IMG/VR virus record: IMGVR_UViG_2706794675_000010
Length of the DNA: 9,508 bases
DNA from: a virus
Taxonomy: Duplodnaviria > Heunggongvirae > Uroviricota > Caudoviricetes
Reading direction: 5' to 3' (one strand)
In this document: positions 1 to 9,508 of the stretch, one piece after another
How positions within the stretch are numbered: the stretch's first letter is position 1
Layout: each line of letters starts with the position of its first letter
Translations under genes and position numbers: made by a program
Notes under the pieces: model-generated
The model's database searches: none
Told to the model about the DNA's origin: nothing
The model's input: only the letters and a program-made list of their open reading frames with translations

Positions 1-242
1 GAACAGGAGGGACAGCTGATAGAAACAGAAGCCACTGGAGCACCTCAAAAACACCATCATACACTAAATCAGTAAGTTGGCAGCATCACCCCGCCACAGA
101 ACAATTATTGCTTTTGCCGTTGATGACAATAAAGTTTTTATCGCAGGCGTATACCACGGTGGGCAAATCTATGAAACCGATTTTTTATCCAGTGCACCGT
201 AAAACCCCCATCCTTCAGGGCGTGGCGGATATCAAACTTTGG

Positions 243-1325
243 TCATTTTCTCTGGCTGATCTTTACCGGATAACCATCCCGAAGATCAATTAAGTGCTCC
301 GGTTCAGAAGCAAACCATGCATAAGATCCCCACGCCAATTCTGGTATTGCCTTTTTAAAAGGCAGAGCACTTCTGTCCATAAATGCCGTAAGGAATGCAA
401 GATTTTTCTCGCTGAACCCAGCGTCAATAGCCAAATGAGTGAGAGTAACTTTTCGTTCCCTGTTTATAGGCCCATCTGTCGCAACTACTTCAGTGAAAAC
501 TACAAGCATGTCCGAACCCGTTCGGTCCTCTCCCAAATCAATCAAAATAATATCTGGAAGTGCTTTTGAGGCATCAATATTCAGCCCCAATGCTTTTGCC
601 AATACATCATCCTGAGCAACAACTTTATTCCCGGATTCAGACAACCAGAGCACAGTTGGATTCTTAAGAAAATTAGGAGCAAAAACTTCGATGACGGCCT
701 TAGCTATTGTACTTGACGGGCCCGGAGCTAAAGTTCTCTTCTCTCCATTTGGGAAAGTGACGACTACGGCATCAGCAGCAATCACTGCCCCTGATTTCAA
801 TAAACGCAACCTAGCAAGAGCGGCTTTGTTCAAATGATTTTCTTGCCAGGAACTTATTGCACTCAGCAGCGAATCTCCTTCAAGCCCGGCATCAAAGAGT
901 GCTGCAAAAGAGCGATTCAAACTGTAACGAGGACGAGAGGATGTGGTGGGTATACCTTTACGCTCAACAATTGCATTGCAAGGTATTAGGCCATTTTTTA
1001 TAGTTTCATCACGTATTGGCTCACGCGTATTTTCCGCATACCATGCATCAGCAGGCCTTATCTTTTGTTTAGAGAAAGTCATCTTTACCCAGCTTTCTCT
1101 GGACGCATCATCAGTAAGAGCAGCCTGCGAATCTCCCATACTTACAACCTGGCTGGGCCTTATCCATCGCCCCAGCCCCTCAACCGCACCAGCATAAAAC
1201 ATGACAAAAATTGTTTTTGCAGCTATTTCCCGAATTAAATATCCACGATTCTCAGTCCCTTCAGGGAAAATTAATTGTAATCTTTCCCGGATAACATTCA
1301 ATGGGGGAACAACAGGCAGATTCAT
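243..1325 (-). CDS. Putative restriction endonuclease-like partner of the adjacent methyltransferase (possibly BsuBI/PstI-like Type II REase); function unproven
   Basis: 360-codon ORF. Its ATG (1325-1323) overlaps the TGA stop of the upstream methyltransferase gene (ATGA at 1322-1325), with GGAG about 10 nt upstream. N-terminal part looks winged-helix-like; C-terminal part has LPDIILIDLGED...MLVVFTEVVAT, which could be a degenerate PD-(D/E)xK core but lacks a clear ExK. Family guess rests on size, context and memory, not a search. Confidence 0.6.
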   Translation of the reverse strand: MNLPVVPPLNVIRERLQLIFPEGTENRGYLIREIAAKTIFVMFYAGAVEGLGRWIRPSQVVSMGDSQAALTDDASRESWVKMTFSKQKIRPADAWYAENTREPIRDETIKNGLIPCNAIVERKGIPTTSSRPRYSLNRSFAALFDAGLEGDSLLSAISSWQENHLNKAALARLRLLKSGAVIAADAVVVTFPNGEKRTLAPGPSSTIAKAVIEVFAPNFLKNPTVLWLSESGNKVVAQDDVLAKALGLNIDASKALPDIILIDLGEDRTGSDMLVVFTEVVATDGPINRERKVTLTHLAIDAGFSEKNLAFLTAFMDRSALPFKKAIPELAWGSYAWFASEPEHLIDLRDGYPVKISQRK

Positions 1326-3154
1326 GCAATCATCACTCCATAGAAACCAGCGATAGTTCTCTCAATAATCCGTCTGTGGACGCCAGCATCAATTAACGAT
1401 TGAATCTCCATCACCTGCTCCAGAGAAGGCAACGGGATTGAATTCAATTCATAGGCCGAAACAGCAACACTTCCGCTTATACACCTGAACGCCCGATCGA
1501 CAACATGCGAATTAAGTAGCATATCAATAACATCAGGGCGAACCGCAGAGAACAATCCGTTTGAATATACAATATTAATATGGTTTTCAACTACTACGCC
1601 ACCAGTTTCATCTATAAATCCCTGAGGTAAAATTGCCGCTAAAATCCTTCTGTCCTGTTCCTTCGATGTTGTCCGCTGAACAAGCACACATTCAGATTTT
1701 GTCACAAGGAAACCCTGTTGTGGGGTTATATCGATATAGGGAACATGATTTTTTCTGTCTGCACTAAAACGAAAACCAGCTGAAGTTATTGATTCCGCCC
1801 AGACTAATGGGTAGCTATTTTTTCCTTTCGTCGTACGCAACTGCGACTTAAATCGATTCCAGACTAACTGACCTGTAGAGACTGAGTATCCCAGATCAGC
1901 TAAACGCGTAGACATCTGTTTTAATACATTAAGAAAACAGGCATCATCTTTAACGCGTGGCAAAAGCCACGTTGCTCCACCTTTTTCTATATCAACATTA
2001 CCTATTTTCTCAATTTTTGCTTTGTTCAACCCCTTAGGGACAAGTGAGGATACCTGGGCCCGAACTTTATGTTCTCCCGCCTTGAATGCTGTCAACATTG
2101 TTTCCTGGAGAACATCGTCAAAGACCCCATCCCTGTCAGTGACGAAATCAAGGGCATACGGAGTAGTTTTTTCGGTCAAAAGGGTTCGCAGCGCGGTGAA
2201 ATACTGCCCACCAAGAAAAGAAGTTGGCGTAAGAAATGCAATAACTCCTGTTTTCTCTTTAACCATGCGAACAGCTAAGTCGGTGAACAATCCATATAGA
2301 TTTGCATGACCAAATAACGAACGAGAATATTTTTCTCTCGTTTTAATATCGAGAGTGACACGTCCGTAAGGCGGATTCCCTACCACAAGATCATAACCAG
2401 AAAATTTATCTTGCTGAAGCGCATCAGCAACAATAATTGTATCTTCAGGCAATCTACGTTTTACCTTTACACATAGTGGCATTAGTACAGATTCGAGCAA
2501 TACCAAACTCATCCAAGCCGCAAATGGATCGATCTCTATCCCCTTTAAACGACGACTGATTCTCCTCAACATCCATTCAGGGGAAGACCCCTTGTCTTTT
2601 TTTAACATTCGAATGGCTACTGGTGCCAAAAATGCACCGCCACCACACGCAGGATCAATAACCGATGCATGAGAAAAATCAACACCAGACTTTTCAGCCA
2701 GGTCCAAGAGACGCGCTACCAAAGGTGGGGGGGTATAGTAAGCCCCCAATTCCGAACGGTAAGCGGATGGCAGCATTACCGTATAAATTGACCCAATCAG
2801 ATATCCAGCGTCCTCCGCCGGAAATTGAGCAATAAGCTCACCTGTTCGTTCAGCGAGCTCGCGTGCATCACATGGAATGTCTTCTATGTAAACAGTGTGC
2901 GGTACTGCCCTCATTTTAATGCTGCTTTTTTGCTTTTTTGCAAGGGTATCCCAATATGCAGCTACGATGCTGAAGCAGTATGAGCGGGCATGCATCAACC
3001 TTGACTGCCCGGTTTTGTAATTGCCCGCATAACCTTTGGCCATGGCTTTACAAGTTTGATATCTTTCCAGATTAGAAAACTCATTATCTGTAAAAAAATC
3101 AAAATGTTGCACATTCATAATGTAAAATCCTAATGTATCAAACATGCGGGCCAT
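1322..3154 (-). CDS. Gamma-class N6-adenine DNA methyltransferase (TaqI/Eco57I-like), 610 aa with C-terminal target-recognition region
   Basis: Motif X-like GAYYTPP (aa 137-143), motif I VIDPACGGGAFL (verified on DNA, minus strand of 2627-2656), motif IV GNPPYG (minus strand of 2366-2377). Order X, I, IV with about 340 aa of C-terminal extension fits gamma-class amino-methyltransferases. Start uncertain: ATG at 3154 has a weak SD; an in-frame ATG at 3118 has AGGA 9 nt upstream. Confidence 0.85.
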   Translation of the reverse strand: MARMFDTLGFYIMNVQHFDFFTDNEFSNLERYQTCKAMAKGYAGNYKTGQSRLMHARSYCFSIVAAYWDTLAKKQKSSIKMRAVPHTVYIEDIPCDARELAERTGELIAQFPAEDAGYLIGSIYTVMLPSAYRSELGAYYTPPPLVARLLDLAEKSGVDFSHASVIDPACGGGAFLAPVAIRMLKKDKGSSPEWMLRRISRRLKGIEIDPFAAWMSLVLLESVLMPLCVKVKRRLPEDTIIVADALQQDKFSGYDLVVGNPPYGRVTLDIKTREKYSRSLFGHANLYGLFTDLAVRMVKEKTGVIAFLTPTSFLGGQYFTALRTLLTEKTTPYALDFVTDRDGVFDDVLQETMLTAFKAGEHKVRAQVSSLVPKGLNKAKIEKIGNVDIEKGGATWLLPRVKDDACFLNVLKQMSTRLADLGYSVSTGQLVWNRFKSQLRTTKGKNSYPLVWAESITSAGFRFSADRKNHVPYIDITPQQGFLVTKSECVLVQRTTSKEQDRRILAAILPQGFIDETGGVVVENHINIVYSNGLFSAVRPDVIDMLLNSHVVDRAFRCISGSVAVSAYELNSIPLPSLEQVMEIQSLIDAGVHRRIIERTIAGFYGVMIA

Positions 3155-3368
3155 AACATCTCATGGTGGCGCATAGCAAACTGGCCCGAAGAATATCACG
3201 CACCAAGTCGATCTCATAACCCGTTATGACAATAAATCTTTGTAGCTGAACTCACTTGGTGATTTGTCAATCATTCCTGGCCTCCAGTTCGTCCTGAATC
3301 TCTTTATCGAGTTCACCGTATTTGTTAGTCCTCATCACTCACGACTTGACTTCCAGAAATAACCTTGA
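3155..3368 (-). promoter_or_regulatory. Intergenic region upstream of the methyltransferase operon; candidate independent promoter (unmapped)
   Basis: 214 bp without a convincing ORF, in a stretch where the other genes are tightly packed or overlapping. Contains a perfect TTGACA on the minus strand (plus 3265-3270), but I could not pair it with a good -10 hexamer. Confidence 0.3.
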
Positions 3369-3725
3369 TTATTCGGGGCTATATTTTGTCACCCTGCGTA
3401 TCCGCGCTTTCGCATTACGCTCAATCTGGATTAGCTTTTCTATATTTTTTCGCCTTTCCCGCTCCTCCTGGCGCAAGAGCCTTACATCATCTGCCAGTCT
3501 GGTTTCTCTTTTCGCCACAGAGAGCATCCAGTCAAATGGCTCCACAACTGCACCGCAAATTTTACAGCGGACCTGACGCTCTTTTTCGTCAACCCGGACA
3601 GAAGCGTGATGGCAATATGGTCTTTCCGATGGCTCATAAAGAAAATTAACCTGATTACGAGGGTTATCCTCTTTTACCGGAAATAAAACAATATTGCTTA
3701 ACTCATCTTCTGGTTTTATTTCCAT
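3369..3725 (-). CDS. Hypothetical protein, 118 aa, with Cys/His cluster (zinc-ribbon-like) and basic coiled-coil-like C-terminus
   Basis: ORF with strong SD AGGAGAGGAG immediately upstream of the ATG at 3725-3723. The track's longer version starts at a GTG at 3782 directly after the upstream stop. Motif PYCHH...x17...CKIC; C-terminal tail rich in R/E/K. Confidence 0.55.
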   Translation of the reverse strand: MEIKPEDELSNIVLFPVKEDNPRNQVNFLYEPSERPYCHHASVRVDEKERQVRCKICGAVVEPFDWMLSVAKRETRLADDVRLLRQEERERRKNIEKLIQIERNAKARIRRVTKYSPE

Positions 3726-3782
3726 GCTCCTCTCCTTTGATGCGAATGCCAGCGGTAATTGAAGCCTGATAGCTAATTTCAC

Positions 3783-4205
3783 TCACAGTACCGCCTCCTG
3801 AAAATCACCCTGATAGAAAGCCGGTACACGCTGCATAACTTCACTCTTCCGGCACTCGCGACAGATTATGTTCTGATGTCTGTCGTAGCGGCGTATTTCT
3901 CCGTCCGGTAATGACCAGATAAGGTCCGGATCAACCACAGATGGTTTCTTCAGCTTTGCCCTCGAGAGTTTTTTGCGGGCGTTTTGCCAGTCCTTACGAG
4001 CCTGTTCAGACGGGAATAACCCGTAGCCAGAGTTGTATACATCCCCACTGGCAACCAGCTCTCTGGCGAGAACGCTTATTAAATATCTTGTCGCCCCGGT
4101 TTTAGCTTCCAGTTGTCGTAACGTCTCGCGCCCACTCTGGCGTACGAGTTCAACAACCTGCCCCTTAATTTTTTCCCGCTCTTCCTGTGTAAATACTTTT
4201 GCCAT
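3783..4205 (-). CDS. Hypothetical protein, 140 aa, with N-terminal HTH-like segment and C-terminal CxxC
   Basis: ATG at 4205-4203 (MAKVFTQEE...) preceded by a G-rich SD (GGGGG) and lying 15 nt after the upstream stop at 4221-4223; the track ORF begins at a TTG at 4220. HTH-like LRQLEAKTGATRYLISVLARELV; CRECRK near the C-terminus. No family recognised. Confidence 0.55.
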   Translation of the reverse strand: MAKVFTQEEREKIKGQVVELVRQSGRETLRQLEAKTGATRYLISVLARELVASGDVYNSGYGLFPSEQARKDWQNARKKLSRAKLKKPSVVDPDLIWSLPDGEIRRYDRHQNIICRECRKSEVMQRVPAFYQGDFQEAVL

Positions 4206-4220
4206 AAGCGCCCCCGGCAA

Positions 4221-4946
4221 TCACTTTTCCGACACAATACGACCGGAGGAATCGACAATCTGTCGAACAATATCCCGGTGCTTGTTCAGCTCCCGCAACG
4301 CGGCGCAGACACGCTCCCACTTCTGGACATGACTTTTCGCCCGACGCAGTTCGCGGTTTGCCATATGCAGCGATGGTAAAACCAGGTCATCCGCTTGCGT
4401 TTCGGTGAACGATGGCAACGACTGCACAATGTCCGCCACAGTTTCTGTTTTAATTTCTTCCTGTGTTGCAGCTTCCTGTACCGGTAACGCAACACCTGCT
4501 GGCTGAGGAAAGACTTTACCATCCGTTTCCGCTATGGATGCGGCTTTCGGCTCTGCCGGTAAATCAGCGCCCGGTATGCAGTACCGAAATTTACCGCCCT
4601 GATTCACGCGAATCAGACGCCCTTTGCTGATTGCCATGGCCAGCGATGAATTCGCCCGGCGGGAGGTAATCCCGAACATCAGTGCCAGCTCATCCGCCGT
4701 TTGTGGGCCATGTTGTTCAATCGCCTCAGTCAGCATTTGCGCTGTCACTTTCGGTACCGGTGACACTGGTTCACTTTCACCAGCCTGAATCAGCCACCAC
4801 ATCGAACCCTTGTTATCCGCTTCACCACGGCGCTTCAGTTTCCACAGTTCGTTGACCGCATCTTCACGGCTGATTCCAAGGCGGGACGCCACCACATGTG
4901 AAGAGGCTCTTTTCAGTGCTTTCAGTGCGTCAAATACAGTTTCCAT
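4221..4946 (-). CDS. Hypothetical prophage protein, 241 aa, with two winged-helix-like segments separated by a Pro/Ala/Glu-rich linker
   Basis: ATG at 4946-4944 (METVFDALK...) with GGAGGA 8 nt upstream, 21 nt after the DnaC-like stop. The track's longer ORF starts at a TTG at 4964. Segments [25 protein letters not shown] and [33 protein letters not shown] look like wHTH. Family not confirmed. Confidence 0.6.
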
Positions 4947-4967
4947 TAAAACATCCTCCAACAAAAA

Positions 4968-5470
4968 TTACTTCACAACTCCCGGAAAGCTGACATTTGA
5001 ACGCCAGCTATCCCAGTTAAACGTCACCCACCGACAACCGTTCATGGTCATGCGGTCCATAATCCTCTCACCAAGAAGCGTGCTCATTGCGGCATGATTC
5101 AGGTTTGTTAACATCCCGACACTGCACAGTGATGCTGTCCGGCGATCAATTATCTGGTGCAATACCACCTGCTCGTTTTTCGTCTCCCGCTGAATGCCTA
5201 TTTCATCCAGGACCAGCAAATCAACCCCGCAAAGCTCCTGTAAAAATTTTTCACCGGATTTGCCGTTGTCGTAGCTGTCATGCAACACGCTCATGACATC
5301 AGACTCGGTGACGATAATCACGCTGCGCCCCTTCGCCATCAGCCGGTTACCCATCGCCGCTGCAAGGTGATTTTTCCCGGTGCCGGTTTTACCGCTGAAC
5401 ACAAAATTCGTGCACCCGGTCATCAGTTCGTCAGCTATGGATTTGGCCTGGCTCAGCGCGTATTTTTGCC
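4968..5470 (-). CDS. DnaC-like helicase loader / IstB-like AAA+ ATPase (lambda P-position replication protein); 5' end missing in the N-run gap
   Basis: Walker A FSGKTGTGKN verified on the minus strand of about 5371-5400; Walker B LLVLDEIG. About 167 residues are visible, so the N-terminal portion lies in the gap. TAA stop at 4968-4970. Confidence 0.85.
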
Positions 5471-5748
5471 NNNNNNNNNNNNNNNNNNNNNNNNNNNNNN
5501 NNNNNNNNNNNNNNNNNNNNNNNNNNNNNNNNNNNNNNNNNNNNNNNNNNNNNNNNNNNNNNNNNNNNNNNNNNNNNNNNNNNNNNNNNNNNNNNNNNNN
5601 NNNNNNNNNNNNNNNNNNNNNNNNNNNNNNNNNNNNNNNNNNNNNNNNNNNNNNNNNNNNNNNNNNNNNNNNNNNNNNNNNNNNNNNNNNNNNNNNNNNN
5701 NNNNNNNNNNNNNNNNNNNNNNNNNNNNNNNNNNNNNNNNNNNNNNNN
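5471..5748. other. Run of 278 N (assembly gap or masked sequence)
   Basis: Ns directly visible from 5471 to 5748. The gap removes the 3' end of the O-like gene and the 5' end of the DnaC-like gene. Track ORFs that are mostly X across this span are artefacts. Confidence 0.99.
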
Positions 5749-6591
5749 CACCCCCTCGCGCAATCTGGCCTTCCAGGCACTGAATGCGGATTTCTTCGGG
5801 TTTGCCCCGGCACGCAACGGGTATTCCCGCCAGACCTGTTCGAACACATCCGGATAATCCACTCGTCCCACAGGCTGCCCGGTGTTTTCCGGGGCTACCC
5901 GATCGGCTTCCCGCTGAATGGCGGAATCGGCTTCAGGCTGCTGCAGTTGGAGTGATTGCTCCGGCCTTGCGGTCATCACCTGCTGCACAGCGCCCGAATC
6001 GGCTTTCAGCGCATACGCTGAATCGGCTTCCGGTGTCGAGCCTGCTGGCTGACCAGGATTGACGGTCTGAACATCCCCTGCCTGGTTCGTGGCGTTTTTT
6101 ACGCCATGGACCATAGTGTTTTGATCTTCTTTATCTGTATCTTTATCTGTATCTGTCGTGACTCGTCGTGACATGTGCGTGACATTTCGTGACGCGCCGT
6201 GACAATCGCCATTTTGTTCCCGCTTTCTTTCCCTCTCTCGCTGCGCCCTCTTGCGCTCTGCAGGAGATTTTGCGGTTTGCGAAATATTGCCGTTGTCCTC
6301 TTTAAGCACCTGGCGTTTTTCCCATCCAGTGATTAAATCACCATCAAGTACCCGCCCCTGCATCGTCTGCAAAATTGAATCAATTACCTCTTCTGTCACG
6401 TCGAGCGCACTTGCCAAATCTTCTGTCGTGACATCAATGTGACCTCGCGTGACATTTCGTGACGCGCTCACCAGGAGGTGGATATACACTGCCATCACTG
6501 TTGCAATTGGCTGCCCTGACACCCTGGCAATTGTTCGCCACTTAGGGTCATTTGGCATGTCATGCCATAATCTGAGCCAGGCGTTAGCCAT
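5749..6591 (-). CDS. Replication initiator (lambda O-like / Rac YdaU-like replisome organiser); 3' end missing in the gap
   Basis: ATG at 6591-6589 with SD GAGGTGA 5 nt upstream (track start is a GTG at 6597). Occupies the O position between the CII-like and DnaC-like genes. Two iteron arrays lie inside the coding sequence, as for lambda ori inside O. Frame is continuous to the gap edge at 5749. Confidence 0.75.
6128..6203. repeat. Candidate replication origin, array 1: tandem 12-bp AT-rich repeat followed by five CGTGAC iterons
   Basis: TCTTTATCTGTA occurs twice in tandem (6128-6139, 6140-6151). CGTGAC recurs at 6157, 6167, 6178, 6188 and 6198, i.e. spacings of 10, 11, 10, 10 bp, about one helical turn. 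Confidence 0.6.
6395..6467. repeat. Candidate replication origin, array 2: (C/T)GTGAC iterons plus one inverted copy
   Basis: CGTGAC at 6427, 6448, 6458 and TGTGAC at 6438 (spacings 11, 10, 10); inverted GTCACG at 6395-6400. The 21-mer GCGTGACATTTCGTGACGCGC is identical at 6177-6197 and 6447-6467. Confidence 0.55.
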
Positions 6592-6662
6592 ACTCACCTC
6601 TTCTGATACCGAATCTTTTTACTCACGAGTTGCCGGGAGCGATTCGATATGGCTATTGTCAG

Positions 6663-7088
6663 TCAATGTACTGCCACAGCATTTCCTGCCGGGCCACCAC
6701 GGTTCATCTGATTGAAACCGGCGATTGCCACTGCGACAAAATCATCAGCGTCTCTCACCAGTCGTTCATGCGTCTCCACCAGTTCCCGAAAATAAGCTGA
6801 ACTGTGGCTGCGCATTCGAGCCACCAGCGGAGGTGGCATTGCCCTTTCGATCGCAGGTAACAACGCCTGAATTTTTTCAACAGCGTCAGGGGTGTCTTTA
6901 TCCAGCCAACGGAAAATCTTTTGGGTGTTGAGATAAAGCGTGTTGTGCTTGCTGTCGTTATGCAGAACCGGAAACGTCATTCCCAGTTCGAAATAAACCC
7001 TGGTTATTTCAGCTGCCGGAACTTTTTCACCGTCCGGATGCGCCCAGGCTTTCATCGCCATGCGGATGTGTTCATGCTTGATTTTCAT
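6663..7088 (-). CDS. YdaT-like protein (CII-position regulator of Rac-type prophages)
   Basis: 141-aa ORF beginning MKIKHEHI..., which I remember as the N-terminus of the E. coli Rac-prophage YdaT family. Its ATG (7088-7086) overlaps the TGA stop of the Cro-like gene (ATGA). Sits between the Cro-like and O-like genes. Confidence 0.65.
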   Translation of the reverse strand: MKIKHEHIRMAMKAWAHPDGEKVPAAEITRVYFELGMTFPVLHNDSKHNTLYLNTQKIFRWLDKDTPDAVEKIQALLPAIERAMPPPLVARMRSHSSAYFRELVETHERLVRDADDFVAVAIAGFNQMNRGGPAGNAVAVH

Positions 7089-7348
7089 GAATCAACCCCC
7101 GCCGATGGTTGTGTGTTAGCCTGAAACTCAGCAGGCAAGCCGTCAGTTGGGTTGGGGTAGGTTTTACTGTCAATCTCATGTGGGGTCACCACCCATCCCG
7201 TTGCTTCACACCAACGTAATATTTTTTCTCCTGTAAGTTTTGCACGCCCCGTTATAACGTGGCTGACCATCCCTTGGGATGCGCCAACAATCTCAGCAAA
7301 TGAACTCTGGGTTATATGAAAATGATGCAAATATTCTCCAAGATTCAT
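7085..7348 (-). CDS. Cro-like HTH transcriptional regulator (YdaS-like)
   Basis: HTH segment ITQSSFAEIVGASQGMVSHVITGRAKLTGEKI. Divergent from the cI-like gene across an operator-bearing intergenic region. ATG at 7348-7346 chosen; the track's longer ORF starts at a TTG at 7375. Confidence 0.7.
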   Translation of the reverse strand: MNLGEYLHHFHITQSSFAEIVGASQGMVSHVITGRAKLTGEKILRWCEATGWVVTPHEIDSKTYPNPTDGLPAEFQANTQPSAGVDS

Positions 7349-7384
7349 AATCCGCCCTATGTGATGTGTTACCAATGCATAATT

Positions 7385-7425
7385 AATAGCACTGTTATTT
7401 TTAAAAGTAAATAGTGATACTATTT
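7385..7425. promoter_or_regulatory. OR-like operator pair and divergent promoter region between the Cro-like and cI-like genes
   Basis: Perfect 17-bp palindrome AAATAGTGATACTATTT (7409-7425) and related AATAGCACTGTTATT (7385-7399), centres 25 bp apart. Candidate minus-strand promoter with -35 TTTACT and -10 TATTAA overlapping these sites (low confidence). Confidence 0.5.
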
Positions 7426-7459
7426 CAAAGTGATTAGCAATCTTATTAGAATTGGATGT

Positions 7460-7960
7460 ATGAAAAGAAAATCATTGTCAGACACCGACCTCAACGCCGC
7501 CAGAAGACTGAAAGAAATCTGGATGGCAAAGAAATCTCAGTTGGGATTGACTCAGGAACGTGCGGCGGAAATTATGGGGTTTTCAACACAAGGGGCGGTA
7601 AGTCACTACCTAAATGGTCAAACCCCACTAAACCTTGAGGCTGTTCTAAAGTTTGCTGGCTTACTGAAAGTTCCCCCTGAGTCAATCAGGCCAGACATGG
7701 TAGATTTGCTGCAAATTGCAAGGATGTATTGTCGAGAACCACAGCAAGATAACATAGTCGCATTACCAGCAGACACAGAACAAACAGAGGATGAACTACC
7801 GTTTGCCGTAGAGCCGATGGAACGAGATTTAATCCATACGTTCAGAGCTTTTCCGAAAGAAGATCAAGAACACATGCTTCAGGAGATGAAAGATAAAAAA
7901 GAATCAATGGATCGTACGGTTGCGCGGTGGTTAGCTGCACAAAAAGGCCGTCGCGCCTAA
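7460..7960 (+). CDS. cI-like XRE-family HTH transcriptional regulator (PaaR-like) without a recognisable S24 peptidase domain
   Basis: HTH segment LTQERAAEIMGFSTQGAVSHYLNGQTPLNLEAV. ATG at 7460 (track ORF starts at a GTG at 7430). Transcribed divergently from the Cro-like gene and followed on the same strand by a toxin-antitoxin pair, as in the paaR-paaA-parE arrangement I recall from E. coli O157:H7 prophages. Confidence 0.75.
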   Translation: MKRKSLSDTDLNAARRLKEIWMAKKSQLGLTQERAAEIMGFSTQGAVSHYLNGQTPLNLEAVLKFAGLLKVPPESIRPDMVDLLQIARMYCREPQQDNIVALPADTEQTEDELPFAVEPMERDLIHTFRAFPKEDQEHMLQEMKDKKESMDRTVARWLAAQKGRRA

Positions 7961-7979
7961 ATCAGAGGAGATATGTAAA

Positions 7980-8174
7980 ATGAGTACAGTCCTTTCCCCA
8001 ATGGTTTCAGAATTTGAGACAGTTGAGCAAGAAAATAGTTACAACGAATGGCTGCGGGCCAAAGTAGCAGCAAGCCTCGCGGATCCCCGCCCGGCGATTC
8101 CGCATGATGAGGTAATGGCGGAAATGGAACAAATTATTGCCCAAATTGCTGCTGCAACTCACAGAGGTGAATAA
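7980..8174 (+). CDS. Small antitoxin (PaaA-like) of a ParE-family toxin
   Basis: 64-aa ORF with GAGGAG 9 nt upstream. Its TAA stop overlaps the ATG of the downstream toxin gene (TAATG at 8172-8176). Small, acidic protein. Family named from context and memory. Confidence 0.7.
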   Translation: MSTVLSPMVSEFETVEQENSYNEWLRAKVAASLADPRPAIPHDEVMAEMEQIIAQIAAATHRGE

Positions 8175-8464
8175 TGTTACCCGTTTTATGGCTACCATCT
8201 GCTCGTGATGATTTGCGCCAGATCGTAGCCTACATAGCTAAAGAAAATCCCGCGGCAGCACGCAGAATGAAAATTCGAATTGAAACATCCGTTTTGCCGC
8301 TCACAGAGCATCCTTACCTGTATCCTCCAAGCGAGCGAGTTCTTGGTCTTCGTGAAATTGTAACTCATCCTAACTACATCATCCTTTACCGAGTAACAGC
8401 ATCAAGCATAGAAGTAGTAAATATTGTGCATTCTCGAAGACAGTATCCAGGCAAAAACAGTTAA
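8174..8464 (+). CDS. ParE/RelE-superfamily toxin (ParE-like)
   Basis: 96 aa with the typical ParE pattern: MLPVLW...ARDDLRQIVAYIAKENPAAA...HPYLYPPSERVLGLREIVTHPNYIILYRV...IEVVNIVHSRR. SD AGAGGTGA upstream; translationally coupled to the antitoxin. Confidence 0.85.
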   Translation: MLPVLWLPSARDDLRQIVAYIAKENPAAARRMKIRIETSVLPLTEHPYLYPPSERVLGLREIVTHPNYIILYRVTASSIEVVNIVHSRRQYPGKNS

Positions 8465-8480
8465 TTATTCCCGCCGACAG

Positions 8481-8503
8481 AACCACCTTAGGGTGGTTTT
8501 TTC
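8481..8503 (+). terminator. Rho-independent terminator after the toxin gene
   Basis: AACCACC-TTAG-GGTGGTT forms a 7-bp stem with a 4-nt loop and runs into TTTTTT (8497-8502), 17 nt after the parE-like stop. Confidence 0.6.
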
Positions 8504-8520
8504 TTGCCCCAACAAAAAAC

Positions 8521-8562
8521 AATAGCGATGCTATTTACATCAAAAAAAATAATGATGCTATT
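8521..8562. promoter_or_regulatory. OL-like operator pair (same motif as OR), candidate early-left promoter region
   Basis: Perfect palindrome AATAGCGATGCTATT (8521-8535) and AATAATGATGCTATT (8548-8562), centres 27 bp apart. Both match the half-site consensus AATAGY-N3-RCTATT seen at 7385-7425. Candidate -35 TTTACA at 8534-8539, with only weak -10 candidates. Confidence 0.45.
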
Positions 8563-8743
8563 GTTTCAGGCGTCAACCCACCCCGCCCCACAGAATGCAG
8601 GGCAATACTTCGAGTTACCAGACAGTGGTCAGGGGTTAAGTAGCCAGCCCGAGGCGTAAGAACATGACGGCAGGGTTCAATCTTTAACTATGCAGCAGGT
8701 TTTTTGTTCCGCCACCCCGGCGTTAAGGGGAAATGAGGTCAGC

Positions 8744-8896
8744 ATGGATACTATCGATCTTGGCAACAACGAATCTCTGGTGTGCGGCGTGTTCCCTAAC
8801 CAGGATGGAACGTTTACCGCCATGACGTATACCAAAAGCAAAACGTTTAAAACCGAATCTGGCGCGCGTTGCTGGTTAGCCAGAAACACTGACTGA
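8744..8896 (+). CDS. Hypothetical small protein, 50 aa
   Basis: ATG at 8744 with GAGG about 6 nt upstream (the track's longer ORF from 8690 lacks an SD). First gene downstream of the OL-like sites; not arginine-rich, so not obviously N-like. Confidence 0.4.
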   Translation: MDTIDLGNNESLVCGVFPNQDGTFTAMTYTKSKTFKTESGARCWLARNTD

Positions 8897-8907
8897 TGAG
8901 GCTGACG

Positions 8908-9273
8908 ATGGAATTTAAAGATTTACCGTCTGATGTACAGAAAACAGCAGCTCATACATTGCATTCTGTGCTGCGAGAAATCGGGAAAGATATTGCAAGC
9001 GAGCCAGCAAAAGATCTGGCCCGGAAAATCAAGACCGCTTTCGTTGAGCTTTATAATGTTGGCACTGACTCTGAAACTGTCGAGACCAAGACCGTAAGTT
9101 CACCAATATTCTCACTTGAGCCAAGCGTATTATCAGGTGAAATATGCACCGAGATTTCCAGCGAACTGCTTCCGGTAATACGAGAAGCAATTCGCCGTCG
9201 CGGTTTGGATGGAAGTTATGATCATGACGTTCTGCAAGTTCTCAGGACAATGGTGACTTCACTGGGGATTTGA
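8908..9273 (+). CDS. Hypothetical protein, 121 aa
   Basis: ATG at 8908 with GAGG 6 nt upstream; an alternative ATG at 8896 overlaps the upstream stop (TGATG). Acidic protein, no family recognised. Confidence 0.5.
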   Translation: MEFKDLPSDVQKTAAHTLHSVLREIGKDIASEPAKDLARKIKTAFVELYNVGTDSETVETKTVSSPIFSLEPSVLSGEICTEISSELLPVIREAIRRRGLDGSYDHDVLQVLRTMVTSLGI

Positions 9274-9508
9274 TCCCTGCGTCCTCTAAGCTTTTGATAT
9301 AGCGGTCCTCCAAGAAGCGGTAAATTTTGTCGAAATCATCTTTTCCCTCTGGTTTATTCAGAGGATTACAGGACCCGTAAGTAGCGGCATACATTTCAAC
9401 CGTTTGGTAATGACTCCAACTTATTGATAGTGTTTTATGTTCAGATAATGCCCGATGACTTTGTCATGCAGCTCCACCGATTTTGAGAACGACAGCGACT
9501 TCCGTCCC

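What the first reader, a model, noticed from the sequence alone, without database searches (positions are those of the whole stretch)
243..3154. Restriction-modification-like two-gene module embedded in the prophage early region
A 610-aa gamma-class N6-adenine methyltransferase (motifs YYTPP, DPACGGGAFL, GNPPYG) is translationally coupled by an ATGA overlap to a 360-aa protein, which is the classic layout of a Type II R-M operon. The pair follows a 214-bp break after otherwise tightly packed genes, and looks more AT-rich than the replication module, suggesting a horizontally acquired moron in the nin-equivalent position. If active, it would give the lysogen a defence phenotype and the phage self-methylation.
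Basis: partly seen in the sequence, partly recalled or inferred. Interest (0 to 1): 0.7.

Follow-up and report, generated by a model that had tools for sequence, protein, structure and literature searches.

The report
Prophage-borne PstI-family restriction-modification cassette
The two genes are an ordinary Type II restriction-modification pair of the PstI/BsuBI/SdaI family, carried as accessory cargo on a decayed, IS1-truncated prophage remnant of Shigella sonnei; databases already annotate it as such, and only its recognition sequence and activity remain unknown.

Summary
On the minus strand, a gamma-class N6-adenine methyltransferase gene (1322-3154) overlaps by ATGA a 360-aa gene (243-1325). 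The longest M ORF is 610 aa, but homologues are 598 aa, so the start is probably the ATG at 3118.

The 360-aa protein is a full-length BsuBI/PstI-family restriction endonuclease. Both Pfam domains match (E 9e-45 and 1e-30), and its only PDB relative by sequence and by fold is SdaI.

The M-then-R order is kept in about 76 of 80 loci from many phyla, usually with a stop/start overlap. dN/dS is 0.06 for both genes.

The same cassette sits in accessory slots of other prophages: lambdoid ones in E. coli, Kluyvera and Citrobacter, and a P2-like one in Serratia. A sister E. coli prophage carries different cargo in that slot.

The window is Shigella sonnei. There the prophage is a defective remnant: IS1 lies about 150 bp beyond R and host genes follow it.

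The nearest characterised system is EcoGIII of Stx2 phages (CTGCAG), at only 24-27% identity and in a different phage position. Specificity and activity are therefore untested. Novelty and interest are low.

The parts
1322..3154 (-). M gene: gamma-class N6-adenine DNA methyltransferase. The longest ORF is 610 aa; the probable true start is the ATG at 3118, giving 598 aa.
   Evidence: ORF. Pfam Eco57I 1.7e-13 and N6_Mtase 2.1e-9. PADLOC MTase_II PDLC03338 at 1.8e-300 over residues 7-608. Motifs YYTPP (2726-2740), DPACGGGAFL (2627-2656) and GNPPYG (2363-2380). Homologues are 598 aa.
243..1325 (-). R gene: BsuBI/PstI/SdaI-family Type II restriction endonuclease, 360 aa, with an N-terminal HTH recognition domain and a C-terminal PD-(D/E)XK-type nuclease domain.
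   Evidence: Pfam PF17728 1.2e-30 (aa 10-172) and PF06616 9.3e-45 (aa 188-349). PADLOC REase_II 2.8e-128. SdaI 2ixs matches by sequence at 1.8e-16 and by fold at E 7.8e-16. Family-invariant G232, K234, D239, P257-D258, E279, V281, G285, R291, W332 and W337 are all present.
1322..1339 (-). M/R junction: ATGA stop/start overlap (1325-1322), with GGAG (1339-1336) inside the 3' end of M.
   Evidence: Sequence. Among the 78 related loci with both genes on the contig, 30 have the same 4-base overlap, 10 a 1-base overlap, and most others lie within a few bases.
3119..3285 (-). Upstream region that travels with the cassette and presumably holds its own promoter. A candidate extended -10, TGATATTCT, lies at 3198-3190; this is inferred, not shown.
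   Evidence: Similarity to cassette copies on other phage backbones starts at 3285, 3277 or 3227. Similarity to an R-M-less sister prophage stops at 3384. The strict sigma-70 scan found nothing in the gap, and the gap holds no C-protein ORF.
92..202 (+). 3' remnant (last 36 of 103 codons) of a parE toxin gene, convergent with R. In E. coli relatives an intact parD-parE pair lies here.
   Evidence: The translation RHRTIIAFAVDDNKVFIAGVYHGGQIYETDFLSSAP* equals the C-terminus of ParE in L001.
1..90 (.). End of an IS1 copy that truncates the prophage just beyond R.
   Evidence: 100% match to IS1 of phage P1, SfIV and others. In complete S. sonnei chromosomes this IS1 is followed by host genes.

Best explanation
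This is a two-gene Type II restriction-modification cassette of the PstI/BsuBI/SdaI family. M is a gamma-class SAM-dependent N6-adenine methyltransferase that would mark the host's copies of a short recognition sequence. R is a two-domain enzyme (HTH recognition domain plus PD-(D/E)XK-type nuclease) that would cut unmarked copies on incoming DNA. The genes form an M-first operon with a stop/start overlap, so R translation follows M translation and no controller protein is needed. The cassette, with about 110-170 bp of its own upstream DNA, moves as accessory cargo between temperate phages. In Shigella sonnei it lies at the IS1-truncated end of a defective lambdoid prophage remnant and is present in nearly all genomes. 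Shown here: family membership, operon architecture, mobility, prophage context and purifying selection. Inferred: enzymatic activity in S. sonnei (about 0.6), its own promoter, a defence phenotype, and a recognition sequence related to CTGCAG (about 0.4).
For: R matches both BsuBI/PstI Pfam domains above their cut-offs, and M matches N6_Mtase and Eco57I. Full-length PADLOC Type II models match: M at 1.8e-300 and R at 2.8e-128. SdaI is the only significant PDB relative, by sequence and by fold of an AlphaFold model with pLDDT 81.5. Family-invariant residues are intact. An M homologue lies immediately upstream of R in about 76 of 80 loci across many phyla, with 40 stop/start overlaps of 4 or 1 bases. 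dN/dS is 0.06 for both genes against the Kluyvera and Citrobacter copies. The cassette sits between replication genes and DUF968/RusA/Q in E. coli, Kluyvera and Citrobacter prophages, and between gpA and portal in a Serratia P2-like prophage. It also occurs on 31 IMG/VR contigs. A sister prophage has other cargo in the slot. GC3 is 0.36 against 0.52 for the backbone. The exact proteins are found on at least 1000 S. sonnei contigs. PADLOC found 982 Type II R-M systems in 994 S. sonnei genomes (PMC13293514). The related EcoGIII of Stx2 phages has the same M-then-R ATGA layout. It is reported to methylate and cut CTGCAG and to restrict lambda-like phages (PMC6602927).
Against: There is no methylome, cleavage or expression evidence for this system. 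The strict promoter scan found no sigma-70 consensus in the upstream gap. S. sonnei is a young clone, so identical ORFs across its genomes say little about selection within it. Identity to any characterised enzyme is only 24-27%, so specificity cannot be transferred. CTGCAG is not depleted in 67 cassettes (83 observed, 88 expected) and only mildly depleted in the flanks (ratio 0.80).
Confidence: 0.85

Rival explanations
1. The pair is a silent or inactive relic in S. sonnei. The genes are intact only because the clone is young; they are not transcribed, or R or M is catalytically dead, and there is no phenotype.
For: The surrounding element is a decayed prophage: IS1 lies at both ends, parE is truncated and the late genes are gone. 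No consensus promoter was found in the gap. Prophage-borne methyltransferases are often silent (PMC4393132).
Against: Both ORFs are full length, retain every family-invariant residue, and are identical or nearly identical to the E. coli copies. At least 110 bp of conserved upstream DNA travels with the cassette. If only M were silent while R was active, the cell would die.
Confidence: 0.3
2. Its main role here is selfish stabilisation (post-segregational killing), not phage defence. Loss of the IS1-bracketed 9.3-kb remnant would dilute M before R and kill the cell, which would explain why the remnant persists in nearly all S. sonnei. This does not exclude defence.
For: The fragment 91-9405 is bracketed by two IS1 copies in the same orientation, a ready substrate for deletion. 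It is nevertheless retained species-wide. The same remnant carries toxin-antitoxin modules: a parE remnant at 92-202 and PaaA2/ParE at 7980-8464.
Against: No experiment supports it. Retention is equally explained by the short age of the clone or by benefit from defence.
Confidence: 0.25
3. It is the S. sonnei copy of EcoGIII, the CTGCAG system of Stx2 phages, with the same specificity and the same large effect on host transcription.
For: It shares the Pfam families, the M-then-R ATGA overlap and a prophage location. EcoGIII properties are described in PMC6602927 and PMC3893438.
Against: R is only 24-28% identical to EcoGIII R and M only 26% identical to EcoGIII M. M has about 110 extra N-terminal residues and R about 45. 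EcoGIII lies just downstream of cI, not in the nin-like slot. Only 2 of 5426 complete E. coli genomes carry this cassette. Orthology is rejected; shared specificity remains possible, at about 0.4.
Confidence: 0.03
4. M is a stray Type I (HsdM) or Type IIG/BREX-type methyltransferase, as the RefSeq name 'HsdM family class I SAM-dependent methyltransferase' might suggest, and the neighbouring gene is unrelated.
For: RefSeq product names. Weak partial NCBIfam hits to BREX PglX and Alw26I-family models.
Against: All those hits fall far below their cut-offs. No hsdS, hsdR or BREX genes are adjacent. The full-length best models are Type II M and R. The M-R pairing is conserved in about 76 of 80 loci.
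Confidence: 0.02

Closest known systems
EcoGIII R-M system of Stx2-converting phages (E. coli O104:H4, O111, O145; recognises CTGCAG)
   Same: It has the same Pfam families for R, an N6-adenine M followed by R with a 4-base ATGA overlap, and a location on a lambdoid prophage. It is reported to methylate and cut CTGCAG and to restrict lambda-like phages (PMC6602927, PMC3893438).
   Different: Identity is only 24-28% for R and 26% for M. Sizes differ: M 489 aa against 598/610 aa, and R 317 aa against 360 aa. EcoGIII sits directly downstream of cI, whereas this cassette sits after the replication genes. The specificity here is unknown.
SdaI restriction endonuclease (PDB 2ixs; CCTGCAGG, from my own knowledge)
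   Same: SdaI is the only solved relative. It matches by sequence at E 1.8e-16 over residues 96-349 and by fold at E 7.8e-16, probability 1.00. The PD...E.V..GP...R and W....W signature is shared.
   Different: Identity is about 20%. The whole-chain TM-score is only 0.40-0.44, so the two domains are oriented differently in the model. The query has an extra N-terminal segment.
PstI and BsuBI R-M systems (family namesakes; CTGCAG)
   Same: Both Pfam domains named after them match R above their cut-offs. A roughly 494-aa PADLOC MTase_II model (PDLC03227) aligns to M residues 131-602 at 2e-50. I take that model to be PstI-like, but its membership was not checked.
   Different: They belong to a different subfamily: the best PADLOC models are PDLC03338 and PDLC03589, not PDLC03227 and PDLC03420. 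I did not hold the PstI or BsuBI sequences, so no direct comparison was made.
Defence cargo in variable slots of temperate phages (lambdoid nin-region morons; the P2 hotspot between gpA and portal). The concept is from my own knowledge of the literature.
   Same: The cassette occupies exactly such slots in E. coli, Kluyvera, Citrobacter and Serratia prophages. An R-M-less sister prophage carries other cargo there.
   Different: In S. sonnei the carrier phage is dead, so the cassette now behaves as a chromosomal gene pair.

Membership tests
Orthodox Type II restriction-modification system | A separate DNA methyltransferase with SAM-binding and catalytic motifs | tested here: met
   The motifs DPACGGG and NPPY are present. 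Pfam N6_Mtase and Eco57I match above their cut-offs. PADLOC MTase_II matches at 1.8e-300.
Orthodox Type II restriction-modification system | A separate endonuclease gene adjacent to M and conserved as a pair | tested here: met
   An M homologue lies immediately upstream of R in about 76 of 80 loci. Both genes diverge at equal rates and have dN/dS of 0.06.
Orthodox Type II restriction-modification system | No specificity subunit, translocase or helicase partner (which would indicate Type I, Type III or BREX) | tested here: met
   Neighbouring genes are phage backbone, parDE or IS1. NCBIfam hits to BREX and Alw26I models are far below their cut-offs.
Orthodox Type II restriction-modification system | M and R act on the same defined sequence, and methylation blocks cleavage | not testable with these tools
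   This needs a methylome and cleavage assays. Site-avoidance statistics gave no signal.
BsuBI/PstI/SdaI restriction endonuclease family (PF17728 + PF06616) | Both domains present, above Pfam gathering scores | tested here: met
   PF17728 scores 106.6 bits and PF06616 scores 152.2 bits; both cut-offs are 27.
BsuBI/PstI/SdaI restriction endonuclease family (PF17728 + PF06616) | SdaI-like fold and conserved nuclease-domain residues | tested here: met
   2ixs is the only significant PDB match. K234, D239, PD257-258, E279, V281, G285-P286 and R291 stay invariant even when EcoGIII R is included in the alignment.
BsuBI/PstI/SdaI restriction endonuclease family (PF17728 + PF06616) | Recognition of CTGCAG, or CCTGCAGG as for SdaI | not testable with these tools
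   Identity to the characterised member EcoGIII is 24-28%. No published methylome covering this system was found.
Gamma-class N6-adenine methyltransferase | Motif order X (YYTPP), then I (DPACGGG), then IV (NPPY), then a C-terminal target-recognition region | tested here: met
   The motifs lie at residues 139-143, 167-176 and 259-264. The C-terminal 250-600 aligns with M.EcoGIII and with TIGR02987.
EcoGIII orthologue | High sequence identity and the same position in the phage genome | tested here: not met
   Identity is 24-28%. EcoGIII lies downstream of cI; this cassette lies downstream of the replication genes.
C-protein-controlled R-M system | A small HTH controller gene with a C-box upstream of R | tested here: not met
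   The gap holds only spurious 22-32-aa ORFs and no inverted repeat. R overlaps M directly.
Prophage moron (accessory cargo) | Sits in a slot whose content varies between phages that share the flanking backbone | tested here: met
   L001 and L085 carry the R-M pair plus parDE. L084 carries DUF551, hokD and HTH+ImmA between the same backbone genes. Cassette edges lie at about 3285-3227 and about 238-250.
Prophage moron (accessory cargo) | Its own promoter, allowing expression from the repressed prophage | tested here: inconclusive
   A conserved upstream block travels with the cassette. There is no strict sigma-70 match, only a candidate extended -10 at 3198-3190, found by eye.

The most novel reading that the evidence does not exclude
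This large 598-aa M / 360-aa R subfamily is only 24-28% identical to the CTGCAG enzymes. It may recognise a different sequence, which would be a new specificity in the PstI/SdaI fold. In S. sonnei it may be active species-wide, so that a dead prophage's R-M pair shapes the species' barrier to foreign DNA. It might also act as an epigenetic regulator, as EcoGIII does, and protect the IS1-bracketed remnant from deletion.
Probability: 0.2. Interest if true: 0.4.

Novelty: new member of a known kind. Interest (0 to 1): 0.2.

Why it matters
The finding matters little beyond annotation. If the cassette is active, it is the one near-universal Type II R-M system of Shigella sonnei. It would then be a practical barrier to transformation, plasmid uptake and therapeutic phages in an important pathogen, and a source of genome-wide m6A marks. 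It is also a clear example of a phage-borne defence cassette outliving its phage. The kind of system, its architecture and its family are textbook. RefSeq and PADLOC already label it correctly.

Tried and rejected
1. Inferring the recognition site from avoidance of palindromic hexamers. In 67 M-R cassettes CTGCAG was seen 83 times against 88 expected, and in 572 kb of flanks its ratio was 0.80. No palindrome stood out in the flanks. This was inconclusive.

2. Finding the site in the literature. Searches for S. sonnei methylomes, REBASE, BsuBI and CTGCAG found nothing on this system. The supplements of Blow et al. 2016 hold none of the species that carry relatives. The Salmonella CAGCTG enzyme M.SbaUII is beta-class and so unrelated.

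3. Using nanopore-type assembly errors as a proxy for methylated motifs. The differences were only homopolymer indels.

4. Names of homologues. None carries a characterised enzyme name.

5. Strict promoter, terminator and inverted-repeat scans of the upstream gap. They found nothing.

6. Identity with EcoGIII. Rejected on 24-28% identity.

7. A Type I or BREX reading of M. Rejected.

8. Three loci (L024, L026, L079) pair this R subfamily with a different, PstI-like M. I hoped this would tie the specificity to CTGCAG, but those M proteins are only about 31% identical to M.EcoGIII, so they give no inference.
Full report
**Observation.** The window has two minus-strand ORFs, 1322..3154 (610 aa) and 243..1325 (360 aa). 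Their junction on the minus strand reads GGAGTGATGATTGCATGAATC. The R start ATG (1325-1323) therefore overlaps the M stop TGA (1324-1322) by four bases, and a GGAG lies 10 nt upstream. The gap to the next upstream gene is 214 bp, whereas the genes upstream abut one another. GC is 43.6% (GC3 0.36-0.37) for the pair against 51.1% (GC3 0.51-0.53) for the replication module. One correction: almost all homologues of M are 598 aa and align from residue 13. The real start is therefore probably the ATG at 3118, preceded by TAGGAT at 3132-3127.

**What the proteins are.** R matches both Pfam domains of the BsuBI/PstI restriction endonuclease family: the HTH domain at 1.2e-30 (aa 10-172) and the nuclease domain at 9.3e-45 (aa 188-349).
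- R also matches a full-length PADLOC Type II REase model at 2.8e-128.
- Its only relative in the PDB is SdaI (2ixs), by sequence at 1.8e-16.
- An AlphaFold model built on 39 homologues (pLDDT 81.5) also finds SdaI alone (E 7.8e-16, probability 1.00). The whole-chain TM-score is only 0.40-0.44, so the domain arrangement differs.
- Residues invariant across the subfamily and shared with EcoGIII R are all present: G232, K234, D239, P257-D258, E279, V281, G285-P286, R291, W332 and W337.

M matches Pfam N6_Mtase and Eco57I above their cut-offs. It matches a full-length PADLOC Type II MTase model at 1.8e-300. Its NCBIfam hits to BREX and Alw26I-family models are far below their cut-offs. No hsdS, hsdR, helicase or controller gene is nearby. 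This is an orthodox two-gene Type II system.

**Comparative evidence for the operon.** R has thousands of homologues. I examined 80 loci from representative genomes spanning Proteobacteria, Firmicutes, Acidobacteria, Planctomycetes and others.
- A homologue of this M lies immediately upstream of R, on the same strand, in about 76 loci.
- The junction is a 4-base overlap in 30 loci and a 1-base overlap in 10. Most of the rest lie within a few bases.
- Stop/start coupling is therefore a conserved property of the subfamily, and M-first translation is the likely means of keeping R below M.
- Against the Kluyvera and Citrobacter copies, both genes have dN/dS of about 0.06 with nearly equal dN and dS. 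The pair evolves as a unit under strong purifying selection.

**Origin and context.** The exact proteins are Shigella sonnei proteins, seen on at least 1000 contigs and indexed in 4192 blocks, mostly on 5-10-kb contigs.
- Only 2 of 5426 complete E. coli genomes carry the cassette. In both it lies in a lambdoid prophage. The gene order is replication genes, DUF977, a small backbone gene, M, R, an intact convergent parD-parE, then a small gene, DUF968, RusA and Q. That is the nin-equivalent slot.
- A sister prophage with the same backbone (E. coli 2012C-4227) holds DUF551, hokD and an HTH/ImmA pair there instead.
- The cassette also occurs in the same slot of Kluyvera and Citrobacter lambdoid prophages, and between gpA and the portal gene of a Serratia P2-like prophage.
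- It is found on 31 IMG/VR contigs. No isolated phage in a 50,697-genome collection carries a close relative; the best match is 28% identical.
- Similarity between copies on different backbones begins at window 3285, 3277 or 3227 and ends at about 238-250. Backbone similarity to the R-M-less phage ends at 3384.
- The mobile unit is therefore the two genes plus about 110-170 bp upstream, which presumably holds its promoter. By eye there is a candidate extended -10, TGATATTCT, at 3198-3190. The strict consensus scan found nothing in the gap, so the promoter remains an inference.

**State in S. sonnei.** Bases 1-90 are an IS1 end. Bases 92-202 are the last 36 codons of parE. Bases 9406-9508 are the other end of an IS1 in the same orientation. 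In four complete S. sonnei chromosomes, the IS1 next to R is followed directly by host genes: a mannitol dehydrogenase-family gene, ydfZ, a GntR regulator, an SDR and dcp. The nin, Q, lysis and structural genes are gone. Any role is now that of a chromosomal R-M system. A published PADLOC survey counts 982 Type II R-M systems in 994 S. sonnei genomes and notes their uniformity (PMC13293514). That fits this cassette being the species' standard Type II system, although the paper does not name it.

**Comparison with the known.** The closest characterised system is EcoGIII of Stx2 phages. It methylates and cuts CTGCAG, restricts lambda-like phages and alters the expression of about 1,900 genes (PMC6602927 and PMC3893438). 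EcoGIII has the same M-then-R ATGA layout. However, it is only 24-28% identical in R and 26% in M. Its proteins are shorter (489 and 317 aa). It sits just downstream of cI rather than after the replication genes. The present cassette is therefore a different subfamily of the same family, not an orthologue.

**Specificity.** Specificity could not be determined. Site-avoidance statistics, homologue names, literature searches and an assembly-error proxy all gave nothing.

**Verdict.** The feature is an ordinary Type II R-M cassette, already annotated as such, carried as prophage cargo and stranded in a dead prophage of S. sonnei. What remains open is whether it is active and which site it recognises. 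Interest is low.

Noticed in passing
window 1-90 and 9406-9508: Both ends of the window are IS1 ends in the same orientation, so the 9.3-kb prophage fragment (91-9405) is bracketed by directly repeated IS1 copies. The window is probably a whole draft contig broken at IS1. Complete S. sonnei chromosomes show the same two IS1 copies (L123-L126).
   Followed up: yes
window 92-202 (+): This is the 3' remnant of a parE toxin gene (last 36 of 103 codons), cut by IS1. In E. coli FDAARGOS_943 and VL7S7 an intact parD-parE pair lies convergent with R at this place.
   Followed up: yes
window 7430-8464 (+): A cI-like HTH repressor (7430-7960) is followed directly by a PaaA2-type antitoxin (7980-8174, Pfam 3e-23) and a ParE toxin (8174-8464, 1.8e-17), the latter two overlapping by one base. 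This resembles the three-component paaR-paaA-parE modules of E. coli O157 prophages (resemblance from my own knowledge).
   Followed up: partly
window 5471-5748: A run of 278 N (an assembly gap) lies inside the replication genes. It creates artificial long overlapping ORFs (4968..5849 and 5431..6597). In complete genomes these are separate genes for a 354-aa replisome organiser and a 248-aa DnaC/IstB-like ATPase.
   Followed up: partly
window 2727-2733: There is a C7 homopolymer on the coding strand of M, in the YYTPPP codons. One S. sonnei assembly (L125) has C6 there, which splits M while R stays intact. That assembly has other homopolymer indels, so this is most likely a sequencing error rather than phase variation.
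   Followed up: partly
L024 4410-5987, L026 4407-5942, L079 2135-3664: In three loci an R of this subfamily (46-60% identical) is paired with a different, shorter PstI-like methyltransferase lineage. Those M proteins are about 31% identical to M.EcoGIII and about 27% to this M. This suggests methyltransferase replacement within the family.
   Followed up: partly
67 M-R cassettes from L004-L083 plus the window: AGATCT is the most depleted palindromic hexamer inside the cassettes (15 observed, 46.6 expected, present in 13 of 67 cassettes). It is only mildly depleted in the flanks (ratio 0.71). The cause is unexplained and may reflect coding bias or shared ancestry.
   Followed up: no
L035 about 4146-5992: In a Paracoccaceae genome the M gene is interrupted by a 1.8-kb insertion encoding a transposase-like protein, while R appears intact.
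   Followed up: no
L090 2580-10336: A Serratia marcescens P2-like prophage carries the same cassette between the replication gene gpA and the portal gene. This is the region known to hold variable anti-phage cargo in P2-like phages (from my own knowledge).
   Followed up: partly

Follow-up and report, generated by a model that had tools for sequence, protein, structure and literature searches.

The restriction-modification locus and its surroundings

The stretch of DNA analysed here, referred to as the window, comprises 9,508 nucleotides of a tailed-phage record in IMG/VR (IMGVR_UViG_2706794675_000010; Caudoviricetes). Its minus strand carries two overlapping genes, one for a BsuBI/PstI-family type II restriction endonuclease (R) and one for an adenine DNA methyltransferase (M), which are listed in Table 1 together with the sites and neighboring genes discussed below. 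Of the RelE/ParE-family gene that converges with the R gene, the window retains no more than a 3' remnant, as stop codons interrupt the frame upstream of position 92; a full ParD/ParE pair occupies the matching place in Escherichia coli FDAARGOS_943. Just upstream of the M gene, an ORF of 137 aa (3369-3782, minus strand) has a weak, sub-threshold zinc-ribbon match (PF08271, 2e-4), and between this ORF and the M gene no gene for a helix-turn-helix controller (C) protein is evident. A promoter and terminator scan of positions 1-3900 gave no enrichment relative to shuffled sequences.

The replication-gene region holds a replisome organizer and a DnaC-like ATP-binding protein. It also contains a run of 278 N (5471-5748), a masked stretch or an assembly gap, which results in an artefactual low-GC dip and in X-filled ORFs. 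The genes at 7430-8464 on the plus strand look like a three-gene toxin-antitoxin module within the prophage immunity region, which resembles paaR2-paaA2-parE2 of E. coli O157 prophages.

Table 1. Positions of the genes, domains and predicted functional residues in the window.
Feature	Position	Strand	Details
RelE/ParE-family toxin gene	92-202	+	Last 36 codons, 3' remnant; convergent with R gene
R gene	243..1325	-	360 aa, ATG start; BsuBI/PstI-family type II restriction endonuclease; ORF, Pfam, PADLOC, RefSeq
C-terminal PD-(D/E)xK-fold catalytic domain of R	279..764	-	aa 188-349; Pfam PF06616
R291 codon	453..455	-	Helix after third core strand; equals SdaI R260; predicted substitute for the canonical lysine
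A282 codon	480..482	-	SdaI K251 (ExxK) position; non-lysine here and in nearly all relatives
E279 codon	489..491	-	Equals SdaI E248; predicted metal ligand; E in 76/78, invariant in 70
D258 codon	552..554	-	PD motif; equals SdaI D233; predicted metal ligand; D in 76/78
E213 codon	687..689	-	Acidic residue (SdaI EEF motif), conserved; first helix of PD-(D/E)xK core
N-terminal winged-helix (wHTH) DNA-recognition domain of R	810..1298	-	aa 10-172; Pfam PF17728
ATGA overlap	1322..1325	-	4 bp; M stop TGA with R start ATG; read from sequence
M gene	1322..3154	-	610 aa, upstream of R gene; gamma-class N6-adenine DNA methyltransferase; Pfam, PADLOC, motifs
GGAG Shine-Dalgarno sequence	1336-1339	-	10 nt upstream of R start; read from sequence
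HTH_3 regulator	7430-7960	+	176 aa; prophage immunity region
PaaA2 'stability determinant' antitoxin	7980-8174	+	64 aa; 3e-23
ParE toxin	8174-8464	+	96 aa; 1.8e-17

Methyltransferase partner and operon structure

In the M protein, motif I (DPACGGG, aa 167) precedes motif IV (NPPY, aa 260), which is the gamma-class order. The protein has Pfam matches to Eco57I and N6_Mtase, and the PADLOC model MTase_II PDLC03338 is matched over its full length (E = 1.8e-300). Compared with M.EcoGIII, the methyltransferase of a PstI-type system in Stx2 prophages, it has 26% identity across 355 aa, a span that takes in the C-terminal target-recognition part (E = 7e-27); among solved structures, M.TaqI is matched in the PDB (E = 3e-8). 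In RefSeq, the M partner is named 'HsdM family class I SAM-dependent methyltransferase'. Judged by the MTase_II match and the homology to M.EcoGIII, the M protein is the cognate type II gamma-class adenine methyltransferase, and this name is misleading.

The ATGA overlap of the two genes, together with the GGAG sequence upstream of the R start, suggests that M and R are translationally coupled. Compared with their Citrobacter orthologues, the dN/dS values are 0.062 for R and 0.064 for M, at a dS of about 1.4. Both genes are under strong purifying selection.

Domains and family assignment of the R protein

Both Pfam domains of the BsuBI/PstI family are found in the R protein with scores far beyond the gathering cut-off of 27 bits: the HTH domain PF17728 (aa 10-172) at E = 1.2e-30 and 107 bits, and the nuclease domain BsuBI_PstI_RE, PF06616 (aa 188-349), at E = 9.3e-45 and 152.2 bits, the latter alignment spanning profile positions 2-152 of 154. 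No competing Pfam family was found on the R protein at E up to 1. In PADLOC, a defence-system library whose restriction-modification models are derived from REBASE, the REase_II model PDLC03589 is matched over the full length (E = 2.8e-128). The scan of the R protein against NCBIfam matched no model, which is a matter of library coverage and not of missing homology. A copy with 99.9% identity is present in E. coli FDAARGOS_943 (NZ_CP065615) and is entered in RefSeq as WP_001053102.1, 'BsuBI/PstI family type II restriction endonuclease'. RefSeq names R correctly, defence models capture the pair, and both the family and its active-site variant are well described.

Homologues of the R protein number in the thousands in a large protein collection, and 1004 clusters were obtained at E up to 0.001 in a representative library. 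Among the 120 matches listed, most of those that bear a name are annotated as 'BsuBI/PstI family type II restriction endonuclease'. The clade of the R protein is widespread and occurs in Enterobacteriaceae, Burkholderia, Xanthomonas and Pseudomonas. XphI, XorI and XmaII are isoschizomers of PstI. In the literature searched, no characterised member of the clade from Xanthomonas or Enterobacteriaceae was found, and the 360-aa clade appears to be biochemically uncharacterised there.

Fusions to a methyltransferase may exist among the relatives of R. The R protein matches positions 595-831 of the 840-residue 'MTase_II' model PDLC03359, and in a representative sequence of 727 aa (P0276) the R-like region lies at residues 458-715. 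According to PMC2441816, a small number of proteins in the R.SdaI subfamily have methyltransferase domains.

Predicted structure

The only significant PDB match of the R protein at the sequence level is SdaI (2ixs), with E = 1.8e-16 for the single sequence and E = 1.8e-39 for a profile built from 70 family sequences. SdaI cuts CCTGCA/GG, and its crystal structure was described by Tamulaitiene et al. in 2006. An AlphaFold model computed from the 70-sequence diverse alignment reached a pLDDT of 92.7; another, computed from a shallow alignment of 22 close homologues, had a pLDDT of 65.8 and an unfolded C-terminus and was discarded. In a Foldseek search of the former against the PDB, 2ixs_A was the sole significant match (E = 4.8e-18), and the further structural neighbors are other PD-(D/E)xK nucleases and wHTH proteins. 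Judged from this model, the R protein resembles SdaI in three dimensions, including the PD-(D/E)xK core. The modelled helix 289-301 carries R291, and another helix spans aa 98-113 of the N-terminal domain.

These results bear on a sequence-only reading of the ORF, which had guessed at a BsuBI/PstI-like enzyme from the size, a wHTH-like N-terminus and the genomic context. Pfam profiles, the SdaI match and the fold comparison fully confirm this guess, and a wHTH domain at the N-terminus and a restriction-endonuclease fold at the C-terminus are both borne out. Structure prediction had been proposed as a way to look for a nuclease fold, and it returned SdaI as the top structural match. The refuting result named in advance, a confident hit in some unrelated family of non-nucleases, did not appear; the matches are to nuclease and wHTH proteins only.

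Active site and the missing lysine

The same reading had noted a PD and an E but no ExK lysine, and this description of the ORF is accurate. The peptide LPDIILIDLGED is located at aa 256-267 and MLVVFTEVVAT at aa 273-283, and E279 is followed by V-V-A-T-D-G-P, with no lysine at +2 (canonical ExK) or at +3 (ExxK of SdaI). The canonical PD-(D/E)xK signature, in which a lysine stands two residues after the acidic residue of strand 3, is therefore absent from the R protein. In the alignments, P232-D233 of SdaI corresponds to P257-D258, E248 to E279, K251 to A282 and R260 to R291. The aspartate of LPDI and the glutamate of TEVV, which had been put forward as candidate catalytic residues, are the equivalents of SdaI D233 and E248.

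Conservation of these positions was followed in an alignment of 78 sequences, which consists of diverse representatives together with R.EcoGIII, an Acinetobacter plasmid enzyme and SdaI, and in a separate alignment of 70 homologues with identities down to 23%. Residue R291 is an arginine in 76 of the 78 sequences, the other two having a gap, and E213 is a glutamate in 71 of them and at least 90% conserved in the 70-sequence alignment. At the position of A282, the 78 sequences show A (50), H (7), V (5), S (4), Y (3), T (2), F (2) and N (2), and a lysine is found only in SdaI. Column 281, at +2 after E279, holds V in 70/78, and a lysine at +2 is also absent from SdaI, R.EcoGIII and the other homologues, so that it does not define the BsuBI/PstI family. 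Exactly seven columns are invariant in the 70 homologues (L16, P57, R101, R105, W160, E279 and R291), in which P257 and D258 are at least 90% conserved. Invariant residues in the 22 close homologues are P257, D258, E279, V280, V281, A282, D284, G285, P286 and R291. Given this conservation, the absence of the lysine from the R protein is not a chance pattern.

In R.EcoGIII, the motifs read PDVVLHF...LLLVESVTSHGPVDGKRH and ESVTSHGP, with a T at the 'lysine' position and the arginine kept (GKRH). According to PMC3893438 and PMC6602927, R.EcoGIII is biochemically active and cleaves CTGCAG. Because column 282 is almost never a lysine and R.EcoGIII is active with a T there, the missing ExK/ExxK lysine is the norm of the family and is compatible with activity; K251 of SdaI is the exception. 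According to PMC3045609, the active site of SdaI is composed of D233 and E248, K251 (ExxK) and R260 on the next helix, and R260 outweighs the other basic residue of the site. The basic role is there assigned mainly to R260, the counterpart of the invariant R291. PMC2441816 lists the R.SdaI subfamily as an example of migration of the catalytic K. By analogy with SdaI, R291 may take over the role of the canonical lysine, and E213 would also have a catalytic role. K234 was considered as a relocated lysine (K in 49/78, R in 9/78), and R291 was preferred, being invariant and experimentally backed in SdaI.

The displacement of the basic residue to the following helix in the SdaI/PstI family was published between 2006 and 2011. 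The R protein shows that lacking the literal ExK lysine is no argument against nuclease function in PD-(D/E)xK enzymes.

Distribution and genomic setting

Of the 5426 complete E. coli genomes searched with blastn, two carry the R-M pair. Orthologues are present in Citrobacter sedlakii (86% identity for R and 84% for M), with the same 4-bp overlap. There, the pair belongs to a lambdoid prophage, in which it follows the replication genes, DUF977 and Ead and precedes DUF968 and the lysis genes, and the layout in the prophage of E. coli FDAARGOS_943 is equal to this. The shared slot in the E. coli and C. sedlakii prophages suggests that the R-M pair is a mobile 'moron' cassette swapped among enterobacterial lambdoid phages. 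Rare as it is in E. coli, the locus probably restricts incoming DNA and changes the methylome of its carrier strains.

On plasmids of Burkholderia, Xanthomonas, Pseudomonas, Sphingomonas and Rhodopseudomonas, R homologues with 50-67% identity adjoin genes annotated as 'Eco57I restriction-modification methylase domain-containing protein' or 'N-6 DNA methylase'. A PstI-type M-R pair was also observed on a small mobilizable plasmid, pBspH5 of Acinetobacter sp. NEB 394 (1472-3843), where R has 314 aa and the motif EAVTSHGP, and where the pair is flanked by BrnT/BrnA toxin-antitoxin genes and a gene for an S-4TM putative pore-forming effector.

Among the close relatives, P0002 is an abundant cluster at 90% identity, with 345 member sequences. 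Its representative is identical to the window protein until about residue 324. The tail of this representative is frameshifted (…PFKRQYQNWRGDLMHGLLLNRST, 344 aa), and the last conserved strands are lost. Some carriers at least seem to have an inactivated R gene, unlike the window, whose copy is intact.

Recognition sequence

To our knowledge, all characterised members of the family share a CTGCAG core, with CTGCAG as the site of PstI, BsuBI and EcoGIII and CCTGCAGG as that of SdaI. The abstract of the SdaI study reportedly places the specificity determinants on the recognition helix of the wHTH domain. A helix with the pattern YA-x-N-[ST]-R-E-x-[IF]-R (aa 96-105) is common to the R protein, R.EcoGIII and SdaI and would be the recognition helix of the R protein. 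In the stretch around the helix at aa 98-113, W95, Y96, R101, E102, R105 and D106 are invariant or nearly so, and R.EcoGIII and SdaI share this stretch. Because the characterised members share the core and the putative recognition helix is conserved, a target with a CTGCAG core is fairly likely for the R protein. The window contains 2 CTGCAG sites where 2.2 are expected, a count that has no bearing on specificity.

Interpretation and alternative explanations

What is established for the R-M pair is its family and fold, the conserved residues, the arrangement as an operon and the purifying selection. With high confidence, the ORF at 243..1325 is read as the nuclease component of a type IIP R-M system that is carried by a prophage and belongs to the BsuBI/PstI/SdaI family, with a variant active site and coupled to M. 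In this system, the N-terminal winged-helix domain of R would read the target sequence, and D258 and E279, with E213, would bind Mg2+ in the C-terminal PD-(D/E)xK-fold domain. The invariant R291 on the following helix would give the positive charge that is otherwise provided by the ExK lysine. Catalysis by D258, E279 and R291, actual cleavage of DNA and the likely target sequence are predictions for the R protein. M, as an NPPY adenine methyltransferase, would shield host and prophage DNA by m6A methylation. Together, R and M would restrict unmodified incoming DNA, and they may also stabilise or retain the prophage.

An active enzyme of this family could have a clade-specific target that differs from CTGCAG or CCTGCAGG, which is possible, if on the unlikely side. 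R and M each share no more than about 26% identity with their EcoGIII counterparts, the N-terminal domain of R is about 40 residues longer and aligns poorly with EcoGIII and SdaI before aa 90, and M carries about 120 extra N-terminal residues. Also, the PADLOC models of the pair, PDLC03589 and PDLC03338, stand apart from the far lower-scoring next-best models PDLC03420 and PDLC03227. These differences are to be set against the helix at aa 96-105, which is conserved with R.EcoGIII and SdaI and keeps R101 and R105 unchanged throughout the 70 homologues, and against the CTGCAG core that is found in all characterised members known to us. A more specific form of the proposal is unlikely: that the 360-aa clade with its 610-aa M, at about 26% identity to PstI-type enzymes, targets a site other than CTGCAG or CCTGCAGG and may use R291 alone, with no nearby lysine. 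If true, the new target would widen the specificity range of the wHTH-plus-nuclease architecture, and the sole reliance on R291 would put the lysine-migration idea to a clean test in nature.

That R is a catalytically dead or decaying relic, such as a pseudo-nuclease or DNA binder, with M acting alone, for example as an epigenetic regulator, is very improbable. The canonical lysine is absent and the close relative P0002 is frameshifted, and PMC6602927 reports that prophage methyltransferases (EcoGIII) influence host transcription. However, the R gene of the window is intact and of full length, its dN/dS against the 86% identical orthologue is 0.06, D258, E279 and R291 are conserved family-wide, the coupled M-R arrangement is conserved, and the active R.EcoGIII is also without the lysine. 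The sequence-only reading had taken the missing lysine as a hint that R might be an effector other than a restriction enzyme. An effector of this kind, for instance a toxin or an abortive-infection nuclease with a different fold or chemistry that simply adjoins a methyltransferase, is barely credible here. The hint loses its force in a family that lacks the lysine almost throughout, the active R.EcoGIII included, and apart from it only the NCBIfam null speaks for an effector. The full-length sequence and structure matches lead to one orthodox type II restriction endonuclease family, no rival Pfam family appears at E up to 1, and the next structural neighbors are PD-(D/E)xK nucleases and wHTH proteins. 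The reading as the restriction endonuclease of a type IIP R-M system is therefore retained.

Comparison with known systems

One of the closest described systems is R./M.EcoGIII, which is of PstI type with CTGCAG as its site and is carried by Stx2 prophages (E. coli O104:H4 C227-11, phage P13374). The R.EcoGIII sequence used here was taken from phage P13374, and the C227-11 protein (P0216) differs from it by one residue, outside the motif. The window pair is like EcoGIII in its Pfam families, its location in a lambdoid prophage, the position of M upstream of R, the lack of the lysine and the conservation of the arginine. The two systems differ in sequence, with identities of 26.5% for R and 26% for M, and in size, the EcoGIII proteins being shorter (R 317 aa versus 360 here, M 489 aa versus 610 here). 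EcoGIII lies beside cI in the immunity region of Stx phages, whereas the window pair lies downstream of the replication genes. At the DNA level, the R-M pair showed no likeness to EcoGIII, its blastn matches in E. coli being confined to the two genomes given above.

PstI and BsuBI (CTGCA/G) are the founders of PF06616 and PF17728, and the R protein of the window is a fellow member by profile. When R.EcoGIII was used to seed a homologue search, the sequences retrieved were all near-identical ones from E. coli, with neither PstI nor BsuBI among them. With about 316-326 aa, PstI and BsuBI are nearer to EcoGIII than to the 360-aa clade, and their partner is also a gamma-class N6-adenine methyltransferase. 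The R protein shares its core fold with EcoRV and PvuII, which are canonical PD-(D/E)xK enzymes, and its predicted acidic metal ligands likewise lie on strands 2 and 3. Unlike in EcoRV and PvuII, the basic residue of the R protein would come from the next helix, and sequence recognition would be performed by a separate wHTH domain.

Follow-up and report, generated by a model that had tools for sequence, protein, structure and literature searches.

The 9,508 nt stretch of viral DNA analyzed here (the window) carries two arrays of phased hexamer repeats within a single gene. Judged from its sequence, this region is very probably the origin from which a lambdoid (Qin/Rac-like) E. coli prophage replicates, lying within the prophage's own initiator gene. 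A candidate origin had been proposed at this position in an original prediction, and the proposal is supported by the identity of the initiator, by selection acting on the repeats at the DNA level, and by motif changes that occur in step in the two arrays among related phages and prophages.

The initiator gene and its early-region neighborhood

The initiator ('replisome organizer') gene is on the minus strand (5749..6591), with its ATG at 6591 and a readable sequence down to 5749. A run of N (5471-5748) masks its 3' end (about 75 codons) together with the 5' end of the loader gene that follows. The readable 280 aa match phrog_3729 ('replication initiation protein') with an E-value of 3e-193, and the protein is 98% identical to TRITO_36 (356 aa) of Escherichia phage Tritos, a full-length orthologue that matches the same family at E 1e-257. 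The unmasked counterpart in E. coli 90-3040 is likewise 356 aa and is annotated as 'phage replisome organizer', while homologues at NCBI carry either this name or 'DnaT-like ssDNA-binding domain-containing protein'. On these matches, the gene encodes a phage replication initiator of family phrog_3729.

When the full-length orthologue was scanned against Pfam up to an E-value of 10, no Phage_rep_O match came back, and the only matches (HTH_Crp_2, PhyR_sigma2 and Phage_rep_org_N) were all sub-threshold. The last of these, PF09681, reached E 0.12 and 12.8 bits (cut-off 23.3), in an end-to-end alignment of residues 5-122 with profile positions 1-118 of 121, and the initiator scored 15.4 bits against TIGR01714 (cut-off 49.8). 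PHROG 'replisome organizer' families match the initiator at E 4e-6 and 2e-4, and PF17948, the DnaT-like domain, is precomputed for many of its homologues. The AF2 model of the protein is of moderate quality (pLDDT 70), and Foldseek found no significant neighbor for it in the PDB, where the best-scoring matches were winged-helix (wHTH) regulators (MarR, CAP and Rex types) at E-values above 0.3. In the HTH, the predicted third helix (TEEVIDSILQTMQ) is acidic. After the folded N-terminal domain come a basic helix (residues 110-126), the residues encoded by the first repeat array (130-146) and a variable C-terminal part. The C-terminal tail resembles the C-terminus of DnaT (PDB 6aep, E 0.015; NF002770, E 0.0015), a weak match scored on residues 332-356 of the orthologue, the corresponding part being masked in the window. 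This weak match to the DnaT tail was all that a sequence search of the PDB returned.

The DnaC-like neighbor that had been predicted is indeed present, as a helicase loader gene on the minus strand (4968..5470; phrog_50, E 1.5e-60) with its 5' part masked by the N run. A Walker A motif, GKTGTGKN, was read by eye in a consensus sequence, and the counterpart in E. coli 90-3040 is a 248-aa 'ATP-binding protein'. Directly upstream of the initiator gene is a YdaT/CII-like gene (6663..7088, minus strand; PF06254, E 5e-9; phrog_163 'CII-like transcriptional activator', E 3e-40), then a Cro-like HTH regulator gene (7085..7375, minus strand; phrog_35, E 7e-17, with HTH_3 matching weakly, under the Pfam cut-off), and finally a divergent CI-like repressor gene (7430..7960, plus strand; HTH_3, E 9e-9, and repressor phrogs). 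The gene order is cI / cro / cII-like / initiator / DnaC-like, and the Cro-like gene heads a rightward early operon that traverses the proposed origin. The loader partner is missing in Tritos and CFT073, and other relatives have a DnaB or a primase-helicase instead. In the complete genome of Tritos, a viable phage, the initiator is the sole annotated replication gene.

The replication module was found in 1817 of 5426 complete E. coli genomes, CFT073 included, and temperate phages infecting Aeromonas, Pseudomonas, Ralstonia and numerous further hosts carry it too. A search for plasmids dependent on the module yielded only large E. coli plasmids or chromosome-sized records, a 1-Mb replicon of Azospirillum and two circular phage genomes of 50.9 kb from Pseudomonas, a result that does not decide the matter. 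The initiator gene is often annotated as 'hypothetical protein', and the origin is marked in none of the records examined. The literature that could be searched yielded no description of this motif or origin, and no binding, unwinding or replication data for the family.

Hexamer arrays, AT-rich tract and inverted repeat

The linker array (array 1; 6157..6203, minus strand) consists of five GTCACG cores on the gene strand, encodes residues 130-146 and has a spacing of 10, 11, 10 and 10 bp. On the plus strand, its CGTGAC copies start at 6157, 6167, 6178, 6188 and 6198, and TRF reported a 10-bp period (x4.9) at 6155-6204. The N-domain array (array 2; 6427..6463, minus strand) has four GTCAC(G/A) cores spaced by 10, 10 and 11 bp (11, 10 and 10 bp on the plus strand, where the starts are 6427, 6438, 6448 and 6458, the second being TGTGAC). 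It lies about 130 nt into the coding region and encodes residues 43-55 (ASRNVTRGHIDVT), which the AF2 model places at the end of helix 3 and in a loop of low confidence. A single inverted copy is found 27 bp beyond array 2 (6395..6400), reading GTCACG on the plus strand and CGTGAC on the gene strand, and encoding D64-V65-T66. An identical 21-mer (GCGTGACATTTCGTGACGCGC) is present in both arrays (6177..6197 and 6447..6467), the two copies being 270 bp (90 codons) apart. The minus-strand translation contains VTTDTDKDTDKED, and the peptide ASRNVT at residues 43-48 and 133-138. The original prediction was accurate in all of these particulars: five CGTGAC repeats at 10-11 bp intervals (6157-6203), a second array of four (C/T)GTGAC repeats plus one inverted copy (6395-6463), the 21-mer shared by the arrays, and repeat-encoded peptides that include VTTDTDKDTDKED and a twofold SRNVT.

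All nine CGTGAC hexamers of the 9.5-kb window fall inside 6157-6463 (307 bp). The expectation for the whole window is 2.8, and a count of nine was reached in 0/200 shuffles. Across the 46-kb Tritos genome, phased GTCAC-N5-GTCAC pairs are confined to the initiator gene (5 observed, 0.05 expected), and a second, distant array of the kind represented by SPP1 oriR was not found in this genome.

Immediately downstream of the linker array, on the gene strand, lies the GC minimum of the whole gene (30% at 6110-6149, compared to 55-65% on the flanks). It coincides with a purine-rich, AT-rich tandem tract (6116..6156, minus strand; GATACAGATAAAGATACAGATAAAGAAGATCAAAAC on the gene strand), a proposed DNA unwinding element, which holds the 12-bp AT-rich repeat noticed earlier (6128-6151). 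TRF recovered this repeat as a 12-bp unit, TCTTTATCTGTA, x2.2 at 6128-6154, as well as a 6-bp unit x4.8. In most of the inspected relatives an equivalent tract, built of GATAAA, GATACA, GAAGCA or AGAGAAG, comes after the linker array, and its length among near-identical E. coli prophages differs by 6- or 12-bp steps. A scan of viral contigs yielded near-identical E. coli copies only, and so is informative for repeat-length polymorphism but useless for covariation. Past the tract is an inverted repeat (6083..6113) with the perfect core TGGCGT-aaaaa-ACGCCA, extending to 13 pairs if mismatches are allowed. Perfect stems of at least 6 bp occur within about 45 nt past the tract at 26/81 loci, compared with 4% of shuffles and 2/78 downstream control segments, and the sequence of the stems is not shared between loci.

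Two other candidate elements were considered and rejected. A DnaA box near 6476-6490, picked out by eye, has two mismatches and is not conserved in a Pseudomonas relative, and a search for a promoter inside the arrays gave one weak antisense match (9/12), with the regional count at chance level.

Codon conservation and covariation of the arrays

The core occupies reading-frame positions 1, 2 and 3, giving VT, G/C-H and SR peptides. Codons were compared across 23 species with proteins 60-75% identical. In array 2 and the inverted copy, 7/8 codons are monomorphic, whereas outside them this is true of 0/32 equally conserved degenerate codons (tallied by hand from the codon table; Fisher p = 4e-7). 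The codons V47 GTC, T48 ACG, G50 GGT, H51 CAC, V54 GTC and T55 ACG are frozen in 23/23 species, and V65, in the inverted copy, is GTG in 21/21 of the species that keep Val, while conserved residues outside array 2 use between two and six synonymous codons. The repeats are specific to the initiator gene, and this pattern of codon use shows them to be under selection as nucleotide sequence.

The idea that the protein needs the repeated peptides (SRNVT, VT, DKDT), with the periodicity of the DNA as a by-product, draws on the double occurrence of ASRNVT and an in-frame DTDK repeat, but deserves almost no credence. The core uses all three reading frames, synonymous sites are frozen inside the cores and drift outside them, and the linker peptides are unconserved even among GTCACG phages. 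Depending on lineage the peptide reads SRNVTRGH, SNATERGRT or STATQGNADATRGN, yet the periodicity of the DNA and the agreement between arrays persist. Frozen synonymous sites would fit selection at the RNA level equally well, with the conserved nucleotides acting as mRNA structure or as the site of a translational regulator, and pairing of the inverted copy with a direct one is conceivable. Such a role is nevertheless highly improbable, as the array folds are no more stable than those of shuffled sequences (z = -1.2 and +0.9), no Rfam family matches, and a 10-11 nt period with cores in one orientation fits one face of duplex DNA.

Selection on DNA is also reflected in the comparison of 85 diverse relatives, 81 of which could be scored for the linker array, with 64 classifiable loci. 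A linker array of at least three copies is present in 64 of the 81, always at the same position in the gene, and the combination of this array with a purine/AT-rich tract is near-universal in the family, the short hairpin often being present too. The N-domain array is widespread. A matching array is missing at about 16 of the 64 loci (12 of these have no copy of the linker core in the N-domain segment), and array 2 would therefore not be essential for origin function in general. The inverted copy occurs in many lineages, not all. The order of linker array, AT-rich tract and inverted repeat was seen in Enterobacteria, Burkholderiales, Sphingomonads and some non-proteobacterial MAGs, despite differing C-terminal domains and helicase partners. 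On this comparison, the two-array layout is conserved throughout a large family of initiators and is no peculiarity of the prophage in the window.

The hexamer itself differs by lineage (GTCACG, GAACGC, GCAACG, GTGACG or GTAACG), with one core serving both arrays in each genome. When sorted by NNACG class, the linker and N-domain arrays agree at 48/64 loci (TC 23, GA 14, TA 4, TG 4, CA 3), and the N-domain array of these loci never has one of the other four recurring cores in place of that of the linker. Among close relatives, all copies of the core switch in concert while the spacers stay unchanged, as between GCAACG (the type of Ralstonia phage Hennie) and GTGACG (the type of a Paraburkholderia prophage) at 55-63% protein identity, and between GTCACG and GTAACG at 78%. 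Across the sampled lineages, both arrays are thus shown to change motif together, although the independent switches are few, about four or five, because the motif classes for the most part track phylogeny. Among relatives, the spacing between the two arrays is not restricted to whole helical turns. In a class-sorted alignment searched for specificity residues, no clean discriminating column appeared beyond the iteron-encoded loop, the classes being confounded with phylogeny.

Phased short repeats are also known from pac sites inside small-terminase genes and from plasmid centromeres, which raises the possibility that the hexamers are sites of a different protein (such as one from the host, or the Cro, CI or CII-like regulator of the phage), or a packaging or partition site. 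This is very unlikely, given that the arrays accompany the initiator N-terminal domain from E. coli to Ralstonia and Sphingomonas hosts, across which the neighboring regulators and helicase partners are unrelated, and that motif class follows the subfamily of this domain. The gene is not a terminase, and there are no par genes nearby.

Proposed mechanism and comparison with known origins

If the region is an origin, the helical, probably winged-helix, N-terminal domain of the initiator would bind the GTCACG cores, and the single orientation of the cores, one per helical turn, suggests that protomers would be aligned on one face of the DNA. A core nucleoprotein complex would assemble on the five linker sites (6157-6203) and destabilize the adjacent AT-rich tract (6116-6156), with the inverted repeat (6083-6113) just past it. 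The C-terminal part of the initiator, ending in the DnaT-like tail, may then recruit the DnaC-like loader and host DnaB. Array 2, 270 bp upstream within the coding sequence of the N-terminal domain, would offer auxiliary initiator sites, which might reinforce the complex by cooperative looping or, when occupied, limit transcription of the initiator gene.

The second of these options overlaps with a reading in which both arrays bind the initiator but array 2, possibly both, serves mainly for control and not for firing, either as an autoregulatory roadblock or operator within the gene, or by titration or handcuffing that keeps initiation in check. Control iterons in plasmids limit initiation in this way. 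Protein bound at array 2, so near the start of the coding region, would block transcription of the initiator; the array is dispensable in some lineages that have the linker array, and the two arrays are not phase-locked to each other. However, array 2 has no promoter partner, the sole nearby promoter-like match (6179-6206) being antisense and in array 1. Computation cannot separate control from firing, and a predominantly regulatory role is considered possible but doubtful.

It is tentatively suggested that the family has a two-part origin, with the coding sequence of the N-terminal domain spelling out the sites of its own protein, and that both arrays and the specificity of the protein would change over as one self-contained cassette. 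As part of the same tentative proposal, the DNA motif would dictate the loop peptide, and the upstream array would be a functional half or a copy-control element rather than a passenger. Were this so, new origin/initiator specificity groups could arise that let related prophages, of which there are up to 4 copies per E. coli genome, coexist in one cell without cross-activation or titration. A defined origin with a predictable xxACG specificity code would permit origins to be predicted in many prophages, and an embedded origin would explain the gene as a mosaic junction, with a conserved N-terminal domain and swappable C-terminal domains. The natural matched pairs (GCAACG and GTGACG, GTCACG and GTAACG) provide a route to understanding the readout of six bp by a small helical domain, and the locus is a clear example of protein-coding and DNA-site constraints overlapping in one sequence.

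The lambda-type architecture originally suggested for the region holds for the position inside the initiator gene and for the AT-rich tract downstream of the repeats. It does not extend to the protein, which has no Phage_rep_O match, or to the construction of the iterons. Those of lambda are about 19 bp, dyad-symmetric and bound by O dimers, whereas in the window asymmetric 6-bp cores recur every 10-11 bp and all face the same way. In place of lambda P the partner is a DnaC-like ATPase, which Tritos and CFT073 lack. The prediction also regarded two separated arrays as more elaborate than the single array of lambda, and this stands, the second array lying inside the coding sequence of the DNA-binding domain in a layout that is family-wide. 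A palindrome is found beyond the AT-rich tract of lambda ori, and the succession of linker array, low-GC stretch and inverted repeat in the window follows the same order of elements. Lambda ori occupies the middle part of the initiator gene, between the DNA-binding N-terminal and loader-recruiting C-terminal domains (PMC7466680), and array 1 similarly lies between the N- and C-terminal parts of the initiator, a likeness of position only. In lambda and Stx phages the initiator-binding repeats, four in lambda and six in Stx phages, where the extra repeats add residues to O, precede an AT-rich tract that unwinding requires, and the origin is in a pR-type early operon after cro and cII (PMC7466680). 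The candidate origin is likewise in an early operon after cro- and cII-like genes.

The same-orientation sites and AT-rich element also resemble the origins of iteron plasmids and P1/P4-type phage-plasmids, in which several sites in one orientation lie beside an AT-rich unwinding element, sometimes with a separate second iteron cluster that acts in control or as an enhancer. The iterons of plasmids, typically 17-22 bp long, are found outside the rep coding sequence, in contrast to the 6-bp cores inside the initiator gene described here. A circular P. aeruginosa phage genome of 50.9 kb, the only extrachromosomal record inspected, has no assigned plasmid replicon type. The repABC plasmids do have their origin inside the repC coding sequence (PMC3155836), but with an unrelated initiator, and phased hexamer arrays are not reported in the accessible text of that source.

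In Bacillus phage SPP1, gp38 binds direct repeats within its own gene (oriL) beside an AT-rich unwinding element and works with a helicase loader and a DnaB-type helicase, and the phage has a second gp38-binding region, oriR (PMC6316719). In sequence anatomy, the window shares the in-gene direct repeats and AT-rich tract, along with an adjacent DnaC-like loader gene, a weak N-terminal resemblance to Phage_rep_org_N (PF09681 / TIGR01714) and the same NCBI name. The two differ in that the homology is below curated thresholds, in that the second site is about 13 kb away in SPP1 but 270 bp away and in the same gene in the window, and in the hosts of the family, which are Proteobacteria and beyond, not Firmicutes. 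By analogy with these systems, the best reading is that the locus would function like lambda ori or SPP1 oriL, under an initiator that is not a member of the lambda O family.

The initiator gene and its repeat arrays

The repeats lie inside a minus-strand gene that starts at 6591 and of which 280 residues are readable. These residues match PHROG 3729 ('replication initiation protein', E 3e-193), which bears out the initiator identity proposed in the original prediction, and the full-length orthologue of the Escherichia phage Tritos (356 aa, 98% DNA identity) matches the same family at E 1e-257. Pfam returned no match above threshold for the initiator and the lambda O domain was not found there, while the N-terminus gave an end-to-end but weak alignment to Phage_rep_org_N (E 0.12). 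At NCBI, homologues are named 'phage replisome organizer' or 'DnaT-like ssDNA-binding domain-containing protein', and the final 25 residues of the Tritos orthologue are similar to the C-terminus of DnaT. A run of 278 Ns (5471-5748), either a gap or a mask, conceals the initiator gene's 3' end together with the 5' end of the neighbouring DnaC-like gene. Since the initiator and loader genes together occupy 1824 nt in E. coli 90-3040 and 1624 nt in the window, the Ns stand for about 478 nt and length has not been kept. The initiator gene is annotated 'hypothetical protein' in CFT073, and in Pseudomonas phage phi1 (L003, 2468-3400) no CDS is listed over it despite a clean 310-aa ORF. A 50.9-kb circular record of P. 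aeruginosa (L168, 3001-3897) likewise lists no CDS over the initiator, in a plasmid gene table known to be incomplete. Many database homologues are labelled 'partial', a hint that the gene is a frequent break point in assemblies.

The five CGTGAC copies predicted for the first, or linker, array (6157-6203) were found at plus-strand starts 6157, 6167, 6178, 6188 and 6198, and Tandem Repeats Finder reported a 10-bp period of 4.9 copies at 6155-6204. The second, or N-domain, array (6427-6463) likewise has its four repeats, at 6427, 6438 (TGTGAC), 6448 and 6458, with a single inverted copy beside it at 6395-6400. An identical 21-mer, GCGTGACATTTCGTGACGCGC, does link the arrays (6177-6197 and 6447-6467, exactly 90 codons apart), and the tandem 12-bp AT-rich repeat was recovered by Tandem Repeats Finder at 6128-6154 (unit TCTTTATCTGTA, 2.2 copies). 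The minus-strand translation contains the expected repeat-encoded peptides, ASRNVT twice plus VTTDTDKDTDKED. Across all 9508 bases CGTGAC occurs nine times, always within the arrays or as the inverted copy, against an expected 2.8, and nine copies were reached in 0 of 200 dinucleotide-preserving shuffles.

AlphaFold2 folds residues 1-130 (pLDDT 70) into five helices and a beta hairpin, which fits a winged-helix-like N-terminal fold, and places a basic helix after them (residues 110-126); a Foldseek search with the N-terminal model found no significant PDB neighbour. In the model, the N-domain array codes for the last part of helix 3 and for a loop of low confidence (residues 47-55), and the linker array for the segment following the basic helix. 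Both arrays therefore fall in parts of the protein that can accommodate an imposed sequence.

Selection on DNA rather than peptide

The reading-frame and codon data exclude that the repeats arose purely at the protein level. The nine direct GTCAC(G) copies on the gene strand begin at codon positions 1, 2 and 3, so that translation turns a single DNA word into V-T, (G/C)-H or S-R. Codons were compared among the N-terminal domains of 23 species with the GTCACG core (E. coli, E. albertii, Serratia, Rahnella, Aeromonas, Pseudomonas, Bordetella, Chromobacterium, Acidovorax, Gilvimarinus and others), whose proteins are 60-75% identical. In the N-domain array, V47 (GTC), T48 (ACG), G50 (GGT), H51 (CAC), V54 (GTC) and T55 (ACG) use the same codon in 23/23 species, S44 is TCA in 22/23, and V65, in the inverted copy, is GTG in 21/21. 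Equally conserved residues outside the array use 2-6 synonymous codons each: V32 is GTG in 6 species, GTC in 9, GTA in 1 and GTT in 7, T20 uses all four threonine codons, and G79, R80 and V81 use 3-5 codons each. Monomorphic codons, tallied by hand from the codon table, number 7/8 inside the array and its inverted copy and 0/32 outside (Fisher p = 4e-7). Selection thus acts on the nucleotide sequence and not on the peptide. That the arrays act as an RNA element finds no support, with mRNA folding z-scores of -1.2 and +0.9 and no match in Rfam.

Family-wide layout and concerted hexamer change

A tblastn search of phages, together with a survey of genomes in which each species was represented once, yielded 85 diverse loci. 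Most share a layout in which 3-6 hexamers, 10-11 bp apart, lie in the linker about 300-480 nt downstream of a conserved WLRLWH motif, directly followed by a purine-rich tandem tract (GATAAA, GATACA, GAAGCA, AGAGAAG or (GAA)n). The core differs by lineage: GTCACG in Enterobacteria, Aeromonas, Pseudomonas, Bordetella and others, GAACGC in many Burkholderiales and Sphingomonads, GCAACG in Ralstonia, Cupriavidus and Burkholderia, GTGACG in Paraburkholderia and Caballeronia, and GTAACG in Enterobacter, Pantoea and some others. Array class, taken as the commonest NNACG pentamer, was scored in the 64 loci whose linker holds three or more copies. The two arrays agree in 48 of these (TC 23, GA 14, TA 4, TG 4, CA 3), and in 0/64 did the N-domain array carry any of the other four recurring cores in place of that of the linker.

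The arrays change in concert, most clearly between close relatives. In three GCAACG loci and three GTGACG loci, whose proteins are 55-63% identical, the arrays correspond site by site, with identical spacers (caag, cagat, cgag), and throughout both arrays each hexamer differs at positions 2-3; the 78% identical pair of Erwinia (GTCACG) and Enterobacter hormaechei (GTAACG) differs in the same concerted way at position 3. The loop peptide tracks the DNA word (SRNVTRGH.DVT, SNATERGRT, STATQGNADATRGN, SVTQGDADVTRGD). The arrays are unlikely to be bound by some other protein or to serve as a pac or par site, since they accompany the initiator N-terminal domain through unrelated genomic contexts and hosts, and in the Tritos genome phased GTCAC pairs are confined to the initiator gene (5 inside, 0 elsewhere, expected 0.05).

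About 16 of the 64 loci have a clear linker array without a matching N-domain array (e.g., L119, L143, L148, L154, L158 and L159), and 12 of these have no copy of the linker core in the N-domain segment. The linker array and purine tract therefore form the core, and the N-domain array is a widespread accessory, not universally required, that always agrees with the core when present. Its loop tolerates growth by whole iterons: phased GTCAC copies are added by an in-frame 21-nt (7 aa) insertion in E. albertii (L087) and by a much longer in-frame insert in Pseudomonas sp. JAI111 (L111). In GAACGC-class loci (e.g., L115, L122 and L134) the loop peptide E-R-G, conserved family-wide, is encoded by GAA CGC GGn, which contains GAACGC, and duplication around codons that chanced to match the origin motif may have built up the N-domain array. 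A denser, partly symmetric variant occurs in Pantoea, Erwinia and Enterobacter (L105, L109, L110), where both arrays mix GTCACG, GTAACG, GTTACG and their complements into overlapping ACGT-centred palindromes at steps of about 5 bp (e.g., GTCACGtcacGTCACGtgacGTCACG).

Within the initiator gene, GC content is lowest in the purine tract (30% at 6110-6149 versus 55-65% nearby). Among 80 near-identical E. coli prophage copies the iteron number is constant at five, and the GATA(A/C)A tract is polymorphic in 6- or 12-bp steps (measured segment 93, 99, 105, 111, 123 and >135 nt), each variant staying in frame and gaining or losing DK/DT dipeptides; the window carries a short allele (3/80 copies). Just past the tract is an inverted repeat (6083-6113) with the perfect core TGGCGT-aaaaa-ACGCCA, which also scores as terminator-like on the plus strand, antisense to the initiator gene. 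Perfect stems of at least 6 bp lie within about 45 nt past the tract in 26/81 loci, versus 4% of shuffles and 2/78 control segments taken 60 nt further on, and stems of at least 7 bp in 13/81, versus 0.8% and 0/78. Stem sequences vary between loci in a way that looks like compensatory change, and most loops are of 4 nt, such as TGAC or TAAC; Pro-Pro-x-Gly-Gly coding (CCN versus GGN) could lie behind part of the signal. Along early transcription the order is iterons, AT-rich tract, inverted repeat, and it is conserved.

A candidate origin and its relation to known systems

Upstream of the initiator, on the same strand, are genes for a Cro-like HTH protein and a YdaT/CII-like protein, and a CI-like repressor gene is divergent. 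Downstream, also on the same strand, are the predicted DnaC-like gene (phrog_50, E 1.5e-60) and DUF1627 and DUF977/Ren-like genes. Minus-strand ORFs of 360 and 610 aa (243-3154) match phage restriction endonuclease (phrog_1639) and DNA methyltransferase (phrog_1600) families, and are likely restriction-modification or defence cargo adjoining the replication module. The 501-bp stretch with both arrays is present in 1817 of 5426 complete E. coli genomes, at up to 4 copies per genome. Initiators 97-99% identical occur with a DnaC-like loader gene (the window and E. coli 90-3040) and without one (Tritos, Shigella flexneri and CFT073), and the loader is therefore optional; in Tritos, a complete temperate phage, the initiator is the sole replication gene annotated. 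With its DnaT-like C-terminal tail, the initiator may be able to draw on loading or restart proteins of the host.

The simplest account is a replication origin embedded in its own initiator gene. The initiator would bind the linker array at its phased hexamers, the resulting complex would open the adjoining purine/AT-rich tract, and the C-terminal part of the protein would recruit the loader and the host helicase; we infer that the initiator is itself the binder, that the tract unwinds and that replication starts at the arrays. The role of the N-domain array is the least certain part of this account. It could strengthen the complex by looping, or could serve instead as an in-gene operator or titration site.

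In the lambda origin, a palindrome follows the AT-rich tract. The iterons precede that tract along early transcription (PMC7466680), and the window has the same order of iterons, AT-rich tract and inverted repeat. Of the lambda-type architecture originally predicted, the iterons and AT-rich tract inside an initiator gene stand. The system does not belong to the lambda O family; homology to lambda O was not found, and the iteron structure is different. Lambda O acts at ori-lambda through initiator-bound repeats, AT-rich opening and loader recruitment (PMC7466680), and SPP1 gp38 has the same mode of action at oriL, inside gene 38 (PMC6316719). Any kinship of the initiator with the Firmicute replisome organizers is remote, the profile matches lying below threshold. 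Full-text literature searches (the motif with 'iteron'; the origin type) found no description of this system, and an earlier one is possible because the main review of phage replication modules lay outside their scope. Interest is raised by the abundance in E. coli and the clean natural switches of specificity. The functional kind, an origin inside the initiator gene with iterons and an unwinding element, would be one already known; new relative to the literature found are the 6-bp cores once per turn, the second array inside the coding sequence of the DNA-binding domain, a hexamer that switches in concert throughout the family, and a purine tract of variable length with its hairpin.

Follow-up and report, generated by a model that had tools for sequence, protein, structure and literature searches.

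The immunity region paaR2-paaA2-parE2 / ydaS-ydaT of prophage CP-933P in Escherichia coli O157:H7 has been described in several studies (Hallez 2010; Jurenas et al. 2021, PMC8630535; Prolic-Kalinsek et al. 2023, PMC9986795). In experiments comprising EMSA, DNase I footprints and gfp fusions to PR, PRM and PL, PaaR2 (the CI analogue) and YdaS (the Cro analogue) footprint the intergenic operators, and each represses the PL promoter located just beyond parE2; paaR2 was found to be leaderless by 5' RACE (PMC8630535). The toxin-antitoxin genes paaA2-parE2 were explicitly said to replace rexAB, and the DNA binding of YdaT has been published, with TTGATT-N6-AATCAA as the footprinted OM site (PMC9986795).

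We analyzed a 9508-bp stretch of viral DNA (the window) that contains a Rac/Qin/CP-933P-type lambdoid immunity region. An original prediction had pointed to four palindromic sites around its repressor and toxin-antitoxin genes. We consider, with a probability of roughly 0.86, that these sites serve as OR and OL in the immunity switch of a lambdoid prophage, a lambda-like switch with the toxin-antitoxin pair in its repressor operon. The architecture is already published for the related E. coli O157:H7 prophage, and the locus presented here is a new immunity type of known design.

Layout of the immunity region and its closest relatives

The window carries, in order, the gene for the CII-like YdaT, a Cro-like gene, OR, the gene for a 166-aa repressor, the PaaA and ParE genes, a terminator, OL/PL and ydfA. 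The individual features are as follows.

6663-7088, minus strand: ydaT-type gene (CII analogue), gene 2 of the predicted PR operon; Pfam YdaT_toxin, E = 5e-9
7078-7095: YdaT operator (PRE region), where the immunity cassette begins on the left; TTGATTTTCATGAATCAA, exact TTGATT-N6-AATCAA
7085-7348, minus strand: Cro analogue, 87 aa, helix-turn-helix (HTH) with recognition motif SQGMVSH; Pfam HTH_3, E = 4e-4; divergent from the repressor gene
7383-7411, minus strand: predicted PR; -35 TTTACT (7411-7406), 17-nt spacer, TG (7391-7390), -10 TATTAA (7388-7383)
7385-7399: candidate operator OR1; AATAGCACTGTTATT, one mismatch (right half, T for C); overlaps the PR -10
7410-7424: candidate operator OR2; AATAGTGATACTATT, exact consensus; lies over the PR -35 and directly next to the PRM -35
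7424-7452, plus strand: predicted PRM; TTCAAA-17-TAGAAT, promoter scan 9 of 12; conserved in relatives
7434-7448: weak candidate operator OR3; ATTAGCAATCTTATT, three mismatches; overlaps the PRM -10
7460-7960, plus strand: immunity repressor of 166 aa; N-terminal domain of lambda-CI type, then a disordered linker and a C-terminal helical hairpin of PaaR type
7980-8174, plus strand: PaaA-family antitoxin, 64 aa; Pfam PaaA2 (PF21217), E = 3e-23; PDB 3ZBE PaaA2, E = 1.4e-23
8174-8464, plus strand: ParE-family toxin, 96 aa; Pfam ParE_toxin (PF05016), E = 2e-17; PDB 5CW7 ParE2, E = 7e-37
8479-8506, plus strand: intrinsic terminator of the repressor-PaaA-ParE operon; 9-bp hairpin (8479-8500) and U-tract; conserved in relatives
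8521-8535: candidate operator OL2; AATAGCGATGCTATT, exact consensus; 3' end overlaps the PL -35
8534-8564, plus strand: predicted PL; -35 TTTACA (8534-8539), 19-nt spacer with an A8 tract, TG (8556-8557), -10 TATTGT (8559-8564)
8548-8562: candidate operator OL1; AATAATGATGCTATT, one mismatch (left half, A for G); 3' end is the extended -10 of PL
8744-8896, plus strand: ydfA (DUF1391), gene 1 of the predicted PL operon; Pfam DUF1391, E = 1e-28

Gene order and orientation parallel those of lambda, cro<-OR->cI-rexAB-(terminator)-OL/PL->, and together with the position of the distal site pair on an outward promoter they bear out the earlier suggestion that the layout mirrors OR and OL around cI. 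The proposed toxin-antitoxin pair in the rexAB-equivalent slot was identified as PaaA/ParE; it starts 19 bp past the repressor stop with no intervening terminator, and should therefore be co-transcribed with the repressor. Folding confirmed the terminator that had been placed after this operon (-15.1 kcal/mol, z = -3.3). The likeness to lambda extends to a homologous repressor N-terminal domain, a tripartite OR with steps of ~24-25 bp, the placement of O1 over the PR -10 and of O2 over the PR -35, and the location of OR2 at about -42/-43 of PRM in both systems. The cI mRNA is leaderless, as is predicted for the repressor mRNA of the window, and in both cases cargo is co-transcribed behind the repressor with OL/PL beyond it. 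In contrast to lambda, the operators in the window are 15 bp long with another sequence, OL has two sites instead of three, the C-terminal domain of the repressor is a short PaaR-type hairpin instead of an S24/LexA-like cleavable domain, and the cargo is a ParE-type toxin-antitoxin pair instead of RexAB.

Qin (dicA-dicC / dicB) and Rac (racR-ydaS-ydaT) of E. coli K-12 presumably have the same prophage backbone as the window, and from annotation names we take them to share YdaT- and YdaS-type early genes and a repressor lacking a cleavage domain. Their repressors, DicA and RacR, are distinct from the one in the window and use other operators, and the post-repressor slot of the K-12 Qin and Rac prophages is not known to hold toxin-antitoxin cargo.

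The N-terminal domain of the repressor in the window is truly homologous to the DNA-binding domain of lambda CI (phmmer to 1LMB, E = 3e-9, 39-40% identity), and the repressor model superposes on 3KZ3 with an rmsd of 1.0 A and a TM of 0.93 (Foldseek). The lambda acidic positions E34 and D38 correspond to E and E in the alignment. Pfam gives only an HTH for this protein, in which no S24/LexA-type autocleavage domain was found. The C-terminal region, modeled as a disordered linker plus a two-helix hairpin, is homologous to the C-terminus of PaaR2, with 52% identity over the C-terminal 44 residues (E = 4e-15), while the N-terminal DNA-binding domains of the two proteins do not align. The original prediction had made no mention of the weak OR3, of a PRM whose transcript is probably leaderless, of the PaaR-type C-terminal domain, which is not of a cleavable kind, or of the prior publication of the architecture.

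CP-933P has ydaT, the cro-like gene, OR, repressor, PaaA, ParE and OL/PL in the same order as the window, with homologous PaaA and ParE, a YdaT that is 77% identical over 141 aa, an identical YdaT operator at the ydaS/ydaT junction and a PL leader of ~97% identity. PRM appears leaderless in both prophages, and neither repressor has a peptidase domain. [quoted passage not shown] The CP-933P operators are 18-bp palindromes with the half-site GTTTAGTAA, compared with AATAGY-N3-RCTATT in the window; we count three OR and two OL sites, whereas the CP-933P paper describes four inverted repeats at OR in addition to three ‘operators’, and a further three at OL. As the part in common with PaaR2 is limited to the C-terminal 44 residues and the operators are unrelated, the precedent extends to the architecture but not to how the DNA is recognised. 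O157:H7 has a second PaaR-PaaA-ParE locus (L108), which by elimination should be the CP-933M homologue that PMC8630535 mentions. It agrees with the window in architecture and in the PaaR C-terminal domain but has a third kind of HTH (‘HTH-B’) and a single long dyad, ACTGT-N9/10-ACAGT, per promoter.

Candidate operator sites and predicted promoters

All four predicted sites are present at their given positions when the window is scored for AATAGY-N3-RCTATT. They had all been said to fit this consensus, which is exact for OR2 and OL2, while OR1 and OL1 each deviate from it at one base. The description of two sites as perfect palindromes holds for the arms (7 bp at 7409-7425 and 6 bp at 8521-8535) but not for the GAT centre, which is not self-complementary. 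GAT does occur in three sites, as had been noted; the central triplet varies freely in relatives, and GAT is not a conserved feature. Chance similarity is rejected, with four sites observed in the 9508-bp window against an expectation of 0.06 at up to one mismatch (0.00 for exact matches) and none of 200 shuffled sequences reaching four sites. On a genome-wide scale, we calculate that chance would produce ~8 single sites per Mb at up to one mismatch. Up to two mismatches, the window holds no consensus match beyond the four.

OR (7385-7448), between the Cro-like and repressor genes, consists of three sites at steps of 25 and 24 bp, and OL (8521-8562), directly beyond the terminator of the repressor-PaaA-ParE operon, of two sites, not three. 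The pair spacings of 25 and 27 bp given earlier are correct as start-to-start values. The 27-bp spacing at OL is allele-specific and results from an A8 tract at 8542-8549, with most near-identical loci having A6 and thus a spacing of 25 bp; A5, A6, A8 or A9 occur in this PL spacer among near-identical prophages. The position of OR3 is occupied in relatives by ATTAGTAAAACTATT or ATTAGCAATACTATT (one mismatch), centred at -19/-20, and with its three mismatches OR3 may be non-functional in this lineage.

PR and PL are predictions read from the sequence; the consensus promoter and terminator scan called PRM but neither of these two promoters, nor the operon terminator. It passes over PR because the last base of its -10 is A, and PL fails the scanner rules because its spacer is 19 nt. 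The overlap of sites and promoter elements is conserved at both PR and PL, where O2 falls on a TTGACA/TTTACA -35 and O1 on a TGnTATT(GT/AA) extended -10. More distant relatives have TTGAC in the same place as the PR -35, and PL in relatives reads TTGACA/TTTACA-17-TATTGT (the spacer in L001 is 17 nt). The distal site pair overlaps the promoter directed outward from the operon into ydfA, which in intact relatives is followed by ydfB, ydfC, rha and dicB. In the window the PL operon is truncated by IS1, and given this truncation and the suboptimal 19-nt spacer, PL may be weak or dead here. The repressor ATG lies 8 nt past the PRM -10 TAGAAT without a Shine-Dalgarno sequence, and the mRNA from PRM is thus probably leaderless. 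When folded, the conserved PL leader showed no structure of significance (z = +0.8), and an Rfam search of 6500-9508 returned one sub-threshold antisense match only.

Conservation in related loci and alternative explanations

Like the sites and their statistics, conservation and co-variation with the DNA-binding domain were computed directly. The related set comprises 75 loci (617 kb) with a repressor N-terminal domain (HTH-A) at least 59% identical to that of the window. Many of them are near-identical, and the number of independent observations is closer to 35, counted as distinct OR sequences. All 276 matches at up to one mismatch in these loci (276/276) are located either at OR or in one cluster just beyond the repressor operon. 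The OR sites are centred at -68, -43 and -19 from the repressor ATG; OR1 lies at -66 to -69 in those of these loci that score it at up to one mismatch, and OR2 stays at -43, with symmetric Y/R variants in near-identical loci. The distance between the ATG and the second cluster ranges from 457 to 2927 bp and depends on the cargo of the repressor operon, which is either none, PaaA/ParE, HigBA, or HipA_2 plus DUF3037. The half-sites are conserved, with ~2 bits at the outer AATA/TATT positions compared with ~0.5 bit in the free central N3. With one exception (L086, TQAAVSHYLG), these loci all have the recognition helix TQGAVSHYLN unchanged. Wherever an HTH-A repressor occurs, down to 43% identity, it is accompanied by a homologue of the Cro-like protein that keeps (S/T)QG(M/Y/F)(V/I)SH.

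For comparison, we assembled a heteroimmune set of 48 loci (416 kb, CP-933P-type included), consisting of 45 loci fetched by the paaR2 start sequence, L108 and two others without HTH-A. This set has just 2 solitary matches and no paired sites. The flanks of the three immunity types are ~95% identical, while the block at ~7097-8572 is unalignable between types and carries other operators (ACTGT-N9/10-ACAGT in L108, GTTTAGT repeats in CP-933P). The PaaR family is modular in that a single kind of C-terminal domain is combined with three types of HTH, and in the two other immunity types the recognition helix is likewise common to the repressor and its Cro. The motif tracks the DNA-binding domain of this repressor and no other feature.

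Outside these sets, INPHARED contains no sequenced phage with this N-terminal domain above 60% identity; the nearest are Stx2 phage cI and the Rac-SA53 ‘dicA’ at 52-57%, with half-sites drifted to ATTAGC/AATAGT. A relaxed paired pattern searched against viral contigs was weakly informative, with 59 of 119 loci among the matches listed adjoining a homologous repressor and about half of those listed being chance matches in AT-rich genomes. No B-type dyads were found near two-HTH (244-255 aa) repressors. Literature searches for this operator word with prophage, repressor and operator found nothing relevant, and those on paaR1/CP-933M and on PaaR2 crystallisation nothing productive.

It is improbable that the sites serve either the Cro-like (YdaS-type) protein or the repressor alone, with the other protein recognising another element in the same regions. 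CP-933P offers some support for such a division, having two overlapping repeat families whose exact PaaR2 and YdaS sequences the authors could not assign (PMC8630535), and in our loci the repressor and the Cro-like protein both co-vary with the motif, so co-variation alone cannot separate them. However, both proteins carry (S/T)QG(A/M)VSH, their HTHs even align with each other in tblastn, and the aligned OR and OL regions show no second conserved repeat family. Operators are also common to repressor and Cro in lambda, 434 and P22. We give next to no weight to autoregulation by a PaaA-ParE complex bound in classical type II style. The sites do bracket the toxin-antitoxin operon, and palindromic-operator autoregulation is usual for most type II antitoxins, but PaaA matches only the 33-residue PaaA2 model of Pfam and has no DNA-binding domain (PMC8630535). 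The comparative data effectively refute this explanation, as the same sites occur in relatives with HigBA, HipA_2 or no cargo and the motif is missing from PaaA/ParE loci with other repressor types.

Every site overlaps a promoter hexamer, and TTTAC and TATT elements are common to PR and PL, which could indicate AT-rich promoter architecture (shared -35/-10 or UP-like elements of duplicated promoters) or chance in place of protein-binding operators. The relaxed pattern points the same way, since 60 of the 119 loci listed have no detected repressor homologue and most of those have a GC below 0.35. Yet the promoter-distal AATA halves are as conserved as those overlapping the hexamers, the dyad is kept at OR3 and OR2 despite their different relation to the promoters, symmetric Y/R changes preserve it, and heteroimmune prophages with homologous flanks and similar promoters lack the motif, making this explanation very unlikely. 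Binding by YdaT, a DNA-binding tetramer encoded in the same region, has a negligible probability and is ruled out by sequence. The footprinted YdaT site occurs separately at 7078-7095, its sole exact match in the window, and does not vary in three of the four aligned prophages, among which each of the three immunity types is represented (L002, the remaining one, reads AATCAC); the operators of the window and CP-933P are completely different despite the 77% identical YdaT.

Proposed switch and its implications

Under the preferred reading of the sites as operators of a lambda-like switch, dimers of the 166-aa repressor would bind AATA(G/a)Y-N3-R(C/t)TATT through the lambda-CI-type HTH with its recognition helix TQGAVSHYLN. 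The promoter assignments, binding, the order of occupancy, activation and looping are inferred. Occupancy of OR1 and OR2 would block PR, because OR1 covers its -10 and OR2 its -35, and occupancy of OL1 and OL2 would block PL likewise. Centred at -43 of the leaderless PRM, OR2 is positioned to activate this promoter, so the repressor could sustain its own synthesis along with that of the co-transcribed PaaA and ParE. The weak OR3 over the PRM -10 may provide negative autoregulation or be a preferred Cro site, and the Cro-like protein, with its near-identical recognition motif, would compete for the same sites. The PaaR-type C-terminal hairpin probably oligomerises (cf. PaaR2 octamers) and could loop OR to OL over ~1.1 kb. 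Lacking a LexA-type cleavage domain, the repressor would make a switch that is not directly RecA-cleavable.

A wider interpretation, doubtful as a whole, would combine several of these features. An undescribed immunity specificity would have arisen by domain shuffling, joining a lambda-CI domain to a PaaR oligomerisation hairpin in a repressor that is not SOS-cleavable and loops the three-site OR to the two-site OL. The slot behind the repressor would serve generally as a hot spot in which addiction or defence genes settle (PaaA/ParE, HigBA, HipA-like or empty), and the A tract in the PL spacer would act as a mutational on/off switch for a potentially lethal early-left (kil/dicB-type) operon in cryptic prophages.

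The finding leaves known principles unchanged. PaaR-type prophage switches gain a third or fourth immunity specificity, which comes with a predicted operator, a promoter map and a recognition helix, and the DNA-binding domains found with the PaaR C-terminal domain are of at least three unrelated kinds, every one of which has a Cro and operators of its own. Several cargos are interchangeable under the control of the repressor, and the toxin-antitoxin pair is one of them. This should be of use when prophage immunity groups of Escherichia and Shigella are annotated, and may help to explain how a toxin-antitoxin module comes to lose its own autoregulation.

Sites and predicted promoters of the immunity region

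The window is part of a Rac/Qin/CP-933P-type lambdoid prophage, with its closest proteins coming from Shigella sonnei and Escherichia coli. A 111-bp intergenic region between the Cro-like and repressor genes contains one group of sites (OR), while a distal pair (OL) lies between the terminator and ydfA.

Features of the immunity region (promoters predicted from sequence and conservation)
6663-7088, minus strand: YdaT-family gene
7085-7348, minus strand: Cro-like gene (HTH, 87 aa)
7385-7399: OR1, AATAGCACTGTTATT
7410-7424: OR2, AATAGTGATACTATT
7434-7448: OR3 counterpart, ATTAGCAATCTTATT, three mismatches
7411-7406 and 7391-7383, minus strand: PR, -35 TTTACT, 17 nt, TGcTATTAA
7424-7429 and 7447-7452: PRM, -35 TTCAAA, 17 nt, -10 TAGAAT
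7460-7960: HTH repressor gene (166 aa)
7980-8174: PaaA2-family antitoxin gene
8174-8464: ParE toxin gene
8479-8506: hairpin terminator (-15.1 kcal/mol, z = -3.3)
8521-8535: OL2, AATAGCGATGCTATT
8548-8562: OL1, AATAATGATGCTATT
8534-8539 and 8556-8564: PL, -35 TTTACA, spacer, TGcTATTGT
8744-8896: ydfA

Reading the window sequence confirmed the four operator-like sites of the original prediction at their positions, with spacings of 25 and 27 bp. The consensus proposed for all of them, AATAGY-N3-RCTATT, is exact in two, while OR1 and OL1 each have a lone mismatch at the same position in the promoter-distal half (AATAAY). Two sites had been called perfect palindromes, which is true of the arms but not of the GAT centre, as this is not self-complementary. 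A motif scan of the 9508-bp window gave no further match, even at two mismatches, with shuffled sequences predicting 0.00 exact matches and 0.06 at ≤1 mismatch. In relatives, OR3 is clear (ATTAGTAAAACTATT or ATTAGCAATACTATT), with its end 12 bp short of the repressor ATG; since the window counterpart stands at the same place, OR is tripartite, with 25- and 24-bp steps. We also looked for a third OL site and found none.

OR2 overlaps the -35 and OR1 the -10 element of the predicted PR, as OL2 and OL1 do those of the predicted PL; in all relatives, O2 leads into TTGACA and O1 into TGnTATT. The repressor ATG is 8 nt downstream of the PRM -10 with no Shine-Dalgarno sequence, and the mRNA is therefore probably leaderless, like those of paaR2 and cI. 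OR2 is centred at -43 of the predicted PRM, which is also where lambda CI sits when activating PRM, and the repressor residues aligned to lambda E34 and D38 are both E.

In the PL spacer, an A tract (8542-8549) differs in length among 99-100% identical loci: A5 in L035, A6 in L001, L031, L033 and L036, A8 in the window, L028, L029 and L032, and A9 in L034. This gives PL spacers of 16, 17, 19 or 20 nt and an OL2-OL1 spacing of 24 to 28 bp; the variation could mean that PL is decaying in cryptic prophages or is switched there by slippage. The PL transcript leader (8573-8743, ∼170 nt before ydfA) is ∼97% conserved among heteroimmune prophages, more than the coding DNA next to it. Neither an Rfam match nor a significant predicted fold was obtained for this leader, which may act as a regulatory element, nut-like or otherwise. 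An IS1 end (9406-9508, 99-100% identical to IS1 copies) cuts off the PL operon after a 121-aa ORF (8908-9273), whereas in intact relatives ydfB, ydfC, rha and dicB come next. The early-right region encodes a BsuBI/PstI-type restriction endonuclease (243-1325, minus strand) and an Eco57I/N6-type methyltransferase (1322-3154, minus strand); a related Stx phage has a BsuBI-type restriction-modification system directly 3′ of cI. A masked run translated as X (approximately 5470-5760) breaks the overlapping O-like (5431-6597) and DnaC/P-like (4968-5849) replication ORFs, which cannot be read through.

Repressors, operators and cargo in related loci

The N-terminal domain of the repressor (HTH-A) is a lambda-CI DNA-binding domain (phmmer E = 3e-9), and the AlphaFold model fits 3KZ3 with a TM of 0.93 and rmsd of 1.0 Å. 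Residues 92-112 then form a disordered linker, which leads to a two-helix hairpin. Among aligned homologues, a single PaaR-type C-terminal domain occurs with any of three different HTH domains, and some proteins of 244-255 aa have two HTH domains. Two of these (L006 4001-4735 and L009 4001-4768; P0018 and P0020) have the lambda-CI-like HTH and that of L108, a second O157:H7 PaaR-PaaA-ParE locus, in tandem before the PaaR domain; near them we found AATAGY-type operators alone, and no ACTGT...ACAGT dyads.

Genomes, metagenomes and viral contigs supplied loci encoding HTH-A, which we scanned for the motif. In 75 of these (617 kb) the domain is ≥59% identical; many are near-duplicates, so that the evidence amounts to about 35 distinct OR sequences. 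All 276 matches at ≤1 mismatch in the 75 loci belong to one of two groups: one precedes the repressor ATG, with centres at -68, -43 and -19/-20, and the other is a pair immediately past the repressor operon. How far away this second cluster lies tracks the cargo, from about 457-540 bp with none, through about 910-930 bp (two-HTH repressors), about 1050-1060 bp (PaaA/ParE) and 1436 bp (HigBA), to 2927 bp (HipA_2 and DUF3037). The slot behind the repressor gene (4612-5339 in L003, 4787-6360 in L006 and 4768-5018 in L009) contains HigB/HigA, HipA_2 with DUF3037, or nothing, with the OL pair always just beyond. By comparison, 48 loci without HTH-A (416 kb, mostly CP-933P-type) have two solitary matches.

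Each outer AATA/TATT position has an information content of ∼2 bits. Further in, G occupies position 5 in 55% of half-sites and Y occupies position 6, and there is almost no constraint on the central triplet. OR2 differences among near-identical loci are symmetric Y/R changes. Of the loci at ≥59% identity, all but L086 (TQAAVSHYLG) have an unchanged recognition helix, TQGAVSHYLN, and their Cro-like partners keep (S/T)QGxVSH. At lower repressor identity with a changed helix, operators have drifted in some loci (ATTAGC, ATTACCGCCGGTA), and others have no motif match at all.

Immunity exchange and alternative explanations

Jurenas et al. 2021 studied the homologous paaR2-paaA2-parE2/ydaS-ydaT locus of CP-933P, with PaaR2, YdaS and YdaT as CI, Cro and CII analogues (PMC8630535). 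Its 97-bp intergenic region, footprinted by PaaR2 and YdaS, holds PR and a leaderless PRM, and PL, with similar operators, lies just past parE2 and is repressed by both proteins (PMC8630535); paaA2-parE2 replaces rexAB, and the YdaT operator is TTGATT-N6-AATCAA (PMC9986795). The lambda-like reading of the original prediction, with the toxin-antitoxin pair in the rexAB position, is therefore a rediscovery of an architecture already known. The searchable literature yielded neither the operator sequence nor the chimeric lambda-CI/PaaR repressor nor its Cro partner, and none of the three was found above 60% identity in sequenced phage isolates.

We retrieved CP-933P with the published paaR2 primer. 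Its YdaT is 77% identical to that of the window, where the YdaT operator is unchanged (TTGATTTTCATGAATCAA, 7078-7095, at the cro/ydaT junction, and the same in heteroimmune prophages) and where an exact match to the published F-PRE primer lies at 7060-7079. The Cro-like proteins have no similarity, and the repressors align over the last 44 residues only (52% identity). When the window is aligned with CP-933P, L108 and an O104:H4 relative (L002), flanks are ∼95% identical, yet the segment from ∼7097, just right of the YdaT operator, to ∼8573, just after the PL -10, cannot be aligned between immunity types. CP-933P has GTTTAGT repeats instead, and L108 has ACTGT-N9/10-ACAGT dyads at OR and OL, one long dyad across each PR- and PL-type promoter (2507-2525 and 3541-3560); the motif (V/A)(T/A)QQTV.QW is common to the L108 repressor and its Cro. 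[quoted passage not shown]

We consider the sites very probably operators for this repressor/Cro pair (probability about 0.86). Autoregulation by the toxin-antitoxin complex is excluded, as the motif also accompanies other cargos or an empty slot and is missing from PaaA/ParE loci with other repressors; YdaT is excluded as the binder, having a separate and conserved operator. The conserved promoter-distal half-sites and the co-variation make it unlikely that the sites reflect chance or nothing more than promoter similarity.

A proposed lambda-type switch

The best reading of these operators is a lambda-type bistable switch. Repressor on OR1/OR2 and OL1/OL2 would shut PR (Cro, YdaT and replication genes) and PL (ydfA to dicB-type genes), with OR3 serving negative autoregulation or Cro preference, and, as in CP-933P, YdaT at its operator (7078-7095) would drive transcription from a PRE-type promoter. 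By analogy with PaaR2, which forms octamers, oligomerisation is a probable role of the C-terminal hairpin, and OR-OL looping across 1.1 kb a possible one. Since the repressor has no LexA-like domain, induction would not proceed via RecA-stimulated cleavage. From OR2, the repressor would activate the probably leaderless PRM and so maintain itself, the PaaA antitoxin and the ParE toxin; because PaaA has no DNA-binding domain, the toxin-antitoxin pair would depend on the prophage regulators.

Follow-up and report, generated by a model that had tools for sequence, protein, structure and literature searches.

A paaR-paaA-parE-type operon with a lambda cI-like regulator in a lambdoid prophage remnant of Shigella sonnei

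Known paaR-paaA-parE systems and the setting of the locus

The paaR2-paaA2-parE2 system of the CP-933P prophage of Escherichia coli O157:H7 was reportedly described by Hallez et al. in 2010. Experiments on CP-933P have identified PaaR2 as the analogue of CI, YdaS as that of Cro and YdaT as that of CII, and have covered OR, OL, PL, a leaderless mRNA, bistability, and addiction (PMC8630535). Two loci stood for the O157:H7 systems in our comparisons. One, L004, is of the PaaR2 type, with a ParE2 identical to the PDB chain across 92 residues and a regulator starting with MQKKE, as published; O157:H7 genomes contain its DNA with ≥99% identity. The other, L002, was named paaR1-paaA1-parE1 by elimination, given that, of the two loci present in O157 genomes, the remaining one encodes ParE2.

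The element carried by the window (the whole stretch of 9,508 nucleotides that was analyzed) is an IS1-bounded remnant of ~9.3 kb from S. sonnei, a degraded lambdoid (Qin/CP-933-like) prophage. Integrase, lysis, and structural genes are absent from this remnant, and a prophage that could be induced therefore no longer exists. The element is not the prophage assumed in a first-pass annotation of this DNA. In the ORF map and Pfam searches, replication genes (an O-like ORF, an IstB/DnaC-like P, DUF1627, and DUF977) followed 3' of ydaT, and the remnant also encodes a type II restriction-modification system. What survives is largely two addiction-type modules, the toxin-antitoxin operon and the restriction-modification pair, flanking replication genes, which fits the idea that addiction modules guard prophage fragments against deletion.

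The chromosomal neighborhood, running from the ydfI side to the ynf/dms side, is that of the Qin prophage of E. coli K-12, with ydfA downstream in both and the regulator of the window at the dicA position. Unlike the window, Qin lacks paaA-parE between dicA and ydfA, and neither the N-domain of DicA nor DicC is similar to the window proteins. Regulator, antitoxin, and toxin each occurred, as identical proteins, on at least 1000 contigs, and the proteins are named as Shigella sonnei or Shigella. No record in the phage genome collection covered ≥80% of positions 7000 to 8700 (the best reached 13%), which suggests that this type of module occurs in chromosomes and not in deposited phage genomes.

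Layout and products of the operon

The operon is a real and essentially known three-gene toxin-antitoxin type, consisting of a repressor, a PaaA antitoxin, and a ParE toxin. All three co-directional genes proposed in the first-pass annotation were found in the ORF map, on the plus strand, encoding a regulator of 166 aa with an ATG start (7460 to 7960), an antitoxin of 64 aa (7980 to 8174), and a toxin of 96 aa (8174 to 8464). The gap between the regulator gene and paaA is 19 nt, while paaA and parE overlap by 1 nt. This overlap, also pointed out earlier, is real: within TAATG, the paaA stop codon TAA (8172 to 8174) and the parE ATG (8174 to 8176) have A8174 in common. Ribosome-binding sites are located 9 nt 5' of paaA (AGAGGAG) and 4 nt 5' of parE (GAGGTG). 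In a promoter and terminator consensus scan, no terminator-like site was found between the three genes, and their arrangement suggests co-transcription as a single unit. An alternative GTG start of the regulator at 7430 (176 aa) was rejected, given that full-length homologues all start with MKRKSL, RefSeq calls the ATG, the cI alignment begins at residue 2, and the -10 element would fall within the extension.

The antitoxin matched the Pfam family PaaA2 (PF21217, E 3e-23) and PaaA2 in PDB entry 3zbe (E 1.4e-23), and neither a DNA-binding domain nor any other further domain was found in it. The toxin is a full-length member of the ParE family (Pfam ParE_toxin, PF05016, E 1.8e-17; ParE2, PDB 5cw7, E 6.7e-37). 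Both the pairing of a ParE-type toxin with an antitoxin and the suspected resemblance to the O157:H7 systems were borne out, with identities of 75% to PaaA2 (over 56 aa) and 67% to ParE2 (over 92 aa). Among the characterized family, the nearest toxin (86%) and antitoxin (77%) were those of the second O157:H7 paralogue, L002, which also has ydaT, ydfA, and dicB in its flanks; the N-domain of its regulator, its YdaS (36%), and its operators belong, in contrast, to another immunity type.

When compared with diverged homologues, for which dS was near saturation, the regulator, paaA, and parE gave dN/dS values of 0.05 to 0.14 (0.07 to 0.14 for paaA and 0.05 to 0.06 for parE), and all five genes, including ydaS and ydaT, are under purifying selection. 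Together with the Pfam matches, these values indicate that the three genes are more than chance ORFs. A 51-aa ORF at 8504 to 8659, overlapping OL, was taken as spurious.

Toxicity, neutralization, and addiction have been shown for the O157 homologues only (PMC8630535, PMC4803016), and by analogy with these homologues we expect the operon of the window to show the same activities, as well as repression, activation, and leaderless translation. The label of gyrase poison is a different matter. ParE2 of O157 reportedly neither binds GyrA59 nor inhibits gyrase, yet it induces SOS (PMC10886550, PMC8630535), and, judged from this relative, gyrase poisoning is not established for the ParE clade to which the toxin of the window belongs.

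The intrinsic terminator expected after the toxin was also present, as a terminator-like hairpin followed by a T-run (8479 to 8505, plus strand) that is predicted to close the regulator-paaA-parE transcript. Its 9-bp stem (8479 to 8487 paired with 8492 to 8500) encloses the loop TTAG, and the run of six T (8497 to 8502) begins inside the 3' end of the stem, with CTT after it. The hairpin folded with -15.1 kcal/mol (z = -3.3), and 1 of 200 shuffled sequences folded equally well. In the relative from E. coli O104:H4 (L003), hairpin and T-run are retained at the post-toxin position, with a changed loop and an intact stem, and the other O157 type has a different hairpin and T-run at the equivalent position. 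The simple consensus scan did not call this terminator, probably because greedy stem extension swallowed the T-run.

Regulator domains and the putative switch region

The regulator consists of a DNA-binding N-domain (residues ~1 to 91), a disordered linker (~92 to 118), and a helical C-domain (~119 to 166), and matched Pfam HTH_3 with E 8e-9. In a phmmer search of PDB sequences, the N-domain aligned with the lambda cI N-domain (1lmb) with E 3e-9, and a Foldseek search with the AlphaFold model gave TM scores of 0.85 to 0.94, an rmsd of 1 to 2 Å, and 36 to 40% identity to 1lmb and 3kz3. By sequence and model, this domain is a homologue of the five-helix lambda cI N-domain, in agreement with the cI-like helix-turn-helix regulator named in the first-pass annotation. 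The residues aligned with E34 and D38 of lambda, in the positive-control patch of lambda cI, stay acidic. Pfam gave no match to Peptidase_S24, and the C-domain of this 166-aa protein has two helices. Since an S24/LexA-type C-domain is absent, RecA-stimulated autocleavage is not expected, and the regulator is not a full member of the lambda CI family but a homologue of its N-domain only.

The C-domain, modeled with moderate confidence (pLDDT 53 to 86), showed 56% identity to the PaaR1 type over 64 aa and 52% to PaaR2 over 44 aa, and matched the DicA model NF007257 (E 7e-8). Alignment with PaaR1 and PaaR2 was confined to these C-terminal 44 to 64 residues, and the helix-turn-helix belongs to the lambda cI lineage instead; as judged from sequence, the DNA-binding domains of PaaR1 and PaaR2 are not orthologous to that of the regulator. 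In the proposed alignment to PaaR2, PaaA2, and ParE2, the match to PaaA2 covered 56 aa, that to ParE2 92 aa, and that to PaaR2 the C-terminal 44 aa only. On this comparison, the lambda-cI-type DNA-binding head is the main difference between the repressor of the window and the published O157:H7 systems. Octamerization of PaaR2, as reported in the literature, suggests that the regulator may oligomerize through its C-domain; a sequence search of the PDB did not find a structure of PaaR2.

A motif search of the window identified a 15-bp palindrome, AATAGYRATRCTATT, with three sites in the interval between the regulator gene and ydaS, two just past the terminator, and none elsewhere. These five sites account for nine strand-matches, all within 7385 to 7447 and 8521 to 8562, a number reached by 0 of 200 shuffled sequences. 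The first putative operator, OR1-like (AATAGCACTGTTATT, 7385 to 7399), is conserved in the loci L001 and L003 and overlaps a candidate rightward promoter on the minus strand. The OR2-like site (AATAGTGATACTATT, 7410 to 7424, zero mismatches) abuts the -35 element of the regulator promoter, and a weaker OR3-like site (ATTAGCAATCTTATT, 7433 to 7447, three mismatches) lies between and over the promoter hexamers. The three are spaced 25 and 23 bp apart, with centers ~68, 43, and 20 bp 5' of the regulator ATG. On the far side of the operon, two putative OL-like operators, AATAGCGATGCTATT (8521 to 8535, zero mismatches) and AATAATGATGCTATT (8548 to 8562, one mismatch), form a direct repeat with 27-bp spacing.

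The same distribution of OR and OL sites was seen in the O104:H4 relative, the regulator of which is 78% identical, and in a metagenomic phage (L011) that has the same regulator N-domain and different cargo genes. In the latter, a site occupies the position equivalent to the OR3-like operator, and in both relatives the OL-like pair lies 3' of the cargo genes. Among the relatives, the flanking DNA has diverged around conserved OR sites and promoter hexamers.

A PRM-like promoter, TTCAAA-17-TAGAAT, was predicted on the plus strand at 7424 to 7452, with both hexamers invariant in the relatives. The consensus scan of 7000 to 8900 returned promoter and terminator sites no more numerous than in shuffled sequences, with PR and PL below threshold, and the PRM-like site alone was retained, on the grounds of position and conservation. 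Its -10 element TAGAAT ends 7 nt 5' of the regulator ATG at 7460, implying that the regulator mRNA is leaderless, as predicted from this placement; a leaderless start has been shown for paaR2 and lambda cI (PMC8630535). A candidate PL-like promoter, read from the sequence at 8534 to 8564 (plus strand), would lead into ydfA (8690 to 8896), by analogy with PL933P (PMC8630535). Its -35 element TTTACA flanks the first OL site, and the -10 element in the second is not confidently placed. Across immunity types, OL and ydfA are separated by ~110 nt of near-identical DNA; folding of this interval (z = +0.27) did not indicate a structured RNA, and Rfam gave no match, either with the gathering threshold for the full window or with E ≤ 1 for 8440 to 8900.

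Divergent from the regulator, on the minus strand, are ydaS and ydaT, and the toxin-antitoxin pair takes the position of rexAB in lambda. The candidate Cro analogue is a ydaS-like helix-turn-helix gene of 87 aa (7085 to 7348; ATG at 7348, with the ORF reaching a TTG at 7375), which matched HTH_3 with E 5e-4, below the Pfam cut-off; RefSeq annotates this 87-aa form in L001. Its product is 85% identical to the O104:H4 counterpart and 36% to YdaS of L002, and across loci YdaS co-varies with the type of regulator. The candidate CII analogue is a ydaT-family gene of 141 aa (6663 to 7088; Pfam YdaT_toxin, PF06254, E 5e-9), with 77 to 81% identity to YdaT of the two O157-type loci (77% to the CP-933P type). 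For the CP-933P homologue of YdaT, a role as CII-like activator has been shown (PMC8630535, PMC9986795). A perfect copy of the primary YdaT operator (OM), TTGATTTTCATGAATCAA, spans the end of ydaS and the start of ydaT at 7078 to 7095, the position footprinted for YdaT in CP-933P (PMC9986795); it matches TTGATTN6AATCAA with zero mismatches, although one such match is not statistically rare alone.

Operators at both OR and OL, in a pattern repeated in two diverged relatives, argue that the regulator is the repressor of the switch. That it doubles as the prophage repressor, as the first-pass annotation proposed, is supported at the level of sequence by these putative operators, the divergent Cro-like and CII-like pair, the cI-homologous N-domain, and the leaderless-type placement of the promoter. 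The same annotation had thought the system probably known, and the coupling of toxin-antitoxin pair and immunity has indeed been demonstrated for CP-933P (PMC8630535). A regulator dedicated to the toxin-antitoxin genes, with no wider role as immunity repressor, would agree with the original description of the family, in which PaaR, with a partial contribution from PaaA-ParE, repressed the paaR promoter (PMC4803016). We regard this as very improbable, because operators also lie 3' of the operon, before the ydfA unit, in the relatives as well as here; the divergent Cro analogue co-varies with the regulator; the same head and operators accompany unrelated cargo elsewhere, with no toxin-antitoxin pair; and PaaR2 of CP-933P chiefly represses ydaS-ydaT and PL (PMC8630535).

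The likeness to CP-933P (Jurenas et al. 2021, PMC8630535) as a switch repressor locus extends to the placement of ydaT and ydaS on the strand opposite to regulator, paaA, and parE, to the succession of parE, terminator, OL/PL-like region, and ydfA, to a YdaT operator that agrees fully with the consensus published for CP-933P, to a regulator lacking S24, and to a promoter placed for a leaderless mRNA. The two differ in that PaaR2 has 123 aa, compared to 166 aa for the regulator of the window, with DNA-binding domains unrelated in sequence, and in that CP-933P has GTTTAGTAA-type repeats where the window has AATAGYRATRCTATT operators. Against the four inverted repeats reported there, the window has three OR sites spaced much as in lambda, and YdaS of CP-933P had no detectable similarity to YdaS of the window (no BLASTP match for the PaaR2-type protein). 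With lambda, the locus shares the cI N-domain, three OR-like sites, OL-like sites, and cargo between repressor gene and OL. It differs from lambda in the recognition helix and the operator sequence, in the helical PaaR/DicA type of the C-domain, in carrying PaaA-ParE and not RexAB, and in having YdaS and YdaT stand for Cro and CII.

In S. sonnei the switch may be partly vestigial, because most of the genes that a repressor would silence are lost. Heavy decay of the surrounding element, which is flanked by IS1 and devoid of integrase, lysis, and structural genes, would even suit an operon that has become a silent, nonfunctional leftover of a dead prophage. This we find hard to credit: none of the three ORFs is interrupted or shortened relative to solved homologues, dN/dS is low, promoter, operators, ribosome-binding sites, and terminator have all been preserved, and identical proteins recur across the ≥1000 contigs.

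Proposed roles of the toxin-antitoxin pair and possible modularity of the repressor

In our preferred reading, which we consider very likely, a paaR-paaA-parE-type operon occupies the slot of cI-rexA-rexB, with the regulator as CI analogue and the toxin-antitoxin pair as an addiction module that stabilizes the immunity region. The cI-type N-domain would bind the 15-bp palindromes and the PaaR/DicA-type C-domain would oligomerize. Repressor at OR would silence the ydaS-ydaT-replication operon and, at the OR2-like site beside its own -35 element, would probably activate its own leaderless transcript. This transcript would also carry paaA and parE, with translation coupled via TAATG, and YdaT, at its operator on the ydaS/ydaT junction, would drive the operon by a second route resembling CII/PRE. 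PaaA, lacking a DNA-binding domain, would neutralize ParE through direct binding, and upon loss of the locus the labile antitoxin would decay, leaving ParE to kill or arrest the cell. ParE itself is envisaged as a DNA-damaging, nucleoid-associated toxin.

Placement precisely in the rexAB slot, flanked by the repressor gene and OL, would also suit a pair that acts mainly in anti-phage defense or superinfection exclusion by abortive infection, like rexAB, where infection depletes the antitoxin or titrates the repressor and so frees ParE. In a relative with the same head, the slot holds HipA_2 kinase-like and DUF3037 proteins, as is typical of a prophage defense or moron slot, and the remnant has the restriction-modification system as well. 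However, PADLOC models matched the restriction-modification genes only and none of regulator, antitoxin, and toxin, and the only experiments on the family concern plasmid stabilization and addiction, and transcriptional switching without toxin release (PMC8630535). A mainly defensive role is therefore rather unlikely in our view, although defense and addiction are not mutually exclusive.

Whether as addiction module or otherwise, the significance of the operon is modest, and the understanding of how such systems work is unchanged by it. The locus does indicate that PaaA-ParE can form three-component arrangements with more than one regulator, the same toxin-antitoxin cargo being found behind heteroimmune repressors with the C-terminal module alone in common. 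The finding supports Jurenas et al. in regarding "PaaR" as simply a prophage CI analogue and the toxin-antitoxin pair as a rexAB-like passenger.

A more tentative idea, less likely to be right than wrong, is that the PaaR/DicA-type C-module is a portable oligomerization domain on which swapped heads (PaaR1, PaaR2, DicA, and lambda-cI types) make new immunity types, that the gap between repressor and OL is a general cargo slot, and that "PaaR" is not truly a toxin-antitoxin component. We found no description of such head modularity of the PaaR/DicA C-module in the searchable literature. The cargo in the slot is PaaA-ParE in the window and HipA_2 with DUF3037 in the relative. Finally, metagenomic phages encode 244-aa repressors with two tandem heads, one of the cI type and one of the PaaR1 type, and these may be head-swap intermediates or repressors of dual specificity.

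Organization of the regulator-antitoxin-toxin operon

The first-pass annotation had described three co-directional genes with an overlap between the last two and an intrinsic terminator after the toxin. The ORF map placed a 166-aa regulator with an ATG start at 7460 to 7960, a 64-aa antitoxin at 7980 to 8174 and a 96-aa toxin at 8174 to 8464, all on the plus strand. One base is common to the antitoxin stop and toxin start codons (TAATG, 8172 to 8176), and Shine-Dalgarno-like sequences precede both genes. Past the toxin gene, on the same strand, lies a terminator-like hairpin (8479 to 8500), whose 9-bp G+C-rich stem runs into a T-run, with a folding energy of −15.1 kcal/mol (z = −3.3). The hairpin was not picked up by a consensus terminator scan; diverged relatives also have a hairpin plus T-run at this position, and the O104:H4 relative differs by a loop substitution that leaves the stem intact. 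The first-pass description was therefore correct in all details. A promoter-like TTGACT-17-AATTAT within the regulator coding sequence (7547 to 7575, plus strand) is probably meaningless, as such matches occur at chance level, but might conceivably be an internal paaA-parE promoter.

The antitoxin of 64 aa belongs to the PaaA family (Pfam PF21217, E = 3e-23; PaaA2, PDB 3zbe, E = 1.4e-23), and the toxin of 96 aa to the ParE family (PF05016, E = 1.8e-17; ParE2, PDB 5cw7, E = 6.7e-37). ParE2 triggers SOS and colocalizes with the nucleoid (PMC8630535). However, it was reported to neither bind GyrA59 nor inhibit gyrase (PMC10886550), and the label "gyrase poison" given to the toxin should therefore be dropped for now.

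The regulator had been called cI-like, and for its N-domain this was borne out by sequence and predicted structure. It contains an HTH_3 domain (Pfam), and residues 2 to 81 (the first ~80) align with the lambda cI N-terminal domain (E = 3e-9). In its AlphaFold model, five helices form a confidently predicted N-domain, which matches lambda cI N-domain structures in Foldseek (TM 0.85 to 0.94, rmsd 1 to 2 Å, 36 to 40% identity); a disordered linker (residues 92 to 112, pLDDT < 50) and two C-terminal helices (119 to 129 and 133 to 165) follow. The C-terminal stretch is matched by the DicA model NF007257 (E = 7e-8). A Pfam search detected no S24 peptidase domain in the regulator; the RecA-cleavage motif is missing from PaaR2 (PMC8630535). 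For each of the five genes of the immunity region, comparison with diverged homologues gave dN/dS of 0.05 to 0.18, rough ratios given that dS was near saturation. That the operon is an inert relic is thus disfavored, as intact genes and purifying selection argue against it.

Putative operators and the role of the regulator

In the cryptic prophage CP-933P, PaaR2 was shown to function as the CI analogue, with YdaS corresponding to Cro and YdaT to CII (Jurenas et al. 2021, PMC8630535). Operators bound by PaaR2 and YdaS are located there both in the interval separating the divergent genes and, past the toxin-antitoxin pair, at a PL-like promoter; paaR2 is leaderless, as is cI, and the paaR2-paaA2-parE2 locus is bistable and addictive (PMC8630535). 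Opposite the operon studied here, on the minus strand, are a ydaS-like HTH gene (7085 to 7348) and a ydaT-family gene (6663 to 7088; PF06254, E = 5e-9), with O-like and DnaC/IstB-like replication genes, DUF1627 and DUF977 beyond. TTGATTN6AATCAA was shown to be the sequence that YdaT recognizes where ydaS meets ydaT, and the same study states that paaA2-parE2 take the place of rexA-rexB (Prolic-Kalinsek et al. 2023, PMC9986795). In the window, a perfect copy of the YdaT site, a putative operator, spans the ydaS/ydaT junction at 7078 to 7095.

The palindrome AATAGYRATRCTATT, a putative operator, occurs at five sites, three between the regulator gene and ydaS (7385, 7410 and 7433; OR-like) and two directly past the terminator, upstream of ydfA (8521 and 8548; OL-like). 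It is absent from the rest of the 9.5-kb window, and none of 200 shuffles reached the observed count. The same two-cluster distribution was seen in an O104:H4 prophage with a 78% identical regulator. Two clusters were also found in L011, a contig of a metagenomic phage, where the regulator has the same N-domain, the cargo genes differ and the second cluster lies beyond that cargo. OR sites and promoter hexamers are conserved among relatives, whereas adjacent DNA has diverged. These clusters, repeated in two relatives, support the earlier proposal that the regulator doubles as prophage repressor. A regulator serving only the toxin-antitoxin genes is disfavored, given the OL sites and the occurrence of this repressor head with non-toxin-antitoxin cargo.

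The promoter-like sequence TTCAAA-17-TAGAAT stops 7 nt short of the regulator ATG (7460), which would make the mRNA leaderless, like those of cI and paaR2. The three OR-like sites are centered ~68, 43 and 20 bp upstream of this start, close to the geometry of lambda OR1, OR2 and OR3 relative to PRM, and acidic residues matching lambda E34 and D38 are conserved in an alignment with lambda cI. Together, geometry and residues make auto-activation from the middle OR-like site plausible. For PR and PL alike, a −35-like hexamer, TTTAC(A/T), borders one operator, but the accompanying −10 elements are poor and neither promoter could be placed confidently.

The locus is very probably a CI-analogue repressor operon with an addictive PaaA-ParE passenger that works in the way published for CP-933P, though with a lambda cI-type DNA-binding head and its own operators. 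The first-pass annotation had expected a known system, and both this kind of system and its coupling to the switch have indeed been published for CP-933P (PMC8630535). A defense or exclusion role of the passenger, like that of rexAB, is possible and fits the same anatomy. However, PADLOC lent a defense role of regulator, PaaA or ParE no support, and the only functional data for the paaA-parE family concern stabilization.

Relation to the O157:H7 loci

The paaR-paaA-parE systems are a family of three-component toxin-antitoxin loci; E. coli O157:H7 has two paralogues, whose antitoxins PaaA1 and PaaA2 do not cross-neutralize (PMC4803016, citing Hallez et al. 2010). The PaaR2-type locus (L004) encodes a regulator beginning MQKKE, as published, and a ParE2 identical to the crystallized sequence; O157:H7 genomes contain this module at 99% identity or more, and 633 of the 5426 complete E. 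coli genomes surveyed have it. The other paralogue (L002, an O157:H7 strain) is, by elimination, referred to here as PaaR1 type. The window proteins are 86% (ParE), 77% (PaaA) and 81% (YdaT) identical to the PaaR1 type, and 67%, 75% and 77% to the PaaR2 type, so the proposed likeness to the O157:H7 systems holds for antitoxin and toxin. For the regulator it holds in part: the last 44 residues align with PaaR2 (52% identity), whereas the rest does not, and alignment with the PaaR1 type is confined to the last 64 residues (56%). YdaS is 36% identical to its PaaR1-type counterpart and has no detectable similarity to the PaaR2-type one.

Repressor head, Cro analogue and operators have thus been swapped as a block, with the toxin-antitoxin pair, YdaT and repressor tail retained. 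The immunity region is a classical heteroimmune mosaic. DNA alignment downstream of the toxin put the mosaic boundary at ~8576, from where the three immunity types are near-identical. The ~110 nt from the OL-like sites to ydfA (8576 to 8690), near-identical across the three heteroimmune module types, mark the immunity-cassette edge; Rfam gave nothing for this stretch and its predicted fold is ordinary (z = +0.27).

The new element is a third regulator/immunity type, a cI-type head on a PaaR/DicA tail. Databases list this type widely, under generic names; we found no description of it in the searchable literature. Possibly, the tail is a portable head-swapping module, next to a slot that takes cargo of any kind; if so, this would take in tandem two-headed 244-aa repressors. 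Regulators of 240 to 255 aa (P0013 to P0023; L011 6001 to 6735, L012 and L013) have tandem HTH heads, the window-type cI head followed by a PaaR1-type head, and then a PaaR-type tail. These genes stand divergent to ydaS-ydaT, with HipA_2 (PF20613) and DUF3037 proteins 3' in place of PaaA-ParE, and putative AATAG...CTATT operators occur at OR and beyond the cargo.

An IS1-bounded prophage remnant in Shigella sonnei

The window is 100% identical to complete S. sonnei chromosomes (L005 and L008), and its ends (1 to 91 and 9406 to 9508) are IS1 ends that recur nearby in them; it therefore represents a whole IS1-bounded prophage remnant of ~9.3 kb. A run of 278 N (5471 to 5748) hides 474 bp that the identical chromosomes contain (L005 7104 to 7577) and spans the boundary between the O-like and DnaC/IstB-like replication genes; ORF calls crossing it are artifacts. 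The remnant lies between a mannitol-dehydrogenase gene and ynf/dms genes, presumably the Qin neighborhood of K-12, given the shared ydfA-ydfB-dicB and the K-12 map.

In the S. sonnei chromosomes the remnant has no integrase, lysis or structural genes; it contains a type II restriction-modification pair, replication genes, the immunity region with the toxin-antitoxin pair, and ydfA. The restriction-modification pair, on the minus strand with overlapping stop and start codons, comprises a BsuBI/PstI-type endonuclease (243 to 1325; PADLOC REase_II, E = 2.8e-128) and an Eco57I/N6-adenine methyltransferase (1322 to 3154; MTase_II, E = 1.8e-300). With PaaA-ParE, the remnant thus has two addiction-type modules. 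The pair is intact in the window, where it occupies the far end on the early-right operon side; in L009 and L010 the gene for the methylase is either split or shortened.

Regulator, PaaA and ParE are unchanged on at least 1000 contigs, and the proteins are named as S. sonnei or Shigella. Among 5426 complete E. coli genomes, 72 cover 80% or more of the module with this regulator type (two of them at ~98% identity) and 842 carry some paaA-parE relative, while none of the deposited phage genomes has the module. On the plus strand, 3' of the OL-like region, ydfA (8690 to 8896; DUF1391, E = 3e-28) is followed by a 125-aa protein without a family match (8896 to 9273). Beyond this unit, an IS1 copy follows in L007, L008 and L010 and host genes follow directly in L005; further on, dicB is retained in only some of the S. 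sonnei chromosomes compared (L006 and L009).
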